Under the pieces are notes generated by a model. That model worked only from the letters and a program-made list of their open reading frames with translations, was not told where the DNA came from and did not search any database. Source: a virus (taxonomy: Duplodnaviria > Caudoviricetes). From it: a stretch of 64,000 bases of DNA. Both the position numbers and the translations under genes were made by a program. This document shows, in pieces, positions 1-64,000 of this stretch. The stretch lies in IMG/VR virus record IMGVR_UViG_3300037851_000141, positions 192,001 to 256,000 of that record, one strand, 5' to 3'. Numbering within the stretch: position 1 is the stretch's first letter; every line of letters begins with the position of its first letter.

Positions 1-456
1 GCGAACGAACATAAAATCAACTATACAAGAATGGGTGAACCGTTTCTTAATATTGAAGCTGTTCGTAAAGCGATTGAGATAATTGATCAACGATATCCAA
101 ATACTCACCATTATGTCAGCACTATCGGAATTGCTGGTGCTGATTATTCGTGGATCAAAGATAACATCACTTTACAACTGAGTTTACATAGCCTTGATGA
201 CGCTCGTAGAAATGACCTAATTCCATATAAGAACAAAGTTAGTGTTGAAGAGTTAGGCAAGATCAGAACCAAGAGTCATTTGAAGACTACAATCAATCTG
301 ACTCTCGTTGATGAAGCAGATTTTGATATTGATATTATTAAGAAATATTTTGATCCAGAGTATTTCTTTATCAAGTTATCGCCTATTAACAAAAACGACA
401 TTTCAATTGCTAATGGGCTTGGTGACGGTATAATCAAAGCAACAAACCTGAAGTAA
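1..456 (+). CDS. RlmN/Cfr-like radical SAM RNA methyltransferase, 5'-truncated by window edge; lacks the C-terminal AACGQL segment
   Basis: Frame open from base 1. INYTRMGEPFLN matches the RlmN MGEP motif; YVSTIG and LQLSLHSLDDARRNDLIP match RlmN core motifs. Confidence 0.8.
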   Translation, partial: ANEHKINYTRMGEPFLNIEAVRKAIEIIDQRYPNTHHYVSTIGIAGADYSWIKDNITLQLSLHSLDDARRNDLIPYKNKVSVEELGKIRTKSHLKTTINLTLVDEADFDIDIIKKYFDPEYFFIKLSPINKNDISIANGLGDGIIKATNLK

Positions 457-466
457 GGAGCCTACC

Positions 467-604
467 ATGGACACTCAAACCATCCAAGAACAACTCACTC
501 AAGCCGGCTATGATAATGCGATTGCCTGTGCTACTGAAGCTGAAATCAATGCTAAAGCGGCTTGCGGGCAATTGGCTATCATTACCGAGGCTGATGCGCA
601 ATAA
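467..604 (+). CDS. 45-aa peptide carrying the RlmN-type C-terminal AACGQL motif (not in ORF track)
   Basis: AGGAG RBS at 456-460, ATG 467, TAA 602-604. MDTQTIQEQLTQAGYDNAIACATEAEINAKAACGQLAIITEADAQ. Confidence 0.8.
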   Translation: MDTQTIQEQLTQAGYDNAIACATEAEINAKAACGQLAIITEADAQ

Positions 605-608
605 AATA

Positions 609-616
609 TATAAATA
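609..616 (+). promoter_or_regulatory. T4-like late promoter TATAAATA (representative; recurs at 1985, 3566, 5909, 25424, 54830, 56852 on + and 8540, 15736, 30767, 35954, 38919, 40744, 48475 on -)
   Basis: Exact octamer repeatedly found shortly upstream of start codons; identical to the T4 gp55 late consensus. Confidence 0.7.
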
Positions 617-638
617 GTGGGTATAAGGTAAAACAATT

Positions 639-1979
639 ATGCCCACTTTTTCGATAAAACACATTCTGGATGAAGCATTTGGTCGTACTGTTGATGACTT
701 AAATGCTAAACTTGTTCAATTAGCTAAAACCTGGGGTGGTAAAGTATATATTGTTGGTGGTGCCGTTCGTGATGAATTGATGGGCATTAAACCTAAAGAT
801 ATTGATTACCTTGTCACTAAAATTGAATCATCTGATCTTGCTAAAAAACTACAAAATATTCTTCCTGGTGCCAAGGTAAATGAAGTAGGTAAATCTTTTG
901 GTATCATAAAACTTGTTGTTGGTGATGATGAATATGATTTTGCTATTCCAAGAGCCGATGTTGATAGAGATAATGTAAAAACTGATCCAAATATCCCGGT
1001 TGAACAAGATTTATTGAGAAGAGACATAACAATAAATTCTATGGCTAAGGATGTTGAAACTGGAGAAATAATATCTGCTTTTGGTGAAGATGGCGTTGCT
1101 GATGTTAAGAATAAGATAATAAAAGCAACAGGCGACCCAAAACAGAGATTTAAGGAAGATCCGTTAAGGATGTTAAGGTGTATACAATTTTCTGCTCGTT
1201 TTGGATTTGATATTGAACCAAACACATTTAAAGCAATTCAAGAACTTAAAGATGATTTCAATCAATTATCAGTAGAACGATTTAGAGACGAATTCTATAA
1301 AGGTTGGACTAAAGGTAATAAAGACACCACGAAATTCTTACAACTATTAGTGGATACTGGTGTAGGTAATCTCTTATTTGGTTCAGATTTTAAGCCTATT
1401 GCCATTGATATAAAGAATAAAGATCCAGAGTCAGCATTCAATGCGCAATATATAGCAATGTTCCTTAATGGCGGCGACCCAACCAGATTAAGCAACTTTA
1501 ACTATGATCATGATTTGATTTTTGTTGCTCGACTCTTAAAATCTTTTATTGATAATGGTATTGATTGGAATGAATTGAAAAAGTTATATAAACATGGAGA
1601 TTTATTCCCAATTATTGCTGAAGCTTTTTATCTTATTGATCCTAAATTGGGTGATAAACTAAAGAGTATGTTATCAAAACCTCTTATACAACGGTTAAAT
1701 AAATCTCGTTGGAATATATGGGAGTTGCCGATTCAAGGTGGAGAAATACTTGAAATAATGGGTGGTAAAATACAAAATAAATCAATACCAGTTGTTATAC
1801 AGAAACTCATAAAAGCCTATCAAAATGGAGAAATAGCAATAAATCCAGATAATGAAGATGAATCTAAAGAACTTGCTAAAAAATATATATCAACTGTACT
1901 GGTAAACGATAAAGATATAAAAGAATCAGATCGTCTTGGTATATTTGAATCAAGAATCTTCAACATTTTCAACCGATAA
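639..1979 (+). CDS. cca: CCA-adding tRNA nucleotidyltransferase (class II)
   Basis: VYIVGGAVRD..KDIDY (DxD), DLLRRDITINSMA, RFKEDPLRMLRCIQFSARFGF. Confidence 0.9.
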   Translation: MPTFSIKHILDEAFGRTVDDLNAKLVQLAKTWGGKVYIVGGAVRDELMGIKPKDIDYLVTKIESSDLAKKLQNILPGAKVNEVGKSFGIIKLVVGDDEYDFAIPRADVDRDNVKTDPNIPVEQDLLRRDITINSMAKDVETGEIISAFGEDGVADVKNKIIKATGDPKQRFKEDPLRMLRCIQFSARFGFDIEPNTFKAIQELKDDFNQLSVERFRDEFYKGWTKGNKDTTKFLQLLVDTGVGNLLFGSDFKPIAIDIKNKDPESAFNAQYIAMFLNGGDPTRLSNFNYDHDLIFVARLLKSFIDNGIDWNELKKLYKHGDLFPIIAEAFYLIDPKLGDKLKSMLSKPLIQRLNKSRWNIWELPIQGGEILEIMGGKIQNKSIPVVIQKLIKAYQNGEIAINPDNEDESKELAKKYISTVLVNDKDIKESDRLGIFESRIFNIFNR

Positions 1980-2012
1980 AAGAATATAAATACAATACGA
2001 GGAACTTATATT

Positions 2013-2747
2013 ATGGCTAAACTATCTCATCTCCTTGAATCATTCTTTAAGTCAGACACAACATCATTTGAGAAACATAAAAAAAGTCAAGAAGACGTTG
2101 AACGTATCCAATCATATGTTCAAGGATTAAAGAACTTCTACCTTGCCCTAAATGGTAAAAAGATAGAAGTTATTAAAGAGTCATTCGCATCTCTACTTCC
2201 TATATTTGAGTCATATAAGTCTGATAAACTGTTTGCTATTGAAAAAGATATTGCTGTTAAACTCAATGATGCTAAAGATGAAACTGTTATTGCTGATATT
2301 ATGAAGATGTTTGGTCAAATAAAAGAGGTATTAGTTGAAAATAAGGCTCCAGAAGCAGTTATCAATGAGATTTCTGTTGACACCACTGGAACACCCGATA
2401 GAATAGAATCACCAAAAGACATACCAGCAGAACCCGCCAAAACTATAACTCCAGAAACTCCGGTTGTAGCTGATGGAACAGCCGAACCTACACCAGAACA
2501 AAAACAATCAGCAATTGAGGATGGTTTTAATGAGGGTCGAAAGTGGTATCGTGAAAACTTTGATAAGCCAGAAGCTAATGCCAAATCTCACGTTAACCAA
2601 CTTGCCGAAACTGTACATGCTGAACGGCCTTATAAGTGGGTTACGAACTATATGTCTGGATTTAATCAAGGTTGTAAGTTCGAAGAAACCATCCAACGTG
2701 ATCTTAATCCAGATAAGTTTCCAAAAGAAGATGCTCAACAAGCCTAA
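2013..2747 (+). CDS. Hypothetical protein, probably virion-associated
   Basis: 244-aa ORF with late promoter at 1985-1992 and GAGG RBS. Confidence 0.7.
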   Translation: MAKLSHLLESFFKSDTTSFEKHKKSQEDVERIQSYVQGLKNFYLALNGKKIEVIKESFASLLPIFESYKSDKLFAIEKDIAVKLNDAKDETVIADIMKMFGQIKEVLVENKAPEAVINEISVDTTGTPDRIESPKDIPAEPAKTITPETPVVADGTAEPTPEQKQSAIEDGFNEGRKWYRENFDKPEANAKSHVNQLAETVHAERPYKWVTNYMSGFNQGCKFEETIQRDLNPDKFPKEDAQQA

Positions 2748-2988
2748 ACCTCTTGAAAATGTTGCCGTCCATCATATAATTTATTTGTATGTTCCATTTA
2801 AGTTATTTAATGTCAAAATTCCATTTATAAAAAAGAAACAAAGATTTTTCTTATGTACAACTTACACTGGATTAAAGCTAATGGATGATAATGCTTATAT
2901 TGTCTCCGACCCACATATATTAAATTTGCCAGAAATCGCAGCATTATGGCAAAAATATAAGAATCATTATTTGTTCTTGAATCAATAA
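2731..2988 (+). CDS. Hypothetical protein (start moved from 2473)
   Basis: The 5' part of the track ORF overlaps the previous gene; ATG 2731 gives a typical short overlap. Confidence 0.5.
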   Translation: MLNKPKPLENVAVHHIIYLYVPFKLFNVKIPFIKKKQRFFLCTTYTGLKLMDDNAYIVSDPHILNLPEIAALWQKYKNHYLFLNQ

Positions 2989-3004
2989 AAAACCATGTTA
3001 TAAT
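2977..3004 (+). promoter_or_regulatory. Sigma70-type early promoter for infC
   Basis: TTGAAT (2977-2982), 16-nt spacer, TATAAT (2999-3004). Confidence 0.55.
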
Positions 3005-3037
3005 ATCAACCTCAACAAAAGGAGTTAATTCTCTCAT

Positions 3038-3565
3038 ATGGTCCCTTTTCAACAACCTGATCAAAAACAGGCTATGATTAATGAACGAATCTCAGCCAGA
3101 GAAGTCTTATTAATCTCTTCAACCGGCGAGAAGCTTGGAATAATAAATACCAAGGAAGCACTACAAAAAGCAAAAAATGATGGTTTAGATTTGGTTCTTG
3201 TAGCCGAAACATCTAAGCCACCAGTTTGTAAAATAATGGATTATAACAAACTTATTTACGAACAAAAGAAACGCGAAAAGAAAAATGAATCACATGGTAA
3301 AGTCGAGATAAAAGAACTCCGTTTCGGCATCTGTATTCAAGACCATGATCTACAAATTAAGGCTAAACAAGCAAAAGAATTCTTGGAAAAGGGTTGGAGA
3401 GTCAAGTTATCAGTTCAATTCTCTGGTCGCGAAAAACAACATCCCGAATTAGGTATTGATGTCCTAAATCGTTTTATCAAGTTTGTTGGCGAAGATAAAT
3501 CAAAATTCGAGAACCAACCAAGACTTGAGGGACGATACATGAATACATACTTGCTCAAAAAATAA
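3038..3565 (+). CDS. infC: Translation initiation factor IF-3
   Basis: INERISAREVLLI, LDLVLVAETSKPPVCKIMDY, KELRFG..HDLQIKAKQAKEFLEKG..VKLSVQFSGRE, PRLEGRYM. Confidence 0.95.
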   Translation: MVPFQQPDQKQAMINERISAREVLLISSTGEKLGIINTKEALQKAKNDGLDLVLVAETSKPPVCKIMDYNKLIYEQKKREKKNESHGKVEIKELRFGICIQDHDLQIKAKQAKEFLEKGWRVKLSVQFSGREKQHPELGIDVLNRFIKFVGEDKSKFENQPRLEGRYMNTYLLKK

Positions 3566-3593
3566 TATAAATAAGGTAATATAGGAGCAAGTT

Positions 3594-4100
3594 ATGACAT
3601 TCAAAGACACATTAAAGAAAAAATTGGAAGAAACTGTTGGTTATGGTGTTCAATTCCCCGGTCAAATGCCTATACAAATGATAGATTTCCCTTCCCAACA
3701 ACCAGAAGTAAATGGAATTGAACCAAAAATAACCTCTGGTGAAACAACTCCATTTGGACAACCAAGACAAGATAAGGCTATGGAAGTAAATCAACCACAA
3801 GCTGATACCGCTGTCATTGATGAAGTTGGAAATCTCTTGCTCACTATTGGTTTTATCCTTAACAATGCTGGCTTAATTTCAGATCGTTTTAATGCTGGTG
3901 AAATTCTTGATTTTGTTAACCATAATTTCGAACAACCTATGGCTCCAACTGAACAAAATCCTCTAAGTCCTGTAAATGGTGGATGTTGTGGCGGCGCGCA
4001 TAGTTGTGGATCAGAATGTTCTTGCGTTTCTCAAAATCCTGGTTATACTTATCTTCAGGAGAAACGCAAACTATTTGAGTCAAGGCACCGACCCAAATAA
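3594..4100 (+). CDS. Hypothetical late protein with Cys-rich C-terminal patch
   Basis: TATAAATA at 3566, AGGAG RBS, GGCCGGAHSCGSECSC. Confidence 0.65.
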   Translation: MTFKDTLKKKLEETVGYGVQFPGQMPIQMIDFPSQQPEVNGIEPKITSGETTPFGQPRQDKAMEVNQPQADTAVIDEVGNLLLTIGFILNNAGLISDRFNAGEILDFVNHNFEQPMAPTEQNPLSPVNGGCCGGAHSCGSECSCVSQNPGYTYLQEKRKLFESRHRPK

Positions 4101-4123
4101 GTAATAGATAAGGCCAAAGACTT

Positions 4124-4825
4124 ATGAATAACATTAAACAACAATCTTCTGATATTATTTTAGAAGGCTATTGGAAATATGGTTGGGTTATTCCAGTTAG
4201 TCTTTTTGTTTTTTGTATTATCTTTATGATTTTACGTAGAATTGATACTGATACTGATCAACGTATTTTATCCCAAACAATTATAGCTGCCGCACCTTCG
4301 CAAGACGATAAACAGTTGATGGTGCGGTTTGAAGATATTGATATTAAACCTGAAGATAAACAAGTAATAATGAACGATCCACCAGTTTTTATCAATTATG
4401 GTGGTAAAATATATAAAGAACTTGAAAATGGACTATATGAAGATAAAGATGGTGGATTGTGGCGAAAAATAAAGGTTTCTACCACAGCATATACTTGGAT
4501 TGATGATGGATTTGATTCAAGTATTGGTGCGGGCGATGGGGTCACTTCTATTGGTAAATGCGCAATTAAAACCTATGGAATTGCCGCTGATCCTAAAGCA
4601 ATTCCCTATGGGTCAACTGTTCATGTAGCTGGTTATGGCGTTTACAAGGTTGATGATACTGGTGGAGCTATGCGAAAATCATATAAAAAAGGTGAAATAC
4701 GTCTTGACCTTAGAATTCCTCAAAAAGCTTCAAATGGTCAATGGAGAAGTATATCAACCTGTCGTAATATAGCTAAAAGACATGGATATCAGCAAGACCG
4801 AGAAGTTCTGTTGAAAATTCGTTAA
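4124..4825 (+). CDS. Membrane-anchored 3D (Asp-Asp-Asp) domain protein, putative peptidoglycan lytic enzyme
   Basis: N-terminal TM helix; STTAYT..GDGVTSIG..IAADPKAIPYGS..VDDTGGAM..RLDL. Confidence 0.8.
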   Translation: MNNIKQQSSDIILEGYWKYGWVIPVSLFVFCIIFMILRRIDTDTDQRILSQTIIAAAPSQDDKQLMVRFEDIDIKPEDKQVIMNDPPVFINYGGKIYKELENGLYEDKDGGLWRKIKVSTTAYTWIDDGFDSSIGAGDGVTSIGKCAIKTYGIAADPKAIPYGSTVHVAGYGVYKVDDTGGAMRKSYKKGEIRLDLRIPQKASNGQWRSISTCRNIAKRHGYQQDREVLLKIR

Positions 4826-4930
4826 GACAAGATATAATTACTATTAGTTAATTTACATCATGAAGCATATCCGCCTTGGTGACTTTAATTCCCGTTGGCT
4901 AGTCATCCCAACTAAAAGAAAGGAAGGAAC

Positions 4931-5722
4931 ATGGACATGCACTTTCAATCCGTAGTCGTAACTCTCGTTGGAGCCGACAATAAACCCTTTAGGGAATATG
5001 ATCCACACCAAGTAGAAAATGGCAGACGTTGTAATCTGATTATGCCATTTGATACTGAATATAAGGTTTTCGTTAAGAATCTCGCAGACCGTAGAATTAA
5101 ACTTGATATTGAAGTTGATGGAACTAATGTATCAGGTAAAGGTCTTATTATTGGTTCTAAAGAAAATGCCTATATTGAACGATTTGTTGATGCGGCTCGT
5201 AAATTCAAGTTTGTAAAGGCTCAAGGTGCTGGCGCAAACCCAAATGTAGCCGATCCAACAAGTCCTGAAAATGGTATAGTGAAAATCCGAGTAGCCAAAG
5301 AGAAACAAGCTACATTAAATTGGAATTATTATTACAATCAGCCTTCAATATGGACTTCCCCAATAAATCCATATCCACTAAATCCAGAAATTATTTGTTA
5401 TGGGTCACAGTCAAATCCGACAGGAACACCAATATCATGTTCATATAAAGGTGGTGCTGGAGATAATATAAAACGAGGGTTCAGCACCAAATCAATGAGT
5501 TTTAGTAGTTTGGCATCTGCTGAGACACAACCAAAGACTGATGTTGGTGCTACTGTAGAAGGTAATAATAGTGGTCAATCTTTCGGCACAACTTACTGGA
5601 ATGGTGATGACGGAGATTCAATGGTATTTACGTTTTATGTTCGTGGCGTCGAGAATGGAATAACACCAGAAGAACAACGTCAATATGAAGAATACCTGCG
5701 TCTCAAAGAAAAATTTGGTTGA
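4931..5722 (+). CDS. Hypothetical protein
   Basis: 263-aa ORF with AAGGAAGG RBS; no recognisable catalytic motif. Confidence 0.7.
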   Translation: MDMHFQSVVVTLVGADNKPFREYDPHQVENGRRCNLIMPFDTEYKVFVKNLADRRIKLDIEVDGTNVSGKGLIIGSKENAYIERFVDAARKFKFVKAQGAGANPNVADPTSPENGIVKIRVAKEKQATLNWNYYYNQPSIWTSPINPYPLNPEIICYGSQSNPTGTPISCSYKGGAGDNIKRGFSTKSMSFSSLASAETQPKTDVGATVEGNNSGQSFGTTYWNGDDGDSMVFTFYVRGVENGITPEEQRQYEEYLRLKEKFG

Positions 5723-5746
5723 CAAATAGAAAAATGTTGGTAAAAT
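5719..5746 (+). promoter_or_regulatory. Sigma70-type promoter upstream of tRNA cluster
   Basis: TTGACA (5719-5724), 16-nt spacer, TAAAAT (5741-5746). Confidence 0.6.
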
Positions 5747-5790
5747 AGGGGCGTATCAGATATAAATCACTTGGTACGCCTCTTTTACAT

Positions 5791-5907
5791 GCTGGTTTAG
5801 CTCAGGGGTAGAGCAGTTGTTTTGCTGGAATATAGGAAAGCAAGACGGTTCGAGTCCGTCATTCTGGAATAAACAACAGGTCGGGGGTTCAAATCCCTCA
5901 ACCAGCA
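5791..5907 (+). tRNA. tRNA-Thr(UGU) with 45-nt insertion (5825-5869) inside the anticodon; no encoded CCA
   Basis: Acceptor GCTGGTT/AACCAGC+A, D-arm GCTC/GAGC, anticodon stem GTTGT/ACAAC, T-arm GGGGG-TTCAAAT-CCCTC. Removing the insert gives loop TT-TGT-AA. Confidence 0.85.
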
Positions 5908-5921
5908 TTATAAATAATACT

Positions 5922-6260
5922 ATGAACATAAACCATATCTTTGACAACTTTATAGAAACTGGAAAAATGAGTGTTGATGATGCTAAATTGTTTCTTGACC
6001 AAATCTTAGAGTTCACCAAAGGTCAAGAATTTACAAGTGTCATTGATGTTTATTCTTTTTTAGTTGAACATGGTTTGGTTGAAGATAAACTAAAATTCCA
6101 TGAGCCAACTAAAAGAATGTATCTTGATTCGTCTAAAGCACATAAGGTAATAAGATTCTTTAAGTCATTGGATCTTATTGAATATACAGACGAAGATTTT
6201 GAGGACTTCAAGAAAAAAGTACTTGACTCTGAAACATCTCTTGGTAAAATACTACCATGA
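5922..6260 (+). CDS. Hypothetical protein (true start 5922; the longer track ORF runs through the tRNA)
   Basis: TATAAATA at 5909-5916 immediately upstream of ATG. Confidence 0.65.
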   Translation: MNINHIFDNFIETGKMSVDDAKLFLDQILEFTKGQEFTSVIDVYSFLVEHGLVEDKLKFHEPTKRMYLDSSKAHKVIRFFKSLDLIEYTDEDFEDFKKKVLDSETSLGKILP

Positions 6261-6351
6261 GACATAAACATGAGTCAAATCATCTTTTATCTATCTGAGT
6301 GCGGACCCTAAACAGGTCGTTGGCACACGAATTGACAAGTATATATCGTAC

Positions 6352-6426
6352 TGCGGGATGGTGTAACGGTTAGCATAGCGGCCTCATAAGCCGCAGATTT
6401 AGGTTCAAATCCTGATCCCGCCACCA
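6352..6426 (+). tRNA. tRNA-Met(CAU), initiator-like
   Basis: TGCGGGA/TCCCGCC with 1:72 mismatch, GCGGC-CTCATAA-GCCGC, TTCAAAT T-loop, encoded ACCA. Confidence 0.9.
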
Positions 6427-6428
6427 AT

Positions 6429-6490
6429 AATCCGAATGCTGATAAGATTACATATCATTAAAAACCAATCTTATCAAATTTTGTCGGATT
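6429..6490 (+). ncRNA. Structured repeat element copy 1 (CGA-ATGC...TACAT...TTTTG-TCG scaffold)
   Basis: AATCCGA/TCGGATT outer stem, TGATAAGATT/AATCTTATCA inner stem. Confidence 0.65.
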
Positions 6491-6503
6491 TTATTTCTGA
6501 GTT

Positions 6504-6575
6504 AATACCGAATGCTTGTTGAGAGTACATTTCCTTGTAAGAAACCAACCCCTCTCAACCACTTTTGTCGGTATT
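6504..6575 (+). ncRNA. Structured repeat element copy 2
   Basis: AATACCGA/TCGGTATT, GTTGAGAG/CTCTCAAC; apical TTTC-CTTGTAA-GAAA hairpin. Confidence 0.65.
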
Positions 6576-6583
6576 TTTCTTTA

Positions 6584-6694
6584 TGAGGGTTCGAATTCAA
6601 GTTGCTGGTGGAATTCCCACGACCTACCTACCAGTAGTAAAGAGCTTGATAGTAGAATAGCTAAGCGCGGCCAGTCGTGACCTCAAAACTGGCG
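6584..6694 (+). ncRNA. Unassigned structured RNA candidate
   Basis: Manual stems TCAAGTT/AGCTTGA, GCTGGTGG/CTACCAGT, GCCAGT/ACTGGC; possible long-range TGAGG/CCTCA. Confidence 0.35.
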
Positions 6695-6698
6695 TTAC

Positions 6699-6776
6699 GC
6701 TCTCATCGTCTAGCCCGGTTAGGACATTTGGTTTTCATCCAAAAAACGTGGAGTTCAAATCTCCCTGAGAGTACCA
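6699..6776 (+). tRNA. tRNA-Glu(UUC)
   Basis: GCTCTCA/TGAGAGT, TTTGG-TTTTCAT-CCAAA, TTCAAAT T-loop, encoded ACCA. Confidence 0.9.
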
Positions 6777-6778
6777 AT

Positions 6779-6841
6779 GAAGCGAATGCAGATAAGATTA
6801 CATTCTGGAAAAAATAAAATCTTATCAAATTTTGTCGCTTC
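6779..6841 (+). ncRNA. Structured repeat element copy 3
   Basis: GAAGCGA/TCGCTTC, GATAAGATT/AATCTTATC. Confidence 0.65.
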
Positions 6842-6847
6842 TTATAT

Positions 6848-6953
6848 GCTGCGTTGACAGATCGGTTATGTGCTAGCCTTCCCGAGAAAAGGAGCCTAAA
6901 GCTTTAATTCTCGACCAAAGCTAGAAAGGCGGGTTCGATTCCCGCACGCGGCT
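6848..6953 (+). tRNA. tRNA-Gly(UCC) with 35-nt insertion (6883-6917) after the anticodon; no encoded CCA
   Basis: GCTGCGT/ACGCGGC+U73, anticodon stem CTAGC/GCTAG, GCGGG-TTCGATT-CCCGC. Removing the insert gives CT-TCC-AA. Confidence 0.85.
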
Positions 6954-7026
6954 TAGATAGTTTAGTGTGGTGTTTTTTGAGAAATAAGAACGATTGGCTG
7001 GTCGGAAGCTACCAAGAGTTAGTGAT

Positions 7027-8343
7027 TTAGTTATCAACTGTTATCACTTTGGTTGTTGGGTCAAGATGGACTCTAAGCTCATCTCCGTCCAGAGTATAGA
7101 AACCAGTTTCCTTCCAGTAGAAACCCTTCCTATTTAACTCTAACTTACGTAATTTGGGAGGTATGTCGGGTAAGGTCTGTTCGTGGTTGCACGACGCATT
7201 ATAGTCTGCGTCGTCAGAAAAGCCACAACCTCGACAGATGTAAATCTTACCCTTCCTATTACTCTTACGTACCAATCCGCAACAACTACACCGTTGACTT
7301 CTGTAAGTACAAGACTGTAAAGTGAAGTGGACCCCAGCCTCTTCACAGCGGCTACTTACTTTGTCTCTGATGAGTGTGTTTGTCCAGTGGGACATCTTAC
7401 GACTCGTTCTACGACCATAGTTTATGTTATTTATCTCTTCCAACTTTAGATGCTTGATGTTCATTAAGTTTAGTTGGTTGACTGACCAATTAATGAAGTT
7501 CTCACGGTGAGATTGGGCTTTAAGGAAGGCTCGACTTCCTTTACGTTTGGCACTCAATTTATCTATAATAGAATCTAATGAGTGTCCATGAGAGTCTGTC
7601 TTTGGTGTTGTTTGTCTGTCCGACAACGATATTATTGTCAATTTACCTTGGTCAGCACCAACATCAACACCTTTGGTCTTAGGTGGAACATCTTTTTCCC
7701 ACCGTAGATTTACGAAGTTGGTTCCGATGAGGAACGAGTTGAGCATCTTCCAATCAGCATATTTTGAGTTATGTTTGTGGAATCTTATAGGTAGTTTGAT
7801 ATGACCATATTCATCACCGATACATTTGAGTCTGAGGACTCCGTTGAAATATGATGTATTTTGGGTTGGTTCCCAATCTATACATTTGCTTGATAATTCT
7901 GGGTTGATATTACTAAGATCAGGCTTTAGAGCCTGGAATTTCTGTAGATTTTGATATAGTCTCTCATTATAAACTCCTTCATCACAGAGTTTATTGAATA
8001 CCCATAATCTTCGTCTACGGACTTCCGTAGTTGCTGATATACATCCAGCAACCTGAGTTACCAGAGAGGATAATGCTCGGGCTGATAGTGGAGTTTGAAT
8101 ACCAAACAATTTGTAATCTATGAAACTTGGAGTTTCAAGGTTATCATCTTTGATAGAGAACTGATGCTCTGTAGATACTCCAGTTTCTTTATTTGTAGTA
8201 GTCCACTTGTATCCATGTTCCCAAATAAGGTCAACTATGAGTTGCCCAACTCTACGATACTCGGCAATAAACTTGTTCAACTTGTCAAGTTTATTCTTAT
8301 TTGTATCTTTAAGAGAATGAGAAGTTGACCGTATAGTAGTCAT
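7027..8343 (-). CDS. tnpB: TnpB/Cas12f-like RNA-guided RuvC endonuclease
   Basis: VGADQG (RuvC I), KLEEIN (RuvC II), SQRCSCCG..YICRGCGFSDDADYNAS (Zn finger + RuvC III). Confidence 0.85.
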   Translation of the reverse strand: MTTIRSTSHSLKDTNKNKLDKLNKFIAEYRRVGQLIVDLIWEHGYKWTTTNKETGVSTEHQFSIKDDNLETPSFIDYKLFGIQTPLSARALSSLVTQVAGCISATTEVRRRRLWVFNKLCDEGVYNERLYQNLQKFQALKPDLSNINPELSSKCIDWEPTQNTSYFNGVLRLKCIGDEYGHIKLPIRFHKHNSKYADWKMLNSFLIGTNFVNLRWEKDVPPKTKGVDVGADQGKLTIISLSDRQTTPKTDSHGHSLDSIIDKLSAKRKGSRAFLKAQSHRENFINWSVNQLNLMNIKHLKLEEINNINYGRRTSRKMSHWTNTLIRDKVSSRCEEAGVHFTLQSCTYRSQRCSCCGLVRKSNRKGKIYICRGCGFSDDADYNASCNHEQTLPDIPPKLRKLELNRKGFYWKETGFYTLDGDELRVHLDPTTKVITVDN

Positions 8344-8519
8344 AGTTTGATAATTATGTCCTTGACATTAAGAGTAACATAGCGTATAAATTCAGAGGTA
8401 GAATGGAATCCAAATTTAACAGCATTTTGTTCGATAAGTTCTTTTTCATGTTTAGAGACACGGAATCCGTAGTTTATCTCTTTATCTTTAGGTTTTTTAG
8501 TTTGGGGTTTATTTGTCAT
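8340..8519 (-). CDS. Ribbon-helix-helix DNA-binding protein coupled to tnpB
   Basis: INYGFRVSKHEKELIEQNAVKFGFHSTSEFIRYVTL; AGAAAGGA RBS; ATGA overlap with tnpB start. Confidence 0.7.
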   Translation of the reverse strand: MTNKPQTKKPKDKEINYGFRVSKHEKELIEQNAVKFGFHSTSEFIRYVTLNVKDIIIKL

Positions 8520-8581
8520 TAGTAATCCTTTCTTACTTGTATTTATATATCTATTATACAATGTTTGCTAACTTTTTTCTC

Positions 8582-8609
8582 TTGATTTTATATTTGAGTT
8601 AGGTATAAT
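8582..8609 (+). promoter_or_regulatory. Sigma70-type promoter for tRNA-Val
   Basis: TTGATT, 16-nt spacer, TATAAT. Confidence 0.5.
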
Positions 8610-8678
8610 TTTATTTAGATGATAACAAACTTATACATTTCACATGAAATGACTTTAGACTATACTAAACTGTCGTAT

Positions 8679-8754
8679 GGGCGCTTCAGTATAATGGCTA
8701 GTACATCTGTTTTACACGCAGAAGATGGGGGTTCGATTCCCTCAGCGCCCACCA
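8679..8754 (+). tRNA. tRNA-Val(UAC)
   Basis: GGGCGCT/AGCGCCC, TCTGT-TTTACAC-GCAGA, TTCGATT, encoded ACCA. Confidence 0.92.
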
Positions 8755-8760
8755 AATAAA

Positions 8761-8795
8761 ATCCACTAAATCTTAACTGGTTTGGTGGATTTTTT
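8761..8795 (+). terminator. Intrinsic terminator after tRNA-Val
   Basis: ATCCACTAAA/TTTGGTGGAT stem followed by T-tract. Confidence 0.75.
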
Positions 8796-8827
8796 GTTTG
8801 TATTCTTATATATTTTGATTATAATGA

Positions 8828-9319
8828 TTGACCACAAAAAGGAATCAAATGGAAGAATCAGATTACGAAAATGACAAATATAATGACTTGCTGGAGAATT
8901 ACGTAATACCAAGATTAAATGTAATTATAAGTACCCTGATACAAGAGAATCCTGGTAAAAATCATCAAGAACTTATGACAGAAGCACTAAAGCTGGTGTT
9001 TACTGATGATATAAAGGAAAAGTTTTTAGAATTGGGAATTGATACTGATACTTGTAAACTTGATGTATCATTCTTTTTTATTAGTGATGATTCGGTTCGT
9101 GGTAATATTATTGAATCATTATCTGAAGCTACGGATGATACAGAGCGGCTTTCAGTTATAGATAAATATATGGCTGAAACCGATCATTATAAACTTATGG
9201 ATGCTACTGTTGATAATGTATCTATTGATGCTGTAGAACTTAAGCCAAGACTATCAATAGATGACGTTGAACCTATTTCGGAGGAAGACTTTAGAAAGGC
9301 ATTTGAAAATGGAAATTGA
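8828..9319 (+). CDS. Acidic hypothetical protein (start may be 8849)
   Basis: ORF track; overlaps next gene. Confidence 0.6.
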   Translation: MTTKRNQMEESDYENDKYNDLLENYVIPRLNVIISTLIQENPGKNHQELMTEALKLVFTDDIKEKFLELGIDTDTCKLDVSFFFISDDSVRGNIIESLSEATDDTERLSVIDKYMAETDHYKLMDATVDNVSIDAVELKPRLSIDDVEPISEEDFRKAFENGN

Positions 9320-9848
9320 ATATATACATGGTGATTTGTTTGATAACTTAGAAGATATAAACTATCCTGTTGTAATCCCGCATTGCTGTAACGACGTTTG
9401 TGCTTGGGGTGCGGGATTTGTTACTGCTATATCTAATAAATGGGCTGAACCAGAGATTGAATATAAGAAATGGCATTATAATAAGACTGTAAATAGGTTT
9501 AATAAGAATCGTCCATTTTGTCTTGGTGAGGTTGATTATGTACAAGTTAGGAAGAGTCCATTTATTTTTGTTGCTAATATGATAGGTCAGCGCGGCGTGG
9601 TTAGCTCGAATAATCATAAACCAATCAGATATCTATCATTAGCTAATTGTATGAATGATGTTGCTCACACCGTAAATGGATTAAACAACTATTTTCGAAA
9701 CAAATATCCAGATAATCATAAACCAATTCAGATATATGCTCCTAAATTTGGTGCTGGTTTGGCCCAAGGTAATTGGAGTTTTATTGAAGAGTTGATAACT
9801 GAGATTTGGGTTGATCGTGGTATTCAAGTTAAAGTTTTCGTAATATAG
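9309..9848 (+). CDS. Macrodomain (ADP-ribose binding/hydrolase)
   Basis: EYIHGDLF..IPHCCNDVCAWGAGFVTAI..VANMIGQ..IYAPKFGAGLAQGNW. Confidence 0.88.
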   Translation: MEIEYIHGDLFDNLEDINYPVVIPHCCNDVCAWGAGFVTAISNKWAEPEIEYKKWHYNKTVNRFNKNRPFCLGEVDYVQVRKSPFIFVANMIGQRGVVSSNNHKPIRYLSLANCMNDVAHTVNGLNNYFRNKYPDNHKPIQIYAPKFGAGLAQGNWSFIEELITEIWVDRGIQVKVFVI

Positions 9849-9857
9849 AAAGACATT

Positions 9858-11357
9858 ATGACCTCTCAACAAATTGACCAAAAGACCAAGATTCTAAATG
9901 AAGTTTTTGGATATGAAACATTTAGAAAAGGTCAGGAAGAGATTATTGATGCTGTAATGGATGATAATAATAAAGGTGTATTGGTTGTTATGCCTACTGG
10001 CGGTGGTAAAAGTATAACATTCCAAATACCGGCGTTGATGATGAAGAATATGACTTTGGTTATTAGCCCATTGATTTCTCTAATGAAAGACCAAGTTGAC
10101 ACATTAGAGAAAAAAGGCGTCAACGTAGCCTATTATAATTCCAGCATGACGGAGAAACAAAAGAAAGAAACCATCAATAGCATACAGCTTGGAATTGTCA
10201 ATCTGTTATATGTTGCTCCAGAGAGATTTGATGATGAAAACTTTATGCTATTGGTTGAAAGTGTTGGTGTTGATTTAATAGCAATCGATGAGGCACATTG
10301 TATCTCATTCTACGGACACGATTTCCGACCATCATATCTTAGGATTCGTGAAGTTATTGAAAGATTGCGGCCTCGCCAAGTTATTGCTGTTACTGCGACT
10401 GCTCCACCCAAAGTACAAACAGATATATGCGAAAAGTTGGGTATTCCGAAGGCTAAAAAGTTTATTCGTGGTATATATCGTGATAACCTTATTATAAAGA
10501 TAAACATTTTAGATAGTGGCGGTAATTATAGGGTAAACAAGATTATAAGCAAGTTAAAGTCTTATCATGAAAATGGGATAAAGACTGGAATTGTTTATGT
10601 TGCTACACGAAAAGCAGCAGAAGGTATGCACGCCCTTTTAAAATCCAGAGGTATCGAATCTGTCGTATATCATGCTGGTTTGGAGGATAAAGAACGAACC
10701 AAAGTACAAGAAGAATGGTTCAAGAAAGGTGGTACTGTTATAGCTACTATCGCTTTCGGTATGGGAGTTGATAAAGCTGATGTAAGATTTGTTATACACG
10801 CAAATATGTCTGGAAGTATTGAAGCGTGGTCGCAGGAGTGCGGTCGTTGTGGTCGGGACGGTGAACCAGCAGTTTGTACATCATTTATTAGTCGTGGCGA
10901 AGATTATAGAACGCATATGTATTTTATTGATCTTAGTAATCCTCCGAGTGAACGAGTAAGAAAGTTTTGGTATGCTTTAAATGAGTTTGCCAGAAATAAG
11001 AAACCAAATGAAGATGAAGTTATATTGGATATGACTCAGAAAGATATGGAAGAGGCATTTGATTTTGAGAATGGAATGGTTAGTGGATGTATTGGGGTAT
11101 TAAAGAGATATCAGTTGGTTAAGACTCTTGGGCGTGGTAAATACATGGTCAAGACGTATGAAGATCCAGACCGCGCCCGTATTAACTATGCTGATATTGA
11201 TAAAAAGCGTCAAGATAAGATTGATAAGTTAAATGAGACATTGGAGTTTATGTATAATGACTCTGAGTGTAGGTTTAAGCAGATTGGTAAATATTTTGGT
11301 ATAGATGATGATATTCGTTGTAAAAAATGTGACGTATGCTTAGGGGAGGTTGAATGA
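9858..11357 (+). CDS. recQ: RecQ-family DNA helicase
   Basis: MPTGGGKS, AIDEAHCISFYGHDFRPSY, ATIAFGMGVDK, QECGRCGRDG, C-terminal Zn Cys motif. Confidence 0.95.
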   Translation: MTSQQIDQKTKILNEVFGYETFRKGQEEIIDAVMDDNNKGVLVVMPTGGGKSITFQIPALMMKNMTLVISPLISLMKDQVDTLEKKGVNVAYYNSSMTEKQKKETINSIQLGIVNLLYVAPERFDDENFMLLVESVGVDLIAIDEAHCISFYGHDFRPSYLRIREVIERLRPRQVIAVTATAPPKVQTDICEKLGIPKAKKFIRGIYRDNLIIKINILDSGGNYRVNKIISKLKSYHENGIKTGIVYVATRKAAEGMHALLKSRGIESVVYHAGLEDKERTKVQEEWFKKGGTVIATIAFGMGVDKADVRFVIHANMSGSIEAWSQECGRCGRDGEPAVCTSFISRGEDYRTHMYFIDLSNPPSERVRKFWYALNEFARNKKPNEDEVILDMTQKDMEEAFDFENGMVSGCIGVLKRYQLVKTLGRGKYMVKTYEDPDRARINYADIDKKRQDKIDKLNETLEFMYNDSECRFKQIGKYFGIDDDIRCKKCDVCLGEVE

Positions 11358-11542
11358 ACAAGGTTATTATAATATTATTTTTTGGATTTCTTGGTTGGTT
11401 CTTTTATCAGGCATCGTTATTACAAGCATCTTTAGGGTTGAATGTTATATTTATTCTATATGCTGTTTACATTTTTACGTCGGTTATATATGAGAACTAT
11501 ATAAATAAGGATGAGGAATCAGATAATGGATCTAAAGAATAA
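11354..11542 (+). CDS. Small membrane protein
   Basis: Two hydrophobic segments, ATGA overlap. Confidence 0.55.
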   Translation: MNKVIIILFFGFLGWFFYQASLLQASLGLNVIFILYAVYIFTSVIYENYINKDEESDNGSKE

Positions 11543-12278
11543 GATTAAGGAATTGTTTATTGAATCGATGACTGGTGCCGATCCTTTTAGTAATTCTGGT
11601 GGTGGCGGGAAGAATGGTACTGTTGTAAACATGGGTGATAAAGATTCTGCTAATAGAAGAGATGATACGAGAAGAAAAAGAGTTGAACGAGAAAGAGCAA
11701 AAAGATTAAAAGGCAAGAAATCCGGTAAAACTGTTAAGAATGAAGAACCAATAGATCCAAGATCACTTCTATTAGGTGAATTCCGCTTTACATTAAAAGA
11801 ATCATTTATAAACAAGCTTATTGAATATGTTGTAACCAGAAAAACGTCAATTTTGCGTGATGCTCTTGATTTGATGGAAGAATATCCTCAATTAAAGAAA
11901 CACATTATAGAAGAGAGTAAAAAGGCCCTTCCTGAGCGTGGATTTTCTGTTTATGTATGTCGAGAGAGTACATTAAACGAAGAAATAGGGAGTGCCGGGG
12001 AGAGAACTGGAAATGGCCCTCATCGTTGGTATTTATCTGAAATGTCTGCTGTATCGCATAAGGGTGGTTTAGAATCTTATTATGTTATGGAAGCTAAGGT
12101 TAATCCATCACATACATTGTTATATGTTCCAGCATTTACTAAAGATATGGAAAAATTGATATTAAGTGGTAAAATAGATGAGCCGAATGATAATGTCCTT
12201 AGATTGGCGAGAAAAATGGGCGAAATAGTACTCGTTCCAGAAGTCAACCAAGGACAAATCATAAGACTTTGCCAATAA
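11526..12278 (+). CDS. Hypothetical protein
   Basis: ORF track; start moved to MDLK after GAGG RBS. Confidence 0.65.
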   Translation: MDLKNKIKELFIESMTGADPFSNSGGGGKNGTVVNMGDKDSANRRDDTRRKRVERERAKRLKGKKSGKTVKNEEPIDPRSLLLGEFRFTLKESFINKLIEYVVTRKTSILRDALDLMEEYPQLKKHIIEESKKALPERGFSVYVCRESTLNEEIGSAGERTGNGPHRWYLSEMSAVSHKGGLESYYVMEAKVNPSHTLLYVPAFTKDMEKLILSGKIDEPNDNVLRLARKMGEIVLVPEVNQGQIIRLCQ

Positions 12279-12718
12279 AGGACTTAGATATGTCAGAAGA
12301 AGTTAAGAAACAATCAAATCCAACTCCACCAGATGACTTAAAGTTGCGCGGATTAGATGCTTTAATGTCTGCGTCTCAAGGTTGGAAACAAATAGTATCT
12401 GGTAAGAAAGAAACTCGTCAAGAACGTATTATAAAAGAGAATCAAGAACTTTCTGCTGCTATTAAATCTGGTAAGAATCCAAATGAAGTACATGGTTATC
12501 GTCCTGGAGATGAAGAAACATATTCTGAAGTACCATCATCTCGTCAATTGAAAGAAAGCTATAAACAATCAGCAGCCAATAGAAAAGTATTTAACGGAAC
12601 TGCTGATCAGGTTGCTCTAAAAATGGTTGTGTTGTTTGAAAAAGAATCAAGAGTAAAGATTCTTAAAGTCGAGCAATCAGGATATAATACATTCAAGATA
12701 ACATATGAAGTTGGTTGA
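12269..12718 (+). CDS. Hypothetical protein
   Basis: ORF track. Confidence 0.6.
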   Translation: MPIKDLDMSEEVKKQSNPTPPDDLKLRGLDALMSASQGWKQIVSGKKETRQERIIKENQELSAAIKSGKNPNEVHGYRPGDEETYSEVPSSRQLKESYKQSAANRKVFNGTADQVALKMVVLFEKESRVKILKVEQSGYNTFKITYEVG

Positions 12719-12722
12719 TTGA

Positions 12723-15710
12723 CTATAAATGTTCTGGTCGTTTATCTACAACATTATCAACTTGTTTCATATTTGATTTGACATCCCTTGCAGCTTGTTT
12801 TATCCCTGTTGATGGGAAGCTACCGTTTCTGCCAGTAGATTGCCAAGCAGCATCTAATCCAGCCGAAGCTAATTTAGATAATGTGTCAAATATTCCAGAA
12901 CCAGTATATCCGGCAACTTTTTTCAATCTGTTTAAGGCATTTTTAGCCGCAACTTTAAGATTAACAGAGCCACCAACGATTGTAGCTGGCGTTTTTCTCT
13001 TAACCATAGATTTTGTAGCAGGGTCAAATTTATAGTAATGTTTCATATTTGCTATATGTTTTTTTCTAATCATTTCAGAGTTAAAGTCATTACCAACTGG
13101 CCAAGATTCAATTATATCTGGGTTGAATCTGGCCGCCGCTAATGTTTCTATTGAATTTTGTAGATTCTTTTTCTGTTTATATGTAAGTATATCCCAATCG
13201 GCATTCTGATATTTTTCAATGTTTTCTCTGACATTTCTGAAATATTTTTTAACTGCTTCATCTTGGATTTTATCTTCACGTTGGTCTTGTTTTTTGTCTT
13301 CTGTTCCACTATATCCCCAACCACGATCATCTCTCCATTCAATATCGGCTGAGTTTAACTTATCTTCAATTGTTGCTGATGATTTCTTTGGTCTTAATTT
13401 TTCATTTTGAGATGGATTGCCAGCGAATGAAAGATATTCAAGTCCATTTTTAGAATTTAGAGCGGCAATAAGGCTACGACCAATGAATGTTTTTAAGTCA
13501 TCGCCAGTTATTGATTTAACTGCTTTAGGTACTTGTCCTTCTTTATCTGACCAGTATGGATTTTTCCCAATTTTATATAATTTATAACCAGCTTTGGATA
13601 ATTTATCTTCAACTGACGTATCATCCATAATCATATTTGATGTTGAAGGGTATGAATTTGATGCTAATGGATCTTCTTTTAAGTCAAGTTCTTGTTTTTG
13701 AGTCTTATCTACGCCAGCTACAACTTTATCTTGTTCTTCCATTTTTTGTTTATCGTTTAATAGTTGATGGGCTTTAAGTACCATTCTTCCATTTAATATA
13801 CCAACATCGGACAAGTCAAGTTTCTTATTTTCTGTAAGTTTTCTTGCCTCGTTAAGTTGTTCTTTTGGTTGAGCTACATATTCCCATTTTCCCAAATCAT
13901 CATCGTATGAAAATCCTGTTGTTTCCATAGCAGTTGATATCTGTTCAGGTCCAACAATAGGATCACCAACATCATCAGTCTTTATATAATCAAGATTTCC
14001 AAGAGCAGCAAGATAAGAACGACCAGTTAATGACATTTTGTTTTCATTTTTTGTATATAGTTGTTCGGGTATGGTCATGCTTTGATTGAGCCATACATTT
14101 TTATCTGAATACCAGTCATAAAGAAGGTTATTCATTTGTTCTAATACGTTTTCGGACGACATTACTGGAATCCATAGTGATTTTTCTTCGTCCAAGTTAA
14201 ACTTATTAGCCTCTTTTATATTATGAGCTAAAGCAAGAATGAATCTGGCTTGATAATCTTTTATTTTTTCAGTATCTTGTGGGTTTGATAGTGGGACGGT
14301 GATATATCCTAATCCATCTCCTGTTGCTGTGGTATTTCCAGTAGTTCTTATTGGTGTTGATTCTGGATCATTAGAAATAGCAGGTTTTGGTAATGAAGAG
14401 TCGCCATCAATTGATCTTTGGGTTTCAATTGGTGGTAATTCTGGTTTTTTTTCGGCATCTTGATTATCAGTTCCACCACCGCCACCACCAGCATTATCAT
14501 CTTTCTTTTTAGATACTTTAATCCATTTCTTAGATTCATCATCATATGTATATCCAAACTTATACATCATTTTTTCAATACCATAACGGTCAATTATATA
14601 CGCTTTACCACCGGGTTCTTTTTCAAGTGCTTTTTTTTGTTGGTGTTTGGATGCTAATACTTCTCTTGCTATTTGTATTTTAGAATAACGCTTCCATTTT
14701 TCAAGAAGGTTTGTATATTTTTCTGGAAGATCAAGATCGGCCATGTTATTATCAGTTTCATTGAAGAAATTTATAGCATGTGATGATATTGATATTCTTT
14801 CTTCTTTTGTCATTTCATCTGGATTATACCCCAATTTAGTTAAAGCTCTATTACATGCTTCATAACAATCAGAATATGTAAGGAATCTTGTTCGTCCGAT
14901 TGATTCTTTTAGTTCTTGAGTTTCATTTTCATTTTTTTCTTTTTTAGCTATTTTTATAATAATGTCTTCAAGTTCTTCTTCTGACATTGAATTTAGATCA
15001 TCGATATCATACCCATTATCTTCAAGAGTCCGAGCAAGATCACCCATAGGTCCACCCCATAGGTCTTCTTTAGCTTGTTGATATTTATTACGTTCTATGT
15101 CTTTCTGACGATATTCCCCATCTTGAGTCATCTGAACAGTCCAAGGTTTATAATTACTTACTTTTGGAGCAACCATAACAATAGCAGGATCACCATTTTT
15201 ACTTCCTATTTGAGCAACGCCATCACCCGTAGAAAGGTTATTTGGTACAGCGCCATAAACTCTTGTACCTTGGCGACTCTTACCACCAAGCATGCCATCG
15301 CCTAATCCACCATATCCTGGAGTTGATCCGCCACCAGTTGAGCCTCTACCAGCAACACTATATGCTAATCTTGAACCAGAGTTTGGACCATACCCAGCAG
15401 TAGAAAGCATAAACATATCAACATATTCTGATAACAATTCCATATTATCATTTTGGTGTTTATCGAATATAGAGTTGATTGCTGTATTTTTTTCTTCTTC
15501 AGTTAATTCGCCATAAACCGGGTGATTATATACGAAATGCTTTATTTTCTTCCAAGTATCATTTTCTTCCAAGTGAGAATTTGGAGTATTTGCGTAGACT
15601 GCTTTCATTTGTTCTTTAGCATCAGTTTCGGTGGCATGTGTACCTAAAACCTTACCAGAAACGGTTTCAACAGCCCATTTACCGTCTTTTTTTACGATTT
15701 TGTATGGCAT
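12723..15710 (-). CDS. 995-aa late protein with degenerate internal repeats, probably virion-associated
   Basis: TATAAATA at 15736-15743; repeated GRSxxAAL...EDKL..xG(Y/F)xYDD..W modules. Confidence 0.75.
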   Translation of the reverse strand: MPYKIVKKDGKWAVETVSGKVLGTHATETDAKEQMKAVYANTPNSHLEENDTWKKIKHFVYNHPVYGELTEEEKNTAINSIFDKHQNDNMELLSEYVDMFMLSTAGYGPNSGSRLAYSVAGRGSTGGGSTPGYGGLGDGMLGGKSRQGTRVYGAVPNNLSTGDGVAQIGSKNGDPAIVMVAPKVSNYKPWTVQMTQDGEYRQKDIERNKYQQAKEDLWGGPMGDLARTLEDNGYDIDDLNSMSEEELEDIIIKIAKKEKNENETQELKESIGRTRFLTYSDCYEACNRALTKLGYNPDEMTKEERISISSHAINFFNETDNNMADLDLPEKYTNLLEKWKRYSKIQIAREVLASKHQQKKALEKEPGGKAYIIDRYGIEKMMYKFGYTYDDESKKWIKVSKKKDDNAGGGGGGTDNQDAEKKPELPPIETQRSIDGDSSLPKPAISNDPESTPIRTTGNTTATGDGLGYITVPLSNPQDTEKIKDYQARFILALAHNIKEANKFNLDEEKSLWIPVMSSENVLEQMNNLLYDWYSDKNVWLNQSMTIPEQLYTKNENKMSLTGRSYLAALGNLDYIKTDDVGDPIVGPEQISTAMETTGFSYDDDLGKWEYVAQPKEQLNEARKLTENKKLDLSDVGILNGRMVLKAHQLLNDKQKMEEQDKVVAGVDKTQKQELDLKEDPLASNSYPSTSNMIMDDTSVEDKLSKAGYKLYKIGKNPYWSDKEGQVPKAVKSITGDDLKTFIGRSLIAALNSKNGLEYLSFAGNPSQNEKLRPKKSSATIEDKLNSADIEWRDDRGWGYSGTEDKKQDQREDKIQDEAVKKYFRNVRENIEKYQNADWDILTYKQKKNLQNSIETLAAARFNPDIIESWPVGNDFNSEMIRKKHIANMKHYYKFDPATKSMVKRKTPATIVGGSVNLKVAAKNALNRLKKVAGYTGSGIFDTLSKLASAGLDAAWQSTGRNGSFPSTGIKQAARDVKSNMKQVDNVVDKRPEHL

Positions 15711-15755
15711 CGAATATACTCCCTAAATCAAACAGTATTTATATATATTTTAGGG

Positions 15756-16040
15756 TTAACGAACAAGACGATCTAATAAATGTCCTAAATAGTTATCTTC
15801 TTCGGCTTTGTTTAGTAGGTCAATTACTGCTTTAATCCTATCTCGTTCAATTTCATCCATTTGATAAAATTTCATATTATCACCGAATTCCATTTGATAA
15901 TCTTCAAGTTCATCAGTATCATGACAGAATATAATTTCTCCGTCATTCTCAATCGCATACTTACAATTTATTGATTCTTCTAATGCTTCAACATCATGTA
16001 TTAGTAATAAATCAAGAGGTAAGCGTAGGTATGATTCCAT
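15756..16040 (-). CDS. Hypothetical acidic protein
   Basis: Start moved to MESYL. Confidence 0.6.
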   Translation of the reverse strand: MESYLRLPLDLLLIHDVEALEESINCKYAIENDGEIIFCHDTDELEDYQMEFGDNMKFYQMDEIERDRIKAVIDLLNKAEEDNYLGHLLDRLVR

Positions 16041-16056
16041 CTTATTCCCTTGCTTG

Positions 16057-16782
16057 TTATTTATCACTTCCTTCAAGGAGGATTGCTTGTTTTTCTTTTT
16101 CTTGCTTTTGTTTTTGGGTGTTAATGTAATCATCTGTTATATCTTTCGTTAGGGTTATATCTATTTCGTAGACACCAGTTGGCCATTTAAGTTCCGTTAG
16201 ATTGAAGCTTACTTTTTGATTATCTACTATTAATTGTCCAGACATTTTTTCTGATAGTTGTCGGCGTCTAATTTCGTTGATTAAGAGTTTTAATGGAACT
16301 TCTTTAATCATATCTGTCATTGTCATAATAGGTTGTTCTTTTTTATCGGCATATTTTACTTGTTCAATTTTTCTATTTAAGATTTCATCTGGTACTTTTG
16401 GAGAATCTGTTGGTTTATTTTCTTTAGCTTTTTCAAGTCTTTCTTTTATTTTTGCTTTTCGTTCTAACATTGATTGATTTTCTTCTTCTTTTTTAAGGAT
16501 TGCTTCATTAGATGATATTTTTGGTTCTTCAATTTTCACAGTTGGTGCTGCCGCCTGAACCGACTCGTATATATCCTTAAATCTCTTAGTAAATTCATCA
16601 ATTGATATTTGTTTTTCATATACAACTGGTTTTTCAAGAAGAAACACTATATCGTTTTTATCGGTATCGGATATTGGTTCTACATAATCTACATAAATAT
16701 GGTCAGATTTATCATCAGGTTTTTTATCTCTATATACATCAATTATCTTAAATTGTTTGGCTATATATGGTTTGATGTTCAT
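16057..16782 (-). CDS. Hypothetical protein
   Basis: ORF track. Confidence 0.65.
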   Translation of the reverse strand: MNIKPYIAKQFKIIDVYRDKKPDDKSDHIYVDYVEPISDTDKNDIVFLLEKPVVYEKQISIDEFTKRFKDIYESVQAAAPTVKIEEPKISSNEAILKKEEENQSMLERKAKIKERLEKAKENKPTDSPKVPDEILNRKIEQVKYADKKEQPIMTMTDMIKEVPLKLLINEIRRRQLSEKMSGQLIVDNQKVSFNLTELKWPTGVYEIDITLTKDITDDYINTQKQKQEKEKQAILLEGSDK

Positions 16783-16997
16783 TCGTCAATCCCCCAACGT
16801 ATATAATGGTTGTTTTTATATAATACTAATGTTATACCAACAAAGTCAAGCCATTCTGTATTATTTTGTAATAGCTTGAGTAAGGCTTTTTCTTTTATCT
16901 GAATGAATGTATGTCCAGATAAGGTTCTTTTATTTATTTGAGTCGTGAGTTTAAGAATCTGCTCATGACCAAAAAATTCTTCTCTGCCAAGTTTCAT
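16779..16997 (-). CDS. Hypothetical protein, possibly leaderless
   Basis: TATAAT ends 6 nt before ATG. Confidence 0.55.
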   Translation of the reverse strand: MKLGREEFFGHEQILKLTTQINKRTLSGHTFIQIKEKALLKLLQNNTEWLDFVGITLVLYKNNHYIRWGIDE

Positions 16998-17004
16998 TCC
17001 TATA

Positions 17005-17964
17005 TTATAACTGAAGTTCTAAAATTTTATCTACATAAGTTTGACATATCTTCTCAAGGTTTTCCATGTCTGTATAACCCAATCCACCAGCATGAGAGTG
17101 ACCACCACCACGAACATTAGAATTCATTACAAACTCTTCATTTATTTTACCGATATGGAAGTCTGGGGTTGTTATTTTCTTATTTGCTCTGATACTCACT
17201 CTTTTTAGTCGAGCATTAGCAAGAATCGCAACTTGATAACCCTTATTAACAAGCAAATAATCAGCGAGTTCATTTATTTCATCGGATTCGTCCTTCAATA
17301 TTACGAATGCCACCTTATTCTTATTTATGGGATCATCAGCTAAAAGGTCAGTTTCCTGTAAATTCTTTATATCGGATTTTATTTTACTCCATTTATCTTT
17401 TAGGAACGTTTTTTCATATTCAGTAAACCCATTGAAACCATTTTTATAACGTTCAATGAATTTCTCACCCCAATAATGATAAAATAGGAAGTTAAGATTT
17501 TTAGCCACTTTATTAGGCAGTTTATTTCTCCAGTTGTCGTAATCGTCAGCTATACGTGCCAAAGTTTCGACTTCTTTATTTTCATATCCATTCTTTTTCA
17601 TAAGTTCCTGGTAACATAATGTAGCACCGCATAATTTACCGGAAGTATCAACAATACAGTTTTTATATTGAGATAAGTGAGTTGCGGTGTCATGATGGTC
17701 AAAAAGCATTAGATTATCGGGAAAATCTTTAGCAACGTGTTCTTGAACTGAAATATCTGCTATTATTATTTCTTGGAATATGTTATTATTTAAGATTTGT
17801 TCAGTATATAGATCGACGTTGGTGTAAGTTTTAAATCCCACAGCATATTGGATATTTTTGCCGTATTTGTTAAGAAGATAATTGATTATTACGATTGCTG
17901 AACACCCACCGTCAAGGTCTTGGTGTGTGATGATCTTAAATGGTTTATATTTTGATGATGCCAT
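17005..17964 (-). CDS. DHH/DHHA1 phosphoesterase
   Basis: THQDLDG, ADIS, FDHH, DDYD, SIR, GGGHSHAGG. Confidence 0.88.
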   Translation of the reverse strand: MASSKYKPFKIITHQDLDGGCSAIVIINYLLNKYGKNIQYAVGFKTYTNVDLYTEQILNNNIFQEIIIADISVQEHVAKDFPDNLMLFDHHDTATHLSQYKNCIVDTSGKLCGATLCYQELMKKNGYENKEVETLARIADDYDNWRNKLPNKVAKNLNFLFYHYWGEKFIERYKNGFNGFTEYEKTFLKDKWSKIKSDIKNLQETDLLADDPINKNKVAFVILKDESDEINELADYLLVNKGYQVAILANARLKRVSIRANKKITTPDFHIGKINEEFVMNSNVRGGGHSHAGGLGYTDMENLEKICQTYVDKILELQL

Positions 17965-18000
17965 TGAAAAATTCCTTGACCTATTATATCAAGGAAGATT

Positions 18001-18306
18001 TCAATTACAAGTATTTTTAGCTTCCACGCACTTATTACATGGAAGTAAGGTAGCGCCACAGCCAGTACGATCTGTAGCTATTGCCATTGGTCTTCCATTC
18101 ATTAGCCCACGATATCCACCACATGGACCTTGAATAATTGGGGTGACTCCGTGTGGGGTGTCTCCAGTATATTGTGGACAAGCATGTAAATCGCCTATTC
18201 TTGCTACCGGAACACCGCAAACTGTCGCAATAGGATCGCCAGTTATAACGACTCCACCATGATCAGACATACAGCCTACAGTTATTATTGTATTTCCACC
18301 AGCCAT
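18001..18306 (-). CDS. PAAR-domain tail spike tip protein (T4 gp5.4-like)
   Basis: SDHGGVVITG..GVPVARIGDLHACP..HG..NGRPMA..DRTGCGATL. Confidence 0.88.
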   Translation of the reverse strand: MAGGNTIITVGCMSDHGGVVITGDPIATVCGVPVARIGDLHACPQYTGDTPHGVTPIIQGPCGGYRGLMNGRPMAIATDRTGCGATLLPCNKCVEAKNTCN

Positions 18307-18917
18307 TATTTATTTTCCTTTAATATATCTTCAATGCTTGGTCCAGTATCGTCTTTTTTATCTTCTTCAACCACAATAGGAAGATTATCCCAACCACCTT
18401 CATATACGTGTTTTTCAAGTCCAGACACAGCTTGATTTATTTCTTCTATTGCGTCTTTAAGTATTCCTTGTCGTCTTTCAACTGTTGATTTTACATATTC
18501 TTTTAGTTCTGTTATTTCTTTAGCTAAATTGGCAACCGGATTATCGCCCAATAAATTTTCTATTTCTGTTATTTTTTTAGCCACACGTTCAAGTTCTTCT
18601 TGTTCAACGGCTGGAGTTGATTCTAATATTTCTATAACTTTAGATTCAATAGTTTCTGGCAATCTTTGTATTTTGTCATTAAGTATAAGTATTGCTTTTT
18701 CAAGTTTACGAAAATCATTCTTCTCAGCAATTTCAACTTTTTTTGGTTCTTCTTTTTTAGGTTGAAATGTTGGATTATCGTTTACAGGTTCGAAAAAGTC
18801 ATATACTGTTCCTAAGTCACGCTCTGAGTAAAATACCTGTCCTGGAGGAACATTAATTCTTTTACCATTTACAGTTATTTGTTTATAGAACTTTGATTTG
18901 TTTTTATAATTTGGCAT
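18306..18917 (-). CDS. Coiled-coil hypothetical protein
   Basis: ORF track. Confidence 0.65.
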   Translation of the reverse strand: MPNYKNKSKFYKQITVNGKRINVPPGQVFYSERDLGTVYDFFEPVNDNPTFQPKKEEPKKVEIAEKNDFRKLEKAILILNDKIQRLPETIESKVIEILESTPAVEQEELERVAKKITEIENLLGDNPVANLAKEITELKEYVKSTVERRQGILKDAIEEINQAVSGLEKHVYEGGWDNLPIVVEEDKKDDTGPSIEDILKENK

Positions 18918-18924
18918 AGAATCC

Positions 18925-19686
18925 TTAGAACGAATAACTATATGTACTATTATTTATAAATTCTGTTGTTCTTCTCATTGATTCTGGTACACCCATATCA
19001 CTCCAATAACCAGTAAGTTGAGTAGATATCATATTCCCGATCTTGGCATAATGGTCGTTTATATGTGATATCTCAAGTTCTCCACGATCACTAACTTTAC
19101 ATTCTTCAGCTAACTTATAAACATCTGGTGTGTAAAAATATAAACCCGTGACAGCCAAATCACTCTCTGAGTTCTTTGGCTTTTCTACGATTTTTATAAC
19201 TTTGCCATCTTGGTCTACTGTAGCACAACCAAAACGAGTAATTTCTGAACCAACTGATTTTAAGAATACCTGTGCCTGTTTATCTCCATTCTTAAAATTG
19301 TTTACCTCTTTAGCGAATGATTCCTCGTAAAAATTATCACCCAATATAACTGCGAATTTTTGCTCTCCAGTATAGTTTTTACATAACTTAAGTGCGCTTG
19401 CGATTCCTATTGGTTTCTTTGGGTCGTGCATGGTCTGAATCTTATATGTAAAGTCTGCTCCAAAATTAGAACCATCACCAAGAGTTTCAACAATCAAACC
19501 AGCAGCTTCATCGGATGTTATTATGAGTATATCTTTTATTCCAGATTTTACCAGTGTATGAATGGGATAATAAATCATCGGAGTTGCACCCTGATGAGAA
19601 TACACAGATAAAAGATGTTTGTTGATAACGTTAGTTGCGGGTTTACAGCGAGTACCAAATCCACCAGCAAGTATAATTCCGCGCAT
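18925..19686 (-). CDS. Sugar-1-phosphate nucleotidyltransferase (RmlA/RfbA-like)
   Basis: GIILAGGFGTR, NKHLL, VILGDN, VEKP, SDRGELEI, WSDMG. Confidence 0.9.
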   Translation of the reverse strand: MRGIILAGGFGTRCKPATNVINKHLLSVYSHQGATPMIYYPIHTLVKSGIKDILIITSDEAAGLIVETLGDGSNFGADFTYKIQTMHDPKKPIGIASALKLCKNYTGEQKFAVILGDNFYEESFAKEVNNFKNGDKQAQVFLKSVGSEITRFGCATVDQDGKVIKIVEKPKNSESDLAVTGLYFYTPDVYKLAEECKVSDRGELEISHINDHYAKIGNMISTQLTGYWSDMGVPESMRRTTEFINNSTYSYSF

Positions 19687-19729
19687 AATAAATTCCTTTT
19701 GGTTGGAATCTATTATAACATCATTTATA

Positions 19730-19990
19730 TTATTTTTGTTTAATCTTGAATCTATTGCGGAACATTATAGCCAATCCACAATCGACCCAAGATTTAGCTG
19801 TTTCATTAAATCCAACATCATAACCGGCTTTTTGCGAGAGATAATACTTGTGGACATTCATCCATTCAATTTGTATTTTATTATATTCAGATAACGTTAA
19901 TTCAACTCGTTCAACAGTTTCATTCTTACAGATACATTTTTTACATTCACAATCTTGGTTAGTCTTAGTATCATCTTCAACCATGAACAT
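19730..19990 (-). CDS. Small hypothetical protein (DUF4032 C-terminal-like)
   Basis: HKYYLSQKAGYDVGFNETAKSW. Confidence 0.55.
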   Translation of the reverse strand: MFMVEDDTKTNQDCECKKCICKNETVERVELTLSEYNKIQIEWMNVHKYYLSQKAGYDVGFNETAKSWVDCGLAIMFRNRFKIKQK

Positions 19991-20034
19991 ATTTATATTT
20001 TAGAACGAAGAAATAAGAAATCAAGAAAAAACTA

Positions 20035-20062
20035 AAGGCGACCAAATTAATGATCGCCTTTA
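20035..20062 (-). terminator. Intrinsic terminator hairpin
   Basis: AAAGGCGA/TCGCCTTT inverted repeat downstream of 20100-20375. Confidence 0.6.
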
Positions 20063-20099
20063 GCTGTGCTGTGTTTTCTCGACCTAAGTTTTTTATTTA

Positions 20100-20375
20100 T
20101 CAGCGTTTACGTGCGTCGGACTTATCACCCTTACCGACATTCTTATAGCCTTGTCCAGTTCCGGTTTCTTGGAATGGATGATTACGGTCGGCAGTTTGAA
20201 TGCCTTTACCAGCAGTACGGGCATCAGTCTTATCGCCTGAACCAACGTTTGAGTAGCCTTCATTGGTGCGAGGATGAGTACGGCAGCAATCCTTCTTCTT
20301 ATAGAAAGTTTCTTTGCGTTCTTCACCTAGACTTCCGAATGGTTTAGTGAAAGATGGGGTTTCTTTGGCTTTCAT
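20100..20375 (-). CDS. Small hydrophilic protein with duplicated GYxNVGxGDKxDAR motif
   Basis: ATG 20375 one base after the previous stop; AGGAG upstream. Confidence 0.55.
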   Translation of the reverse strand: MKAKETPSFTKPFGSLGEERKETFYKKKDCCRTHPRTNEGYSNVGSGDKTDARTAGKGIQTADRNHPFQETGTGQGYKNVGKGDKSDARKR

Positions 20376-20376
20376 A

Positions 20377-21084
20377 TTATATCTCCTGATTGAGAGTAAT
20401 TTCATCATTATTTATATCAGCTTCATCACTTATTTTACAATCTTTTTTTATTCGCAATACTCGTAAATGTGTTTCAGGATTTTTACCATGAGTCTGAATC
20501 CAACCCTGTAACCAACGAATATATAGCTTTTTCTGTTCTGCTTCAAACTCTTTATGATTCTCAGTTTTACAAGACCAATTATACATTAATTCATCTTGAT
20601 CTAATTTAATAGGGAATTGTCCAAAAGCATGTGTATATTTTTGTTTATCTTCAATCAAACACATTGCTGAAATAAATGCCCATGCTGCTCTATCCATATC
20701 AGTATATCTATCAACTTTTACAATAGCTTCTCTAAATTGCGCCCAAGAATCCAAATAGTTTATATAATATTTTTCACCACTTAGCCCAACTCCACGAACA
20801 ACATGAGTGCCACCACCAGGAATTAGATATCTACCGTCTTCCTTCCAAATTATAGGTTCACCAGCTTCGTTTATTGGTACTATTGGATAATCAAAGTTAG
20901 GAATATAAACCCCAATATGTATTTCAATAATGGGATCTTCTGGATTATTTTCGTATTTAGGTTTTCCATGAAGTAAACATTCTATTTGCTCCAGACACAC
21001 TTTTTTACGTGAATCTGAATCAAAAGTAAATGTTCCATCTTCTATTCGATCAAGAGCATAACGAGCTAATGTCCGTGGTTTCAT
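20377..21084 (-). CDS. Hypothetical protein, probably leaderless
   Basis: TGG-TATAAT ends 7 nt before ATG. Confidence 0.7.
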   Translation of the reverse strand: MKPRTLARYALDRIEDGTFTFDSDSRKKVCLEQIECLLHGKPKYENNPEDPIIEIHIGVYIPNFDYPIVPINEAGEPIIWKEDGRYLIPGGGTHVVRGVGLSGEKYYINYLDSWAQFREAIVKVDRYTDMDRAAWAFISAMCLIEDKQKYTHAFGQFPIKLDQDELMYNWSCKTENHKEFEAEQKKLYIRWLQGWIQTHGKNPETHLRVLRIKKDCKISDEADINNDEITLNQEI

Positions 21085-21115
21085 AAACTATATTATACCA
21101 CGAACAAAAAAAATA

Positions 21116-21325
21116 TTACGCTCGATTCTCAAGTTCTCGAATATAAGTGATGTACCAAGTCATTGACCAACGAGGTTCTTCACAGCTATAGTCTGCGGTT
21201 TCTCTCGCTCCAGCAATTAACTGACGAGCAAGTTTCTTATCCGTCTTATATTTATCTTTGATTTTCTTAATGAGTTTTTCAGTTTCCAAACCCATTTTTT
21301 CAAGTACGTGAGCCATGATAGTCAT
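21116..21325 (-). CDS. Hypothetical protein
   Basis: GGAAGGA RBS. Confidence 0.6.
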   Translation of the reverse strand: MTIMAHVLEKMGLETEKLIKKIKDKYKTDKKLARQLIAGARETADYSCEEPRWSMTWYITYIRELENRA

Positions 21326-21529
21326 CCTTCCAAAGTTGAATATAACCTTTTTGGTGAGACTACATTATATATACCATTTTTTATTTAGCAAGAACTTTTT
21401 TATTTGGCACGAAATTTTCTGATGAATCTTACATAGTTTAGAACATATTACTGAAAAGTTTATATAAAAATGATAATTTCAGTAAATCTAAACAAATTTG
21501 ACATCTATTTAAGAAAGGAGTATGTCAAA

Positions 21530-21898
21530 ATGCTATACTTAACCCCTTATCGTTCTCTTTTTGACCGTCTTTTGGATGAATTCTGGACCGAAGACGTTTA
21601 TTCTAAGCGAGTTAATGGAGAATTATTGGTGTACGTCAACGATCAGCTTGTTAAACGCACCTTAAAAGATGGTACAGTTGAATGGTACAAATCTGGTCGT
21701 TTACATAATGAGTCTGGTCCTGCTGTTCAATCAAAAGCTGGCGATGAATACTGGCTTAATGGTCGGCAAGTTTCTAAAGATGAAGTTGAAAAATATAAAC
21801 AGAAACTTGAGGACGAAAAGAAGATTGATTATAAACTTAGTCTGACAAAAGCAGAACGAGAAAAGATTGAATCTGCTTTAGGTCGTAAATTAGAATAG
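21530..21898 (+). CDS. Hypothetical protein with Hsp20-like N-terminus and HxxxGPA phage repeat
   Basis: AAGGAG RBS; MLYLTPYRSLFDRLLDEFW; EWYKSGRLHNESGPAV..EYWLNG. Confidence 0.65.
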   Translation: MLYLTPYRSLFDRLLDEFWTEDVYSKRVNGELLVYVNDQLVKRTLKDGTVEWYKSGRLHNESGPAVQSKAGDEYWLNGRQVSKDEVEKYKQKLEDEKKIDYKLSLTKAEREKIESALGRKLE

Positions 21899-21905
21899 TC
21901 AAAAG

Positions 21906-21939
21906 AAATGGGGTGAGAACTAAAAGCCTCACCCCATTT
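21906..21939. terminator. Bidirectional terminator
   Basis: AAATGGGGTGAG/CTCACCCCATTT between convergent genes. Confidence 0.75.
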
Positions 21940-22196
21940 TACTTAGGTTTAGTTTCTGATATCTGACCTAAAATAAGTGCCGCATTTATTTGTCTCATAT
22001 CCACTTCATATCCAAATTTGGCACATAATGCTTTTCTTAGGTCTTCCATTTGATTTTGTTTGCTAAATCCCATATATACCGTTGTATCCAATTGGTAAAA
22101 TTCGTTGTCATCAAGATAAACTGGACGATAATTTCCATCTGGTCTTTGTTGTTCTGGTCCTATACGGAATTTTAGCATATTTGATATCCTTTTCAA
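21939..22196 (-). CDS. Hypothetical protein
   Basis: ORF track. Confidence 0.55.
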   Translation of the reverse strand: MKRISNMLKFRIGPEQQRPDGNYRPVYLDDNEFYQLDTTVYMGFSKQNQMEDLRKALCAKFGYEVDMRQINAALILGQISETKPK

Positions 22197-22216
22197 TATT
22201 ATATCAGATTATTATA

Positions 22217-23878
22217 TTATTTACTTGCGATTGGTAAATATCTAAACGCAACTTCCAGAGCCAATGTATAGTAGCAATGATTTAGGATTCTTGAAGTATC
22301 TCCACCATGAAATGATTGTTTCTCAAAAGGCCAAGAACCATCTAAACAGTCTGCGGTCTTGAATTGAGTATCGATGACCCACTTGACATAACCAGTTTCT
22401 TCATCAGCCCACTTCTTCCAATGTTCTCCGTTATACATGAATGCCGATAATGATGCGTAATATAGGGCATAACTGTTGGTCTTATATTTACCACCAACAA
22501 GCCAACGTTCAGTCATATCATTCATCATAGTGTCAAGTAATATGTCTCCCTGTTTATAGCTAAGAAATACCGCACATAATGAACCTACGAAACTAAGGTG
22601 GTCTTTAGAGACTTTACCATCAACTGACCAAGTATAAGGGAATACAGATTTACCATATGGATCAAGTTTCTCATAACCAGGATTAGCAGCCTTCCAAGCC
22701 TTCTCAACCCAAACTTTTGTACCATCAAGAGCGCCTTTAGTGTCAATTCCTGCGGCTTTTGCTGACTTCAAACAAAGACAATTCCAGCCTGAGACACTTG
22801 AATCCATGCGATTAGGGTTAGCATTTACATAATCCCAAGCAAGACCAGCATAAGCTTGATCCGCAGCATTTGGGTCTTTTACTTGTCTACTGATAATGAT
22901 ATTGACTGCTTTTTCTAATGGCTCTTTTAGTTCTGGGTCATTTGTCATTCCATATGCTTCTGCGAGTGCCATTGTACAAATTGGATGTTCGTAATTTCTA
23001 TTTCCAATAAGTCCATCTGGCTTTTGTACAGCTAATAACCAACTGATACCAGTTTTTATGGAATTGCGATATCTACTCATTTGTTTATGTGTATATCCAG
23101 CCCCAAGGAAACACAATAATGAATATCCTGTCATAGCTTCATCGGCACCATTTACATTTTTTCCAGGTTCGCATTGATTGCCATCTTTACAGTTTGTGAA
23201 ATAGTTGTCAGAATCCCAACTTCCATTTTCAGATTGATGTTTTTGTAACCAACGTAGCGCAGCATCTATAGCACTTGTAGCTCCAGACGCATTCTTTGGG
23301 CCATATTTACTTCTCATTTTTGTCTTATCACCACCGGGTTTGCGCCATCCCCAAGCACCAGATCCGCCTCCACCCACACCCATAACCATAGCAAACCCTT
23401 GCCCACCAGCCTCGCTAAATGCTTTGGCTTCTTCTCTTCCATTTACTGAATTATCATCGGTTACATCTTCTCTTTCCATAGTATCATCGATTGCCATGTC
23501 TGGAACAATAACAGTCATTTCATCTTTTATATTCTTGTCATGTTCAACATTAGATATTTTTGGACGCTCAACCAATGCTCTTTCTTCAGTTTTATCAGGA
23601 GGAGGCGGTGGAATATCAATTTGTACTACTTGAATGGGCGGTTTGTCTTCAATCATTTGTTTGGCAAAATATACCATTGAAACAAGTAAAATCATTATGG
23701 CGTGTAAAGACAAAGAAATGCCCCAACCCGCGATGCCTCTTGCTTTTGATTCAGTATCATTTTCATCAAGATACTCGTTTATTTCATCAAATTCTTCTTT
23801 GACTTCATCTTTATTTTCGGTGTTTATAAGTGCCATAACCCTCTCCTTTAAGTCTGGTTGTGAATACGGTGCCTTCAT
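22217..23878 (-). CDS. Membrane-anchored prenyltransferase/squalene-oxidase-repeat (alpha/alpha-barrel) protein, Planctomycete-type
   Basis: TM SLSLHAIMILL, acidic/Pro linker, ALRWLQKHQSENGSW, GYSLLCFLGAG, ICTMALAEAYGMT, DSSVSGW. Confidence 0.85.
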   Translation of the reverse strand: MKAPYSQPDLKERVMALINTENKDEVKEEFDEINEYLDENDTESKARGIAGWGISLSLHAIMILLVSMVYFAKQMIEDKPPIQVVQIDIPPPPPDKTEERALVERPKISNVEHDKNIKDEMTVIVPDMAIDDTMEREDVTDDNSVNGREEAKAFSEAGGQGFAMVMGVGGGGSGAWGWRKPGGDKTKMRSKYGPKNASGATSAIDAALRWLQKHQSENGSWDSDNYFTNCKDGNQCEPGKNVNGADEAMTGYSLLCFLGAGYTHKQMSRYRNSIKTGISWLLAVQKPDGLIGNRNYEHPICTMALAEAYGMTNDPELKEPLEKAVNIIISRQVKDPNAADQAYAGLAWDYVNANPNRMDSSVSGWNCLCLKSAKAAGIDTKGALDGTKVWVEKAWKAANPGYEKLDPYGKSVFPYTWSVDGKVSKDHLSFVGSLCAVFLSYKQGDILLDTMMNDMTERWLVGGKYKTNSYALYYASLSAFMYNGEHWKKWADEETGYVKWVIDTQFKTADCLDGSWPFEKQSFHGGDTSRILNHCYYTLALEVAFRYLPIASK

Positions 23879-23933
23879 AAAAGGATAAACGACATAAATA
23901 AGAATAGGTTCATCTTATTTTTAGGAGACGACT

Positions 23934-24113
23934 ATGGATTGGCGAAAACTGATATCCGAAGAAAATAAAAAAGGAATAAAAGAAATAAAAATTGAAAATG
24001 GAAAAATTACTTTATATGTAGATCCAGCTTTTCTTCAACCAGTTAGAAGTAGTTTAAGAATGTTATATGAACAAATTAATATTAAACCATTCATTCGTAT
24101 AGATATTTGTTAA
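23934..24113 (+). CDS. 59-aa hypothetical protein (not in ORF track)
   Basis: AGGAG RBS at 23923-23927; MDWRKLISEENKKG... Confidence 0.5.
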   Translation: MDWRKLISEENKKGIKEIKIENGKITLYVDPAFLQPVRSSLRMLYEQINIKPFIRIDIC

Positions 24114-24573
24114 GCGAGAATCTATCCTTAATCATATTACAAACAACATCATCGTCAATCTGTGTTATTTCTGGGATTAGTTTGGCGTATTCATCCCATA
24201 TATCTTTATGTTGTAGATTATCATAAGCTTTATTATATACAACACGGGTAATTCCAGCATTTATAATCAAACCAAGACACGAATGACACGGTTGATGGGT
24301 AATATAAATCGTACATCCACTGGTATCAAAAGGACAGTTAATTATTGAGTTAGGCTCTGCATGGATGACCCTTAAGTACTTGGCAGGCCGCTCCCATTTT
24401 TCTTTAGTTTCTTCTGTACCTTTAGGAAATCCGTTATATCCAGTACTTATTTGTCTACCATTTGGATGAACTATAACACACCCGACTTTAGTTGTTGGAT
24501 CTTTACTTAAATCATATGCCGTCATCCAAGCAAGACGAAGGTAATGTGTATCAATTGTTTTTTGATTAGGCAT
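24091..24573 (-). CDS. dCMP deaminase (ComEB-like)
   Basis: SKDPTTKVG, GYNGFP, HAEPN, PCHSC. Confidence 0.92.
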   Translation of the reverse strand: MPNQKTIDTHYLRLAWMTAYDLSKDPTTKVGCVIVHPNGRQISTGYNGFPKGTEETKEKWERPAKYLRVIHAEPNSIINCPFDTSGCTIYITHQPCHSCLGLIINAGITRVVYNKAYDNLQHKDIWDEYAKLIPEITQIDDDVVCNMIKDRFSLNKYLYE

Positions 24574-24877
24574 TTTCAGTTCCAGTTTGATTGTCAGAAT
24601 TATTATCTTCTTTACTTTTAACTATTGCTTCGTATTTTTTCTTGATATCAGCTTTAAGATCATCAGTCATCTCAACATTATCAATGAGCCAGTCTATTCC
24701 CGATTCTATAAAATGATCTAACGTGAATGCTGTTAAGTAATGAATTCTATCTTTTGTATTATAGTCAACGATAAATCCAAACCAATCAAATCTGGCTTTT
24801 TGGAATGGAACTATGAGATAATGTCCATATTTGAATGCTTTTTTCTGATTAGTTGGTTCTGCGTTGAATAATGTCAT
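24566..24877 (-). CDS. Hypothetical protein
   Basis: ORF track, operonic overlap. Confidence 0.6.
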   Translation of the reverse strand: MTLFNAEPTNQKKAFKYGHYLIVPFQKARFDWFGFIVDYNTKDRIHYLTAFTLDHFIESGIDWLIDNVEMTDDLKADIKKKYEAIVKSKEDNNSDNQTGTENA

Positions 24878-25368
24878 GTTCTTAGTTTGTTAATCCTATT
24901 TTGTACTTTGCGACGATCAAAGTTAGATAGACGATCAATAAATAGCATACCATCTAAATGATCGATTTCATGTTGACAAATAATAGCAAATAATCCATCA
25001 ACATCAATTTCTTTTTGTTCGCCAGTTATCGTTTGGTACTTTAATGTAAACTTGCTAAATCTTTTATTAAGACAAGAAACATCAGGAATTGATAAACAAC
25101 TCTCAGGATACATAATAATATCTTTTGGGTTTTCTATAACTGGATTGAAAAATACTTGGTCATATTTCTGTAATTCTGGTTTTGTTGATGGTGCTAATAC
25201 AAAGAATCTTTTCTGAATGTCTATCTGTGGGGCAGCTAAAGCAAACCCACATAGTTCTTGACAATATTTCTTCATTTCTTCGCATAATGGAATAAGATCA
25301 GGTGTGAAATCAATTACTGGTTCACTCTTTAGATATAATTTTAGGTTGGGATATTTTAGTAGATTCAT
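24874..25368 (-). CDS. def: Peptide deformylase
   Basis: GFALAAPQI, ESCLSIP, QHEIDHLDG. Confidence 0.93.
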   Translation of the reverse strand: MNLLKYPNLKLYLKSEPVIDFTPDLIPLCEEMKKYCQELCGFALAAPQIDIQKRFFVLAPSTKPELQKYDQVFFNPVIENPKDIIMYPESCLSIPDVSCLNKRFSKFTLKYQTITGEQKEIDVDGLFAIICQHEIDHLDGMLFIDRLSNFDRRKVQNRINKLRT

Positions 25369-25450
25369 TTACATTATTATACCAGCCTATGATAAAATTT
25401 CAACAAGAATGTTATAATGAACGTATAAATAACTTACATAAGGAGTTATC

Positions 25451-25636
25451 ATGATTGAACTAAATAATAAAAAGTACTATACAACTAAAGAAGTATCTCA
25501 GAAATTGGGGCTACATTTTAGGACTATTCAAGGTTGGGTAAGTGCTGGTAAATTGATTCCACTAAAATTCGGACCTAAAAAATTCTATTACGATGAAGAA
25601 TCAATTGAAAAATGTTTAAGAGGAGAAAATAAGTGA
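25451..25636 (+). CDS. Excisionase/MerR-type HTH protein
   Basis: YYTTKEVSQKLGLHFRTIQGWVSAGKL; late promoter at 25424; AGGAG RBS. Confidence 0.8.
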   Translation: MIELNNKKYYTTKEVSQKLGLHFRTIQGWVSAGKLIPLKFGPKKFYYDEESIEKCLRGENK

Positions 25637-27213
25637 AGATTATTGACAATGTTGAATATTATATACAAAATGACATTCCTAAATATTTTGATATATGCTT
25701 AGATGCTATTAGGAGTAGAATTCGAGATAAAAAATTATTGCCAAGTATCATCGTTGGTCGTAAAAATATGTATTCTAAAAATGATATAGAAACTTGCTTA
25801 AAAAATTATCCACTTATTTCTCTATGGACAACCGAGAAAGTAAAAGATATAGTTAGTAAAAAACATCCAAATATAAAGTTTCAAGAAAATTATGAATATA
25901 CGAAATTAGAAGATAAAATTTCTGTTACATGTTCTAAACATGGTTCTGTTCTAACAACAGTTTATAGATTATCCACTAAAGAATTTGGGTGTCCTGAATG
26001 TGGAAAAGAGGTTGGAAATAAACGAATGATGGAAACAATATCAATTTTAGTTGATGAGTTTATTGAATTAGCCAGAGAAAAACATGGCGATAAATTCCAA
26101 TATAATAAAGAAACATATTCCGGTTTATCTTATCCTATGGAAATAATTTGTCCTATTCATGGCTTGTTGAAAATAAAACCATCATCACATCTAAAAAAGT
26201 ATGGATGTAAATCGTGTTCCGGTGAAAATAATGTTAAAATAATGAATAAAGATAAAAGGTTAACACAAGAAACGTTTATCAATAGATGTAAACTTGCTCA
26301 TAATTGTTTTTATACCTATGAAAAAACTGTTTTTACAACTACGATCAATAAAGTGGTTATAACATGTCCAATACACGGGGATTTTATCCAAATATCATCA
26401 CATCATTTAAATGGGGTTGGTTGTCCACAATGCGCTTATAAGAATGTTAGCGATCAAAGAAGAAAAAGCCAAGAAGATTTTATTAAAGAATGTTTATTAA
26501 CTCATGGTAATAAATACGATTATAGTAAAGTCGTATATAAAGGTATTGATGAAAATGTTATAATAATATGTCCTCTTCACGGAGAATATCAACAAACTCC
26601 ATATAATCATCTTAAAAGCCATGGATGTCCAACCTGTGGATTCATAGTAGCAAAAAATGCTCAACGATCAAATGTTGAAGAATTTATAAAAAATGCCAGA
26701 TTAGTTCATGGTAAGAAATACGATTATAGTAAAGTTGTATATATAAATTGTGATACTAAAGTAGAAATAATTTGTAATAAACATAAAAAATCTTTTTTCC
26801 AATCACCATATTCACATCTTAAAGGAAATGGATGTCCAAGATGTTATAATAGAATATCAGCAATAGAAGAGATGTGGTTAGATCATTTACAAATACCAAA
26901 CGATAAAGAACATCGACAGGTAAGAATTCCATTATGTACTGGTAAATATATAATTGCTGATGGTTATATTCCAGAGACAAATACTGTATATCAATTTAAC
27001 GGCGATTATTTCCATGGTAATCCAAAATATTACAAACCAGAGAGATTTAATGTTGTTTGTAATAAAACCTACGGAGAATTATATAAAATTACATTAGAAA
27101 AAGAAGATATTATAAGAAAATCTGGATATAATTTAATTGTAATGTGGGAGCGGGATTATAGATTACAACTAAAATCAATTAATGGCAACAATCCTCGTAT
27201 TCATAAACGCTGA
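25633..27213 (+). CDS. Putative free-standing homing endonuclease: HTH + repeated CPxHG/GCPxC zinc modules + C-terminal PD-(D/E)XK-like domain
   Basis: About five HGxKYDY..IICPxHG..HL.G.GCPxC repeats; IADGY..YQFNGDYFHG..YNLIVMWE. Confidence 0.75.
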   Translation: MKIIDNVEYYIQNDIPKYFDICLDAIRSRIRDKKLLPSIIVGRKNMYSKNDIETCLKNYPLISLWTTEKVKDIVSKKHPNIKFQENYEYTKLEDKISVTCSKHGSVLTTVYRLSTKEFGCPECGKEVGNKRMMETISILVDEFIELAREKHGDKFQYNKETYSGLSYPMEIICPIHGLLKIKPSSHLKKYGCKSCSGENNVKIMNKDKRLTQETFINRCKLAHNCFYTYEKTVFTTTINKVVITCPIHGDFIQISSHHLNGVGCPQCAYKNVSDQRRKSQEDFIKECLLTHGNKYDYSKVVYKGIDENVIIICPLHGEYQQTPYNHLKSHGCPTCGFIVAKNAQRSNVEEFIKNARLVHGKKYDYSKVVYINCDTKVEIICNKHKKSFFQSPYSHLKGNGCPRCYNRISAIEEMWLDHLQIPNDKEHRQVRIPLCTGKYIIADGYIPETNTVYQFNGDYFHGNPKYYKPERFNVVCNKTYGELYKITLEKEDIIRKSGYNLIVMWERDYRLQLKSINGNNPRIHKR

Positions 27214-28134
27214 TAAATCAGTCCCGCCGGCATATGATATACCAGATTGAATACTTTGTTTGAGTTCAATCAAGAAGTCTTCCATATCACCATTGTAATC
27301 CATGATGACTTTTTTGCCTTCTACGTGTATCCTTTTTCCTTTTTTAGCTTGTTCCGACGCATTACCAAAATATACACACTTTTTATGACCATCTATTTCA
27401 ATTATTTCAGAACCACTTTGATTGTATCCGCAAAATAATGATCCAACCATTACCATTGTGGCTCCACATGCTAATGCTTTATTTATGTCACCAATCTCTC
27501 TAATTCCACCATCAGCTATAACAGGTTTTTTGGCTGTACTAACACACTCCAATAAACATGAAACTGTTGGTCGAGTAAAACCAGTCATAACCTTTGTCGT
27601 GCAAGCTTTCCCAGGGCCAATATGAACCCTACAGCAATCCGCGCCCCATTCCTCAATTTCTTGAACGGAATTTTTACACGCCATATTTCCAACAATCAAA
27701 AACGAATTTGGAAGATTAGTTTTTATAAAATCAATCATTATTTTTGTTTTTTCGGACCAAGCATGAGCGACATCAATTGTAATATAATCTGGATCTAATT
27801 TTTCTTCTTTTATTCTTTTTATTTGATCTTTTGATTCTTGATTTACGCCAACACTAATTGAGGTAAACAATTCAAGAGATTTCATTTTACGAAGAAACGA
27901 TACTTGATCATGATCGAATCGGTGCATTACGTAAAAGATATTTTTCTTAGCCAAAAACTCACAGGTATATTCATTTATAACTGCTGGCATGTTGGCTGGC
28001 ATTACCGGAACATCAAATTTTCTTCCACCGAAAACTACACTTGTATCACATTCACTTCTACTATTTACTACGCATTTATTAGGTACAAGATAAACGTCAC
28101 TATAGTTATATTCTCTGGTAATTTGACGGGTCAT
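27175..28134 (-). CDS. guaC: GMP reductase
   Basis: PVMPANM, ITIDVAHA, GPGKACTTK, PVIADGGIR..GDINKAL, VEGKK. Confidence 0.92.
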   Translation of the reverse strand: MTRQITREYNYSDVYLVPNKCVVNSRSECDTSVVFGGRKFDVPVMPANMPAVINEYTCEFLAKKNIFYVMHRFDHDQVSFLRKMKSLELFTSISVGVNQESKDQIKRIKEEKLDPDYITIDVAHAWSEKTKIMIDFIKTNLPNSFLIVGNMACKNSVQEIEEWGADCCRVHIGPGKACTTKVMTGFTRPTVSCLLECVSTAKKPVIADGGIREIGDINKALACGATMVMVGSLFCGYNQSGSEIIEIDGHKKCVYFGNASEQAKKGKRIHVEGKKVIMDYNGDMEDFLIELKQSIQSGISYAGGTDLSAFMNTRIVAIN

Positions 28135-28529
28135 GATTTCTCCTTGCTTCGGTAGATTATTTTTTCTTGTTGTGGGTCATATACCATCTCAAATGAACCT
28201 TCTTCACAGAGATGATTAAGGACTTTGGTTACAATTTCATTGGTCAACTTAATAACAAATTCTTCATAACCAGAATAAGATATTATGAATTCTCCATCAT
28301 CATTTTTGGGGAAGAAGCAGTTTATAAATTGGTTAAACTCAGTTAAATCATATATATTGAATACTTGTTCATCTTCGTATGTATCGACAATATTTGGTTT
28401 AATGTCAATATCAACACCCATTTCATTTACTTTTTCATATAGAATCTTAATTGACCAGCGTATGGATTTAGCAGCAAACTCTGGTATGTTCTGCTTTGGT
28501 AATAAAAAGTATTCTTGTTCGTCGTTCAT
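28131..28529 (-). CDS. Hypothetical protein, likely paralog of 40810-41295
   Basis: Shared IVxxVLNxLxxxGxxxxxW/Y C-terminal pattern. Confidence 0.6.
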   Translation of the reverse strand: MNDEQEYFLLPKQNIPEFAAKSIRWSIKILYEKVNEMGVDIDIKPNIVDTYEDEQVFNIYDLTEFNQFINCFFPKNDDGEFIISYSGYEEFVIKLTNEIVTKVLNHLCEEGSFEMVYDPQQEKIIYRSKEKS

Positions 28530-28562
28530 GCGAGAACAATTATACCAACTTTTAGTCAGACT

Positions 28563-29147
28563 TCAATCTAAAATTCCGAATCCCAATTTATCTTTGGTTA
28601 ACTCAGATTTTTTCTCAAATATATGTTTATGTGATTGATCTGAAACAACATGTATATTTAGTTTAACTTTTATTCTATGGATACGTTGGTTGAATTTAGG
28701 TATAGATGAACCTTGGTATCCTTCATAAAGAGTTATATGTGGTTTATATGTTGGATAATCACTTGGAGAATAATTTCCGACATTTGTTAACCAAGAATTG
28801 ACCTTATTGAACCAGTTATGTATCTCATCAGAGTCGAGGGCGAAGACAAGGCATTTATCATCACCAAGGATCTTAAAATTTGATGTAAATGCTGTAATTT
28901 CAGGTAGTTGTATTGTATTTAGCCATTCGAGGAATAAGTCTGGCGTTTGTCCAAGTTGTAATCTGACATAGCGTATAGTTGCGTGGAAGTCATCTTTAGG
29001 TTGTGGTTTAGCTTCCTTAAATTGTTCTGGATACATTTCTTTTAAGGTTTCTTGTACTTCTTCCAAACAAGCCGAGAATTCTGGATAAACCATATAGCAG
29101 AAATTTCGTTTAGTTTCTTCATTAATAAGATATTGTTTGAAGGTCAT
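28563..29147 (-). CDS. 2H phosphoesterase (T4 gp57B/Acb1- or LigT-like)
   Basis: Two HxT motifs: FHATIRY and YKPHITLY. Confidence 0.85.
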   Translation of the reverse strand: MTFKQYLINEETKRNFCYMVYPEFSACLEEVQETLKEMYPEQFKEAKPQPKDDFHATIRYVRLQLGQTPDLFLEWLNTIQLPEITAFTSNFKILGDDKCLVFALDSDEIHNWFNKVNSWLTNVGNYSPSDYPTYKPHITLYEGYQGSSIPKFNQRIHRIKVKLNIHVVSDQSHKHIFEKKSELTKDKLGFGILD

Positions 29148-30106
29148 ATAGAATCATCCGAGAAAATATTGTACAGTTTTTTATTTAGTTTTTCGTAGAT
29201 AAACTCTTCTTCCAGTTCATAGTTTATATCTAATGCTTTAAGTGCTATTTCAACTTCAGAGAGACATTCATTTCTTCCACCGCCACATAGTTTAACGTGC
29301 CCTGATACCATATTTTTTAACTTAAACATTAAATCAGGTAAATTGATATTGTCATCAGCAAATTCTAAAAGTTCTCTTAAATGAGGTTTATCGTATTCTT
29401 TTACAAAATTATCCCACATTTTTGATTCTGTTATATCTCGACTATCATATATTTTATTTTTATACATGAATTTCACCAATAGAACAATATCATCTACATC
29501 AATCCCAGAATCCATACAATATCTAAAGAAAGCATAACCTTTATCGAAGAATGTTATATTATCTAAGTAATCTGCGTTTAATCCTTTTTCAATATACCAA
29601 TTCATTAATTCGGTTTCTTCAATCATATCCAAAGTTTCTTTACCATTATATAAGACAACTATATTAGTATTTGATTCAAGTTCTTCGTTTATTTTATTCA
29701 TAAGGTCATATACGTCAAATGATATGTATTTTTTATATTCTGGTTGGATATCTACTAAAATGTGGGTATAAGATTGTTTTTCATTTATTTCGGTATTAAA
29801 TATTTCTACTATTTTATTGGTGAGGATTCGTTTTCTTTCTACATTTTGAGTTGCTTCGTCAAAAAGTATATCCCAGATTGGTTTACCTTTGACATCGGTA
29901 TTCATTAGATATTCGCCGGGGTTTGATGCTGGCCTAATATCTTTTGTTTCATCCATATATGCTTTGATGACCGTATAATCTTCCCCGTTATAAATGGCAG
30001 ACGTTTCGGCATGTTCAAGTGCGAAACGTTCAGATGGGGTTACATAGTCATCTTTACGGAATATTGGTTCAGTATTTTTCGGTAAAGCCCTGTAAATAGT
30101 TTTCAT
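29144..30106 (-). CDS. Two-domain hypothetical: small ART-like N-terminus + isochorismatase-like C-terminus
   Basis: TIYRALP..DYVTPSERFALEH; HILVDIQPEY..LCGGGRNECL. Confidence 0.45.
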   Translation of the reverse strand: MKTIYRALPKNTEPIFRKDDYVTPSERFALEHAETSAIYNGEDYTVIKAYMDETKDIRPASNPGEYLMNTDVKGKPIWDILFDEATQNVERKRILTNKIVEIFNTEINEKQSYTHILVDIQPEYKKYISFDVYDLMNKINEELESNTNIVVLYNGKETLDMIEETELMNWYIEKGLNADYLDNITFFDKGYAFFRYCMDSGIDVDDIVLLVKFMYKNKIYDSRDITESKMWDNFVKEYDKPHLRELLEFADDNINLPDLMFKLKNMVSGHVKLCGGGRNECLSEVEIALKALDINYELEEEFIYEKLNKKLYNIFSDDSI

Positions 30107-30744
30107 TTTTTATCTGGAAACTCTGGTTCATTTTTCTTTTCTGGCTTGACGAATTTATGTTCTTTGCGGAGTTGTTCTACGGTTTTTTCGGCACCAGTTT
30201 TCTTACTTGCGTCTGGTGTGTCTTTTGCTGCTCTCTTGAATTCTTTACCACTGACTTCAGATATTTTATCCATTACGTCTCTGAGATTTGTAAGAGCGGC
30301 TTTATCTTCATCCGCCAGTTTTTCTTTATTTGGAGAGTTTGTACCTACTGCGCCAAGGAACCAAAATGGAACATCATCTTGTATTTTTTCCCATTCAGCT
30401 TTTACTTTTTTCATATCTGGAGATTTAGAATCAAGTTCAGCTTGGATCACATCAATGGCATCAGTAAATGTTGATTTTAGTCCGTGTTTATGAGCTAGAC
30501 GCTTTAAAGCAACCCAATCAATAGCATTTTCTAAGATTGATTCGTCTTCGGTGTCAAGAGCGCCCAGGAGAGCCTTTATATGTTGACGATATTTCTCCAT
30601 AGGATGTCCACCTGGAGTTTCTGACCCTTTACCATTTTTGTCAGTTTCCCAATCGTGCATGCGAGCGGGGGTTGGTTGCTTATTTTCTGGAAGATTCTTT
30701 GTAAATCCGAACTTCTCATTTAAGATTTCTTCGATTTTTGACAT
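30103..30744 (-). CDS. Hypothetical late protein
   Basis: TATAAATA at 30767-30774; AGGAG RBS. Confidence 0.7.
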   Translation of the reverse strand: MSKIEEILNEKFGFTKNLPENKQPTPARMHDWETDKNGKGSETPGGHPMEKYRQHIKALLGALDTEDESILENAIDWVALKRLAHKHGLKSTFTDAIDVIQAELDSKSPDMKKVKAEWEKIQDDVPFWFLGAVGTNSPNKEKLADEDKAALTNLRDVMDKISEVSGKEFKRAAKDTPDASKKTGAEKTVEQLRKEHKFVKPEKKNEPEFPDKK

Positions 30745-30790
30745 ATGATAACTCCTGGGCTAATTGTATTTATATATTTAGGATAACAAA

Positions 30791-30822
30791 ATGACCCAAG
30801 AGATTTTATCCTCCTGGGTCAT
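30791..30822 (-). terminator. Terminator hairpin
   Basis: ATGACCCA/TGGGTCAT inverted repeat with A-tract on + strand 5' side. Confidence 0.6.
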
Positions 30823-30845
30823 TAAGTGGATATAAACTTAAGTTA

Positions 30846-31517
30846 TTATGCTTGGTAGATTACGATCTTATCAGTAAACACAGCATAACGAACATTTTTA
30901 GTGAGATTAGCTTGGGTCAGGGTCATCTTACGGACTCGGCAACCCTTTGAAGCCTTCATTTGGATAACATCTGGTTGGGTGCTGACGGTGATGCTATTTG
31001 GATGAATCTTGACGAAAACAGTCTTATCAAGCAAGTTAGATGAGATAAGGACTGCCAGAGGAATTTCAATTGCGCCATCTGACCGGATTTTCGCTGGAAC
31101 ATCAAGTTGTGCGCCAGGGATGCCAGTAGAATACGGTTGAGTATCCACATTTGATTGCTGGTGCGGCTGTGGTGCTTGTTGAGGCTTGGTAGCAACCTTA
31201 TTTCGTTGAGTATAGTTATCTGGATTGAAGCCGATTGGGTGATAGAGACGAGCATGAGCCGGTCCGCTATTAGTCACCACTTCTATATCAGTGTGAGTCC
31301 AGTCACCAAGAAGATTATTGACTGAAGCATTGAAAATAGGCTTGGCTACCTCATGAACGTCCCGATGGCGAACAAAGGGACCACCATCATTCTTCACCTT
31401 TTCAGATATATCAAGAATAGTAAAAGGTTCATCAGACTGTATTGAATCGACAAATGCTTCCATTACTCGTTCAATGAGTTCTGATACAGTATGGGTTTGG
31501 GTTGCTTGGTTGGTCAT
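30846..31517 (-). CDS. Hypothetical early protein
   Basis: TTGACA-16-TACAAT promoter at 31585-31558. Confidence 0.7.
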   Translation of the reverse strand: MTNQATQTHTVSELIERVMEAFVDSIQSDEPFTILDISEKVKNDGGPFVRHRDVHEVAKPIFNASVNNLLGDWTHTDIEVVTNSGPAHARLYHPIGFNPDNYTQRNKVATKPQQAPQPHQQSNVDTQPYSTGIPGAQLDVPAKIRSDGAIEIPLAVLISSNLLDKTVFVKIHPNSITVSTQPDVIQMKASKGCRVRKMTLTQANLTKNVRYAVFTDKIVIYQA

Positions 31518-31590
31518 ATGACACCTGTGCTTTCTATGTGCTGGTGTTGTTGGGTTTATTGTACCCAGGGTTTGATGATTGTCAAGAACA

Positions 31591-33003
31591 TTATCTTTCG
31601 AGTTCTACTAAGTATTTGATAGAAACTTGTTCAACAGTTGGGAAGATAAATTCGTTGTTGTATAAGCCCTTACCTTCCTTGGCGAAAACCGAATCAAATC
31701 CTTTTTCGCGGCATTTATCTGCTTCATATCCACTACCCCAATATACTTCTTGTTGTTTGCCTGCTTTTACATTACATACAAGCAAGAAACAGTTATCAGT
31801 ATGAATCATGTTTGGGAACGGATACAAAGAGTAGTTGAGAGATTTTGTTGAGTTTGATGCCGCGTAAATACCAAACCCAAACGCCAAACCAGACCGGGGA
31901 GCTTCTTTAGGTGCGATTAATAGTCCACGCTTAAAAATGCCCAAAAAATTACTGTTTCTACTGCCATGAAATAGTTCAAGTTCATTTTTGATTGAACATG
32001 CCGAATATCTTGATGAATCCGCTTGTAAATTGACACGATAGATGTTACGAACCTTGACCGACATATGAGAATGGTTCTTGCCTTTACTTGAAACTGCTTT
32101 TTGTACAATTCTCTTATATTCTGGATCGTTTTTATCCAGTATTTCAATTTCGGTATTCAACTCTTTATACTTAATGTCGGTGCTACTTGTATATGTTCCA
32201 CCACCTACTTCCAAAGCATCTTCCATCATAGTCAACAGATCAAGTTTTTGTTGAATGATAACGTCTGTATTAATAAGATCGTTATCAGTGATTTTTCTAC
32301 CTAAGTTGGCCGGAATTCTTGAATAGAACGCACCAGTAAGGGTTCTGATTTCTTGAACATCATTATCTTTTACAGCTTGGGTTAAGTTTCCAAGAATGCT
32401 TTTACCGTCGCCAATTTGCTTAAAGGTTAGTACACCAAGCGGAGTTTCAAGACCGTTTGAAGTGATATTAACCGCAGAGTTATTCTTAATTGTACTTGAT
32501 GATTCCCGGTATAACTGATCAACGAGTTTAGAAATTGTTGGATGAAGATTAAGTTGGATAATATTTACGTCTTTATTTTCAACCAACTTTTTCTTTTTAG
32601 CTTCGGGAACTTCATCTTCCGAAACCTTATATACTTTTTGTCTGGCTTTTGGGCTTCCTACTTTAGCTTTTACGAACTGGATTTCAATATAACCCTTTGA
32701 TGGGCGAACCTTTGAGTCGAATTTTGAGTTGAAAAACTTTGTCATTTCGGATTCTGTTGCTGGACCATAAACACCAACAGACCCGGTATATTCATCATCA
32801 GATACTCGTCCATAATTAGTATAAACTCTGAACTTCCCGTTTGAGGAGCATTTATGTAATTCAATTGAGAAGAACTTGTTATTATTGCCGTCTGCGTTAG
32901 TTTGATTGCCTATTCTATGTTCAATCACTTCATAATCAGGGAAATCTTGATTGAGAGCATCGGAGCCACATTGATGCTTCACTTCTTTCCAGTCGGCAGC
33001 CAT
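31591..33003 (-). CDS. Poly(ADP-ribose) polymerase: WGR + regulatory + catalytic domains
   Basis: NNNKFFSIEL..TNYGRV (WGR); FYSRIP (regulatory); LFHGS, APKEAPRSGLAFGFGIY, LYNNEF (H-Y-E triad). Confidence 0.9.
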   Translation of the reverse strand: MAADWKEVKHQCGSDALNQDFPDYEVIEHRIGNQTNADGNNNKFFSIELHKCSSNGKFRVYTNYGRVSDDEYTGSVGVYGPATESEMTKFFNSKFDSKVRPSKGYIEIQFVKAKVGSPKARQKVYKVSEDEVPEAKKKKLVENKDVNIIQLNLHPTISKLVDQLYRESSSTIKNNSAVNITSNGLETPLGVLTFKQIGDGKSILGNLTQAVKDNDVQEIRTLTGAFYSRIPANLGRKITDNDLINTDVIIQQKLDLLTMMEDALEVGGGTYTSSTDIKYKELNTEIEILDKNDPEYKRIVQKAVSSKGKNHSHMSVKVRNIYRVNLQADSSRYSACSIKNELELFHGSRNSNFLGIFKRGLLIAPKEAPRSGLAFGFGIYAASNSTKSLNYSLYPFPNMIHTDNCFLLVCNVKAGKQQEVYWGSGYEADKCREKGFDSVFAKEGKGLYNNEFIFPTVEQVSIKYLVELER

Positions 33004-33048
33004 AGGTATGTCCCCTTTTGCTGCGAGGATTGTACCTTAGCTTTTCTC

Positions 33049-34767
33049 TTAGTCAACCTTTTTCTTTTTTCTACCTTTACCGGCCTTTACTATTGGCGTA
33101 GCTGGTGTCTGTTCTATTTCGGCGTCTGGATTTGGTGCTGGTTCACTTTTTAGTTGTTCTTTTTCAGCATCCATTTTAGCTTTTATTTCGGCGTGTTTGC
33201 GGGCTTGTTCTTCTGCGCCAGGGTTTACCCAAGCATTATATTTTGGCAATTCTGAATCTGGAATGCCGAGTTGATTTTTATAAGCAGTAAATTTAGCGGC
33301 TATTTCTTCTTTAGTAAATTCGCCAGGGAACAGTTTATTTATTCCTTTTTGATTTGTTGCTTCTATTTGGAATTTGCCGGATGGTCGTTTATGGAGTTTG
33401 AAGTTAGCTTTACCTTGTCCTTTTAAGTCAAGTGCTATTGATGGTTCTTGTGATGTCTCGACTGGTTTAGGTGGTTCAACGATAGTATTTTCGGGACTAT
33501 CTTGTTGAGTTGGTGCTGGTGCTGTTGGTTGTATATCAATTGGATTATTATCTGTATCTTCTGGTTGAACTGGTGCTGCTGTTGGTTCAGTTTTTGGTTC
33601 TTCTGGTTTAGTAGGTTCGACTGATTTGGGTTCTAATGCTGCGGTTTCTTCAGGAGGATTAAAAACATTCCTTATTTTTTGGTCTATTGGTTTATCCATG
33701 ATTTTTGTATCAATATTAGGTTCAATTAACAATTTGGACACATCTTCTATAATTTTTGGCATTAATTCTGATTGTATATATTCTTCCAGTTTTTTAAGAT
33801 TTTCTGGAGACAGAGTTTTTATAGAAGCTTTAAGATTTGGAACAAGTTGGAATATATCATCTATTGCTGATTCGTCCATTTGAGACGTTGATAGCTTTAA
33901 TATTTGTGTTGCTATTTCTTTACGATATTTACGGATAGCCTTTTTAATTTCTTCATATTTTGGAATTTTTTGATCTTCTGGTAGATTATTCCATATTTCT
34001 TTAGCTTGTTGATTTAGGAATGGAGTTATATCTATTTGTTTTGGAGTGATTGAGAATGGTTCTTTACTTTGAGGTTCAATATTTCCCACATCTATATTTG
34101 TCATTTTTTGGAGTTTTTGTTTTATTGTTTCAGGTTTAGGTTTTTCGGTTGGAGCTACTTTAGTTGGCTCTGGTGCCGTCTTATTTATTTCATCTGGGTT
34201 TAATTCTGGAACATCGAAATCTGAAGTTGGCTCTGGTTTAGTTTCGGGTTTAGTTTCAGCTTGTTTAATATCATCAATAACAGCAGATTGAACTTTATCT
34301 ATTTGTTGTTCTACTTTATCTGCTTTTTTAGTTTCTTGATCTGGATGTACAAGTCCAACTTCGCCTTTATTTGATATGATGTTATATGATGTTTCTTTTA
34401 TTTTTTGGAAATTTTTATATGATTCTTCGTGTTCAGTTTGTGATTTTTTAGTCAGTTCTGATTTTTCTTTTAATTTCTGAACAACAGGAAGATTCTCAAA
34501 GCGAGTTTCAGCATATTTTTTTAATTCAATGTCAAGTAATTCGGATTGGAGTTGAAGTGATTTATTTTTGAGGTTGAAATATTGTTCTATATAATCGACC
34601 ATTTTTTGGAATACAGTAGCAATTTTTTCTTCAGAAACTTTATTTTTTATTTCTGGTAAAGCCATACGAACAGAATCAATAGCGCCAATAACTGATATTC
34701 CTTCATTTAATACTATATCAATGTGTTCTTCTGAGAATATTTGGTTTAGTTTATCTTTAAGATTCAT
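33049..34767 (-). CDS. Pro/Glu/Thr-rich hypothetical late protein
   Basis: 572-aa ORF in late operon. Confidence 0.7.
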   Translation of the reverse strand: MNLKDKLNQIFSEEHIDIVLNEGISVIGAIDSVRMALPEIKNKVSEEKIATVFQKMVDYIEQYFNLKNKSLQLQSELLDIELKKYAETRFENLPVVQKLKEKSELTKKSQTEHEESYKNFQKIKETSYNIISNKGEVGLVHPDQETKKADKVEQQIDKVQSAVIDDIKQAETKPETKPEPTSDFDVPELNPDEINKTAPEPTKVAPTEKPKPETIKQKLQKMTNIDVGNIEPQSKEPFSITPKQIDITPFLNQQAKEIWNNLPEDQKIPKYEEIKKAIRKYRKEIATQILKLSTSQMDESAIDDIFQLVPNLKASIKTLSPENLKKLEEYIQSELMPKIIEDVSKLLIEPNIDTKIMDKPIDQKIRNVFNPPEETAALEPKSVEPTKPEEPKTEPTAAPVQPEDTDNNPIDIQPTAPAPTQQDSPENTIVEPPKPVETSQEPSIALDLKGQGKANFKLHKRPSGKFQIEATNQKGINKLFPGEFTKEEIAAKFTAYKNQLGIPDSELPKYNAWVNPGAEEQARKHAEIKAKMDAEKEQLKSEPAPNPDAEIEQTPATPIVKAGKGRKKKKVD

Positions 34768-35933
34768 TTCGTGTTCCCACCTACAAGATTTAGTTCCGCA
34801 TCACTATTTTGTTCTAAACTTGATAGTAATGAAGCAGCATCATCAAGATATTTATTTAATTGTTGAATTTGAGCATTAATATCCATGGCTGTTGGTGTAT
34901 CGTTTTGTATTTTAGCAAACTTCAAGGCATATTCAAGAGCATTTTTATAGGCTTGATATTGTTTTATAATAGTATCAAGATATTGGAGAGATTTACCCCG
35001 AACGCCAGCACCAGTTTTTCTACTTATGAAGTCTTTACCTTTACGAATAAAATCAAGCATACCTTCATCAAGTTCCATATTATAGTTAACTGACTCAAAT
35101 AAGGTGTTCATCAATGTCAATCCATCCTCGGTTTCATCTTCTTCTACTTGAACTTGAGTTTCTTTTTCAGTATCTTTTTTATCACTTTGAGTCCATTCTA
35201 TCTTCTTATTATCTCCACTCATCTTCCATACCCATTTATCTTCAACTTTACAGGCCGAGTATTTATTTGGTATTATTACTTCATAAGGTCCAGCATAATA
35301 AGGTGCTTTAGTTGCCAAGAAAGTTGTGTTTGTCTTACTTAGTGATTTCCCTGGAGCAGCTTCGTTGTTATATTGATCTATAAGTTGTTTTTTAGCTTTT
35401 ACAGCATTTATAACAGCATTAATGTCAAAAAGTAGCTTAGATGAATCAACATTTGTTATAACCAGTAAACCACCAATTGGATCACCTTTGGTTTGGTCAT
35501 ATGCTACGGCTATTTCTCTTGCTTTACTTCCATCAGATGTCCAAGAAATAAAAGCATCCTGTGGAGTCATATGAACTTCTGATCCTGGGTCTGGTAATGT
35601 ACTAAGTGGATCACCTTTACGTACCGGAAATCCCTTGAATAGACGATAATTGTCCTTTAACCCAATACCAACAAAGGTTCGCGCAACTATTGACCTACCA
35701 AGCACTTCTAATATTTCTGTGATTACTTGTCTCTTGGTTTTTCCAGGATGATCGTCAGTTAAGAATTCAACAACGCGAGATAAGATGATATTTATTTCAC
35801 CGGGACGCATTCCAAAATATTTCTTAAGTTGTTCATCAGATACATTCTCTTTTTTTAATTGAAGATAAGGATTCTGAGACATCTCTTGTTGCTCAAATAA
35901 AATAGCTCTTATCCGATCTTGAATAGAATACAT
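34764..35933 (-). CDS. Hypothetical late protein, possible ADP-ribosyltransferase-like fold
   Basis: YRLFKG..AFISWT..KAREIA; TATAAATA at 35954. Confidence 0.5.
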   Translation of the reverse strand: MYSIQDRIRAILFEQQEMSQNPYLQLKKENVSDEQLKKYFGMRPGEINIILSRVVEFLTDDHPGKTKRQVITEILEVLGRSIVARTFVGIGLKDNYRLFKGFPVRKGDPLSTLPDPGSEVHMTPQDAFISWTSDGSKAREIAVAYDQTKGDPIGGLLVITNVDSSKLLFDINAVINAVKAKKQLIDQYNNEAAPGKSLSKTNTTFLATKAPYYAGPYEVIIPNKYSACKVEDKWVWKMSGDNKKIEWTQSDKKDTEKETQVQVEEDETEDGLTLMNTLFESVNYNMELDEGMLDFIRKGKDFISRKTGAGVRGKSLQYLDTIIKQYQAYKNALEYALKFAKIQNDTPTAMDINAQIQQLNKYLDDAASLLSSLEQNSDAELNLVGGNTK

Positions 35934-36013
35934 AACTGCCCTCTTATCTATTATATTTATATATCTTGAAATCTAAAATCCCTATGATATAATGTTTACC
36001 ACAAAGGAACAAC

Positions 36014-36385
36014 ATGACCGACACTAATCAACCAGAACAAACGATAATTCCAGAAATAGAAGAACATCTAAAGACCGCATCTAAACCAAAAGAACAAATA
36101 GTGATCACGATATCATTTGAAGAAATAAATAAAGCCATAACATTGTTCCAAAATTGTCAAAATGTCAGATTTGATCCACGTATTATGTCATATTATGTTG
36201 ATGGATCTGAAGTTCGACAACAATTCCTTGCCGAAACTATAGAAAAATTTAGTCAATATATAACTGCTGCGTCTCAATTAATGAGAAAAGTCAGAGTAAA
36301 TCCACCACAAAAAGTAAAGACTACATTACAAACATTAGATAATAAATTAAAAGATGTTACAAAAGATGCTGAAATTCAACCATAA
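36014..36385 (+). CDS. Hypothetical protein
   Basis: TTGAAA-16-TATAAT promoter, AAGGA RBS. Confidence 0.65.
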   Translation: MTDTNQPEQTIIPEIEEHLKTASKPKEQIVITISFEEINKAITLFQNCQNVRFDPRIMSYYVDGSEVRQQFLAETIEKFSQYITAASQLMRKVRVNPPQKVKTTLQTLDNKLKDVTKDAEIQP

Positions 36386-36640
36386 ATAATAACATGAATA
36401 AAGATAAAGCAAAGAAACCAGATAAACATATTACCTGGAATTGCGTTTATTTCTATACTGATATATCTATCGTTTGGTCAATTCAAGATACTATTGATTA
36501 TTATGTTGCTGAAAAAGTGGAGCAAGAAATGATAGAAAATATGGACCTAACAATAGATTAGATTTTATTGAAAAAATTTAATTATAATATACCATCTATC
36601 ATCATGAAAATACTTGTAATGTAAAAATATGCTCATAATG

Positions 36641-37735
36641 TTAGCTCACAGATGCTATTGAATATTGTGATGATGCTAATGCTGGAGGTAAATTTCCTAA
36701 ATCATAATCTACTATATTTGTTGTTCGAGTTAAACCTCTTGATTTCATTACATATAAAGGATTTGTTGCCGTTACATCTGTAAATGCTACATCAAGAATT
36801 ACCATATTTGATAACGGTCCAGTGTAATTTATAGTTGTTGGATTTGATGTTGATGATGATCTGATTGTATATAATGGAGAGTTTGTATAAGATGTATCAT
36901 ACCCATTTACTATAAATAATGAATTTGTAATAGTTAATAATATATTTTGATTAATTGTTATATAAAGAATTTGATCAGTTGTTAATGACGCAATTCTTGT
37001 AGTAATACTTGTCATTGATATGTTTCGACTTGATGATGCTGAAAATATCATGTCTCTATTACCCTGTATGATTACATTTCCAAAATTAATATTAGCATTA
37101 CAATTAATCGTTGTGCTAGTTGCGGTCGCATTGAAATTTGATTTGGTGAATGTTATATTGCTCGTTCCAGCAAAAGAATATGTTCCAGTTGTAGTTGATT
37201 GAGCTAATGAACCGAGATATAAATTAGTATTTGCTGTAATAGTTGTATAGTTTCCAATAATAGTGGGGGCATTAATAACGTCAAAATAAAGATTTCCCGG
37301 TCCTTCAAATGTGGCGTTATATGAAGTAGTATCAATTGCTGACTGTGTTGTATTATTTACATGTACATCATCGGCAAGAGTATAAGTTGCCGCTGCTGTG
37401 GGCGAAAATTTAAAGTTAACAATTTTACCATTTGTTGTTAATGTGCCAGTTCTTGCCATTATTATAATAGCTGTGCCTGTGAGACTAAAGCTCATATTGG
37501 GTCCATACGTAATAGATCCGCTAACTGTAATATTACGGCCTGTACTCATTGTGATTGTGCCGTTATAATTGGATAAATCTAATGACAGACATGATCCGTT
37601 TACTGTTGTTAATGATATATTGCCGCTAGTTGACGTTGCTACAACATCATCAGATGAAGTTGGTACGGCATTTTCTACCCAAGTTGCAGCCGTTGACCAG
37701 ACTCCACCAGCATCAGATATTGTTCTTGTCGCCAT
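36641..37735 (-). CDS. Ser/Thr-rich beta-helical virion/tail-fibre-like protein
   Basis: GGVWSTAATW..VPTSSDDVV N-terminus, T/S/N/G-rich repeats. Confidence 0.65.
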   Translation of the reverse strand: MATRTISDAGGVWSTAATWVENAVPTSSDDVVATSTSGNISLTTVNGSCLSLDLSNYNGTITMSTGRNITVSGSITYGPNMSFSLTGTAIIIMARTGTLTTNGKIVNFKFSPTAAATYTLADDVHVNNTTQSAIDTTSYNATFEGPGNLYFDVINAPTIIGNYTTITANTNLYLGSLAQSTTTGTYSFAGTSNITFTKSNFNATATSTTINCNANINFGNVIIQGNRDMIFSASSSRNISMTSITTRIASLTTDQILYITINQNILLTITNSLFIVNGYDTSYTNSPLYTIRSSSTSNPTTINYTGPLSNMVILDVAFTDVTATNPLYVMKSRGLTRTTNIVDYDLGNLPPALASSQYSIASVS

Positions 37736-38892
37736 TAGATTCTAACTCCTTCTAATTCTATCTTCATAAAATTTGATGCTGAACAATTGGCGGTTTCGAA
37801 TTTCACGAAATCATTTTTATTTAATTGAAATAACATACTACCGCTAGATGATATGCTATTGGATATATTAAATGTTGTAAATAAATCCGCACTTGTAGGA
37901 ATGGTCGTTGATTTATAAAATTTTATATCTGATGAAATTTGTTGACCATTTCCATAAATATAATATGTATTTATGTTTAGTTTATATGGTATTCTTGTAA
38001 TTGAAGAGTTTCCATTTGAAATTGTTGATCCTGATACGAATGCTGCTCCAACGGTTCTTATATCAGGTATATTTACCCAATCTGAACCATTATATGTTAA
38101 TGTGTCTCCAGTTATAGGGAATGTTATTATTGCTGAAATTTCAGAGCCTCCACTTGAATCATTTGTATTTACCCAAGATGACCCATTATATTTTAGTGTT
38201 TGGTTGATTTGCGGGTTTACTATAATAACATCGGACAAATCATTTAACACGGATATGGAAGAGGAATTACCACCAGAAATATTATCTATTTGATATTGTA
38301 AATATGCTGATATTTCTGTAACTTCTGTTTTATAAATGTCGGCTGGGATATAATTTGTATTCGTCCATGTGTTTGTGTCATATACTAATATTTGATTATT
38401 TTGTGGTGATATTATATTGACATCATTTAATTCTGATAACAATGTCACTCCACCACTTACTGATTGTGATCCTCCAGTTATATTGAGAATTTGTGATTGA
38501 AGATTTGCTGATATTGCCGCTGTCGTAGATAAAGGCGTATATCGTTGGACATATGAAATAGTTTGATTATATGAATTAGCTGAAGCTGAAATTACATAAC
38601 TGGTAGTGGCATAACTTCCAGAAATTGATACAGAAAATATGTTTGATGGTGATTCTATAACTTGTATACCTGAACCACCAATTACATTTATAGAATTGAT
38701 TTGAGATTGTAAATTTCCGCTTACATTTGCTACTTCTGTGCTTGATACGCCATAAGATCCATTTGGAAATTGGTTTGATGTTACTTTTATATTACCATTT
38801 ACGTCAGCCGAAACAACGACTGAGTTATTATCATCTGGAGTAACAGAGACACCTTTATCTAATATCAATGCACCATTCTTAAAACCAGACAT
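37735..38892 (-). CDS. Tail-fibre-like protein with LxDV..P...Q.L.Y....W.N repeats
   Basis: Three copies: LNDVNIISPQNNQILVYDTNTWTN, LSDVIIVNPQINQTLKYNGSSWVN, FPITGDTLTYNGSDWVN. Confidence 0.7.
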   Translation of the reverse strand: MSGFKNGALILDKGVSVTPDDNNSVVVSADVNGNIKVTSNQFPNGSYGVSSTEVANVSGNLQSQINSINVIGGSGIQVIESPSNIFSVSISGSYATTSYVISASANSYNQTISYVQRYTPLSTTAAISANLQSQILNITGGSQSVSGGVTLLSELNDVNIISPQNNQILVYDTNTWTNTNYIPADIYKTEVTEISAYLQYQIDNISGGNSSSISVLNDLSDVIIVNPQINQTLKYNGSSWVNTNDSSGGSEISAIITFPITGDTLTYNGSDWVNIPDIRTVGAAFVSGSTISNGNSSITRIPYKLNINTYYIYGNGQQISSDIKFYKSTTIPTSADLFTTFNISNSISSSGSMLFQLNKNDFVKFETANCSASNFMKIELEGVRI

Positions 38893-38929
38893 AATATACC
38901 CCTAAATTGTTCAAATGGTATTTATATGT

Positions 38930-39928
38930 TTAAAAGCGAGTTTCGTGTCCACCGCTTTCAATATGTTCATTCATTTTCATTTTTTCTTTATAACATTCTT
39001 TAACATACTTCCATTCATCATTTGATGGCATTTTATCATATGTTTTTTCGAAATCTATGTAGAATTTAGTTTTTCCAGGCTTGGATCGTACTGATATTGT
39101 TGCTCCCATCATAAGGCAATAATCCATACAAGCTGATAATCCCAATCCATGTTGATGTGGTTTATCGTCTTTAGTTGTTATCCCTGGTCTAAATAGAGTG
39201 CTTTGTAATTCATCAGGAATACCTTTTCCATTATCTTGATATACTAATATTTTTTGGTCTGGTTTGCCGTATATTTTTATTTTAAGTGTATCTAACATAT
39301 GTTGATTATGGTCTATTGAGTTTTTTGCCAGATTATAGATGATTTGAGCTATATACATTGGACTATGTTTAGCTTGGAAGTTGAGAGATTCTTTATTGAT
39401 TATAATGTTATCTTCATGTATCATTTCTTTTATAACTCTGTCTAATAGCGTTACTTTAACCCAAGAATCAATTGTATTATTTAGAGGAAGAACCGTCATA
39501 GTGTGGTCTTTGAGTAGTTTTATATTAGAACTTAATGATGACATTATTTTTATTGCTTGTTCTAATGACATTAATGACTGATCTAGTTTTTGATGAACAC
39601 CGTGACATTTATCGCAATTCATAGGTAGATTATCTTTTACTCTTGATATAATATTAAGTACGTGTCCCAACCAAGGGCTGACTTCATGATTGATACCTGA
39701 TATCACATTTGAAAGGTGATTTGTATAACTTAATGTTGATTGAATTCTATTGGAAACGTCTTCTTTTGATACTTGAACTGGTATTGGAAAATCTGAGCCT
39801 GTTAATGATTCTGTATTGCTTTCATCTGCTGATCTTGATTTATTGTCAGGTTTTTCACAACCATGGCCAAACGTTGAGTCGGTATCTTCTTTTTTATCTT
39901 TATGAAATAAACTATCAAAAATACCCAT
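38930..39928 (-). CDS. Soluble histidine kinase
   Basis: H box NHEVSPWL, N box NLAKNSIDH, G1 DNGKGI, F box LFRPGITTK, G2 GLGLS. Confidence 0.88.
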   Translation of the reverse strand: MGIFDSLFHKDKKEDTDSTFGHGCEKPDNKSRSADESNTESLTGSDFPIPVQVSKEDVSNRIQSTLSYTNHLSNVISGINHEVSPWLGHVLNIISRVKDNLPMNCDKCHGVHQKLDQSLMSLEQAIKIMSSLSSNIKLLKDHTMTVLPLNNTIDSWVKVTLLDRVIKEMIHEDNIIINKESLNFQAKHSPMYIAQIIYNLAKNSIDHNQHMLDTLKIKIYGKPDQKILVYQDNGKGIPDELQSTLFRPGITTKDDKPHQHGLGLSACMDYCLMMGATISVRSKPGKTKFYIDFEKTYDKMPSNDEWKYVKECYKEKMKMNEHIESGGHETRF

Positions 39929-39931
39929 AGA

Positions 39932-40285
39932 TTATATTTTACATTCTCCTCCAGATAAGAAATGTTCAAGCTTCTTCCACACAATACCCATTTTACTAAT
40001 AGCTGACCATTTATTAACTGTTTTTATTGTGATATCATCTATACATCCAGTAATAAATAAGATTCTACCCAAATTTTCATTCCATTTTTCTGCGAAGAGT
40101 ACACCAGTTTTCCCATTTTTCAATATAACATCTAAAATAGAGACATCATAAATTTTTCCATTTTTCATGAGTCTTTCAGCATCTTCCCAACTGTCAGCAT
40201 AATCGACATCATGTTTTTGTTCTCGTAGTTGTTCGATTATTTCGCCAGCATAAAATTGGTGGTCTTCAAGGCAAAGGATTTTCAT
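39932..40285 (-). CDS. Stand-alone response regulator receiver
   Basis: MKILCLEDH, SILDVIL (phospho-Asp), ILFITG; AAGGGAG RBS. Confidence 0.85.
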   Translation of the reverse strand: MKILCLEDHQFYAGEIIEQLREQKHDVDYADSWEDAERLMKNGKIYDVSILDVILKNGKTGVLFAEKWNENLGRILFITGCIDDITIKTVNKWSAISKMGIVWKKLEHFLSGGECKI

Positions 40286-40299
40286 GTTCATTCTCCCTT

Positions 40300-40722
40300 T
40301 TAGAAAAGATTTATAATAAAGTTTAAGATTTGAGGCCAATGGATTACAATTTGTTTTCCTATTTCAGCAACAGCGGCACCAATGAGTGTTATCCATAAAG
40401 TTCTAACACTAAATAACTTAGATCGAGATTTATATATTTTAAGTTCTTTCCGAATTCGTTCTTCTTGTTCTTTACGTTCTTGTTCTTTTTGTATTTCATG
40501 TTCTCTTCTATAATCACCTAAAACATGGTCAAATATGGTATAGATTGTTTCTAATAGTTGATTATATTTTATAGTTTGTTTTTCGGAATCTGTAAATTTA
40601 TCAAGAATATTACTAAGTTGAAACCTTAATTTGGTTGATTCGACTGATGCCTGTTGCCACTTGCTAATCTCTTGTTTACAACGACTTACATCAGAACTAT
40701 AGTTATCTTGTGAACCTACCAT
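40300..40722 (-). CDS. Coiled-coil protein with C-terminal membrane segment
   Basis: TATAAATA at 40744; LWITLIGAAVA..ILNFIINLF. Confidence 0.65.
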   Translation of the reverse strand: MVGSQDNYSSDVSRCKQEISKWQQASVESTKLRFQLSNILDKFTDSEKQTIKYNQLLETIYTIFDHVLGDYRREHEIQKEQERKEQEERIRKELKIYKSRSKLFSVRTLWITLIGAAVAEIGKQIVIHWPQILNFIINLF

Positions 40723-40809
40723 ATTATTTATTCCTCTTATATGTATTTATAGTTTTTTGGTTGTTTTTAGGTAGAATAGTTTATAATATTGGTCTACCCA
40801 AGGATCTTT

Positions 40810-41295
40810 ATGTCAGATGATAATGATTCAATAGATGGCAGCATAGAGAATAACCGAATGATAATAGAGGATATTGATTATTTTTACAGATTTTCTCAAT
40901 TATATGCTATTTGTAACTATATTGTGACTATTGAAAATTATGATAAAATAGTAGATATAAGAGAAAAAGAAAAAATATTGGATGTTTTTATCGAAGAAAA
41001 TATAGAATGGTTAGAAGATCACAAGTTCTTAGATAGTAACATATCAATATCTGAGATTAAGGAAGTTTTTGAACCTTTGGTAAAACATAATATATTGGAT
41101 GATATTTATTATATAGATGTAAATGATCTTAATACCAGTATCCAAAAGATTACGATGTCAATTGTTGACTCTGTTCTTAATGATTTGGTTGATTCCGGTG
41201 ATATGAAGTTGGCTTGGAGTACTCAAGAGAATGATTTTGTTTTTATTCCGGCTATAGAAGAAGATAAGAAACAAAAAAGAAAGAAAACTAAATGA
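40810..41295 (+). CDS. Acidic hypothetical protein, likely paralog of 28131-28529
   Basis: SIVDSVLNDLVDSGDMKLAW. Confidence 0.6.
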   Translation: MSDDNDSIDGSIENNRMIIEDIDYFYRFSQLYAICNYIVTIENYDKIVDIREKEKILDVFIEENIEWLEDHKFLDSNISISEIKEVFEPLVKHNILDDIYYIDVNDLNTSIQKITMSIVDSVLNDLVDSGDMKLAWSTQENDFVFIPAIEEDKKQKRKKTK

Positions 41296-41384
41296 TTTGG
41301 GTTATGTTTTTTAGATTTCTGAAACATAGAACAAGTCGGTGGATAATCAAGAGTACTTTGGGAACATAGAAAGTACTCAAAAAT

Positions 41385-41927
41385 ATGTACATAGAAGAAA
41401 CTATACTTATTCAGCAATCTTTAAGTGGTGATGTTGATGCTCTTATGTCATTATTATCTTTATATAGCGATTACATGATCAGAATTGCCTCAAGATATTT
41501 TAGAAACAACAAAGCTGATATAGATGATGTTATACAAGACGCCACCATTGCCATATGTGAATGTATATCAGAATATAAAGATTTAGGTAAAGAGTTTAGG
41601 CATTGGGTTGGGGCCGTTGTATCCAATAGTTGTAAAATGTATATAAGAAAAAATAGACGACGGAGAATGAGAGAAGCTATTGTTGGCAATGAACTTAAAG
41701 AATATTATGAAACCAAAGATTTAGATTCTTTCTTGTTTGAAGATGTAGAAAAACTATTAAAAAATATACCAGCCGAAGAAAAAGAAATAATAAGATTCCA
41801 CTATTATGAAGGACTTACATACGAACAAATATCAGAAAAAATGAACATACCTTCGGCAACCATAAGATCAAAAATAAGTAGATGTTTTATTGAACTAAGA
41901 CGACAGTTTAGCGTAATTGGTGCTTGA
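41385..41927 (+). CDS. ECF-type RNA polymerase sigma factor
   Basis: Region 2 DIDDVIQDA..FRHWV; region 4 YYEGLTYEQISEKMNIPSATIRSKISR. Confidence 0.88.
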   Translation: MYIEETILIQQSLSGDVDALMSLLSLYSDYMIRIASRYFRNNKADIDDVIQDATIAICECISEYKDLGKEFRHWVGAVVSNSCKMYIRKNRRRRMREAIVGNELKEYYETKDLDSFLFEDVEKLLKNIPAEEKEIIRFHYYEGLTYEQISEKMNIPSATIRSKISRCFIELRRQFSVIGA

Positions 41928-41957
41928 TTCTTTATAATTCTTTGTTATAATATTCAG

Positions 41958-42269
41958 ATGGCACTAAAAATGAGAATAGTTATTCGGCCAGATATATCAC
42001 CCACCGCCGCCGTTGTTGCTGCTGCTCATGCCTCTTTGGGTACTTATTTGACTTTTATAGATGACCCAATAACTCAGGAATGGAAAAATAAGTCATTTGT
42101 TAAAATCATCCATAAAGCCCTAAACATGGAACAATTTTTAGCATGTAGAACGTTTGGTCCGCATAGAGTGTTTACTGAGAGTACTTTAGGTGGAATCGAA
42201 GTTTCAGTTGGATTCAAACCTCAAGAAAAAGAACACCCATTTTTTAAGGATATACCTCTGTGGAACTAA
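41958..42269 (+). CDS. Peptidyl-tRNA hydrolase type 2 (PTH2)-like
   Basis: KMRIVIRPD..VAAAHAS..EW...FVKII..VSVGFKP. Confidence 0.7.
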   Translation: MALKMRIVIRPDISPTAAVVAAAHASLGTYLTFIDDPITQEWKNKSFVKIIHKALNMEQFLACRTFGPHRVFTESTLGGIEVSVGFKPQEKEHPFFKDIPLWN

Positions 42270-42490
42270 AAACCGCCATACAAACTATAAAGAATAATGT
42301 AAAAGATTCGTATGTTCAAGAGTATATCAAAGCCATTCCTGATGTTATTGAAGAAGATGGCACTCATGGCTTATTGGTTCAACTGGAATATATTTTATCC
42401 AATCTAAGCCAATGGAAGGGTTTAGAAGCCAAAACAACTAAAGACTTTATACGAAAATGGGTCAAAACTAAACGTAAGTCGTTGAAATAA
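42260..42490 (+). CDS. Hypothetical protein
   Basis: ORF track. Confidence 0.55.
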   Translation: MELKTAIQTIKNNVKDSYVQEYIKAIPDVIEEDGTHGLLVQLEYILSNLSQWKGLEAKTTKDFIRKWVKTKRKSLK

Positions 42491-42562
42491 CTGTAGATAA
42501 AAAACATCTTGACATTTGTTGTTTCCTGGTAGAATAAACCTACCTATAAGAAAGGGTACAAC

Positions 42563-43084
42563 ATGTCAAACTCCGAAGTAGAGAATCATAAATCATACCT
42601 TCAATCCAAGTATGGCGAGAAGGCTGCTGAATTCCTAAACGACCTTGAAACCTGTCGCGGCTTTGAGGTTGTTAAAAAGTGGAATATCAGCCGCCAACTT
42701 GTATCTCTCCATAAAAAGAAGTTGGGATTCAAAGGTGAAGAATTACGAACTGAATCTATGATGGCTCGTCAGGAAGAAAAGAAAAAGCTGGCCGAGCAAA
42801 AGCGTCAAGAGATACAAGCCAAGAGAAACCTTCGCAATCTTGATATCATGACTCGTTTCAATAACAATGAGTCAGTTGAAGAGATTGCTAAGATTCACGG
42901 TATGACTCGTCCAAGTATGTATCAGCTTATTATGCGCCTCCGTGCTGTTAATAAGAGTTCTATTGGATATCGTCTCAAGCGCAAGAACTCTCCCAAGTTT
43001 AATCTAAAAGCCTATGATATCAAGAATACTCAAATCTATAAGATAGTTAAGCCTGAAGTCAAGGCAATTAAATCTACAGCATAA
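42563..43084 (+). CDS. Basic HTH-containing early protein
   Basis: Two HTH-like segments (ISRQLVS; SVEEIAKIHGMTRPSMYQLI); TTGACA-15-TAGAAT promoter. Confidence 0.6.
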   Translation: MSNSEVENHKSYLQSKYGEKAAEFLNDLETCRGFEVVKKWNISRQLVSLHKKKLGFKGEELRTESMMARQEEKKKLAEQKRQEIQAKRNLRNLDIMTRFNNNESVEEIAKIHGMTRPSMYQLIMRLRAVNKSSIGYRLKRKNSPKFNLKAYDIKNTQIYKIVKPEVKAIKSTA

Positions 43085-43111
43085 TCAAACCCCTTAACCA
43101 AGGAGGCTACC

Positions 43112-43372
43112 ATGAACAATCATTCTCTATGGACTGTTGTTGGTAATTCTCAGGTCTTCAGAGGGCGTGGATTTAAGGTGGTTTTCAATGAACATACTAA
43201 AGTTGGCCTAGAAGATCACGGTCCTGAAACGATTATTGTCAGAGAACATCCCAAACATGAATTACATTGTTTCGTTGGGGATCTAAGAAAAGAAGTTGAA
43301 ACCGCAGTCAAGCATAATATCAAATCATTCACTCGTATGTTCAAGAAACATTTGCCAAAGAAGCTGCCATGA
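43112..43372 (+). CDS. Hypothetical protein
   Basis: AAGGAGG RBS. Confidence 0.65.
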   Translation: MNNHSLWTVVGNSQVFRGRGFKVVFNEHTKVGLEDHGPETIIVREHPKHELHCFVGDLRKEVETAVKHNIKSFTRMFKKHLPKKLP

Positions 43373-43794
43373 ACGTCGCATTTGACTTTGATTTTACTTT
43401 AATGTTCCCGACAGAAAAAGATTCTGTTGGTGAACCTAATGTTGAATTTGTAACCAAGTTAAAAGAACATATTGCTGCTGGTGATAATGTGTTTATTATT
43501 ACAAGTCGAAACGATACACAAGCCAGCCGCGACCAAATACGTAAGTTTTTAATCAAACATCAGATTAGACCACTTAAGGTTTTTCATACTAACGGAACAC
43601 CAAAGCTATCAACTCTATTGGATCTAAATATTGCTCTTTTCTACGACGATGACGATAAAGAATTACAGCACGCTAAATCATCAGATATAAAAGTTGTAGA
43701 TTCTTTCAATGATGATGCGAAAAAAGCATTTCAACATTTCTATGATATTGATGAGTCTTTTAAGAAATATGTTGATAGTTTAGATAAGATTTGA
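43369..43794 (+). CDS. HAD-superfamily phosphatase
   Basis: AFDFDFTL (DxDxT), IITSR, K, FYDDD. Confidence 0.8.
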   Translation: MNVAFDFDFTLMFPTEKDSVGEPNVEFVTKLKEHIAAGDNVFIITSRNDTQASRDQIRKFLIKHQIRPLKVFHTNGTPKLSTLLDLNIALFYDDDDKELQHAKSSDIKVVDSFNDDAKKAFQHFYDIDESFKKYVDSLDKI

Positions 43795-44304
43795 TAATTC
43801 CTGTCGCCAACCAGATGTTCTAATGTTGACGACAGGAATATTATTATCTAAAGCAATCCTCACAGCCTGCCCCGTTCCGCCAGAAACATGCCCACTTTTC
43901 TTTGGGTCAGCGCAACATACAACAAATTCAACTTTTGGATAAATATCATAGCCAAATACTTGATGATGATTTCGATTCATTAACGCTTTAGCACCGCGAG
44001 ATAATATATAATAATTCGGATGATATTTTCTTGTTGACTCCAAACCTTCTTTAGAATCACCGACAATATAATATGCTTTTGAGTTCTGTTTGTAATGATA
44101 TAAATCTAACCCAAATCCATTCCAAGGAAGAAATATAACGCAATTACCACCAGAACCTTCTTGGAACGTTACATCACTTCCAGGGGCATTACCAGAATAA
44201 ACAATGAAATCTTTTTTAGCCATTACCCCAGCAAGTTCGAGTATGGTTTCGCGTTCGGCATCGGTTATATCTCTTGAACCGATCCCAGCATAATAACGAG
44301 GCAT
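43780..44304 (-). CDS. SLOG/DprA-like Rossmann-fold protein
   Basis: YAGIGSR, SGNAPGSD, SGGTGQAVRIA..IPVVN. Confidence 0.75.
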   Translation of the reverse strand: MPRYYAGIGSRDITDAERETILELAGVMAKKDFIVYSGNAPGSDVTFQEGSGGNCVIFLPWNGFGLDLYHYKQNSKAYYIVGDSKEGLESTRKYHPNYYILSRGAKALMNRNHHQVFGYDIYPKVEFVVCCADPKKSGHVSGGTGQAVRIALDNNIPVVNIRTSGWRQELSNLI

Positions 44305-44305
44305 G

Positions 44306-44785
44306 TTATTCCTTAATGTATGATTCTACAGCTTTGGCAATAATAGTCGGAAGAGATTTACCGAGTATATTATCTTCAACTTCTTTATTCTCTTTTTGTA
44401 TTCGGAGTCGTTCAGTTTTTCTATATTCTTCAAGGTTTTCTTCGGAATATTCTGGGTTATATGGTATCAATTCTTCATCTTTTATCATTTTTTCAAGTTC
44501 TTCCGGTGTATCTGGCATATTCCAATTCAATATCTCTTTATTAGCACCTTCTTCGGGAATCTTATCATAATCAAGAACCGGAGCCTTAAATGCCTCAAAG
44601 AACATTACATTGTTTTCAAGCAATTCCTTAAGTGATTCCCCGTAAGCTGCTTGAGGATTTTCGGTAATTCCTATAACTTTACCGTTTTCATCATAATATG
44701 CCTCTACGAAGAAATAACCAGTTTCGATTATCTCTCCATCATTATTTTTATAGTCTCTTTTGGCTATTCTGTAATTCCAACTCAT
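44306..44785 (-). CDS. Hypothetical protein
   Basis: MSWNYRI..EAYYDENG phage-type ORFan. Confidence 0.65.
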   Translation of the reverse strand: MSWNYRIAKRDYKNNDGEIIETGYFFVEAYYDENGKVIGITENPQAAYGESLKELLENNVMFFEAFKAPVLDYDKIPEEGANKEILNWNMPDTPEELEKMIKDEELIPYNPEYSEENLEEYRKTERLRIQKENKEVEDNILGKSLPTIIAKAVESYIKE

Positions 44786-44909
44786 TTATTCTTCCTCTGG
44801 TCAAGCAATTCTGGATCATCGTCATATATAACAACTTCATTTTTATTGAATATGGCGGCTAATATAAAAAATAAGATAGATCCGCCAAAGAGAAGTGATA
44901 ATAACCAGA

Positions 44910-45389
44910 TCATTTAAGGCTCTTTGCTAAATCGGCGTATGTTGGTGCCGACTGCTTCATTTCTACCAACAAATCCTGCTCGGTCAAGTTATATTTTTTC
45001 ATCAAGAACTTAAATCCATCAGGTACATAAACATTCTTGAATTGGCAAATAGGACATAATGCGATAGAAACATTGTGTCTTGAACACCAATCTTCACCAT
45101 TGTCTGCCGCATACTCAGCCACTTCTTCAATAGAAACATCTTCTCCATCAAAATAATCTTTTCGGTATTCAACCAATTTATCTGGATTATTCTTAAAGTA
45201 TTCTATTGCCGCATCCAATTCTGAAAATTCTTTGACAGCATGAGATTCACAAAAATCATGACCATTTTCGCATCTAATCATTCCAGCATCTTCTAAACCA
45301 AGGTCCATGCCAGAGACACATTCACCACATACGGCACAGATGAATGAACTTGAGCTTGAGTTGGTTACAAAGTCTTTTCTGAATTTCAT
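44910..45389 (-). CDS. Phage Cys-rich protein (DFVTNSSSSSF family)
   Basis: MKFRKDFVTNSSSSSFICAVC..CENGH..CPIC. Confidence 0.7.
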   Translation of the reverse strand: MKFRKDFVTNSSSSSFICAVCGECVSGMDLGLEDAGMIRCENGHDFCESHAVKEFSELDAAIEYFKNNPDKLVEYRKDYFDGEDVSIEEVAEYAADNGEDWCSRHNVSIALCPICQFKNVYVPDGFKFLMKKYNLTEQDLLVEMKQSAPTYADLAKSLK

Positions 45390-45398
45390 GTGGTTCCT

Positions 45399-46334
45399 TT
45401 ATTTTGTTCCCACCATTATATCCTTTGGCGAGTAGAAATCAAGAACGAGTTTCTGTAGGGCCAATTCTTTTTCTTTAGCCTCCAGATGGATATGTACGTT
45501 CTTATCTAATATCCAATCCGGTAATGGCTGAGAATAGTAATCAGAATGCGCGGTTATAAGTTTATTTGGATTGGCTGATTCACTATAATGGACTTGGGCG
45601 CTGCGTGTACCCCAAGTTGAATATGCGGTGAGAAAATCTTGAACTATAGAATCTGCTGTATGTCTAAAATGCCAGTGGTGGATATCAAAAGTAATAGGAA
45701 TATCAATCTGAGACGTAAGATAGCAGTATAAATCATTGACTGACCAGCAAGCAGCTTTATCGTCATTTTCTACAACTAACCGAGATTGTAAAGATTTTGA
45801 TAATGACTTGAATGAGTTTATGAATCTTGAAGCAGTACCTACATAATCGCCACTGTAACAGCCGCCAACATGAATATTGATCGGCAAATGGTTGTGGTAT
45901 TCGGAACAAATGATATCAGCAACCTCATTTTCTCGTTCCAATGCCAATATACCAAGTTGTCGGACAGATTCTTTGGGTGAACCAATACAAACGAACTGGC
46001 CGGGGTGAAACGATAGATGATGATCGTGTGATTGAGCAAACCGACCTATTTGTTTAAGCGTATCAGTTATTTCTTGGCTATCTGGCAATTGATTTACTGA
46101 ATACCCAACTTCTGGATCGTTGGACCTTGGAAGTGGCTCAGAACCAATACGAAACACCCTAATGTTGTGCTGCTCGTTCCAATGGAGTATTTTGAGAATA
46201 TCTTTGACATTTTGTAAAGCAAGTTGAGATGCTTTAGCGATTGTGAAGTTTCTACGTATAAAAGTGCGAGAACTATAAATGTCTTGCTTACGTAGGGTTT
46301 GGTTGATACAGCAATAGCCTAAGTTTGGTGTCAT
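45399..46334 (-). CDS. uvsE: UV-damage endonuclease
   Basis: LGYCCIN, HPGQF, HVGG, VENDD, FDIHH, HYSE, AHSD, LEAKEKE. Confidence 0.92.
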   Translation of the reverse strand: MTPNLGYCCINQTLRKQDIYSSRTFIRRNFTIAKASQLALQNVKDILKILHWNEQHNIRVFRIGSEPLPRSNDPEVGYSVNQLPDSQEITDTLKQIGRFAQSHDHHLSFHPGQFVCIGSPKESVRQLGILALERENEVADIICSEYHNHLPINIHVGGCYSGDYVGTASRFINSFKSLSKSLQSRLVVENDDKAACWSVNDLYCYLTSQIDIPITFDIHHWHFRHTADSIVQDFLTAYSTWGTRSAQVHYSESANPNKLITAHSDYYSQPLPDWILDKNVHIHLEAKEKELALQKLVLDFYSPKDIMVGTK

Positions 46335-46363
46335 GCTGAGATTATATCAACTAAAAAGAAAAA

Positions 46364-47101
46364 TCAAGCAGTTTTTGTGTATGCTGACTCTATTCTGGTC
46401 TTAGCAATTTCATAATAGTTTTTATCAAGTTCAATTCCGATAAATTTTCTATTAAGAATACCGCAAGCTACACCTGTTGTTCCGCTACCCATAGTAAAAT
46501 CCAATACAACATCATTTTCGTTTGTATAAGTTTTTATTAAGTATTCCATTAAGGCAACTGGTTTTTGTGTTGGGTGAATTCTACCTACTGTACCTCGTTC
46601 ATCTGCTGGTATGCTTATAAGGTTTCTTGGGTAATATTCGCCATTATTTATCGTAACTACACCATCAGTTTGTGCGCCATAGCAAGATGATTTATTACCT
46701 TTAGAAACAGCTTTATATGGTTTTCCTGCTATCATCTGTGGATTATATGTTGGTTGATCTGAATAGAATACAACAATATCTTCGACAATTCTTAATGGTT
46801 GTTTTTTAGAATTAAGATGTCCACTTATACGATTCACTTTATCCCAAACCCAATTATACTTAAACATAGATGGATTACTCATTATAAGTGCCGAAGTAAA
46901 TGGTTGGCTTGATGTCATTACTATTGCTGTATTTGGTTTGACTACATAAGATATACATTTCCACATCTGGTCAAATGGCAATATACTATCCCATTTACAT
47001 TGTGTCGTTCCATATGGAGGATCAACTAAAATCATATCAATAGATGATTTTTCAAGTGTTGGTATGATTTCTAAACAATTGCCGTTATAGAGTTTAATCA
47101 T
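46364..47101 (-). CDS. N4-C/N6-A DNA methyltransferase (beta class)
   Basis: DPPY, HPTQKP, DFTMGSGTTG. Confidence 0.92.
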   Translation of the reverse strand: MIKLYNGNCLEIIPTLEKSSIDMILVDPPYGTTQCKWDSILPFDQMWKCISYVVKPNTAIVMTSSQPFTSALIMSNPSMFKYNWVWDKVNRISGHLNSKKQPLRIVEDIVVFYSDQPTYNPQMIAGKPYKAVSKGNKSSCYGAQTDGVVTINNGEYYPRNLISIPADERGTVGRIHPTQKPVALMEYLIKTYTNENDVVLDFTMGSGTTGVACGILNRKFIGIELDKNYYEIAKTRIESAYTKTA

Positions 47102-47236
47102 CTTTATCCTAAATAAGTGATTTTACTTTATTAAATACCGTTTCCAATCCAGCATCATCACCATCAACGTCTATGTATTCTATATCCAGAAACATAATAT
47201 TGATGAAATAATGCTAAATAATTCTTCTGCCTTTCT

Positions 47237-48448
47237 TTAGGTGTGAATAAGTGAGTATATTTTACCCGACTTATTTACAATGTCAAGATTACTGTTTCTT
47301 CCATCTGACTTGTTATTGATATTGCTATCAAATTCAGAGGTCTGATGTCCACAGTCGTTGATTTCCGCCAAGCCAGCGGTATATATATTTATTGCGGCAT
47401 TATAGTCTCGATTTAGTGTAAATCCACAAATCTCGCATTTATATGTTCGTTCTTCAACTGGCATCTCGGCTTTAACATGACCACAACTTGAACATGTCTT
47501 GGTTGATGGATACCATTTGTTTACCTTATGTAAGATATTGTCGTAAATATCTTTTTTATAAGATAGCTGTCGAATAACTTTCCCTATACAAGTATCGGTA
47601 GTAGATTTACCATACTTCTTCATCCATGATTTTACAGATAAATCCTCAATTATGATAGCTTGGTTTTCGCTACATAACTGAGTTGTTAACTTATGAGTAA
47701 AATCATGTCTGATATTAGATATGCGAAGATGTAGCTTCGCTACTTTGAGTCTTTGTTTATCTCTATTTTTACTTCCTTTTTGTCTACGACTTAGTTTACG
47801 TTGATACCGTGCTAACTTCGACAAATTGGACTTGAGTGGCATTGGCGAGTGAATCTCATTACCTTGGTTGTCGGTAACGAGAGTTGTCAAACCAAAGTCA
47901 ATTCCTATTTTATTATCAGAAATACGAGGTTTTTGATAACTTCCAACATCAACTGATATTGAAGCGTACCATTTGTCTGCTTTTCTTGAAATTACACAGG
48001 AGTTGATTTTACCTTCGAATCTCAACTTCTCTGTTATTCTTATTTTACCAATAAGAGGAAGTCTGATGTGAGTATCTGATATGCTAAACTTGTCATTTGA
48101 TATATAGAATGTGTCTCGATTTCCACGTTTCTTAAATTTAGGGTAATTTGTTATCTTATTGAAGAAACTTGAGAATGCTGCACCAAGATACGCAAATGCT
48201 TGTTGATTCGCATCTTTTGGACTCTCATATATCCATGGGAATTCAGCTTCTTTTATTTTATTGAATTCTTTTTTGATTAAGTTAGCATTCGGTTTGGGTA
48301 AGTTATTATCAGATTTCCAACTTTCATACATTTTAGTCCACTTACTTAGTCCCCAATTATAAGTAAATCTGGCACAACCACATGCTTTAGCAAGTTGATT
48401 TTGCTGTTCCTTATTTGGTTGGAGTTGTATCTTGTGGCTGAGTATCAT
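47237..48448 (-). CDS. tnpB: IS607 TnpB RNA-guided endonuclease
   Basis: HTH LAKACGCARFTYNW, GIDFG, IIEDL, STKTCSSCG..CEICG..RDYNAAIN. Confidence 0.93.
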   Translation of the reverse strand: MILSHKIQLQPNKEQQNQLAKACGCARFTYNWGLSKWTKMYESWKSDNNLPKPNANLIKKEFNKIKEAEFPWIYESPKDANQQAFAYLGAAFSSFFNKITNYPKFKKRGNRDTFYISNDKFSISDTHIRLPLIGKIRITEKLRFEGKINSCVISRKADKWYASISVDVGSYQKPRISDNKIGIDFGLTTLVTDNQGNEIHSPMPLKSNLSKLARYQRKLSRRQKGSKNRDKQRLKVAKLHLRISNIRHDFTHKLTTQLCSENQAIIIEDLSVKSWMKKYGKSTTDTCIGKVIRQLSYKKDIYDNILHKVNKWYPSTKTCSSCGHVKAEMPVEERTYKCEICGFTLNRDYNAAINIYTAGLAEINDCGHQTSEFDSNINNKSDGRNSNLDIVNKSGKIYSLIHT

Positions 48449-48513
48449 ATGAGTTCTTGTCTTATCTCACCTTGTATTTATATCAATAGAGTCATCTTTT
48501 TATAAACTTTTTT

Positions 48514-49122
48514 TCACTGTTGTTCACTTATCATTTTCTTTAGAGATTTTCGATAATTACGAAGCCCATACAATCTGGAACTAAAGCAATGGATAATAGT
48601 CATCAAATCTTGAACCATTTCTTGTTTTGGTGATAGCGCAGTATTGTCGAGAATTTCAATTTCGCAATTGTATTTTTGACATATGTTGTTTATCATGTCA
48701 AACCCAAATCTACACAATCGGTCTTTATGAGCTACAATAAGTTTAGAAACTTTACCTAACATGATATCAGATAATATTTTGTTGAATAATTTACGATTGA
48801 AATTTAGTCCACCGCCAATTTCATTTAGAAACTCTACATTTTTATAACCTCTATTGGAACAATATTCTGATAGTATTTGGTGTTGATTGTTTAGGTCTTG
48901 TTTTTGGTTATTTGATGACACTCTACAATATGTTATTATTTTTTTATTTTCTTCTTTTGGTGCTAGTCCTTTGAACTCAAGTATTTGATTTTCGGTGTAA
49001 TATCTTCGATTTGTTTGAGTTCTATATGCTTTTAAGGTTCCGAGTCGATCCCATCTTTGTAAACATTTAACTGTTCTATTTAGGAGATTGGCTGCTTCTG
49101 TTATAGTGTATGTTGTATCCAT
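48514..49122 (-). CDS. tnpA: IS607 serine transposase
   Basis: MerR HTH + YCRVSS, EIGGG, HKDRLCRFG, FSSRLYG. Confidence 0.95.
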   Translation of the reverse strand: MDTTYTITEAANLLNRTVKCLQRWDRLGTLKAYRTQTNRRYYTENQILEFKGLAPKEENKKIITYCRVSSNNQKQDLNNQHQILSEYCSNRGYKNVEFLNEIGGGLNFNRKLFNKILSDIMLGKVSKLIVAHKDRLCRFGFDMINNICQKYNCEIEILDNTALSPKQEMVQDLMTIIHCFSSRLYGLRNYRKSLKKMISEQQ

Positions 49123-49167
49123 ATTTGTTTCCTTGTGTGTCCAAATATTACTCTATTATACACAAGT

Positions 49168-49683
49168 TTATATTATTTTCGGGTCTATACTATACTCCAA
49201 GTATGTTTTAAGTCGCTCAAAGTTAACTGGTGTATAATTCCAACAATCTACTCCAACGTCACAAGATTTACCATATGGAGTAAGTGTACCATGCGAATGA
49301 CCATAAAAATGATAACTTCCATGGTGAGATTTATTCCACACACGATGACCATAATGTGCCAGCCAAATATAATCTTTTTCTATTCGTATTCCTTTTACAT
49401 CAAATACATATGACCAAGTGTGTTCTTTTTTAACGTCATCGTGGTTGCCCATAACGAGGAATTTTTGGCTACCATTAAGTCTTCCAAGATAATAGTTGAC
49501 TTTACGAGCATCCAAGCTGAAATCCCCCACAACATAAACTGTATCTTTTACTCCGACAACAGAATTCCAGTTTTTGATAAGAGTTTCGTCCATTTCTTCT
49601 ACTGATTGAAATGGACGATTACAATGACTAATTATATTTCTATGGCCAAAGTGTGTATCTGCGGTAAACCATATATCAGACAT
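49168..49683 (-). CDS. Calcineurin-like metallophosphoesterase
   Basis: DTHFGH, GDF, GNHD, HY, GHSH. Confidence 0.9.
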   Translation of the reverse strand: MSDIWFTADTHFGHRNIISHCNRPFQSVEEMDETLIKNWNSVVGVKDTVYVVGDFSLDARKVNYYLGRLNGSQKFLVMGNHDDVKKEHTWSYVFDVKGIRIEKDYIWLAHYGHRVWNKSHHGSYHFYGHSHGTLTPYGKSCDVGVDCWNYTPVNFERLKTYLEYSIDPKII

Positions 49684-49706
49684 ATGTTATCCGTTTAGAA
49701 AAGTCC

Positions 49707-49758
49707 CCAAGCATAGCCCTAAGAAATACAAGGAGGAGGGACGGACTATGCTTGGGGA
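49707..49758 (-). terminator. Terminator hairpin
   Basis: 13-bp TCCCCAAGCATAG/CTATGCTTGGGGA stem followed by T-tract on - strand. Confidence 0.65.
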
Positions 49759-49767
49759 TTAGATTTA

Positions 49768-50013
49768 TTAGCCGATGGTTACTTCTTTTACAAGTTTCTT
49801 ATTCTTGTAAACGCGCTTAACGAGTTGACCACCATAGGTATTACGGATGGCGCATCGGGCTTGTTCGTAGCTGAGATAGGCAACTTCATTCTTATTGCCG
49901 GTCCAAGCATACTTACGTGTGGTGCCAGTGGTATTGATTTCGCGGAACTTAAGGTATGCTCCGCTCTTAGTGCCTCCACGGACATAATAAACGGTACGAA
50001 TCTTTTTAGCCAT
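49768..50013 (-). CDS. Small basic hypothetical protein
   Basis: AAAGGGG RBS. Confidence 0.65.
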   Translation of the reverse strand: MAKKIRTVYYVRGGTKSGAYLKFREINTTGTTRKYAWTGNKNEVAYLSYEQARCAIRNTYGGQLVKRVYKNKKLVKEVTIG

Positions 50014-50070
50014 GTTATTCCCCTTTCTTGATAGGATTTTTTGGCTTTGTTGAGCTAATATTATACGGGA

Positions 50071-50361
50071 TTATTTTTTGGAATCAAGTACTTTGTTTTC
50101 TTCGTACATCTTCTTCATTTTCGTTGTTAAATCATCATAATCAACTTCTAATGATACTCCAGTAAACCGAGACATTAAATCATGACTGTAATGTTCCGTA
50201 ATGACCTTAAGCATTGATTTTACATCATATGCTTCAACAACATATTTTAGATAGATACAGCAGGCATGATAGTATTTCTCGCCTTTAGAATAAGTTGCCA
50301 GTTCAAGAATACAGTAATCTTTATTTTGATGTGGTTTTAGGTCAGCCGTTATTTTACTCAT
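50071..50361 (-). CDS. Hypothetical protein, probably leaderless
   Basis: TTGATT-16-TATAAT ending 6 nt before ATG. Confidence 0.65.
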   Translation of the reverse strand: MSKITADLKPHQNKDYCILELATYSKGEKYYHACCIYLKYVVEAYDVKSMLKVITEHYSHDLMSRFTGVSLEVDYDDLTTKMKKMYEENKVLDSKK

Positions 50362-50413
50362 TCTGATATTATAACCGGATGATAAATAAAATCAAGAGGT
50401 TAAAATAAGATAT

Positions 50414-51124
50414 ATGTCATTCAAGAATTATTTCAACAAACATCTATTATTTGAGCATGGAATAATAGTAGAACGAGAAAATGACCAAGAGTTTAGAGTT
50501 GCTATTTATTCCGAGATTGAGAAGATAAAAGAAAAAATGAAAATAGAAAACTCTTATTCAATTGATGTTGATGATTATCGGGTTATGATTATTCTCGACC
50601 CCGATTCTCCTACTGGATTTTTTACATTTACAAGAAACAAACCAAAAATTCCTGTTGTGGTTCTAAATGTTGATGGAATCTGTGAAGACCTATATAAAAG
50701 ACAAAAATTTATAGATATTATTGACAAAATGAGCGATGTCCTATTTCACGAACTGACTCACCTAATGAACTATCGTGTTGTCGTTAAACCTGGGGAAGAA
50801 TACGATAATCTAAAAAATATAAAAGGCAAATATAACAATCGGGAAGAATTCAACGCATATTATCAACAAACAGCCTCCTTATTTGAGCGGATGCTACCAA
50901 ATCTTATAAAATCTGACAACACTTTTGAGTCAGTTTATGGCGATAATGTCCAACAGTTTATCTCAAAATTCTGGAATAAACTAAATGATATAAATAATGA
51001 AATAGTTGACTCCATAGCACAAAGTAAAGTATATAAAAGAAAATGGCTAAAAAGAATATATCAGCTTTATTATGAACTAATGGACACTTATAACCGGGCT
51101 AAAGGAATAACGGTTGACTCTTAA
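50414..51124 (+). CDS. HExxH (zincin-like) protein, probably virion-associated
   Basis: LFHELTHL..EEFNAY. Confidence 0.65.
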   Translation: MSFKNYFNKHLLFEHGIIVERENDQEFRVAIYSEIEKIKEKMKIENSYSIDVDDYRVMIILDPDSPTGFFTFTRNKPKIPVVVLNVDGICEDLYKRQKFIDIIDKMSDVLFHELTHLMNYRVVVKPGEEYDNLKNIKGKYNNREEFNAYYQQTASLFERMLPNLIKSDNTFESVYGDNVQQFISKFWNKLNDINNEIVDSIAQSKVYKRKWLKRIYQLYYELMDTYNRAKGITVDS

Positions 51125-51142
51125 TTTTTCTTTAGTATAATT

Positions 51143-51919
51143 TTGGTCATGGTTAAGCATTATCACCCTACTATCAGAGACGATAAGGTTTATTCTAACT
51201 GCCGTATATTCCATCCTGACGGTACTCTTATGTGCTGTGTTGGAAGAAAAAGAATAAACTGGTATCTCAAACGTGGCCTCGCTAAATCCTTGTCTGAAAA
51301 TGATATACAACTCCTGTTTGAACCTAAAGGTAAAGGTAAACACGACATTCCATATTATTTAGAGGAACGAGTTAATAGATGTGTTGTGTGTGGATGTAAT
51401 CAAGCATTAACTAAACACCATATAGTTCCACATCAATATCGTAAAGCCTTGCCAGAACAATATAAAGACCGAAACCATTTTGATATTCTATGCGTATGTA
51501 GTTCCTGTCATGCCGCTTACGAAAAAATAGCAGATAAACTAAATAATGAACTTTGTTATGGATTACGACAACATATAAAGAAAAAAGAAAATAAATCACG
51601 TAAAGCTGCCTCTGGTCTATGGGCGCTTAAAAATAAAGAAAATATACCATCAGAATACGTAGAACAAATCCTAGCCAATATCGCTCGTTATCTGAAGGTA
51701 GAATCAATTACACTTGAAGAAGCACTAAAATTAGATATTTCAGATAATAAAGAATCTCAAGACGTAGAACATATTGGTAAAAAAGCACTTGAACGCTATT
51801 TGCTTGATAATACTGCCGAAGACTTCATTATTATGTGGCGCGAACATTTCTTAACTAATATGCTACCCAAATATATGTCCGACGAATGGGTAAGTAATTA
51901 TAAGACGAATTTTAGTTGA
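51143..51919 (+). CDS. HNH-like protein resembling the EXD2 C-terminal domain
   Basis: YSNC..PDG.LMC..WYLKRGLA..CVVCG..HHIVP.QYR..HFDILCVC.SCH. Confidence 0.75.
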   Translation: MVMVKHYHPTIRDDKVYSNCRIFHPDGTLMCCVGRKRINWYLKRGLAKSLSENDIQLLFEPKGKGKHDIPYYLEERVNRCVVCGCNQALTKHHIVPHQYRKALPEQYKDRNHFDILCVCSSCHAAYEKIADKLNNELCYGLRQHIKKKENKSRKAASGLWALKNKENIPSEYVEQILANIARYLKVESITLEEALKLDISDNKESQDVEHIGKKALERYLLDNTAEDFIIMWREHFLTNMLPKYMSDEWVSNYKTNFS

Positions 51920-51967
51920 CATTCAGTTATTCTGTGCTAAACTCTTGTCCTCCGAAAAGGAAATCAT

Positions 51968-52540
51968 ATGTCCCATCCACTCCCATCCGAAACCATGACT
52001 CTTGCTCAATTTCAGAAGAATATGGAGCAAGTTATTGAAACTGTTGAGCGGGATAAACGTACATTCTTCATCCAAACTCCAGATAATCAAAACTTTGTCC
52101 TTCGTCCTCTTACTGCTCAAGAAAAAGAGGAATACAAGGGTGTAAAGTTTAATGATGATGGTACGGTGGATGTTGAACTTGATATTGATAATGAAACCTA
52201 TTCTGCGATTGATAAAGCTTGTAAAGAGCGTGGCGTTTCGTTCAATGATTACTGTGTTGCTGCTATAAAGGACTATGTAAATAAGGCAGATACTTTTGAT
52301 AAGATGTTTAAGAGTGCTGTAAAATATATGCTTGCCGAAGGAATCACAGCAGAAACTTTAGTTGATTTTGGCGAAGCATATAAGCAAGTATCAACTGAAC
52401 GGCCTTTGTTTGATGATGCTCGTTGGCACCTTATTCAAGAAGCATTTGATGAAGACCAAGCTGAAATTGACGCAAAGTATCATGAAGAAATGATGAATAA
52501 TAGCGAAGCTGCCAATTCGTCCGAAGACCTTCCATTCTGA
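51968..52540 (+). CDS. Hypothetical with Phd/YefM-like N-terminus and RHH-like middle
   Basis: TLAQFQKNMEQVIETV..; ELDIDNETYSAIDKACKERGVSFNDY. Confidence 0.5.
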   Translation: MSHPLPSETMTLAQFQKNMEQVIETVERDKRTFFIQTPDNQNFVLRPLTAQEKEEYKGVKFNDDGTVDVELDIDNETYSAIDKACKERGVSFNDYCVAAIKDYVNKADTFDKMFKSAVKYMLAEGITAETLVDFGEAYKQVSTERPLFDDARWHLIQEAFDEDQAEIDAKYHEEMMNNSEAANSSEDLPF

Positions 52541-52554
52541 AACAAAGGAATATC

Positions 52555-53142
52555 ATGTCTAAACCTCTACTTATTTCACTTATCATTGGCGTATTCTGTA
52601 TTATCCTTGGCTTAACACTTATCGGATATACAGTTAGTACCTTAAATAGTGAACAAAAACTCCGTAATCTTGTCGAGGCCAAACAGGTAGATAATACCAA
52701 CGAATTCGACAACATGAAAAAGAAGTTGAATCAAATCTGTCAACTTCCAGAGGCTCAAACCCAAATGCTGATGGATATTATTGTCGGCAATGCTCAAGCA
52801 AGGGCAAGTGGACAAGGCAAGGGTTCTTTGTTTGCTATGGTTCAAGAGTCAGTTCCAAACGTGAGTACTGACATCATCAACCGTCTTGCTAATGAAATCA
52901 CAGCAAGTCGTAATGCTTGGACCATTCGACAAAAGGAATTGATTGATCTTAACCGAGCGCATACTGATATTATTACTACAATTCCATCAAGCTTTATCTG
53001 CGGCATATTTGGGCGAAACTCCAGGATTGATATTACTGTGGTGACATCAGCCAATACCAAGCAATCATTCAAGACCGGCGAAGATAATGAAACTGATCTT
53101 GGTCTTCCTAAGCGACAAACCAAGCAGAAAATTGAGCAATGA
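52555..53142 (+). CDS. Single-TM coiled-coil protein (LemA-like architecture)
   Basis: N-terminal TM; C-terminal TTIPSSFICG. Confidence 0.65.
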   Translation: MSKPLLISLIIGVFCIILGLTLIGYTVSTLNSEQKLRNLVEAKQVDNTNEFDNMKKKLNQICQLPEAQTQMLMDIIVGNAQARASGQGKGSLFAMVQESVPNVSTDIINRLANEITASRNAWTIRQKELIDLNRAHTDIITTIPSSFICGIFGRNSRIDITVVTSANTKQSFKTGEDNETDLGLPKRQTKQKIEQ

Positions 53143-54374
53143 CAACTCTTATAATTTGGCTGCTTTCACCAATTCCTTTTCTCTTAGCTGGACTCTTATG
53201 GGTCTTCTCTAAAAAAATAAATTGGATAGAATCAGCCATTTTATCTGGTTTAGGCTTTGTTATTGCTGGGTTATTCTGTGTCATTGGTACATATGGGATG
53301 ACTCACGATACCGAGATATGGTCTGGCGAATGTATAAATGCTACCCATATTCCGGCTTGGCTTGAGTATTATGAAGAAGCAATTTATCGGACTGAACATT
53401 ACACCGAAACTGAACACTATACTGACTCCAATGGACATTCTCAAACTCGAACAGTACATGAAACTCGTCAGGTATTCAGCCATTGGGAGCCTCGCACTCG
53501 TCACCATTCTGATGAGTATATTTTTCACGATACGCTTGGCAATTCTAAAAATATCGACCCAAATAGATATAACGATGTGAAGTCCAAGTTTGGTGGAGTT
53601 GAGGGCAAGCGTAAAGGCGACCGAACAACCAGTGAACACAATAGTAGAATGATTAGTGGCGATCCAAATGACTATTACACCATCAATAAAACCAATCACG
53701 TTTACCCTGTTAGTGAAATGCGATCTTGGGAGAATAAAGTAAAAGCATCACCATCAGTATTTTCTTTCAAGGAAGTACCTAAAAATATTCCGGTTTACGA
53801 ATATCCTGTTACAAAAAATCATTTCACATCAAAGCGTATTATTGGTTCAGTTCCTATTGATATCTATAAGTGGGATCAATTGTGTGCTGAATTAGGTCCA
53901 ATGAAAAAGGTAAATCTTATTATTGCCTATTTCCCAAACCATGATGAATCAATAGCAGAATGGCAAAGAGCAAAGTGGATTGGTGGTAAAAAGAATGACC
54001 TTGTGATCTGCTATGGTGGAATTACCTCAGAAATGACCGAAACAACCAAAGTTGACAATTCTAAACCAGCCTGGGTCAAAGTATTCGGGTGGACTGAACA
54101 GGAAATCGTTAAGGTGAAATTGGAAGAATTATTGCTAAAATCAACAATCAATAATGATGTCCTACCTAAAATAAAAGAAATTGTTATGGTTGACTATAAG
54201 ATAAAGGATTGGAAAAAGTTTGATTATCTATCAGTGGAATTACCAGCATCAGTAATTATCTGGTATGTTATAGTCCAGATTGTTGTGTGTGGAGTTTGGT
54301 TCTGGTTTAGTTGGGTCAATGAACACGATAAATCAAAAGAAGAACAAGACTTGATTAAGATTTCTTCGAAGTAG
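53139..54374 (+). CDS. Multi-TM membrane protein
   Basis: Two N-terminal and one C-terminal TM segments; ATGA-coupled to previous gene. Confidence 0.7.
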   Translation: MTTLIIWLLSPIPFLLAGLLWVFSKKINWIESAILSGLGFVIAGLFCVIGTYGMTHDTEIWSGECINATHIPAWLEYYEEAIYRTEHYTETEHYTDSNGHSQTRTVHETRQVFSHWEPRTRHHSDEYIFHDTLGNSKNIDPNRYNDVKSKFGGVEGKRKGDRTTSEHNSRMISGDPNDYYTINKTNHVYPVSEMRSWENKVKASPSVFSFKEVPKNIPVYEYPVTKNHFTSKRIIGSVPIDIYKWDQLCAELGPMKKVNLIIAYFPNHDESIAEWQRAKWIGGKKNDLVICYGGITSEMTETTKVDNSKPAWVKVFGWTEQEIVKVKLEELLLKSTINNDVLPKIKEIVMVDYKIKDWKKFDYLSVELPASVIIWYVIVQIVVCGVWFWFSWVNEHDKSKEEQDLIKISSK

Positions 54375-54570
54375 CAGTAATTTTCTTTGTTTCTTCTTCA
54401 TCAGTCTTTACATAGTGCGCCAAATTCCATATTTCGGGGTTTTTAGCCTTTATCATAACTTCGTATAATTGATGTTTACCCATTCTAAAACCTATCCAGA
54501 ATCCAACGAAACCTCCTGTTATAAGGGCAACAATTGCTGTAATAATATATGATAGTGGAATTTCGATCAT
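54355..54570 (-). CDS. Small membrane protein
   Basis: AGGAG RBS, TM helix. Confidence 0.55.
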   Translation of the reverse strand: MIEIPLSYIITAIVALITGGFVGFWIGFRMGKHQLYEVMIKAKNPEIWNLAHYVKTDEEETKKITATSKKS

Positions 54571-54624
54571 TGTCAACTCCTGTTATTTGCTTGTATTTAT
54601 ATTATGTTGAGATAAAATAATAAA

Positions 54625-54834
54625 ATGAAACCAAATATCAAGGAATTCTGTCAAGAACGAACTTATTTTAGATGTGAAGAAAAAATATTCCATAACCTAG
54701 ATTCTCAACTCCACGAATATTTGTTTGACCAATTTGATTGGAATGGTGTAATCAATGGAATAATTGAGAATTTAGGATATTATATTGACCATAAAATAAA
54801 TAAACAATCGGTTCTAAATAGCTTAAAAGTATAA
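54625..54834 (+). CDS. Hypothetical protein
   Basis: ORF track. Confidence 0.5.
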   Translation: MKPNIKEFCQERTYFRCEEKIFHNLDSQLHEYLFDQFDWNGVINGIIENLGYYIDHKINKQSVLNSLKV

Positions 54835-54842
54835 ATAATGTC

Positions 54843-55550
54843 ATGTATAAAGAATATGATAAACAACTCAAGCTATTGACTGAAGCCTGGAATACAATTA
54901 GTGAACGACATTTGATTGAATCTGCTGTTGTATCTGGCGAATATTGGATTATAGATGGATCTGCGGTATATGCTGATGGTGATATTGGTGATATGAACCA
55001 TGAAGCATATGTAATTGATCATCTTAATAGAATTTTCCTGGATATTTTTGATATTAATAAAGATGAACCATTGCCGTTGTCAGAATATGAGAATCAGATT
55101 GGACAGTGGTTTATGGAAAATGGTATAATTCAACCAGGAACCGAATCAGAAGAATCTTACAATAATGACCCTGCTAATTTTATGCTTAACTATTTATTGG
55201 CAAATCATTTAGATAAGTTCAATAATGATAAACAGCAATTAACTGATGCGTTCTTTTTAGCCTATGGTTCTTCTGGAAGGCAGGATGCGCGAGATTACGG
55301 AATGAGGCATCTTGGTTGGATAAGAGTAGCAGGTAATAATATACAAACCTGGACATTAACATCAAAAGATATGGATAACATAAGTCGTGGAATCAATGAT
55401 GTTCTATCTCAAGAAAATAACGAGGATGAATCAGAAATCAATGAAATGACGTTCAATGTTGAATCTATGTCAAACAGAAAATTTTACGTAGATGTTCCAT
55501 TTGAAGTTATTGATTCTGGTGACGTTACAAGATTATTACAATATCGTTGA
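54843..55550 (+). CDS. Acidic hypothetical late protein
   Basis: TATAAATA at 54830. Confidence 0.7.
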   Translation: MYKEYDKQLKLLTEAWNTISERHLIESAVVSGEYWIIDGSAVYADGDIGDMNHEAYVIDHLNRIFLDIFDINKDEPLPLSEYENQIGQWFMENGIIQPGTESEESYNNDPANFMLNYLLANHLDKFNNDKQQLTDAFFLAYGSSGRQDARDYGMRHLGWIRVAGNNIQTWTLTSKDMDNISRGINDVLSQENNEDESEINEMTFNVESMSNRKFYVDVPFEVIDSGDVTRLLQYR

Positions 55551-55567
55551 TTATTCGATATCAGCAC

Positions 55568-56100
55568 TCAAGTAAATTGCCTATCATATTTTGTTTCTAT
55601 TTCAAGTATTTTGGCTATACAATCTGGATAACAAAATATCGCTTCACCAACAACTTTTTGATTCTCGTCAAGGTTATTACCGATTATACCCTTATTCAAT
55701 CCACGACAAACATTACCGTAAATTGTAATAAAGGTATCCAATTTAGCATCATGTAATCGACCACATCTTTCGCATTTTACAGCTTCAATCTTCATAGCTT
55801 AATCCTTTCATGCTTAATTTCTTCGTACCAATATCCATCTGTTTCGTTATATGTAGGGATAATGGTTAACAGTTCAATTGCGTCACACCCAACAGGTACA
55901 AGCCCACTTTCTCGTAAAAACTTTATTTCTTCTTTAGCCTTACTCTTAGACTCAAAAATAATCATATTACGACAATCTTCAATTTTACTTGACTCAATCC
56001 ATTTATTTATAGATTTATTACCAATTAGATAATAAACGGAATTGTCAGAGCAAGCAAATATAGCGTATTGTTGCTTGATGGAGTTCTTAAGAAGGTTCAT
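55568..56100 (-). other. Two coupled small hypothetical CDSs (55792-56100, 55568-55795)
   Basis: ATGA overlap; second has CERCG motif. Confidence 0.55.
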
Positions 56101-56147
56101 ATTCTTCCTTTTGTGAGGTTCCTATTTTATCTGTTTATCGTCAATAG

Positions 56148-56792
56148 TCAAGATTTTTTCTTATATAATGAAAGATGATCATGAATCCCATACCACTGAT
56201 CTAACCTATATTCGTCAACCATTTCATATTGTTTACTTAAGGTATCATGAAATGCGTCGTCACCAGTACATCCACCATATCCTTCACCTATATAAACCAC
56301 TTTTTCTGGCATTAATGTATTTAAGTATTCGCCAGACCAAGAATCGGAGTAACTTGGCCAGCAGTAAAAATGACACTTGAAATCTTTAGCCAAACTAATT
56401 ATATCATTAGACAACTTAACTGGATAAAAATACTTAGCTTTGTTATTGAAATATAAACAATCATGAATCGGTTGAATATCGCATGCCGTTATTTTTCCGC
56501 CAAATTCACTAATTAACCAAGACCACAATCCAGTTCCAGCCCCAATTTCAAGGATTTCATCATTCTCAGCAAAATCAACAATTCGACGTACAGCCTCTCT
56601 GGAAGGAATTGCCCAGGAAAACTGCTTTACAAATTCTTCTCGCATATGGTATCGTATCGTGAAGTTATTAAGAAATTCATCACTTATACAATCAGACATA
56701 AAGTTATTTACATAAGGATATATCTTATTTTTCAAGAATCCGTAAAACTCATCAATATTGAGAAATTCTTTAGGGAAATGGAAGTGCGACAT
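56148..56792 (-). CDS. Class I SAM-dependent methyltransferase-like protein
   Basis: ILEIGAGTGLW, CWP, YIGEG..GCTGD. Confidence 0.75.
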   Translation of the reverse strand: MSHFHFPKEFLNIDEFYGFLKNKIYPYVNNFMSDCISDEFLNNFTIRYHMREEFVKQFSWAIPSREAVRRIVDFAENDEILEIGAGTGLWSWLISEFGGKITACDIQPIHDCLYFNNKAKYFYPVKLSNDIISLAKDFKCHFYCWPSYSDSWSGEYLNTLMPEKVVYIGEGYGGCTGDDAFHDTLSKQYEMVDEYRLDQWYGIHDHLSLYKKKS

Positions 56793-56864
56793 GGATACCC
56801 TTTATCTTTAGGAAGCATATTATAGCAACCCGTAAAAAAGGTCAAGAAAATTATAAATACAAAC

Positions 56865-57851
56865 ATGACATTCAAACTATATTACGAATCTACTTCTAAT
56901 AATGAATCTAAGTTATTATCTGCCATAGACTTACTGAAAAAAGAATATGGTCAAGATAATCTATGGGCTGGAAACTGTGGAATGTTCTCGTATGCTTTGT
57001 TTATCTATTTCAATGAGGATCTTAATATTCCACTTAACTTAGGATTCATTTATAGGGGTGATGTTGAGAATTTAACGAATATAGATGAAGCAGATATTTA
57101 TCACGTTTGGGTAGAATTAGATAACTCAAAATACGATGCGAGTGGTAAAATCAATAACGATTATCTCATTAAATTTGCTGAAGAAGAATATGGTGAGCAA
57201 GATCCAGGTTCATTTACTAATATTGATATAACTGAAAAAGAAATCATAAGAAAAATAATATATAATGAAACAAACTGGAATACCGAATGGACTACTTTCT
57301 ACAACACGTTAAAAAAGGCACAGATAACCGAAATGAAAATAGATCCACGATTCGAGAACTTTGGTGATGAAGATGAAGAAGGTTCTCAAGAAATCAAAAA
57401 ATTCCTTGAACTACGTAGATTACAAAAGGGTGGCTGGAAGAAACTTGCTGAAGAACAATATAAAGACTTTAAACTTGAATTGTATAATAAGAAAAATATG
57501 TATGAAGTCTTTGTTACTGACTCAACTGATAGAATTGTTGGACAAACCGAAGCGCAGAAACGTCCACATAAAGGCGTCGAACAGTATCCGCAAGTCCACT
57601 TTACCTTTGTATATAAACCTTTTCATGGGCGTGGAATAGGTTATCAAATGCACCGACTCTTAATTGATACCGTTGGTGGAATTACAAGCGATTTTACTCT
57701 AACTGATGGTTCATATAAACTATTTAAGAAACTAATGAACGACTACAATGTTTCAATATATGATGAAAATGGAACTTTTATCCCATTTCAATCAGATGAC
57801 CACGCTTTAGAAAATAAGAATCGGATTTTCGTCGCAACTAAACCCAATTAG
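56865..57851 (+). CDS. Late protein with C-terminal GNAT-like domain
   Basis: VYKPFHGRGIGYQMH acetyl-CoA motif; TATAAATA at 56852. Confidence 0.6.
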   Translation: MTFKLYYESTSNNESKLLSAIDLLKKEYGQDNLWAGNCGMFSYALFIYFNEDLNIPLNLGFIYRGDVENLTNIDEADIYHVWVELDNSKYDASGKINNDYLIKFAEEEYGEQDPGSFTNIDITEKEIIRKIIYNETNWNTEWTTFYNTLKKAQITEMKIDPRFENFGDEDEEGSQEIKKFLELRRLQKGGWKKLAEEQYKDFKLELYNKKNMYEVFVTDSTDRIVGQTEAQKRPHKGVEQYPQVHFTFVYKPFHGRGIGYQMHRLLIDTVGGITSDFTLTDGSYKLFKKLMNDYNVSIYDENGTFIPFQSDDHALENKNRIFVATKPN

Positions 57852-58617
57852 GACCAGTCGCCTTCCAAGGTTTGATATCATACTCACCACGAATGTACTT
57901 AGTATGAATGTCAATAAGGAAGTTCTCTACCTTGTGATAATCCGGTGATTCTGGCAAAGTCGAAGCTTTATACGCATCATACATTTGCCTATCAACGGAT
58001 TCCAAGATAGCCAATGCTTCCTCCTTAGAATATTTACCAGCACGCATTTCTTTAGCGATTCTTAGATCCTCACCCTCAAGCGTTGGAATGATTTGACCAG
58101 TAGACATAGCAATAGTTGCCTGTCGTCCAAGTCTATAACTATGAACTGCGAATTTTAGATCATACCCATGCGCCGCCACCATTTCAGCCCGTTTACCAGT
58201 TCGTTCCATGCTCTGTAATTTTCTGACTTGGGCGCGATGATAAGCACTATATGGAGCAAACAGTTTCTTCGTAATTGAATTCTCACGAACAAACTTTGCT
58301 ACTTCCAAACCAAGTTCAGTGGTGTGGATATAGAATTCTGGACGAACAAACGCAAACTCAAGAACAGTAGGATTACATTTCATTACACCAAGATGTAAAT
58401 ACTGGCTAATAGAATGTAATACCCCCTCTTCTTTAGTAGGTCCATCAGGTCGTCCATTTGTATATTCTTGTTGTTCAAATCTTTCTAAACCAAGTAATTG
58501 TGGAATTGTTGATAAGCAGAATCCTTTAAAGTCATAATCGGATTCTTCAGTATCAAAACCATAAAGTCTGCTACCAACTCGAACAACATAAAGAGCAAGA
58601 GTTTCGTTGTTAGTCAT
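57838..58617 (-). CDS. Pol-beta-superfamily nucleotidyltransferase (RlaP/PF10127-like)
   Basis: GSRLYG..ESDYDFKG, NPTVLE, GYDLKFAVHSYRL. Confidence 0.8.
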   Translation of the reverse strand: MTNNETLALYVVRVGSRLYGFDTEESDYDFKGFCLSTIPQLLGLERFEQQEYTNGRPDGPTKEEGVLHSISQYLHLGVMKCNPTVLEFAFVRPEFYIHTTELGLEVAKFVRENSITKKLFAPYSAYHRAQVRKLQSMERTGKRAEMVAAHGYDLKFAVHSYRLGRQATIAMSTGQIIPTLEGEDLRIAKEMRAGKYSKEEALAILESVDRQMYDAYKASTLPESPDYHKVENFLIDIHTKYIRGEYDIKPWKATGPNWV

Positions 58618-60476
58618 TCTTTTTCCTTTTCTTTTAGTAATTCTAGCAGCTTTTCACCAATCTCTTTACCTGTGAGTGTTACGTCTGGTGAACCTTTGAT
58701 AAGTTGATCTGCTAGAGAGTATACCCTTGAAACCTTTTTAGTCAAGACTTTTATTTGACGAGACTGTTTAATCATCGCCTCGACAGAAAACGCCACTCGG
58801 TTTATCGGTTCGTATGCCATGACCTTATTATATGGCGAATTTTAGGAAGTCAAGCCTATTTTACTTCCTTAGTTGTCCATCCGCCCATTCCACGACAACC
58901 AGTATCAGTTTTATGCTCTCTTAACATTGGCGGAAGTAAAGAATATTCCATCTGGATCTGACTGTCTTTATTTACAACAATCGTGTCTATTTTTTGGCCA
59001 CATTCAGCACAATAACAATCTAAAGTCACGTTGTTATTGATTAGGAGCATGGTTAGTCCTTTTTTGGTTGACAGATTTCGTCGGCAACCTTAAATCCTAA
59101 GAATGTATAATGTCCTTTTTCATTCTTTTGGTCGCTCCATTTACCAGCTATACGTTTAAGTCCAGCCGCAGTTAGAACTCCATTTATCACACCAAGTAAT
59201 CCAACGGTAACATATGGTTCTAAATTGGCATTAACTACGATATGAGGGTGATCAAGTAGTCCTTTATTGGCTGGAACAACATTTAACAGCAAAGCATGAA
59301 AAGCGTGTGGATCAGCATTATAAGCCGAATTTAGACAATCCAGAATTGCTTCCATTTGTTGATTTAGAATAGTTGATTCCATGATGTTCCTTCTTTTGCG
59401 CAACTCATTTCAATGTCTTTAAGGGCTGAAAAGCATTCATCTATCATTAGGTTTTCACCATAACTATATAATGCTCGGCCTGCCCTACGACGCATGCGAT
59501 CAATAGTGTCACTTAACTCTTTATTTGTACGAGTTATGATTTCTTCAAGTATTTTTTCTTTAAACTCTTTACCGCATCCGTCAGTAGTCAATAGAGAATT
59601 TTTAAGTTCTTCCATTGATGCTTTGGATATGTCGTCTTTGATAGATAGCCACTTAGTTTGGTTACTCATGCGCGTATTTTATCCTGTCTTTAAGAATGTC
59701 AAGTCAAATCTATTTTTAGTTCTTTATGGTCGCAAAGTAGGCAAGTACGTTCAAGATATTCCTCAAAATTGATATTATGACGATGTTCAATCTTTATAAT
59801 AGTCCAATCAGTAAAATCATGTTCGCAGTTTAATCTAATATCTTGTATTTTTCTCCAGGCATCCAACTTAACTTTTTCTATATCTTTATCGCGTTGGATG
59901 AGTATATTATTGATTACTTGGCGTGGGTCGTTTTCCATGATTATTTCCTTTAGAATGTTATTGGGTTGTGGTGATATTCTTCTTCGATTTTTTCGTTTGT
60001 TTCTGGTGGGGTTTCTCTGGTTTCTTTTTTATTACAAGTATAGCACCATCGCTCATATCTTGTTACATATCCAACTATCATTTCCGAATGTACTTTTTTC
60101 CATTTATAGAACGAATCGTGTGGACATTGCGCTTGTATTTCTTCTAAATCTTTACGGTATTTCTTTTTTATTTCGGCACACTCATCTTGAATTTTCCGTT
60201 CTATTTCTTTTCTCTTTTGATATATTTGTTTAAGTTCTTCTACTGACATTTTAGCCCCTTTAATACGTGGAGTTTGTTGACTTTATCTTGATTTTCTTCG
60301 CAATAACTCTTTTCAATATTGGTTCTGAGCGTCCTCTCATCCCAAACGGAATTTACTGGAAACATGCCGTATAGCACTTTTCCTTGTATTTCGCTTTTAA
60401 TAGTCCGCCAAATAGAGTGACTGATTAATGGGCGAATTTTATAGTAAACTGTGTGAACAATATCATTTGTCAACAT
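58614..60476 (-). other. Run of seven small hypothetical CDSs (58614-58820, 58856-59050, 59053-59403, 59364-59669, 59699-59938, 59950-60249, 60240-60476)
   Basis: ORF track; co-directional, short gaps or overlaps, several Cys/His zinc-like motifs. Confidence 0.55.
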
Positions 60477-60967
60477 AATTCTGCTCGTACTTCCATCAAT
60501 ATTTTACCAAGCAGATTAAGACCCCATTCTGAACGAGGTCCGACATTTTCAGCACTAAATCCGATACCCCAAATACGATCACGGGGGTTTGCTTCTACGA
60601 GTTCCAAATTTTCTGTCATTTTTAGGATTTCAAGCAATTTTGGATTTTGGCCAAACTTGAGCATATTGCCGGCTTTTACTATGTTATATCTATTTTCTTC
60701 CCATATTTTTTCATCAAATCCAGCAACTTGTCGTCCTAAGTCTTTACATATACGAGCATTAGTTGTATTACCTATTTTTTCAGCAGTTTCCATATCCTTG
60801 AATAATACGGCTTTCTGTAGCATCATCCATTGTTCACAGCAAACATATCCCCGCCCTAAATTAGAGAAACGACTTGGCCACCATTGAGAAAGTGGGCCTT
60901 TAAGGAATAAAACCGTATCATCCTTAATTGTTGATACTAATATTTTTTCAAGTTGTTCTTTATTCAT
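60470..60967 (-). CDS. NADAR (YbiA-like) ADP-ribose/N-glycosidase
   Basis: LSQWW, EQWMM.QKA.LF.D, K.LGRQV, KFGQN, EANPRDRIWGIG, GLNLLGKILMEVR. Confidence 0.92.
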   Translation of the reverse strand: MNKEQLEKILVSTIKDDTVLFLKGPLSQWWPSRFSNLGRGYVCCEQWMMLQKAVLFKDMETAEKIGNTTNARICKDLGRQVAGFDEKIWEENRYNIVKAGNMLKFGQNPKLLEILKMTENLELVEANPRDRIWGIGFSAENVGPRSEWGLNLLGKILMEVRAELC

Positions 60968-62458
60968 TTGATTTCCTTTTCACTATATTTCCGCAAGTGT
61001 GGGGGTATTTTGATATTTTCTTGGTTTTAGTATTATACATCCAAACTAAAGTTTCTTTTAGGAATGCATGAAATACTAAAAGCAGCTTTATATCTGGATT
61101 TGCTTGATAGTTTTCCACCGATAGCAATTTAAGATTAGTATTGCCAGTTGTTATCTTATTGAACTGTAAAACAACTTCATTTAAGAAATCATTTTGGGCT
61201 TTTTCAAGGAAGTTATTTGCCCATTTTTCTTGAGCATCAGTCATTCTATATGTACTAGAAGCTATCATCATCACCAACTCCTGATCCTTCTTCGAGTTCT
61301 TTATATCCAATTAGCTTAAACTTATCTGTCCATGTCGTATCGCAATCCAGACAATGAACATATAGCAATACAACGTCATCTTCAATATCATAATCTTCAT
61401 CAATTATATTTTTGGTATGACAGATTGGACATTGTTTACCTTCTCTTGCGACATATTGTTTAGACGTGAGTTTCTTTTTACGGACCATTTTGTGGTAATT
61501 TCCTTTGATGGGTTATTATACAAGATCAACCATTGGATTCAAGTGGATATTTTCGATCTAATAGTTTGAGTCTTGTTTTTAGTATATTCTCAAAAAAAGT
61601 AAAATGCTTGCCGGTTAAGTATTTGTCTGCTCTTTTGATATAGTCTGTAATAACGAGTTTTCCTATATATCTTCGAAATTTTAGTTCATGTGAGGTTTTA
61701 TAAAGTTTTAACGAAACATCATAAAATTGTTTAACCTGATTATATATGTAATTTTTATGATTCTTGGGTATCGAACCATCTTCCATCAAATCAACAAAAA
61801 CTTCACAAGCTTTAGTATTTCCGAATGTTCTCTTAATTCCGTCTTTTATTTCCATGTTTCACCAACTTAACCAAAAAATGTTTTCATCAACTGGAAATTC
61901 GGCATCAATCAAAGAGAGTATTTTGTTATATTGGTCATTTCCTTCGCACTCTTTGCTTAGTTGGATTCCAGTATCATTGTGATAATCGCCATCCATCGCA
62001 TCTAATATAACCCCAGCAACGTCTTCCAATTTGTGTTTAGCTTCAATATAATAACATACATCGTAAAAATTATAACAGCCTCGACTTTTCTTAGGTGGGT
62101 CGCATAATGGACAGAAAGCCCGATAATTCATTCTCTTTTTAGTGCCGCATACCTTACAGAATGATTTACCATTTCTCGTTTGTTCTTCATCCCATTCTTT
62201 TTCAGGATCTTGACCATATATAATCTGATTAGATGACCAAGAATAAGATAATCCGCGTCTAAAATATTCTTCCAGGGTATTACACTTTGTTCGACACATT
62301 GTATGGTAATCAATTTCTTCCAGATTCTTCAAAGCATCCAATAACATTTTTTCGTCACCAACATATTTAAGACGAGGATCTACCTTAGAAAAGTAATAAC
62401 CATCTTCAGTTTTTATTACTAATGGTTTATTATCTTTGGTTGTTGCTATTATTTCCAT
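60960..62458 (-). other. Four hypothetical CDSs (60960-61310, 61255-61488, 61526-61855, 61859-62458)
   Basis: ORF track; CPICH and CKVC/CPLC zinc motifs. Confidence 0.55.
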
Positions 62459-62461
62459 AGG

Positions 62462-63073
62462 TCAAACCTCGTCAGAGTTAATGATTTTGATTCCGGCTTT
62501 AGTCATTTCAATAATTGCTTCATTCTCACTACCTACAGGATAATTGACACCACGGCAGGCATCAACAACAACATAGGTTTCAAAATGTTTAACAGCATCA
62601 AGAGCAGTAAACTTCACACAATAATCCGTAGCAAGTCCACAGATATAAACTTTCTTGACCCCAGCATTAAGTAAGAATGTTAATAGTCCGGTGTCATTTT
62701 TGTTATGATTGTCTTGGAATCCACTATAGCTATCAACCGTTGGATCACAGCCTTTATAAAATACTACCGGCGGCGTAAGCAAGTCTGGATGTAATTCGGC
62801 TCCTGGCGTATTTTGTACACAGTGAGCGGGCCACATCATTTGAGGTTGCCCACCTAATGTACCCATAGTAAACGGTTGAGTATTATTGTTTGCCGCAAAG
62901 CTACCATGATCCGCCGGATGCCAATCTTGAGTAGCAACAACTAAGTCATTTCTATCAAAGAATTTACGCATAATCTCATTGGCAACCGGAACGATACTAT
63001 CTCCATCGTTTACTGCTAAAGCACCACCAGGGCAGAAGTCATTTTGTATATCAACCAGAATAAGAGCATTCAT
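62462..63073 (-). CDS. pncA: Nicotinamidase
   Basis: LVDIQNDFCPGG, DWHP..H, WP.HC, KG..DSYSGF, GLATDYCV. Confidence 0.95.
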   Translation of the reverse strand: MNALILVDIQNDFCPGGALAVNDGDSIVPVANEIMRKFFDRNDLVVATQDWHPADHGSFAANNNTQPFTMGTLGGQPQMMWPAHCVQNTPGAELHPDLLTPPVVFYKGCDPTVDSYSGFQDNHNKNDTGLLTFLLNAGVKKVYICGLATDYCVKFTALDAVKHFETYVVVDACRGVNYPVGSENEAIIEMTKAGIKIINSDEV

Positions 63074-63624
63074 GGTGTTCCTCCTTTACTTGGCAACAGT
63101 TTAACAGAATTTTGAGCTAAGTCAACATATTTTCTAATTAAAGTATCGTGAGAAAATGCGAAGTTATATTTACTTAAATCATCAGCGTAAGCCCATTTAG
63201 CGTCAGCAACTTCAATACCATCAATATGTAAATCTGGAAGCGGATTATTGCCTAAATCAATACACATCCCATATCGTAGAGTTATATTCTGTCTATTTTC
63301 TTTTGGGTCAGTGTTCACATACCAAGGCTGTTGTAAATGTGATACAAGGATTTGCTTAAAGTCATTTATATCTAATCCAATTTCTTCATAAACTTCTCGT
63401 CGTGCTGCTTCTGGTCCAGTTTCATTACGATCTATATACCCGCATGGCACACACCACCGGCCAGGATAATCAAGAGCCTTGCCCCGCTGTTCTATTGCGG
63501 TATGTAAAATTCCATCTCTAACCGCAAGTAGAACAACGACTACAGCAACGGATCTTGACAGCCAGACTTCTCGACCGTCAGGTAATATTACTCGTTCATT
63601 AGGCTTATTATTGAATGTTGGCAT
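63070..63624 (-). CDS. Nudix hydrolase (ADP-ribose pyrophosphatase/NrtR-like)
   Basis: Nudix box GYIDRNETGPEAARREVYEEIG; FAFSH. Confidence 0.9.
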   Translation of the reverse strand: MPTFNNKPNERVILPDGREVWLSRSVAVVVVLLAVRDGILHTAIEQRGKALDYPGRWCVPCGYIDRNETGPEAARREVYEEIGLDINDFKQILVSHLQQPWYVNTDPKENRQNITLRYGMCIDLGNNPLPDLHIDGIEVADAKWAYADDLSKYNFAFSHDTLIRKYVDLAQNSVKLLPSKGGTP

Positions 63625-63632
63625 GTTATTTC

Positions 63633-64000
63633 CTATTTCCTACAGATTGGGAACCTACGACCGATACCAAACGATACTGGACTGATCTTGACGATTGGAG
63701 CAGTTTGACGACGTTTATATTCAGCTATGTTAATAATCCGAATAATCCTGTTATAGTTCTGTTCGTCAATATCATCCGACTTACGGCATTTCTTGAAGGT
63801 ATCAAAGTTGTCAATCCGTTCTTCAATATATGCTTGACAGATACGATCAAGAATAGGATACGGCAACAAACTATCTTCATCAAACTGACCAGGAGCCAAT
63901 TCAGCACTTGGTTTCTTTTCAATTATCTCAGTTGGAATATGCGGTCCAAACTTTTCATTGATATGCCGGCACAAATCAAACACTTCCATCTTGTATAAAT
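63633..64000 (-). CDS. nadE: NAD+ synthetase, C-terminal part (gene begins beyond window)
   Basis: Frame open to window end; LYKMEVF, KPSAELAPGQFDEDSL..YPILD, AEYKRRQ. Confidence 0.9.
   Translation of the reverse strand, partial: LYKMEVFDLCRHINEKFGPHIPTEIIEKKPSAELAPGQFDEDSLLPYPILDRICQAYIEERIDNFDTFKKCRKSDDIDEQNYNRIIRIINIAEYKRRQTAPIVKISPVSFGIGRRFPICRK

Follow-up and report, generated by a model that had tools for sequence, protein, structure and literature searches.

How can a phage gene for an RlmN-like radical SAM enzyme stop short of the part of the protein that carries the methyl-accepting cysteine? The textbook examples of class A radical SAM methylases, RlmN and Cfr, both have two cysteines in one chain. 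RlmN is the E. coli C2-methyltransferase of 23S rRNA A2503 and tRNA A37 (PDB 3RF9, 3RFA, 5HR7), and Cfr, a clinically important resistance enzyme, is the C8-methyltransferase of 23S rRNA A2503 (PDB 9P0P). At the locus described here, a core resembling RlmN and a short peptide resembling its cysteine loop are encoded by two separate genes, and the question is whether their products make one enzyme. The window, the whole 64,000-nt stretch that was analysed, comprises bases 192,001-256,000 of a 331,849-bp single contig of 34.9% G+C. The full stretch is present in one public freshwater metagenome run, the public runs listed for it include no RNA data set, and megablast of window positions 1-2000 against phage records gave zero matches.

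The original prediction held that the radical SAM ORF stops at 456 without its terminal motif, and that an ORF in the +1 frame (467-604), having its own ribosome-binding site, encodes an AACGQL peptide. Both statements are confirmed by the features at the start of the window:

1..456, + strand: 3' part (residues 113-263) of the RlmN-like radical SAM core gene, by ORF and homology; the whole gene is L001:5665-6456

454..456, + strand: TAA stop of the core gene, where canonical RlmN runs on into its last helix, strand beta7, and the Cys355 loop

455..460, + strand: Shine-Dalgarno-like AAGGAG, overlapping the core stop and 6 nt ahead of the peptide ATG (sequence read directly)

467..604, + strand: gene of the 45-aa peptide (P0002), putative trans-encoded counterpart of RlmN residues ~330-360, by ORF, alignment, homologues, selection, and complex model

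563..565, + strand: TGC codon of peptide Cys33, counterpart of RlmN Cys355 and Cfr Cys338, invariant in alignments and aligned to the E. coli AACGQL

609..616, + strand: TATAAATA motif (from a motif count), right after the peptide stop and before the next gene, at the end of the two-gene unit

The core ORF starts at genome position 191,665 (L001:5665), 336 nt upstream of the window, and encodes 263 aa (P0001). Frame 1 is open from window base 1 to the TAA, and the core C-terminus reads ...GDGIIKATNLK. After a gap of 10 nt, the peptide ORF begins with the ATG at 467, in frame +1 relative to the core, and has the sequence ...IQEQLTQAGYDNAIACATEAEINAKAACGQLAIITEADAQ. Its product consists of a helix, a strand (AGYDNAIACAT), and the cysteine loop (KAACGQL). 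The TATAAATA-type motif occurs 5 times in 10 kb against 1.3 expected, and a search for a terminator-like site after the two-gene unit found none.

Database matches place the core nearest to RlmN. Its cluster motif, CLVRCKFC (CxxxCxxC, residues 71-78), is encoded upstream of the window, as are Gly64 and Asp31, two residues discussed below. P0001 passes the cut-off of the Pfam Radical_SAM model PF04055 (8.4e-07, 29.7 bits; cut-off 29.5 bits). The best NCBIfam match is TIGR00048 (RlmN; 1.6e-21), at 76.7 bits far under the 290-bit cut-off of that model, and the Cfr models are failed as well (about 1e-14, 53-56 bits; cut-offs 468-550 bits). Among PDB chains, those of RlmN match residues 58-197 with E values of 4e-10 to 9e-09, and Cfr matches with 1.2e-06. 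Peptide maturases give weak matches in the cluster region only (E 4e-4 to 0.09). The core is short at both ends. It begins at the beta' extension, so that the N-terminal HhH2 RNA-binding domain is missing and the alignment lacks RlmN residues ~25-67. At the other end it finishes after the ...IKLSPINKN... strand, which aligns with ...INLIPWNPF... of E. coli RlmN. The protein database holds 2013 homologues of the core at E<=1e-5. The best 119 of the 2013 are 257-282 aa long, and none of these 119 has an ACGQ motif in the core polypeptide.

What the core lacks at its C-terminus, the peptide appears to provide. It is colinear with the last ~35 residues of E. coli RlmN, namely, the last helix, strand beta7, and the AACGQL loop, and together the core and peptide ORFs are colinear with the whole of that protein (sequence from NC_000913). 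The locus thus has the signature of a split gene, adjacent ORFs that are jointly colinear with a single-chain homologue and are both conserved. Homologues of the peptide are 40-62 aa long and fall into 22 clusters, with 14 invariant columns and conservation across the whole length. Cys33 is the only invariant cysteine, both in the 22-sequence alignment and among 56 unique gene variants. In the 56 unique genes the pN/pS ratio is 0.22 at a pS of 0.80, with synonymous sites close to saturation, and the peptide is under purifying selection. The peptide alone has no significant match in Pfam, NCBIfam, or PHROGs, and a profile of the 22 sequences finds one weak, irrelevant match among PDB chains. 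Since the peptide alone scores against no library, the case for its homology is made by position, colinearity, and the exact AACGQL. The likeness to the RlmN tail is not due to chance, because a profile of the peptide matches an ORF adjacent to the core in 77 of 80 viral contigs. A second cysteine of the peptide, Cys21 (AIACAT), was rejected as a possible replacement for the resolving cysteine, since nearly all homologues have Ile or Val there.

The split recurs in related loci. In IMG/VR, the core ends at ~260 aa, with an equivalent stop, in 80 of 80 loci, and in 77 of them a downstream ORF on the same strand matches the peptide profile (E 1e-19 to 1e-26); one of the other three is a truncated contig. 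The original prediction had looked to just such homologous phage loci for support. The distance between the two genes varies from 5 nt to 2.9 kb in the 77 loci, and all three relative frames are seen. In 39 of them the peptide gene lies within 30 nt of the core, again in all three frames, and in the other 38 it lies 0.3-2.9 kb away, with other genes inserted between. In one locus (L009) the order is reversed: the peptide gene precedes the core, and a NUMOD3-type gene separates the two. Cultured phages show the same arrangement. By tblastn, a full-length homologue of the core is found in eight, each of which also has the peptide a short way downstream. The two are annotated as separate genes in Kehishuvirus 'tikkala' (crAss-like), Moorella phage MTATph1, Vibrio phage D479, Pectobacterium phage Wc4, and Yersinia phage P778. 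In Wc4 and P778, which are Ounavirinae-like, an additional ORF of ~90 aa separates core and peptide, and in D479 one ORF contains the peptide module twice in tandem. Two proteins (P0146 and P0160) carry the peptide joined N-terminally to the core, and are thus circularly permuted with respect to RlmN.

The junction itself was also examined for an indel, the possibility that the original prediction had left open. The likely source metagenome run is identical to the window. Contigs from two other studies differ at some bases but are gap-free over 1-460, keep the stop at 454-456, and run on into a variant peptide start, AATTTTATGAATCCC...; positions 450-470 are spanned with 31 letters on either side in the source run, and the contigs of the other studies, which do not reach that far, show the stop and both flanks to be free of indels. 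Both core and peptide are under purifying selection. We regard it as practically certain that the split is real and ancient.

Do the two products come together? Modelling of the core-peptide complex gave an ipSAE of 0.74 in three runs against 0.41 for the best control, in line with the interaction originally predicted. The mark for this score is reached by 58 of 80 solved complexes and by 2 of 110 mismatched pairs. The runs share at least 74% of their contacts, and the pLDDT of the partner is at least 61. Since RlmN itself has been solved as one chain, the pass may reflect that known structure, and is to be read as likeness rather than as proof of binding. In the model, peptide residues 13-23 contact core residues 234-240 (FFIKLSP, the last strand) and the beta' strands (11-16, 32, 34), and the peptide helix packs on core helix 214-231. 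The peptide is thus predicted to dock as the missing barrel strand, an arrangement that the Cfr structure paper also reports for the C-terminal region (10.64898/2026.02.27.707579).

The natural fusion P0146, which is 43% identical to P0001, offers a view of the joined form. Its AlphaFold model has a pLDDT of 87.7 and a pTM of 0.88. The fused helix and strand of the peptide are modelled at pLDDT ~90 and the Cys loop at 53-58; the loose loop fits the flexible loop of RlmN described earlier (PMC9692996). The P0146 model matches RlmN with Z 20-21 and rmsd 2.6-3.9 A over 226-236 residues (model 45-312 corresponding to RlmN 73-329), compared with Z 15.1 for Cfr and 12.7 for the next family, TYW1. 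Judged on this relative, the fold is of the RlmN type, a partial TIM barrel with a beta' sheet extension, and the structural match starts at RlmN residue 73-78, that is, past the N-terminal domain. With the split, the fusions, and the models taken together, the peptide probably works with the core as its cysteine loop.

The loop is not the only departure from RlmN. In RlmN and Cfr a second cysteine (C118 and C105, respectively) is indispensable for resolving the protein-RNA crosslink (PMC9692996), and C118A and C105A mutants form stable crosslinks (PMC9692996; preprint 10.64898/2026.02.27.707579). The position of C118 is Gly64 in P0001, and is Gly in all 119 close homologues (the best 119 of 2013). 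In 8 of these 119 the three cluster ligands are the only cysteines of the core, and no other cysteine is conserved. In a tree of 85 representatives, proteins with and without C118 are separated at 98% SH-aLRT. All members of the Cys clade, which includes E. coli RlmN, have a cysteine in the C118 column, and 28 of 33 carry a fused CGQ tail. No member of the C118-less clade has that cysteine. This clade comprises the split phage family and two other groups: a sister group whose proteins end just short of the cysteine loop, and a bacterial group with a fused ...NCGQ tail (candidate division WOR-3, Elusimicrobiota, and Moorella). These features suggest that the wider C118-less clade combines the RlmN/Cfr fold with an uncharacterised second chemistry. 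A check of the 'KIGVS' sister family for a separate cysteine peptide covered contigs of 1-2 kb, too short to be telling.

A residue that might stand in for the lost thiol is found nearby. In an alignment of 83 sequences, an acidic residue (Asp or Glu) occupies the E. coli Tyr108 column in 34 of the 51 proteins that lack the C118 cysteine, compared with 2 of the 32 that have it. Tyr108 lies three residues past the conserved Glu105, on the strand adjoining that of C118, and the corresponding residue of P0001 is Asp31. In a Vibrio/FelixO1-like sub-branch the Asp is replaced by Ala and a Cys appears two residues on (ETTATCLP vs ExTDTFLP). From the alignment, Asp31, or the Cys of ETTATCLP in the sub-branch, is a candidate for the substitute base.

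We believe that the best overall explanation of these results, with a probability of about 0.6, is that the two polypeptides form one RlmN/Cfr-type enzyme. The 263-aa core would supply the [4Fe-4S]/SAM site and the RlmN-type beta-sheet extension, stopping before the last barrel strand. To judge from homology and the model, the 45-aa peptide would join it non-covalently, adding a strand beside FFIKLSP (234-240), and its flexible AACGQL loop would cover the active site. By analogy with RlmN and Cfr, peptide Cys33 would take a methyl group from a first SAM. A second SAM would then yield the 5'-deoxyadenosyl radical, which would generate a Cys-S-CH2 radical that may add to an sp2 carbon of adenine. 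Because the family has no Cys at the C118 position, the adduct of peptide and substrate would need another base for its resolution, Asp31 being the candidate; alternatively, the adduct may stay. We would put at even odds that the reaction transfers a methyl or methylene group to an adenine. In the absence of the second cysteine and of the N-terminal RNA-binding domain, neither turnover nor RNA recognition can be assumed. However, the family is conserved in thousands of phages, and therefore presumably completes a useful reaction, possibly by way of the acidic residue at the Tyr108 position. The original prediction of a two-component RlmN/Cfr with its cysteine in trans thus holds insofar as the locus appears to encode a natural two-gene enzyme with a homologue of the loop, as the split, selection, fusions, and model indicate; it does not hold for a standard RlmN, given Gly64, the absence of HhH2, and a score of 76.7 against 290 bits.

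The target of the enzyme can be approached only from the genomic context. Upstream of the module lie phosphoribosyltransferase-like, YggL-like, and Ro60/TROVE-vWA genes and a 215-aa ORF of no known kind, and directly downstream lies a gene for a CCA-adding enzyme. Because the module sits among RNA genes and directly before the CCA-adding enzyme, a tRNA adenine (A37-like) is the first guess. The tRNA genes number 22-27 in four of five cultured carriers (the Moorella phage has a single one), and in three cultured carriers a tRNA cluster is 4-6 kb from the module or nearer. In two metagenomic relatives (L015 and L052) the module is inside a tRNA array, and among metagenomic loci a tRNA gene lies within 3 kb of the module in only 7 of 44. 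Of the two substrates named in the original prediction, phage tRNA A37 and host 23S rRNA, the context thus favours tRNA weakly, and we hold the assignment tentatively.

The same two-piece chemistry could be directed at a target other than RNA, either DNA or a small molecule containing adenine (a nucleotide, an NAD-related compound, or a signalling nucleotide). The HhH2 domain, which anchors RlmN and Cfr on RNA (10.64898/2026.02.27.707579), is absent, and some relatives of the module adjoin genes for NAD salvage, NUDIX, or nucleoside deoxyribosyltransferase proteins. However, the neighbours in this genome are RNA enzymes, and the carriers are mostly tRNA-rich phages. We also know of no member of the RlmN/Cfr fold group that acts on a small molecule, which counts further against this alternative. 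On balance, a non-RNA target appears unlikely.

The loss of the resolving cysteine raises another possibility, that the reaction halts at a stage like that of the C118A mutant, with Cys33-S-CH2 tied to C2 or C8 of adenine. The adduct would then be the product, and each peptide would be used once. The stable crosslinks of the C118A and C105A mutants provide the precedent (PMC9692996; 10.64898/2026.02.27.707579). The Gly at the C118 position throughout the family, and the 8 of 119 cores with cluster cysteines only, agree with it; a small, separately translated carrier of the cysteine would be a cheap single-use reagent, and the tandem module of D479 would deliver two copies of it in one ORF. In its specific form, the phage would use the peptide as a covalent tag that is spent in one reaction, welding it onto C2 or C8 of an adenine in a particular RNA, for example in a tRNA anticodon loop or at the peptidyl-transferase centre of 23S rRNA. 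If so, the tag would be the natural equivalent of the trapped C118A intermediate of RlmN, and could serve to disable host RNA or to shield phage tRNA from anticodon nucleases. However, the bacterial relatives without C118 keep the loop fused, and P0146 and P0160 carry it at the N-terminus, so that in these proteins a whole enzyme would be single-use. Moreover, the clade-specific acidic residue is on hand as a substitute base. We consider a consumable peptide improbable, and the covalent tag no less so.

In some phages the module keeps company with further enzymes. Of the 80 viral loci, 38 have a second, unrelated radical SAM gene (NrdG/MoaA-like, 255-297 aa) no more than ~3 kb from the core, a count that includes many near-identical crAss-like contigs. 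This gene lies mostly between core and peptide, at times with a methyltransferase-like gene or one for a protein with a Cys-rich tail, and P0160 fuses peptide, core, and a second radical SAM domain. The Cys-rich-tail proteins and the other inserted ORFs of relatives have no informative family match. The association suggests that in some phages the pathway is longer than a simple methylation. In this genome, no orthologue of the second radical SAM gene was found near the module, the only radical SAM matches being generic ones at 154.5 and 276.9 kb, and therefore the minimal unit consists of the core and peptide genes.

These companions raise the possibility that the peptide is a substrate or scaffold rather than a part of the enzyme. 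The RlmN-like protein, with or without the second radical SAM enzyme, would modify its cysteine region, as in a RiPP or a small molecule borne on a peptide. The peptide is a small gene of its own, about half of the viral loci have second radical SAM, methyltransferase-like, or Cys-rich-tail genes inserted, and the triple fusion P0160 and the tandem module of D479 can be read in the same way. However, the peptide aligns colinearly with a segment that is integral to RlmN, and by prediction it completes the barrel. Its conservation is uniform over the full length, with 14 invariant columns in 22 sequences, and has no leader/core pattern; no protease or exporter gene is seen nearby. Nor does P0001 group with RiPP maturases, as its strong matches are to RlmN and Cfr only. 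Finally, the second radical SAM gene is absent beside the module in this genome and in all five cultured phages examined. We give the peptide as substrate a slim chance.

An artefact or decay, be it an indel error, a recent pseudogene, or a programmed frameshift giving a fused protein, has a negligible chance: the ORFs are 10 nt apart and one frame off, and a single-base indel at 451-456 would join them, but the stop recurs in the contigs of other studies and in all 80 related loci, purifying selection acts on both parts, and the peptide has its own Shine-Dalgarno sequence and ATG. The room for a frameshift joining the ORFs is only 2 nt, between the frame-2 stop at 449-451 and the frame-1 stop at 454-456. 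As the relative frames are 0, 1, and 2, the gaps extend to 2.9 kb, and the order is reversible, no single frameshift rule applies. Sequencing error, pseudogene, and programmed frameshift are all excluded by the conserved stops, the varied frames, gaps, and order, and the selection.

How does the two-polypeptide enzyme compare with known systems? It shares with RlmN the CxxxCxxC core, the MGEP-type SAM motif, the beta' extension, the fold, and an identical, colinear AACGQL. Unlike RlmN, it has its cysteine loop and strand on a separate 45-aa product, has Gly for Cys118, lacks HhH2, and belongs to a clade of its own (98%). With Cfr it shares the class A architecture and a methyl-carrier cysteine motif that in Cfr is near the C-terminus. 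However, its match to Cfr is weaker than that to RlmN, Cfr has Cys105 and the N-terminal domain, and there is no sign here of C8 specificity or of an rRNA target. In its cysteine complement it resembles the RlmN C118A and Cfr C105A mutants, in which the methyl-carrier Cys is present and the resolving Cys absent, but those are engineered dead ends whereas the phage family is natural and widely conserved. A search of the literature for a split or phage RlmN found no description of one, and in none of the closest known systems does a free ~45-aa peptide carry a catalytic residue while the resolving Cys is missing.

The core family has more than 2000 database proteins, spread over crAss-like, T4-like, FelixO1-like, and jumbo phages, and it breaks both class A rules, with one cysteine on a free peptide of 40-45 residues and the other gone. 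It offers a ready-made system for studying how the methyl-carrier loop reaches the active site, and allows testing of a carboxylate in place of the resolving thiol and of the crosslinked intermediate as a natural product. It also points to modification of nucleic acids or nucleotides by some of the most abundant phages of the gut and fresh water.

Splitting of enzyme genes is known in phages as 'genes in pieces', including NrdA of the Aeromonas phage Aeh1, the T4 topoisomerase gp39/gp60, and the DNA polymerase gp43 of phage 25 (PMC2988022). As in those cases, one enzyme gene here is divided into two polypeptides that would reassemble, and homing endonuclease or other genes are present at the break in some relatives (L009); in the window no mobile endonuclease gene is found there. 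However, the earlier splits involve single phages or small groups and large halves (PMC2988022), whereas the RlmN-like split is found in very diverse lineages, one of the pieces is only ~40-45 aa long, and the catalytic residue is on the small piece. The bacterial one-cysteine RlmN-like proteins of WOR-3, Elusimicrobiota, and Moorella resemble the phage family in belonging to the same C118-less clade, in being mostly acidic at the Tyr108 column, and in having the CGQ motif, but their cysteine loop, unlike that of the phages, is fused at the C-terminus.

The gene for the core, the 263-aa RlmN-like radical SAM protein, and that for the 45-aa peptide corresponding to the C-terminal cysteine loop of RlmN are separated in some relatives of this phage by additional genes. 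Besides the four loci listed first below, this arrangement is found in about 34 IMG/VR loci. In the Pectobacterium and Yersinia phages the separating ORF is conserved and weakly matches phrog_5321.

L010:3901-5118, L011:4023-5553, L025:3796-5515, L041:3780-4968: additional genes separating core and peptide
L005:3385-3663, L006:3369-3641: conserved ORF of about 90 aa separating core and peptide (Pectobacterium and Yersinia phages)

Among the separating genes of the IMG/VR loci are a second, NrdG/MoaA-like radical SAM gene and one for a protein whose Cys-rich tail ends ...GSCG...GRC; where the insert is of the 1172-nt type, they include a SAM-methyltransferase-like gene of 147 aa. The order is reversed in one relative (L009:3007-4786), where the peptide gene (39 aa) is followed by a NUMOD3-type endonuclease gene and then by the core gene.

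The junction itself varies among related strains. In metagenome runs X2 and X3, from groundwater and another metagenome, the core matches that of the window up to the stop, and the 5' end of the peptide, compared over window 454-490, differs (AATTTTATGAATCCCATTGAAAAAGAAGTA). A differing peptide end after a common core suggests mosaic exchange at the core-peptide junction.

Joined forms of the two parts also occur. In P0146 and P0160 the cysteine-loop peptide precedes the core, an order that is a circular permutation relative to RlmN.

P0146, L093:44-991: 315 aa, cysteine-loop peptide joined to core N-terminus
P0160: 695 aa, cysteine-loop peptide joined to core N-terminus

At the C-terminal end P0160 has a second radical SAM domain in addition; P0146 is followed by a radical SAM gene of 239 aa. 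In Vibrio phage D479 (OZ195776.1; L004:3357-3581) a single ORF contains the whole peptide module twice in tandem, repeating ...KEVKEAGFDAGLAIATDAEVNAGAACGQMAIL.

In the split-family core P0144 (601 aa) the third Cys of CxxxCxxC is the exact site of an insertion that resembles an intein and measures about 340 aa, with junctions ...CPVRCAF / C...VHN / CATAKL.... In the 78-aa metagenomic chimera P0256, probably a deletion variant, the first ~65 core residues run straight into ...KAACGQLAIITEDK.

The genes around the two-gene module are as follows.

Window 609-616: TATAAATA motif
Within window 609-1979, after the motif: CCA-adding enzyme/poly(A) polymerase family gene, 446 aa (PF01743, PF12627)
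L001:1807-4695: three genes, upstream of the window (4.2-1.3 kb)

The upstream three are phosphoribosyltransferase-like, YggL (50S-binding)-like and a 581-aa Ro60/TROVE-vWA gene; together they make up an RNA-surveillance neighbourhood of the module.

C118, the resolving Cys of E. coli RlmN, is missing elsewhere too. Bacterial RlmN-like proteins (P0203, P0214, P0222, P0225, P0231, P0244, P0251 and relatives) have Ile, Met, Asn or Thr at this position and retain a fused ...NCGQ tail; two of them are fused to an isochorismatase-like domain. A sister family with the motif KIGVSL..SGC..GC.YCF (P0192, P0200, P0209, P0213, P0218, P0220 and relatives; L090-L092) has Gly in the C118 column, and its proteins stop directly after the ...GF.YA.R strand, the cysteine loop being absent from the chain.

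Follow-up and report, generated by a model that had tools for sequence, protein, structure and literature searches.

A tRNA-Thr(UGU) gene of a jumbo phage interrupted in the anticodon by a mini-tRNA: a candidate class of tRNA intron and a possible route for its excision

Results

An interrupted tRNA-Thr gene

A tRNA-Thr(UGU) gene was read from the sequence at positions 5791-5907 (plus strand) of the window, the whole stretch of 64,000 nucleotides analysed here, which belongs to a 332-kb jumbo phage with a G+C content of 35% (G000). The gene is interrupted between G35 and U36 by an insert of 45 nt (5825-5869). In the comparison with the Rfam tRNA model (RF00005), the outer gene gave 58.4 bits (E value, 2e-12; threshold, 29) and was aligned end to end (model positions 1-71) with a single 49-nt insertion, which was placed in the anticodon loop. 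A tRNA-Thr body with a 45-nt anticodon insert, as given in a preliminary description of this DNA, was thus confirmed by the sequence and the Rfam match. According to the alignment, exon 1 (5791-5824, plus strand) consists of the 5' strand of the acceptor stem, the D arm, the 5' strand of the anticodon stem, and the loop bases U32, U33, U34, and G35. Exon 2 (5870-5907, plus strand) consists of U36, A37, and A38, the 3' strand of the anticodon stem, and the variable loop in its 5' part, and of the T arm, the 3' strand of the acceptor stem, and the discriminator A in its 3' part; the CCA is not encoded, and the bases after exon 2 are TTA. The intron boundaries are fixed and cannot slide, because the flanking bases differ. 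When the exons were joined, a 72-nt cloverleaf with the loop UUUGUAA and the anticodon UGU was predicted. The expected spliced product would read ...GUUGUUUUG|UAAACAAC... at the junction.

Annotated phage tRNA-Thr genes share 88.6% identity with the 5' half of the gene, and exon 2 is 86.8% identical to an annotated one. The acceptor stem is GCTGGTT/AACCAGC; G1-C72 and C2-G71 are identity elements for bacterial ThrRS. By the anticodon UGU after excision, these two pairs, and the 87-89% identity of the halves, the outer gene can be assigned as a tRNA-Thr isoacceptor. The predicted junction was matched in intronless tRNA-Thr(UGU) genes of other organisms from the same metagenomes (runs X1 and X3; ...TTGTTTTG|TAAAC..., with loose ends at 5824/5870). 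A putative sigma-70-type promoter with an extended -10 element (5719-5746, plus strand; TTGACA, 16-nt spacer, TG-n-TAAAAT), assigned by a consensus match alone (11 of 12 positions), lies approximately 45 nt upstream of the tRNA. No other tRNA-Thr gene was found in the tRNA gene listing of the 332-kb phage. Note that ARAGORN under the default condition reported a tRNA-Ser(GCU) at 5792-5868, a chimeric reading that combines the outer 5' half with the inner T arm (25.9 bits; Rfam threshold, 29) and was rejected; the intron placement that it gave for Ile(AAU) was also rejected.

A groundwater relative with approximately 97% identity (run X2, record 7) spans 5777-6218 and has the Thr insert in place. 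This independent contig ruled out an assembly artefact.

Structure of the insert

The 45-nt intron (5825-5869, plus strand) was assigned as a mini-tRNA, corresponding to the top half of a tRNA and having no encoded CCA, on the basis of its fold, a covariance model of its family (R1, see below), covariation, and its retention in the relative. The 5' strand of the inner acceptor-like stem (CTGGAAT, 5825-5831) forms all seven pairs with the 3' strand (ATTCTGG, 5861-5867), and the 5' splice site lies at its first base. A linker (ATAGGAAAGCAA, 5832-5843), which contains the conserved motif ATAGGAA of the family, takes the place of the D and anticodon arms. It is followed by the inner T arm (5844-5860; GACGG, loop TTCGAGT, CCGTC; 5/5 pairs), with which the 3' strand of the stem is contiguous. 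A 2-nt tail, AA (5868-5869), was read from the sequence as a discriminator-like A and one further base, with the 3' splice site after 5869. All of these elements are on the plus strand. C5825 pairs with G5867, and G5824 and A5868 are unable to pair. When the insert was folded alone, the same 7-bp stem, with two G-U pairs, was contiguous with the 5-bp T arm. The GG of the linker (in ATAGGAA) may make contact with the T loop.

The folding energy of the insert alone is unexceptional (z = -0.86). For the whole Thr precursor, the nested fold has -36.9 kcal/mol and lies 4.4 above the computed minimum free energy (MFE) structure, in which 5817-5823 is paired with the linker at 5837-5843; the nested fold is the MFE structure for the precursors of the Gln, Arg, and Gly genes described below.

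A family of mini-tRNAs

In the family model R1, an ATAGGAA-type linker joins the 7-bp stem to a T arm of 5 bp, which has a TTCRANT loop and is contiguous with the 3' strand of that stem. It was built from six equal-register members, including the Thr insert, and covariation was evaluated by a positional parse, because MAFFT misaligned the two linker-length classes. The score of the Thr insert (58.6 bits; E value, 3e-14) is circular, since the insert helped to build the model; independent members gave 23.6-53 bits. All 12 pairs of the R1 fold are formed in the Thr insert. ATAGGAA is almost invariant across 13 aligned members, and the closing pair of the T arm (G53-C61-type) is invariant in the family.

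A scan with the conserved motif gave 30 viral stretches (27 distinct), and a perfect 7+5-bp structure was found in 12 of the 27, with approximately 1e-5 expected per match; in prokaryote genomes, only about 3 of 80 motif matches were structured. Across 17 family members, 201 of 204 stem cells are paired (shuffle control, 116 +/- 5.6); as the motif-scan members were chosen for pairing, the fair test is this enrichment (12 of 27 distinct stretches structured) and not the percentage of pairs. The acceptor positions have three to six pair types each. A chance fold is therefore excluded by the evidence from the family, not by the folding energy of the insert. Covariation in relatives had been suggested in the preliminary description as a means of checking the insert: the stems of the family covary, and the changes in X2 preserve pairing (all three intron substitutions and the single exon substitution). 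In the inner stem, the pair is kept in both G5827>A and A5829>G, and in the T arm A5845>G leaves a G-U pair. The 7+5-bp top half of a tRNA with a GG-containing linker, as proposed from the sequence at that stage, is borne out by the fold and by this covariation.

Mini-tRNAs were also found free-standing in tRNA operons of phages; one of them, which has C-CCA, lies 6 nt behind the 3' end of a tRNA. Such copies must be released there by the normal tRNA end-processing enzymes. In a metagenome scan with a CCA-anchored motif, the L016 and L025 types were found again and nothing else. No match to an exact 21-mer of the Thr intron was found, and no syntenic relatives were found in viral contigs in the searches with the upstream 263-aa ORF and the CCA-adding enzyme. 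No RNA run with a match to the stretch was found.

Sister introns in two phages

Homologous inserts are present in tRNA-Gln and tRNA-Arg(UCU) of the same phage, and a hairpin insert is present in its tRNA-Gly. A related phage (G001) has four more, in tRNA-Gln, tRNA-Asn, tRNA-Arg(UCU), and probably tRNA-Pro. The tRNA-Gly(UCC) gene (6848-6953, plus strand; Rfam tRNA, 42.4 bits) has a 35-nt intron composed of a hairpin and ACCA (6883-6917); excision from inner helix base 1 through ACCA would leave the loop CUUCCAA, and the discriminator is U73. The sister introns are as short as 22 nt.

The compact introns of the two phages follow a boundary rule. The first base of the inner helix is also the first base of the intron in 8/8, so that the coincidence of the 5' splice point with this base, pointed out earlier for the Thr insert, recurs in the seven sister introns. 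In 7/8, the intron ends exactly after N-CCA (ACCA, UCCA, ACCA, GCCA, ACCA, GCCA, and GCCA); the exception is Thr, in which the tail AA is followed by UAA of the exon. Judged from their sequences, the seven N-CCA introns are mini-tRNAs with mature ends. After excision of the compact introns, the loop always has 7 nt again, with U33 in place and a purine at position 37. The restored anticodons suit the tRNA bodies (U1-A72 for Gln, U1-A72/G73 for Asn, U73 for Gly, and G1-C72/C2-G71 for Thr) and fill gaps in the phage tRNA set; the codons read by the affected tRNAs are heavily used by the phage (ACA, 35%; CAA, 80%; AGA, 40%; GGA, 31%). For sister genes, the ARAGORN assignments of Pro(UGG) and Trp(CCA) were rejected, because they would duplicate genes that are already there, and SeC(UCA) was rejected as well.

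The position of the intron is variable (34/35, 35/36, or 36/37), and the homologous Gln introns of G000 and G001 are offset by 1 nt. Thus, the cuts must be set by the helix ends of the intron itself and not by the exons. Between these Gln introns there are three double compensatory changes, and their identity is 76%, versus 58% for the exons. Two long tRNA matches, in the genomes G005 (102 nt) and G002 (155 nt), were not parsable into the boundary rule. In the tRNA-Leu intron of G002 (L002), the 5' splice site is followed by a hairpin and an A-rich spacer before the inner tRNA begins.

Enzymes encoded by the phages

An Rnl1-family ligase is encoded in G000 at genome positions 302327-302971 (minus strand; PF09511, 54.5 bits; 403-aa ORF), and its orthologue in G001 is 45% identical. 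Rnl2-type ligases are present in both phages, in G000 at genome positions 283926-284489 (minus strand), and an AAA_33 kinase is present in the intron-bearing phages. A nucleotidyltransferase of the CCA-adding enzyme/poly(A) polymerase family (639-1979 of the window, plus strand; Pfam PolyA_pol head domain, E value 4.8e-23, and an RNA-binding domain) could complete the CCA-less tRNAs and the Thr mini-tRNA. Family searches of the two phages found no RtcB, EndA-type splicing endonuclease (PF01974), RNase Z, or RNase P RNA.

Among 49 other phage records with Rnl1, 47 had no mini-tRNA, and R1 gave two weak matches. The Rnl1 ligase is thus not a specific marker of the mini-tRNA, since R1 matches are nearly absent from these records. 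The ligases are also not specific evidence for one type of cut, because together with the AAA_33 kinase the ends left by another nuclease could be healed and sealed.

Discussion

A possible route of splicing

We consider it about an even chance that the module is cut out of a functional tRNA-Thr(UGU) by the RNase P of the host together with a 3'-end endonuclease and that a phage ligase seals the loop. All of the enzymatic steps, and splicing itself, we infer from the sequence. The precursor would fold as a cloverleaf with the mini-tRNA protruding from the anticodon loop. Host RNase P would cut at 5824|5825, on the 5' side of inner base 1, after which exon 1 would end with a 3'-OH and the intron would begin with a 5'-phosphate. 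The second cut would be made behind the inner acceptor stem by a 3'-end endonuclease, either of the RNase Z/BN type or one that cuts after A76 like the tRNase Z of Thermotoga; in the sister introns this cut would follow N-CCA and in Thr it would follow A5869, and exon 2 would begin with a 5'-phosphate. The tRNase Z of T. maritima is a precedent for cleavage directly behind A76 (PMC1540738). The exons would be held together by the outer acceptor, D, T, and anticodon stems, and the nick in the anticodon loop would be sealed by the ATP-dependent phage ligase of the Rnl1 or Rnl2 type.

Mature tRNA ends, as found in the sister introns, would be expected if tRNA end-processing enzymes excise them. 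The Thr insert has the RNase P-type 12-bp coaxial stack of acceptor and T arm (7+5 contiguous bp, TTCGAGT loop). Bacterial RNase P prefers a purine at N73, U at -1, and a 3' RCCA; N73 is a purine in 7/8 introns and U is at -1 in 5/8, and in Thr the latter two preferences are replaced by G at -1 and AAUA. The trailer of the Thr intron is CCA-less; a 3' cut after A5868 would give an 8-nt loop, and one after N73+1 (A5869) a 7-nt loop. With no CCA, G at -1, and the need for a 3' cut one base past the canonical RNase Z site, the Thr intron fits the end-processing model least well among the introns. Excision by tRNA-maturation nucleases with subsequent ligation, the route put forward in the preliminary description, is therefore backed in part: by the N-CCA ends of the sister introns, by the Rnl1 and Rnl2 genes, and by the lack of other splicing machinery in the family searches, and it is weakened by the missing CCA in Thr. 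The further suggestion, that the intron may hide the anticodon from host nucleases, is speculative.

A separate observation concerns the 5' leader, which is tight: only 3-5 unpaired bases lie between the inner helix and the outer anticodon stem, and this speaks against an RNase P cut. The energy of the nested Thr fold, 4.4 kcal/mol above the MFE structure, is a further point against the proposed route.

Other explanations

The same introns could be truly spliced and yet be cut by a dedicated, so far unrecognised phage or host endonuclease that recognises the module of helix and tail; if its products had 5'-OH and cyclic-phosphate termini, these would be healed by the phage kinase and a phosphoesterase prior to sealing by Rnl1 or Rnl2. 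The repair kit of the phages (AAA_33 kinase, Rnl1, and Rnl2) would suit such an enzyme, and no one simple ruler describes the 3' boundary, which is helix + 2 nt in Thr versus helix + 4 nt in the sisters. In addition, the 5' splice site of the Lak-type and G002 introns is not at inner base 1, so another nuclease must act there: in these, RNase P alone would be unable to make the 5' cut, because a hairpin and an A-rich spacer precede the inner tRNA. However, no candidate nuclease gene was found among the EndA, RNase Z, and RtcB families searched, the match to mature ends (+1 and A76) in 7/8 introns would have to be coincidence or mimicry, and the free-standing copies in operons imply that the module is already dealt with by ordinary processing. 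We regard a dedicated endonuclease as rather unlikely. A somewhat smaller chance is given to a mini-tRNA that is selfish or independently useful and is released by RNase P and RNase Z while the exons are never ligated, the Thr gene being a pseudogene or a carrier. That the mini-tRNA is also found free-standing, that the Gln intron is better conserved than its exons (which suggests mobility or independent selection), and that Thr does not follow the CCA rule would agree with it, and any insertion preserves the 7-nt sum of the loop automatically. It is opposed by the perfect cloverleaves of all of the interrupted tRNAs: in the two tRNA-Gln hosts, 42% of positions are different and every stem is compensated, and the lone exon change in X2 preserves its pair. 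Moreover, the interrupted genes are the sole ones for Thr, Gln, Arg(UCU), and Gly(UCC), the codons of which are heavily used, and in Lak phages an otherwise intact tRNA-Thr occurs as alleles with and without the intron (PMC6784885).

In view of the genuine group I intron in tRNA-Lys(UUU) of the same genome, the insert could be supposed to cleave or splice itself, as a small ribozyme or as a degenerate intron of group I or group II. This is very improbable for an insert of just 45 nt (and sister introns of down to 22 nt) that matched no Rfam ribozyme or intron family even at E = 10 and that has neither a terminal G (the intron ends with A, and exon 1 with G) nor a P1-type pairing. The location in the anticodon loop and the length are typical of archaeal and eukaryal introns, which are cut at a bulge-helix-bulge (BHB) motif by the splicing endonuclease. 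Nevertheless, two 3-nt bulges 4 bp apart are lacking here, the splice sites are at the base of a 7-bp helix, with 4 and 5 unpaired bases between them and the anticodon stem, and the positions used are 34/35 to 36/37, not 37/38; the phage has no PF01974 endonuclease and no RtcB, and its putative promoters are of the bacterial sigma-70 type. The probability of a BHB intron is accordingly negligible in our judgement.

Comparison with known systems

Introns in the tRNA genes of Lak megaphages were described in 2019 as 'enigmatic', with no mechanism proposed (Devoto 2019, Nat Microbiol, PMC6784885, Fig. 4 and Table S6). The view that the splicing route was undescribed hence holds for the mechanism, which was not given there, and does not hold for the introns, since tRNA-like ones, including one in tRNA-Thr(UGU), had been published (PMC6784885). 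The Lak introns resemble the Thr insert in being anticodon-loop inserts of phage tRNA genes with no Rfam intron match, in having a tRNA-like module that abuts the 3' splice site with a 1-3-nt non-CCA tail (C, CA, or CT(A); AA in the Thr insert), and in that one is located in tRNA-Thr(UGU), for which alleles with and without the intron coexist (PMC6784885). They differ in length (79-114 nt, versus the bare 45-nt top half) and in the small hairpin and A-rich spacer on the 5' side of the inner tRNA, whereas the stem of the Thr insert starts at the splice site; the inner tRNA of the Lak Thr intron is nearly full-size. The G002 tRNA-Leu intron is of the Lak type, and the hairpin CAGAGUAAACUG is common to it and the Lak Phe intron. 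The N-CCA boundary rule was not described in that work (PMC6784885).

Group I introns (Leu-UAA, fMet, Arg, and others) likewise occupy the anticodon loop of bacterial-type tRNA genes, but they are self-splicing, are approximately 200 nt or more in length, and have a conserved core, a terminal G, and a P1 with a U-G pair, all of which are absent here. Archaeal and eukaryal splicing (EndA/Sen with RtcB or Trl1) is similar in its protein-only course of two cuts and then a ligase, with the exons held by the tRNA body; there, the BHB is recognised and cyclic phosphate and 5'-OH ends are made, whereas here a tRNA-shaped intron would be recognised and 3'-OH and 5'-phosphate ends would be expected. 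In MALAT1 (mascRNA) and in tRNA-punctuated transcripts, an embedded tRNA-like module is freed by RNase P at the 5' end and RNase Z at the 3' end, but the flanks are not rejoined, whereas ligation would be needed here; the Rfam mascRNA model gave a trivial T-arm match on the outer tRNA (12.6 bits). The T4 repair of PrrC-nicked tRNA-Lys by Rnl1 and Pnkp also involves a phage Rnl1-family ligase and a break in the anticodon loop, but there the break is damage by the host and its cyclic-phosphate and 5'-OH ends need healing, which programmed ends of the RNase P/Z type would not. The minimal element for RNase P, RNase Z, and the CCA-adding enzyme is the 12-bp coaxial stack of acceptor and T arm with a 3' RCCA. 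Minihelix and hairpin-RCCA model substrates share this stack, and the 3' RCCA is present in the sister introns; those substrates are laboratory constructs, whereas the element here is natural, conserved, and embedded in another tRNA.

Conclusions

It is a reasonable, if somewhat doubtful, proposal that phages have a fourth class of tRNA intron, which is defined solely as a (mini-)tRNA with mature ends and would be excised by bacterial RNase P and a tRNA 3'-end endonuclease, with the exons joined by a phage Rnl-type ligase; the excised mini-tRNA, either ending in CCA or open to CCA completion, would itself be functional, for example as a decoy or a chargeable minihelix. The excised mini-tRNA may also spread via ligation into nicked anticodon loops. 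If splicing by end-processing enzymes is correct, bacteria and phages would have a protein-dependent tRNA splicing made from these enzymes and a repair ligase, in which RNase P would be the splicing endonuclease and the phage Rnl1 and Rnl2 would gain a programmed substrate beside damage repair. The tRNA introns that have been 'enigmatic' since 2019 would be explained, and the mis-annotation of such genes, which default tRNA finders miss or miscall (Ser, Pro, Trp, and SeC here), would be corrected, with phage tRNA sets fuller than reported. The intron would offer a compact, portable, structure-defined element for engineering conditional tRNAs, and, as a living case of a top-half minihelix in an anticodon loop, it would bear on models of the origin of tRNA. 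For the phage, the supply of tRNA would depend on an enzyme of its own, and this could act as a control of timing or of self versus non-self.

The interrupted tRNA-Thr gene

The present phage is a jumbo phage whose IMG/VR virus record of 331,849 bp (92% complete, 34.9% G+C) contains the window as bases 192001-256000; the number of its tRNA genes is about 26. Positions 5791-5907 gave an end-to-end match to the Rfam tRNA model (58.4 bits) with a single insertion of 49 nt, in the anticodon loop. Direct reading of the sequence assigned exon 1 to 5791-5824 (last loop bases UUUG), a 45-nt insert to 5825-5869, and exon 2 to 5870-5907 (starting with UAA); the insert boundaries cannot slide, because the flanking bases differ. 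The joined exons form a 72-nt cloverleaf with the loop UUUGUAA, which, together with the Rfam match, bears out the preliminary description of a tRNA-Thr body split in the anticodon. Judged from its sequence, the outer body is Thr-like: the acceptor has G1-C72 and C2-G71, and annotated phage tRNA-Thr genes match the two halves at 87-89% identity. In the same metagenomes, tRNA-Thr(UGU) genes that belong to other organisms and have no intron are continuous across the predicted junction. A sigma-70 promoter close to the consensus, with the -10 element extended, was assigned to 5719-5746 by consensus match. The default ARAGORN prediction, a tRNA-Ser(GCU) at 5792-5868 in which the 5' half of the outer tRNA is fused with the T arm of the insert, was rejected (Rfam, 25.9 bits; threshold, 29).

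The fold described earlier for the insert was reproduced: a 7-bp inner stem (CTGGAAT / ATTCTGG, two G-U pairs), a 12-nt linker (ATAGGAAAGCAA) after its 5' strand, a T arm (GACGG-TTCGAGT-CCGTC) contiguous with its 3' strand, and the tail AA. The folding energy of the insert alone was unremarkable (z = -0.86), and the nested fold of the precursor lay 4.4 kcal/mol above the minimum free energy (MFE) structure. In the computed MFE structure the nested fold is absent, and the 5' strand of the anticodon stem (UUGUUUU) pairs with AAAGCAA of the intron linker (5817-5843), which could be a competing conformer or a prediction artefact. Energetics alone thus prove nothing, and the case rests on comparison with other sequences.

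A groundwater metagenome contig from a relative (run X2, record 7) covers 5777-6218 at about 97% identity with the Thr intron present, which rules out an assembly artefact. Its three intron substitutions (G5827>A, A5829>G, and A5845>G) convert G-U to A-U or A-U to G-U, and the only substitution in the exons (A5904>G) likewise preserves pairing; the probability of this under neutrality is about 0.02 as a rough estimate, which is modest but in the right direction. Thus, where decay in close relatives had been considered, this relative retains the insert with pair-preserving changes only.

The family of mini-tRNA inserts

Searching the whole phage genome with intron-tolerant ARAGORN revealed homologous inserts of 46 and 48 nt in two more tRNA genes, those for Gln and Arg(UCU) (genome positions 183007-183123 and 275593-275713). 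The inserts in tRNA-Gly and tRNA-Lys described below came from the same search. The three inserts of this T-arm type have the motif ATAGGAA and a TTCRART loop in common, and their stems are wholly different yet complementary. A motif scan of viral contigs returned 30 stretches, of which 12 of the 27 distinct ones had the perfect 7+5-bp arrangement, and about 3 of 80 matches in prokaryote genomes were structured; the mini-tRNA module is therefore essentially a phage element. Six members were used to build a covariance model, which recovered further copies. In a set of 17 members, pairing was intact in 201 of 204 stem cells (shuffle control, 116 ± 5.6), and each acceptor position showed 3-6 pair types; as the choice of some members had been guided by pairing, the enrichment, not the pair count, is the fair statistic. 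The inner stems thus covary, which the preliminary description had named as a check.

Free-standing mini-tRNAs also occur in phage tRNA operons. One, with its own ending C-CCA, lies 6 nt past the 3' end of a tRNA, and another is located 100 nt past a phage tmRNA gene (L187:10819-11115 and L018:6156-6585, respectively). For copies in such operons, ordinary tRNA processing is the only possible route of release. Tandem copies, two per locus and about 300 nt apart, were found in two other phage records, G003 and G004 (L036:1161-1547 and L035:1501-1856), in which neither Rnl1 nor Rnl2 ligase was found; the stem of each copy has 8 bp, owing to one additional G-C pair, with ACCA-like tails behind it, and a conserved GTGCAT..ATAAATAAG..ATG motif stands ahead of each. 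These copies may be part of a larger RNA.

The ends of the compact introns

The tRNA-Gly(UCC) gene (6848-6953; discriminator U73) carries a 35-nt insert (6883-6917) after C36, a hairpin made up of stem, internal loop, and second stem, whose last bases are ACCA, and here the nested fold is the MFE structure. Directly past it lies a TnpB-like ORF (438 aa; 7027-8343, minus strand; Cas12f1-like TNB domain, E = 3e-11), with no transposase seen nearby. The related phage G001 (IMG/VR record, 113 kb, 37% complete), whose Rnl1 is 45% identical to that of the present phage, has four more interrupted tRNAs, the Gln and Asn inserts being T-arm mini-tRNAs and the Arg(UCU) and probably also the Pro inserts being 22-nt hairpins. 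Its locus L025 is a 12-kb stretch with about 40 tRNA genes and a tmRNA (108.7 bits), an abiF RNA match (41.6 bits; 6062-6099, minus strand), and a tRNA-Gly-like gene with a 115-nt insert (6720-6907, minus strand). Of a different kind is the 227-nt insert without ORF in the tRNA-Lys(UUU) gene of the present phage (genome positions 316550-316852 = L034:151-453, minus strand; CCA encoded), which is classed as a group I intron on its match to Rfam Intron_gpI (49.1 bits, E = 9e-11; just below the gathering score of 50).

The coincidence of the 5' splice point with base 1 of the inner stem, noted earlier for Thr, holds for all eight compact introns of the two phages (Thr, Gln, Arg(UCU), and Gly here; Gln, Asn, Arg(UCU), and probably Pro in G001). 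The last four intron bases are N-CCA in seven of them (ACCA, UCCA, ACCA, GCCA, ACCA, GCCA, and GCCA); the exception is the Thr intron, which keeps the 5' rule and has the tail AA. Exact excision of the unit from base 1 to N-CCA always restores a loop of 7 nt in which position 33 is U and position 37 a purine, and the restored anticodons match their bodies (Gln, U1-A72; Asn, U1-A72/G73; Gly, U73). The intron placements chosen by ARAGORN (Pro UGG, Trp CCA, and SeC) would duplicate existing genes; for the tRNA-Gly gene, read as SeC(UCA), U73 fits Gly(UCC). The present genome does not encode CCA as a rule: it is present in just 8 of 25 tRNA genes, and the four interrupted genes all lack it at their own 3' ends. 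The intron position ranges from 34/35 to 36/37, and the Gln introns of the two phages, clearly homologous (76% identical, three double compensatory changes), are positioned one base apart; the cuts are therefore set by the intron helix ends, not by the exons. That the intron has the ends of a mature mini-tRNA is a new and testable regularity.

Possible splicing mechanism

Gln, Arg(UCU), Gly(UCC), and Thr are otherwise absent from the phage tRNA set and are supplied by the interrupted genes. The phage makes heavy use of the codons read by its interrupted tRNAs, that for Lys included (share among the codons of each amino acid: Thr ACA, 35%; Gln CAA, 80%; Arg AGA, 40%; Gly GGA, 31%; Lys AAA, 68%). 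We consider it quite probable that the Thr insert is a genuinely spliced intron. In the simplest account, the intron would be handled as a tRNA: RNase P would cut at the inner +1, and a 3'-end endonuclease would cut past the acceptor stem, the cut falling after A76 in introns with an encoded CCA. The tRNase Z of T. maritima cuts exactly after A76 (PMC1540738). Both cuts would leave 3'-OH and 5'-phosphate ends, which an Rnl-type ligase could seal without healing while the outer tRNA body keeps the exons together.

The present phage encodes an Rnl1-family ligase (403 aa; PF09511, 54.5 bits), an Rnl2-type ligase, and an AAA_33 kinase and, beside the tRNA cluster, a nucleotidyltransferase of the CCA-adding-enzyme family (639-1979), a full-length translation initiation factor IF3 (3038-3565), and a RecQ-like DEAD-box helicase (9858-11357). 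RtcB, an EndA-type endonuclease, a Lactamase_B_2 RNase Z, and RNase P RNA were not found in the present phage or G001. Rnl ligases are common in jumbo phages, and the mini-tRNA is absent from 47 of 49 other Rnl1-bearing records; ligase presence is therefore permissive, not diagnostic. Excision by tRNA-maturation nucleases followed by exon ligation, as proposed earlier, is partly supported: it agrees with the mature-tRNA intron ends and would be permitted by the phage ligases. Weak points are that the Thr intron lacks CCA, has G at -1, and needs a cut at N73+1, and that the 5' leader is very short. We give the whole pathway about an even chance.

Relation to the introns of Lak megaphages

The preliminary description regarded the splicing route as undescribed. 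Similar tRNA-like introns of 79-114 nt (Table S6) were in fact published in 2019 as 'enigmatic introns' in Lak megaphage tRNAs (Devoto et al. 2019; PMC6784885; preprint 10.1101/356790), but no mechanism was proposed there; our literature search found no later mechanistic study of such introns, and Al-Shayeb et al. 2020 do not mention introns. Like the present Thr intron, the Lak introns have the tRNA-like module against the 3' splice site and a short non-CCA tail. If the slide of 1 nt permitted by flanking A's is applied, N73 is the last base of three Lak introns (Thr, Phe, and Gly) and N73+1 that of the Lak Tyr intron (Table S6, PMC6784885), and the AA tail therefore has a precedent.

The Lak introns differ in having a 5' hairpin and an A-rich spacer before the inner tRNA, whereas the present intron starts directly at inner base 1. 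A Lak-type intron of ~79 nt interrupts a tRNA-Leu(UAA) gene (L002:6371-6536) in another phage record (G002, 345 kb): its 5' hairpin (CAGAGUAAACUG), identical to that of the Lak Phe intron, is followed by an A-rich spacer and a mini-tRNA ending in ..ACC|AA. A second tRNA of this record (250751-250905) has an insert of ~82 nt. In introns of the Lak type, RNase P cannot be the enzyme that cuts at the 5' splice site. Among phage tRNA introns, the present one is a compact variant of a kind that is little known and mechanistically unexplained.

Follow-up and report, generated by a model that had tools for sequence, protein, structure and literature searches.

Three similar hairpins lie between the tRNA genes of a viral genome, and the question raised by this locus is what these hairpins are. 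The window analysed in the present study is a stretch of 64,000 nucleotides (IMGVR_UViG_3300037851_000141:192001-256000) of this genome, which is designated G000 below. A preliminary description of the window reported three copies of an unassigned structured RNA, and proposed a family of small RNAs that are co-transcribed with tRNAs and perhaps act as anticodon decoys, guides or processing signals. Y RNAs are small noncoding RNAs bound by the ring-shaped Ro60/Rsr protein. We found that the scaffold of the hairpins is the Ro60-binding module of the Y RNAs YrlA and YrlB; the label "unassigned" was therefore abandoned in favour of a known family with a different function. We concluded that the three hairpins are very probably phage-encoded, minimal YrlB-like Y RNAs that lack a tRNA-like domain and would bind the phage Ro60, which is the best explanation of the whole. 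They are unannotated new members of a known family rather than a new RNA class. The clade in which they fall, one of phage Y RNAs interleaved with tRNAs, had not been modelled before. The features of the locus are listed in Table 1.

Table 1. Features of the tRNA/Y RNA array and related genes. Coordinates are positions in the window, except those preceded by G000 or L181.
Feature	Coordinates	Strand	Remarks
Sigma-70-like promoter match	6223..6250	+	TTGACT-16-TAAAAT, with TG; consensus match only
tRNA-Met(CAU)	6352..6426	+	ARAGORN; Rfam tRNA 57.8 bits; CCA at 6424-6426
Y RNA copy 1	6429..6490	+	62 nt; probable minimal YrlB-like form
Y RNA copy 2	6504..6575	+	72 nt; scaffold as in copies 1 and 3, inner stem differs
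tRNA-Glu(UUC)	6699..6776	+	ARAGORN; Rfam tRNA 52.6 bits; CCA at 6774-6776
Y RNA copy 3	6779..6841	+	63 nt; ends 6 nt 5' of tRNA-Gly
tRNA-Gly(UCC)-like gene	6848..6952	+	35-nt hairpin-ACCA insert
Fourth Y RNA, YrlA-like long form	G000:180458-180586 (L181:1503-1630)	+	129 nt; outside the window; found with model R2
Phage Ro60 gene	G000:188950-190695	+	581 aa; TROVE and Ro60-vWA domains

The three copies were read directly in the window at the positions previously reported, and share one scaffold. A 7-bp outer stem with a CGA/UCG end is followed by an AUGC/AAUUUUG internal loop and a 9-bp inner stem; the apex consists of UACAU and a variable loop (13-21 nt in these copies), after which come the 3' strand of the inner stem, A-A-U-U-U-U-G, and the 3' strand of the outer stem. 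The pattern CGAATGC-N20-50-TTTTGTCG was found three times in the window, against 0.01 expected, and these were its only matches in the whole 331,849-bp genome. All copies were predicted to fold as outer stem, internal loop and inner stem, with z scores of -4.0 to -5.3 against shuffles. The outer stems differ and are fully paired in each case (AAUCCGA/UCGGAUU in copy 1, AUACCGA/UCGGUAU in copy 2, and GAAGCGA/UCGCUUC in copy 3). Copies 1 and 3 have the same inner stem (GAUAAGAUU/AAUCUUAUC) and the same internal loop (AUGCU/AAAUUUUG in copy 1, which carries UACAU and an A-rich loop at its apex); their outer stems differ at four pairs, with 4/4 changes compensated. The inner stem of copy 2 is a different, also paired one (GUUGAGAG/CUCUCAAC). 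The previously reported scaffold and its variable but paired stems were thus reproduced.

The gene order 3' of the promoter match is tRNA-Met, Y RNA, Y RNA, tRNA-Glu, Y RNA and tRNA-Gly. Copies 1 and 3 both begin 2 nt past the CCA of the preceding tRNA, as had been noted earlier. A terminator scan of 5600-7100 found no terminator on the + strand. Since the hairpins lie on the tRNA strand and abut tRNAs, co-transcription and release by tRNA processing appear likely from the gene arrangement. The proposed family of tRNA-co-transcribed small RNAs held up in that the hairpins are conserved, covarying, on the tRNA strand and adjacent to tRNAs; however, it is not a novel class. The 121-nt spacer between copy 2 and tRNA-Glu (6578-6698) contains a T-loop-like GGGTTCGAATTC; no tRNA or Y RNA was called there, and its fold was no better than that of shuffles (z = -0.3). 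This spacer may be a decayed tRNA or Y RNA. An IF-3 gene (3038-3565, +; IF3_N 2e-30, IF3_C 3.9e-27) is located a few kb upstream of the tRNA/Y RNA cluster.

Relatives of the hairpins were sought in other viral contigs. A first scan with a 15-base pattern returned mostly chance matches, and the true family emerged when TACAT was added: this 20-base scaffold was found at 33 loci. About 25 of these are clearly homologous, and their stems are paired although the sequences differ. From the three window copies we built a covariance model (R1), which recovered 48-58 members in the homologous loci, often several per locus. An improved model (R2) was also used, and covariance-model searching gave 70+ relatives in 25 viral contigs. 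Copy 1 scored 91.4 bits with R1 and 74.5 bits with R2, and copies 2 and 3 scored 65.2 and 70.8 bits, respectively, with R2. In the alignment of 48 members, 94.6% of cells were paired (61.7% in shuffles), 15/16 pairs varied on both sides, and the covariation score was 0.82 against 0.19 in shuffles and 0.05-0.10 in slid controls, which bears out the covariation that had been claimed from three copies. Since one pair is G-U in 32/48 sequences, selection acts on the RNA of the + strand, which is the tRNA strand. The unpaired letters GAAUGC (44-48/48), UACAU (47-48/48) and UUUUG are nearly invariant, the base before UAC is a pyrimidine in 40/48 members, and the family consensus reads N-CGAAUGC ... 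YUACAU ... UUUUGUCG.

The homologous loci are tRNA arrays, and 179 of the 183 tRNAs called in them by ARAGORN lie on the hairpin strand. Nearly all relatives recovered are in such arrays and on the tRNA strand. More than half of the hairpins (27/48) are flanked, on one side or both, by a tRNA of the same strand no more than 5 nt away, the hairpin-tRNA spacings are 0-6 nt, and a contig holds up to 11 members. The densest array (L154, from the 47-kb fragment G027) has 11 members, nine of them within approximately 2 kb (G027:11100-13210).

The identity of the family was indicated by comparisons with bacterial Y RNAs. YrlA is a tRNA-mimicking bacterial Y RNA with the order stem, YUAY, V, T, AS, D and stem (PMC4201824); its defining motifs are GNCGAAN0-1G near the 5' end, the presumed Rsr/Ro60 contact, and YUAY after the stem (Chen et al. 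2014, PMC4201824). The window copies carry the first motif as UCCGAAUG, ACCGAAUG and AGCGAAUG, with CGAAUG in 3/3; the first G of the motif is present in 24/48 family members and in 0/3 window copies, which have U, A and A instead. The second motif is UUAC in copies 1 and 3 and GUAC in copy 2, and U-A-C is found in 47-48/48 members. The long end-to-end stem with an internal loop that is characteristic of Y RNAs was apparent from both the folds and the covariation. The tRNA-like domain of YrlA (T arm, closed acceptor-like stem and D arm) is absent in copies 1-3.

Copy 2 aligned end to end with the Rfam consensus of YrlB (RF02565) at 19.2 bits (E 0.32), far below the gathering score of 97 bits; that of YrlA (RF02553) is 69 bits. 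The YrlB consensus (..GcGaAUGCUgGcCgGGAUUACAUc...AUCCcGgCu..AUUUGuCgcgC) carries CGAAUGC, a GGGAU-type stem, UACAU and UUUGUCG, and the YrlA consensus (acggCgaAUGCuuggGgaaCUAc...AcUuGucGccg) has the same stem as the hairpin family. Copies 1 and 3 had no YrlA or YrlB match in Rfam, and at gathering thresholds no Rfam family was found for the hairpins in the window or in eight related loci. The comparison with Rfam therefore returned a known family in substance (YrlB and YrlA), but with all scores below the gathering cut-offs. These cut-offs are narrow: the Ro locus of one mycobacteriophage scores no more than 28.8 bits against Rfam YrlA, and mycobacteriophages are the phages from which YrlA was first described. 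In this locus, the stem was undetected by R2.

A small self-cleaving ribozyme that trims tRNA 3' ends, similar to theta/HDV-like ribozymes, was considered as another identity. The tRNA-linked theta/HDV-like ribozymes of phages sit beside tRNAs, and the position of the hairpins right after CCA resembles theirs. However, searches of Rfam up to E <= 10 gave no match to any ribozyme family, the fold has just two helices in a hairpin whose 5' and 3' ends pair with each other and no HDV-like nested pseudoknot, and the hairpin sequence is that of the YrlA/YrlB stem. We regard a ribozyme as barely credible. HDV-like, hammerhead, twister and pistol ribozymes, as well as H/ACA or C/D guides, were also dropped by inspection.

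A fourth Y RNA was identified in the same genome, 8.4 kb upstream of the Ro60 gene and between tRNA-Asn and tRNA-Met. Its stem is that of the window copies; in addition, it has V, T, closed acceptor-like and D arms, and aligned with YrlA over positions 1-114/114 (47.6 bits, E 3.5e-10; below the cut-off of 69). When the whole genome was searched with Rfam YrlA, the only matches were tandem-tRNA artefacts, and this long form went undetected. Other long forms scored 28.9-43.5 bits against YrlA, and two short forms scored 28-32 bits over the full model length. The longest forms were at first read as circularly permuted tRNA genes that need splicing; this reading was rejected because the published YrlA architecture explains them.

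The loops of the family range from 5 to 93 nt, and four types of head were distinguished: a short A-rich loop (copies 1 and 3), a lone small hairpin (copy 2), a hairpin with a T arm and a small D-like hairpin, and a hairpin with a T arm, a 7-bp closed acceptor-like stem and a D arm. We interpret the variable loop, from these sequences, as a payload slot on a constant Ro60-binding handle. At L129:10938-11046, the payload is an unpermuted tRNA body with D, anticodon and T arms (Rfam tRNA 39.9 bits at 10958-11026), in which the acceptor stem is replaced by the Y RNA inner stem.

The phage encodes a Ro60 protein, with PDB matches to Deinococcus Rsr (2NVO, 7.6e-14), Thermus phage phiRo60 (9KOP/9L5Y), and human and Xenopus Ro60. 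Its gene is on the same strand as copies 1-3 and 7.7 kb upstream of them, a distance greater than the 4 kb used as a criterion by Chen et al. (2014). A profile built from eight phage Ro60 proteins matched 11/26 hairpin-bearing viral contigs, including 7/7 contigs longer than 130 kb. It matched 0/4 chance-match contigs and 0/49 unrelated viral contigs (0/53; Fisher p = 8.5e-7), controls that are smaller phages and not size-matched to jumbo phages. In the relatives, hairpins and Ro60 gene share a strand without exception, and the distance between them ranges from 24 nt to about 20 kb; the hairpin starts 24 nt past the Ro60 stop codon in G004 and 53 nt past it in G012. A handle of the Ro60-binding-stem type is conserved in this family, which covaries, is associated with phage Ro60 genes and sits in tRNA arrays.

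Among cultured phages, Myxococcus phage Mx1 has the closest Ro60 (47.6% identity). The TROVE gene of Mx1 sits among tRNA genes, and two long forms were detected by R2 in the Mx1 tRNA array. One of these (L188:8614-8721; OR576727 45519-45626) lies directly 3' of tRNA-Ile and overlaps WNM70101.1 (45524-45646), a CDS annotated, probably in error, as a "hypothetical protein".

Several small, apparently complete phages (G008, G023 and G025) have one hairpin, beside a single tRNA, and no Ro60 detectable by the profile. The small-phage loci L135, L152 and L150 each have a single hairpin; in L131, L135 and L136, the hairpin follows a lone tRNA by 5-9 nt. The hairpin of G008 (L135:3332-3401, on a 52-kb contig rated 100% complete) is followed by a gene for an RNase T-type exonuclease (3406-4173). 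In small phages without Ro60, either the Ro60 of the host is used or Ro60 is not the only partner; their orphan Y RNAs may use host Ro60.

These results also bear on the view that the hairpins are passive, serving the tRNA operon as processing spacers or terminator-like structures and having no separate role. Their position exactly between tRNAs, in some cases followed by U-rich tracts, is consistent with such a function. However, the unpaired GAAUGC, UACAU and UUUUG are invariant across distant phages, the AT-rich stems fail the terminator scan, the motif is tied to Ro60 genes, and the long forms match YrlA. We consider a purely passive role highly improbable.

A TnpB-type gene (438-aa ORF, 7027-8343, - strand; Cas12f1-like TNB domain, PF07282, 3.5e-11) directly follows the tRNA-Gly gene on the strand opposite to the tRNA/Y RNA array. 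This TnpB/Cas12f-like ORF raises the idea that the hairpins are DNA-level hairpins or guide RNAs of a neighbouring IS200/IS605-type element. However, a tRNA gene lies between the hairpins and this ORF, which has the opposite orientation; the G-U pair described above points to selection on the + strand RNA; and the motif recurs beside Ro60 in the tRNA arrays of many phages, at a spacing of 24-53 nt in two. The probability of this explanation is practically negligible. Retron msr, bridge RNA, TnpB omega RNA and IS200/605 ends were dropped by inspection.

Returning to phage Y RNAs, we propose the following mechanism. The Y RNAs would be transcribed together with the tRNAs. Their upstream ends may arise by cleavage in the AU spacer after the upstream CCA, which would set the 5' ends of copy 1 (after tRNA-Met) and copy 3 (after tRNA-Glu). 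Downstream ends may be produced by RNase P at the next tRNA, and the 5' cut at tRNA-Gly would leave copy 3 with a 6-nt 3' tail. By analogy with known Y RNAs, the conserved 5' strand (N-CGAAUG) and the bulged stem would bind the phage Ro60, and the Y RNA may gate the Ro60 cavity, as in Deinococcus, Salmonella and Thermus phage phiLo. The A/U-rich apical loop would then tether Ro60 to an exoribonuclease. PNPase is the effector tethered to Ro60 in these three systems (PMC4201824; PMC12135203). In the phage genome, no RtcB gene and no RNase-PH/PNPase gene were found; because the phage has no gene with an RNase-PH domain, host PNPase is the most likely effector. The complex of Ro60, Y RNA and exoribonuclease may degrade or check structured RNAs during infection, and misprocessed tRNAs, excised tRNA mini-introns and host RNAs are possible substrates. 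Since the phage encodes Rnl2-like and Rnl1-like RNA ligases and several intron-bearing tRNAs, a role in RNA surveillance or repair during infection is plausible by analogy.

Four tRNA genes have inserts of 35-48 nt in the anticodon loop (window 5791-5907 and 6848-6952; G000:183007-183123 and 275593-275714). In three of them, a 7-bp stem is followed by UAUAGGAA, a T-arm-like hairpin and NCCA; the Thr insert lacks CCA. If the insert is cut out at the 5' end of the stem and after NCCA, the anticodon loops of Gln UUG, Arg UCU and Gly UCC are again 7 nt long. A tRNA-Lys(UUU) gene outside the window (G000:316550-316852, -) is interrupted after position 37 by a probable group I intron of 227 nt. A search for related loci with the neighbouring 263-aa ORF yielded no relatives, and when ARAGORN was run on the related loci with introns allowed, none of the tRNA introns called was convincingly of the minihelix type. 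Copy 3 has in its loop the sequence CAUUCUGGAA, which recurs at the 3' edge of the insert in tRNA-Thr (identity over 9-10 nt), as had been reported; however, a shared 10-mer arises in 0.9% of 20,000 loop shuffles, and the resemblance is thus borderline. We do not claim a link between Y RNAs and mini-introns, and the tRNA mini-introns beside the hairpins do not bear on hairpin identity.

The apical loops raised the possibility of anticodon mimicry. In the preliminary description, copy 2 was assigned a canonical Thr anticodon loop and copy 3 a Ser-like one. The sequence AUU-CUGGAAA-AAU is present in the loop of copy 3, on a 3-bp stem. In copy 2, the apex is a small hairpin with two alternatives; the anticodon-like UUUC-CUUGUAA-GAAA, on a 4-bp stem, is present, but the predicted minimum free energy fold and the alignment with the YrlB model both pair UACA/UGUA instead. 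Copy 1 has no anticodon-like hairpin. A strict anticodon stem-loop (5-bp stem, 7-nt loop, U33 and purine 37) is thus not a feature of all members. Nevertheless, in 10/48 members UAC is directly followed by a hairpin with a stem of 4 bp or more and a 7-nt loop, and in these loops C32 is present in 9/10 (binomial p = 1.7e-6), U33 in 7/10, A37 in 9/10 and A38 in 9/10. Among the short forms, 6/41 combine a stem of 4 bp or more and a 7-nt loop with U33 and purine 37, compared with 0.47 in shuffles. An anticodon-like signal is thus present at family level, in about a fifth of members; most members, like copy 1, lack the hairpin. The proposed function as an anticodon decoy, guide or processing signal received no direct support, although the 10/48 anticodon-type loops accord with it.

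Two readings of these loops were considered. In one, the hairpins are anticodon-arm mimics whose variable loop would titrate anticodon nucleases or tRNA-modifying enzymes, or act as a sensor for them, whether or not Ro60 takes part. The loops of copies 2 and 3 and the enrichments given above are in its favour; however, copy 1 and most family members have only an unstructured A-rich loop, copy 2 is predicted to pair differently, and the conserved part is the Ro60-binding stem and not the loop. Furthermore, the anticodon-like hairpins may be relics of a tRNA origin. Salmonella YrlA was described without an anticodon loop, and an origin from a dimeric tRNA transcript was proposed (bioRxiv 10.1101/312249). 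The phage long forms, all sitting inside tRNA arrays, look as this dimeric-tRNA model predicts, so that their hairpins may be such relics. We judge the reading as anticodon-arm mimics very unlikely. In the other, the apical slot is an exchangeable cartridge, and a subset of members displays a true anticodon-arm mimic (CU-NNN-AA; UGU, GUU, UCU, CUC, GAA and others), which would make Ro60-Y RNA particles decoys or sensors for anticodon-targeting nucleases or tRNA-modifying enzymes. This is an unlikely speculation; if true, it would link Ro60 to anti-defence. More modestly, the long forms, which combine an anticodon arm, a T arm, a 7-bp acceptor hairpin with a 5-6 nt linker and a D arm, may be living intermediates of the dimeric-tRNA origin.

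The identification of the hairpins as phage Y RNAs gives names to four Y RNAs of this genome, the three in the window and one outside it. It also delineates a large clade of phage Y RNAs that escapes Rfam cut-offs and GenBank annotation, with the Mx1 member annotated as a protein. The heads carried on the Ro60 handle, from a bare loop through a lone anticodon-like hairpin and an acceptor-less tRNA-like body to a full YrlA-like domain, form a natural series for asking what the effector module of a Y RNA does, and Mx1 with Myxococcus provides a tractable host-phage pair. Moreover, Ro60 and its Y RNAs join the two RNA ligases and the intron-bearing tRNAs as a phage kit for RNA repair and quality control.

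Among known systems, the metazoan and Deinococcus Y RNAs (RF00019; Yrn1) resemble the hairpins in the order of stem, bulge or internal loop, stem and loop and in a CGA-containing 5' strand contacted by Ro60. However, RF00019 gave no match, and the bulged-C helix GGUCCGA/UUGACC is not present in that form. Yrl1 and Yrl2 of Thermus phage phiLo were shown to bind both phiRo60 and the PNPase of the host (PMC12135203), the mechanism proposed above for the window copies. From their description, they are likewise phage-encoded hairpins of Y RNA type that carry a CGAA motif and lie close to a phage Ro60 gene, but they belong to another phage lineage and host, and are encoded just upstream of Ro60 rather than in a tRNA array.

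YrlA has been identified in over 250 bacteria and in 22 phages (PMC4201824; structure, bioRxiv 10.1101/312249). The window copies share its Ro60-binding stem and differ in the absence of the tRNA-like module and in scores that are all under 69; in contrast, the 129-nt form and many relatives have the full order of stem, YUAY, V, T, acceptor, D and stem. Many phage long forms have an anticodon-loop-like V hairpin, unlike Salmonella YrlA as described. The short Rsr-bound YrlB of Salmonella Typhimurium (RF02565; Chen et al. 2013, 2014; PMC4201824) differs from the window copies in several respects: these are phage-encoded and AT-rich, lie between tRNAs 7.7 kb from Ro60 and not in an rsr-yrlBA-rtcBA operon, have no phage RtcB, and score 19.2 bits against the gathering score of 97. 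However, they are like YrlB in being small hairpins closed by their own ends, with CGAAUGC, a GGGAU-type inner stem, UACAU and UUUGUCG, without a tRNA-like domain, and with several Y RNAs per genome.

Follow-up and report, generated by a model that had tools for sequence, protein, structure and literature searches.

A hairpin ending in ACCA interrupts the anticodon loop of a phage tRNA-Gly(UCC) gene and may be spliced out by tRNA-end enzymes and phage RNA ligases

The only tRNA-Gly gene of a 332-kb phage carries a 35-nt insert between C36 and A37 of its anticodon loop. This insert is a T-arm-less, hairpin-only and reduced member of the tRNA-end-shaped inserts found in phage tRNA genes. From sequence features and by analogy with characterized enzymes, we propose that RNase P, an endonuclease cutting after CCA and the RNA ligases Rnl1 or Rnl2 would together splice the 35 nt out, and we give this proposal an even chance of being correct.

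The gene lies in the window, i.e., the whole 64,000-nt stretch of DNA that was analyzed, which corresponds to bases 192001-256000 of a 331,849-bp record assembled from a freshwater metagenome (approximately 35% G+C, estimated completeness 92%). The ORFs are tightly packed and of phage type, and include genes for IF3, a CCA-adding enzyme, a RecQ-type helicase and a TnpB-like protein. The IF3, compared with a view to the host, is only 42-50% identical to proteins from many Bacillota/Mollicutes-like MAGs. The tRNA cluster had no megablast match among GenBank phages, and a protein-seeded search of IMG/VR with the upstream ORF found no related loci.

The interrupted tRNA-Gly gene was located at genome positions 198848-198953 (6848-6953 of the window) by ARAGORN with introns allowed, and was not detected by ARAGORN on default settings. 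The Rfam tRNA model spans the interrupted gene with 42.4 bits. The two strands of the anticodon stem are separated by 42 nt compared to the normal 7, and removal of 6883-6917 gives a 71-nt cloverleaf in which every pair is standard and the loop reads CTTCCAA. The acceptor stem pairs GCTGCGT with ACGCGGC, including U3-G70 where G3:C70 would stand, and no CCA is encoded at the 3' end, where TAG comes next. In bacteria, the identity elements of tRNA-Gly are U73, G1:C72 and C2:G71. All three are found in the spliced sequence together with a 7-nt loop and the anticodon UCC, as in a bacterial-type tRNA-Gly(UCC), and the closest of the 226 phage tRNAs compared are also Gly(UCC). The codon GGA makes up 31% of the Gly codons of the phage.

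The initial annotation described the insert as an outer stem, an AA/AA internal loop and an inner stem, and this fold was reproduced in our analysis (Table 1). Identical insert folds were obtained from the whole precursor and from the isolated 35-mer, which has an MFE of -11.5 kcal/mol (z = -3.76; 1 of 200 shuffles was as stable). The first base of the insert, C6883, is also its first paired base. The inner stem-loop GGAGC-CTAAA-GCTTT has neither a T-loop motif nor a linker, i.e., a T arm with a GG linker is absent. The hairpin has no T loop or elbow, and the AA/AA internal loop might kink the helix, both of which count against the pathway proposed below.

Table 1. Features of the interrupted tRNA-Gly gene and of related loci in the window.
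Feature	Position in window	Strand	Basis
5' exon, tRNA-Gly(UCC) positions 1-36	6848..6882	+	sequence, Rfam tRNA model, homologue alignment
5' exon parts: acceptor GCTGCGT, 3-bp D stem, anticodon stem CTAGC (6873-6877), C32 U33		+	
Anticodon U34 C35 C36	6880-6882	+	read from sequence
Insert (candidate intron), 35 nt	6883..6917	+	folds; gap versus uninterrupted homologues
Insert outer stem CGAGAA/TTCTCG	6883-6888/6908-6913	+	fold
Insert internal loop AA/AA	6889-90/6906-07	+	fold
Insert inner stem GGAGC/GCTTT, two G-U pairs	6891-6895/6901-6905	+	fold
Insert terminal loop CTAAA	6896-6900	+	fold
Insert unpaired tail ACCA	6914-6917	+	fold; next base is A37
3' exon, positions 37-73	6918..6953	+	sequence and alignment
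3' exon parts: A37 A38, anticodon stem GCTAG, 4-nt variable loop, acceptor ACGCGGC, U73		+	
3' exon T arm GCGGG-TTCGATT-CCCGC		+	
tRNA-Thr(UGU) with nested mini-tRNA	5791..5907	+	fold, intron-tolerant tRNA search, relatives' alleles
tRNA-Thr insert, 45 nt: 7-bp stem, ATAGGAAAGCAA linker, T arm, tail AA	5825-5869	+	
CCA-adding enzyme (PolyA_pol head and RNA-binding domain)	639..1979	+	domain match

Comparison with uninterrupted homologues defines the boundaries of the insert. The best tRNA match is an uninterrupted tRNA-Gly(UCC) in contig G001, which has the same odd D arm (TTGACAGA..GG.TTATGTGC), and a pattern made from this D arm found a second uninterrupted homologue, L133. Alignment by MAFFT with the uninterrupted genes L117:9977-10048:- and L133:6756-6829:- gives a single clean 35-nt gap at 6883-6917, and the loop CTTCCAA is present in all three tRNA-Gly genes. 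This bears out the earlier claim that ACCA ends exactly at the 3' boundary needed to restore CT-TCC-AA. The cloverleaf is 100% paired in the three homologues, including six pairs that are changed on both sides (compensatory), while pairing fell to 27-43% in a control where the 3' partners were slid by 1-3 columns. The clean gap and the shared cloverleaf with compensatory pairs therefore fix the insert boundaries at the DNA level and indicate that the gene is not decaying. The interrupted gene is thus constrained in the same way as its intact homologues. Judged by its conserved and undecayed exons, the tRNA-Gly(UCC) gene appears to be functional.

The search for further copies of the insert was less productive. 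No second copy was found in the phage genome itself or by blastn-short in 2.3 Mb of phage DNA, and an IMG/VR pattern search with the insert gave one match, a chance match in coding DNA. The pattern CTAGCCTTCC-N20-50-AAGCTAG, used in IMG/VR to find interrupted homologues, gave 35 loci which were all chance matches in non-tRNA sequence, and a metagenome scan for the tRNA-Gly family gave nothing beyond G001.

The architecture of the insert is nevertheless shared with other interrupted tRNAs. ARAGORN with introns finds four interrupted tRNAs in the phage genome, and four more are found in G001, a 113-kb fragment (41% G+C) of a distant relative. A common rule describes these inserts, namely that each starts with the first base of its terminal helix and ends with NCCA. 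Removing the insert according to this rule restores a 7-nt loop and an anticodon fitting the outer tRNA in seven of the eight interrupted tRNAs of the phage and G001, with tRNA-Thr of the phage as the exception; all eight inserts start with a helix at the first base, and seven end in a single-stranded NCCA. In the phage, the Gln insert at 34/35 gives the loop CUUUGGA (Gln UUG, with U1:A72), the Gly insert at 36/37 gives CUUCCAA and the Arg insert at 36/37 gives CUUCUAA (Arg UCU). The Gln, Arg and Thr inserts are tRNA top halves, each with a 7-bp stem, an ATAGGAA-containing linker and a T arm whose loop reads TTCRANT.

All four interrupted tRNAs of G001 obey the rule. The Gln UUG insert is clearly homologous to the phage Gln insert, although its site is one base further along. 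The Asn GUU insert sits in a class I outer tRNA with U1:A72 and G73, features which rule out the Tyr call made by ARAGORN. The Pro UGG insert leaves a restored loop with G37. Both this insert and the Arg UCU insert consist of a bare hairpin (6-7 bp, loop of 4-6 nt) and GCCA, 22-23 nt in total, and have the same reduced design as the Gly insert. Across the genes, the insert site is 34/35, 35/36 or 36/37. As the sites differ between genes, the cut sites are set by the insert and not by the outer tRNA. The chance of an NCCA at the exact register is approximately 1% per case, and seven such cases out of eight are therefore not a coincidence.

Other viral contigs contain related elements in different settings. 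Stand-alone T-arm modules occur outside tRNAs in some contigs, one complex T-arm-type insert is found in G002 (94% complete), and a different insert class, hairpin plus ACAGC, is found in G004 (complete). The Gly insert, a hairpin plus ACCA, represents the smallest form of this little-known insert family.

The position of the junction matters for the identity of the tRNA. The arithmetic in the initial annotation, where a shift of one nucleotide gives UCA, holds: removal of 6882-6916 leaves the loop CTTCAAA, and ARAGORN with the intron option (-i) calls the gene tRNA-SeC(tca) with i(34,35). A junction of this kind would make the gene an opal suppressor or Sec-like tRNA, and a tRNA-Sec match in Rfam points the same way, but it reaches only 20.5 bits against a threshold of 47. 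The sub-threshold Rfam matches, SNORA40 and tRNA-Sec, are all weak and at chance level. We consider a UCA junction very improbable, since the homologues read CTTCCAA, the marks of Gly identity (U73, G1:C72, C2:G71) are in place and the helix-to-NCCA rule yields UCC. Additionally, TGA is the top stop codon of the phage (128 of 268 ORFs), and the standard genetic code applies, with ATG-initiated ORFs of at least 120 aa spanning 80% of the genome. The homologue loops and the stop-codon usage were the grounds for rejecting both UCA and CCA as anticodons of this tRNA. For the sister genes, the ARAGORN readings Pro(UGG) and Trp(CCA)/UCA were set aside because the register through CCA gives Gln(UUG) and Arg(UCU), in agreement with the outer tRNAs.

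The insert does not resemble the established classes of tRNA introns. Group I introns sit in the anticodon loops of cyanobacterial and plastid tRNA-Leu UAA, of tRNA-fMet and of some phage tRNAs. They resemble the Gly insert in that they interrupt anticodon loops of bacterial-type tRNAs, have variable insertion sites and are mobile, but are longer than 200 nt with a P1-P9 core, whereas the Gly insert is a 35-nt single hairpin. A catalytic core (P3-P9 and the G-binding site) needs approximately 200 nt or more, and neither the Rfam search of 5700-7100 at E<=1 nor that of the whole genome at the gathering threshold gave a group I intron (RF00028) or any insert family; tRNAs were the only matches above threshold. 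With no group I core or Rfam match, the Gly insert cannot self-splice, and a group I intron was rejected. In archaea and eukaryotes, tRNA introns are cut by EndA at a bulge-helix-bulge and the halves are joined by RtcB or Trl1. The motif consists of two 3-nt bulges with a 4-bp helix between them, across both junctions. Our proposal resembles this pathway in that protein- or RNP-dependent cuts are followed by ligation of tRNA halves. However, EndA introns are located at 37/38 and leave 2',3'-cyclic phosphate and 5'-OH ends, while the insert here is at 36/37 with predicted 3'-OH and 5'-P ends. The junctions of the Gly insert are unpaired (5 nt and 6 nt) beside an autonomous hairpin in both the MFE and the centroid fold, and together with the site at 36/37 and the lack of EndA and RtcB in the phage this led us to reject a bulge-helix-bulge intron as well.

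The sister gene for tRNA-Thr belongs to the same transcription unit as tRNA-Gly, with a promoter-like site at 5719-5746, and alleles from relatives give its boundaries directly. In a contig of run X7, from a relative whose flanks match nearly perfectly, an intron-less tRNA-Thr allele joins 5824 to 5870 and has the loop TTTGTAA. The 5' boundary of the Thr insert at the first base of its stem, to which that of the Gly insert had been likened, is thereby confirmed. A relative in run X2 with approximately 95% identity retains the insert with three substitutions, all of which preserve pairing. The 3' end of the Thr insert is AA rather than CCA, i.e., the boundary lies after N74. The common architecture claimed for the Gly and Thr inserts is therefore shared in part only: the 5' boundary agrees, but the Thr insert has a T arm and ends in AA without CCA. 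Similarly, the suggestion that both are removed by one mechanism recognizing tRNA ends agrees with the helix-to-NCCA rule, which matches such enzymes, but would require some tolerance for the Thr insert without CCA.

These alleles also bear on whether the insert is removed at all. It could be a selfish or accidental insertion which stays in the transcript, leaving a dead and dispensable tRNA-Gly or only tRNA halves. The uninterrupted tRNA-Gly homologues and the intron-less Thr allele show that the tRNA can do without the insert, and the Gly insert is single-copy and has no relatives. Even so, the exons are undecayed with 100% cloverleaf pairing and intact identity elements, and the substitutions in the Thr insert keep its pairing. 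Loss of function would also affect four tRNAs for frequent codons, three of which are the only copy in the phage; the other interrupted tRNAs likewise read frequent A-ending codons (CAA 81%, AGA 39% and ACA 35%). Finally, insertion at random would not give inserts that all start with a helix base and, in seven of eight cases, end with NCCA at the exact register for a 7-nt loop. We therefore find a dead gene unlikely.

In the splicing mechanism that we propose, the Gly intron would act as a minimal mimic of an acceptor end, with a helix that opens at base 1 of the intron and a single-stranded A73-CCA after it. First, host RNase P would cut between C36 and C+1 and leave a 3'-OH on C36 of the 5' half; as in model hairpins, residue -1 and the RCCA tail would guide the enzyme. 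Second, a host endonuclease would cut right after CCA (CGACCA↓AA), so that the 3' half begins with a 5'-phosphate. This enzyme could be RNase E, which acts in this way at E. coli proK, proL and proM, or an RNase Z that likewise cleaves behind CCA. Third, the halves would be held together by the tRNA body and sealed by the phage Rnl1, an anticodon-loop ligase, or by Rnl2, which gives the loop CUUCCAA. Ends of the 3'-OH/5'-P type would make the halves ready for ATP-dependent RNA ligases without healing. The junction between the spliced exons would be CUAGCCUUCCAAGCUAG, with CTAGCCTTCCAAGCTAG as the spliced read and CTAGCCTTCAAAGCTAG as the one-base-shifted read. Fourth, the outer 3' end would be trimmed and CCA added by the phage or host CCA-adding enzyme, which the outer tRNA-Gly needs because no CCA is encoded. 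Searches for RNA runs matching this DNA returned none.

The first step has parallels outside of phages. Plant mitochondrial t-elements and mascRNA are natural examples of tRNA-like processing signals. Bare hairpins serve as substrates of bacterial RNase P, with residue -1 and the 3' RCCA as the main guides (PMC3874170). With E. coli RNase P RNA, hairpin substrates are contacted through N-1/A248 and RCCA, and C-1/A73 substrates behave approximately like U-1/A73 (PMC3874170). The Gly insert as read from its sequence has 6+5 bp, A73-CCA and C-1, in agreement with these requirements (PMC3874170). A helix with a 3' RCCA, or a tRNA-like top half, suffices to guide tRNA-end endonucleases to exact positions within a longer RNA (PMC3874170), and the Gly insert would do likewise. 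The difference is that model substrates, t-elements and mascRNA release ends without re-ligation of the flanks, while the signal here is placed inside the anticodon loop of another tRNA. The hairpin requirements of RNase P would explain why all the hairpin-only inserts have CCA. In the Thr insert, which does not have CCA, a full T arm and GG linker would instead contact the specificity domain of RNase P.

The second step has a close precedent in proline tRNAs of E. coli, where RNase E cuts GACCA↓AA of proK, proL and proM exactly after CCA in one step, and leaves a downstream 5'-phosphate (PMC5291269). The study attributes the exact position of the cut to C1:G72 (PMC5291269). The Gly insert has the identical C1:G72 and A73, and the same GACCA followed by AA. 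It is alone among the inserts in having the G72-A73-CCA-A context of precise RNase E cutting. At proK, proL and proM the cut removes a terminator from a full tRNA, whereas here it would act on a hairpin within another tRNA. RNase Z from T. maritima is also reported to cut after CCA (PMC3161902). Judging from the insert sequences, the 3' boundaries follow no single ruler, as they lie after CCA in most inserts but after N74 in Thr. Bacillota are not known to possess RNase E, and in these bacteria CCA inhibits RNase Z. A Bacillota host would consequently provide no RNase E for the 3' cut.

The gene content of the phage fits cutting by the host and joining by the phage. Two RNA ligases are present in the phage genome, a 403-aa Rnl1 (PF09511; genome positions 301931-303142, minus strand) and a T4-type Rnl2 (PF09414 and T4_Rnl2_C; 283572-284579, minus strand). 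We found no RtcB and no splicing endonuclease in the phage genome, where PF01974 is absent (of 14 control genomes, it was matched in the four archaea only), and also no RNase P RNA or RNase Z-like gene. Therefore, the cutting would be done by host enzymes. A T4-type Pnkp phosphatase domain is also missing from the phage genome, which has only a 165-aa kinase-like ORF (AAA_33); this is a weak hint that the ends need no healing. In T4, Pnkp and Rnl1 repair the anticodon-loop breaks made by PrrC. Our proposal is similar in that a phage Rnl1 would seal a broken anticodon loop held by the tRNA body, but differs as the breaks would be programmed by the insert, made by housekeeping enzymes and have ends without need of healing. 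The distant relative G001 encodes an Rnl1 that is 45% identical to that of the phage as well as two Rnl2-family genes. No clear Rnl1 or Rnl2 was found in G002, despite its T-arm-type insert, and no Rnl1/Rnl2 was found in G004. The association between ligases and inserts thus extends to two lineages only.

Excision could alternatively be performed by a dedicated and still unrecognized phage nuclease, or a nuclease-ligase pair, which reads the helix and NCCA. Such an enzyme would account for the 3' boundaries, given that no known host enzyme fits both the CCA tails and the AA of Thr, and it could be encoded among the ORFs of the 332-kb genome, most of which have no Pfam match. On the other hand, there is no candidate gene: the neighborhoods of Rnl1 and Rnl2 contain no nuclease candidate, and EndA and RtcB are absent from the phage. 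A private enzyme would also have no need for inserts that copy the features read by universal tRNA-end enzymes. A dedicated nuclease is thus improbable in our assessment.

A different question is whether the insert itself is the selected product. The initial annotation raised the possibility that the excised piece is an aminoacylatable or decoy minihelix, and the CCA-ending hairpin could also be a regulator, with the tRNA as a scaffold. This would be compatible with splicing. A CCA end and an acceptor-like helix recur across the inserts, and stand-alone mini-tRNA modules are found outside tRNAs in other phage contigs. Antiphage toxins that target CCA exist, such as FaRel2, which acts on tRNA-Gly and tRNA-Thr (bioRxiv 10.1101/2024.07.05.602228). 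However, the helix sequences are not conserved between inserts, the Gly insert is unique, and close relatives dispense with the insert. The hairpin (C1:G72, G2:C71, A3:U70, A73) also lacks a recognized synthetase identity set, and a role as RNase P determinant in hairpin substrates is enough to account for its CCA (PMC3874170). We regard charging or a decoy role of the hairpin as speculative and selection for the minihelix as unlikely.

Introns similar in part to the Gly insert are on record for other phages. The tRNAs of Lak megaphages have introns described as 'enigmatic' (Devoto et al., 2019 Nat Microbiol, PMC6784885). Like the inserts described here, these are short, located in the anticodon loops of phage tRNAs, variably present among relatives and without a known mechanism, and one of them, in tRNA-Thr UGU, is itself tRNA-like (PMC6784885). 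Compared by description, the Gly insert differs from the Lak introns in consisting of a hairpin and ACCA only, without T or D arm, and the phage differs in being a 332-kb freshwater phage with the standard code. The rule of an insert running from its first helix base to NCCA and the link to Rnl1/Rnl2 are both absent from the Lak description (PMC6784885). Our full-text literature searches found no description of tRNA splicing of the RNase P/ligase type in phages.

To these systems, the tRNA-Gly case adds a T-arm-less minimal form with boundaries proven by uninterrupted homologues, the argument that hairpins need RCCA, and the match of GACCA↓AA to the RNase E precedent. It also has a practical side. 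With its intron option, ARAGORN calls the Gly gene tRNA-SeC(UCA) and miscalls the sister genes as Pro, Ile and Trp, and in huge phages such calls could be mistaken for evidence of suppressor tRNAs or recoded stop codons.

Collectively, our results suggest, at slightly below even confidence, a third tRNA-splicing route in bacteria and phages, where introns that only mimic acceptor ends, with or without a T arm, would be cut out by housekeeping RNase P on the 5' side and RNase E or Z on the 3' side and the exons joined by Rnl1/Rnl2, and where the 35-nt and 22-23-nt hairpins would be the minimal sufficient element. The hairpin-only form shrinks this element to a helix and NCCA, which makes it a small and directly testable substrate. 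If true, housekeeping RNase P and 3'-end nucleases could, with a phage RNA ligase, carry out tRNA splicing in the bacterial world. This mechanism would be the third, after the self-splicing of group I introns and the EndA pathway, and phage Rnl1 and Rnl2 would have a routine role beyond the repair of nuclease damage.

A second class of tRNA insert, distinct from the inserts ending in NCCA, is found in two of the compared viral sequences, the complete 157-kb phage G004 and L042. These inserts lie in the anticodon loop and are 22-50 nt long; each has a hairpin and, on its 3' side, the conserved motif A(A/T)CAGC, and the NCCA end is absent. No Rnl1, Rnl2 or RtcB was found in G004.

Several unusual interrupted tRNAs are also present in the 345-kb phage G002. 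One of them, a putative tRNA-Ser (gct) called by ARAGORN, contains a 98-nt insert which is itself nearly a whole tRNA. Two tRNA-Thr(UGU) genes carry homologous inserts of about 80 nt, with the pattern CTACAGA...GGGAGAA...ACGTCCGAAGCGT. In a Leu-like tRNA of class II, the insert is 79 nt long and has a TATAGGAA/T-arm module at its end. At genome position of about 316,550 in the focal phage (L149, outside the window), a whole-genome Rfam scan at the gathering threshold detected neither a group I intron nor a tRNA.

Features in and around the tRNA cluster and in the compared viral sequences
Feature	Sequence	Position	Strand
CCA-adding enzyme	window	639-1979	+
Translation initiation factor IF3, full-length	window	3038-3565	+
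114-aa ORF, between interrupted tRNA-Thr and tRNA-Met	window	5916-6260	+
Structured hairpin element, 3 copies	window	6433-6486, 6509-6570, 6783-6837	+
TnpB-like ORF, 438 aa, Cas12f1-like TNB domain	window	7027-8343	-
Interrupted tRNAs, non-NCCA insert class	G004 (L119-L126)	61050-61174, 63841-63957, 64062-64178	
Interrupted tRNAs, non-NCCA insert class	L042	c82-197, c2031-2149	
Unusual interrupted tRNAs	G002 (L095-L112)	239506-239681, 250751-250906, 251753-251905, 236128-236293	
Mini-tRNA modules outside tRNA genes	viral contigs L027, L035, L040/L059, L041, L052, L058		

The tRNA cluster of the focal phage is closely preceded on its upstream side by the genes for the CCA-adding enzyme and IF3, the latter sharing 42-50% identity with proteins from Bacillota/Mollicutes-like MAGs. 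The 114-aa ORF has no Pfam match, and just downstream of it the relative X2 carries 43 different nt in place of 6219-6326. A gap of 73 nt separates the end of the TnpB-like ORF from the 3' end of tRNA-Gly, and the guide RNA region of this ORF would adjoin or overlap the tRNA on the opposite strand.

The three copies of the hairpin element are located among the tRNA-Met, tRNA-Glu and tRNA-Gly genes. Each contains, in this order, CGAATGC, a variable 9-bp stem-loop and TTTTGTCG, and is closed by an outer stem; 6 of 16 pairs are compensatory, where none would be expected by chance. The element has no Rfam match, and a search of the genome found no additional copies. Possible roles for it within the tRNA cluster are those of a processing signal or a small RNA.

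Mini-tRNA modules also stand alone in other viral contigs, where they are composed of a 7-bp stem, an (A)ATATAGGAA linker and a T arm. Because some of them are placed directly 3' of terminators or directly 5' of ribosome-binding sites, their distribution suggests that the stand-alone modules serve as RNA-processing signals.
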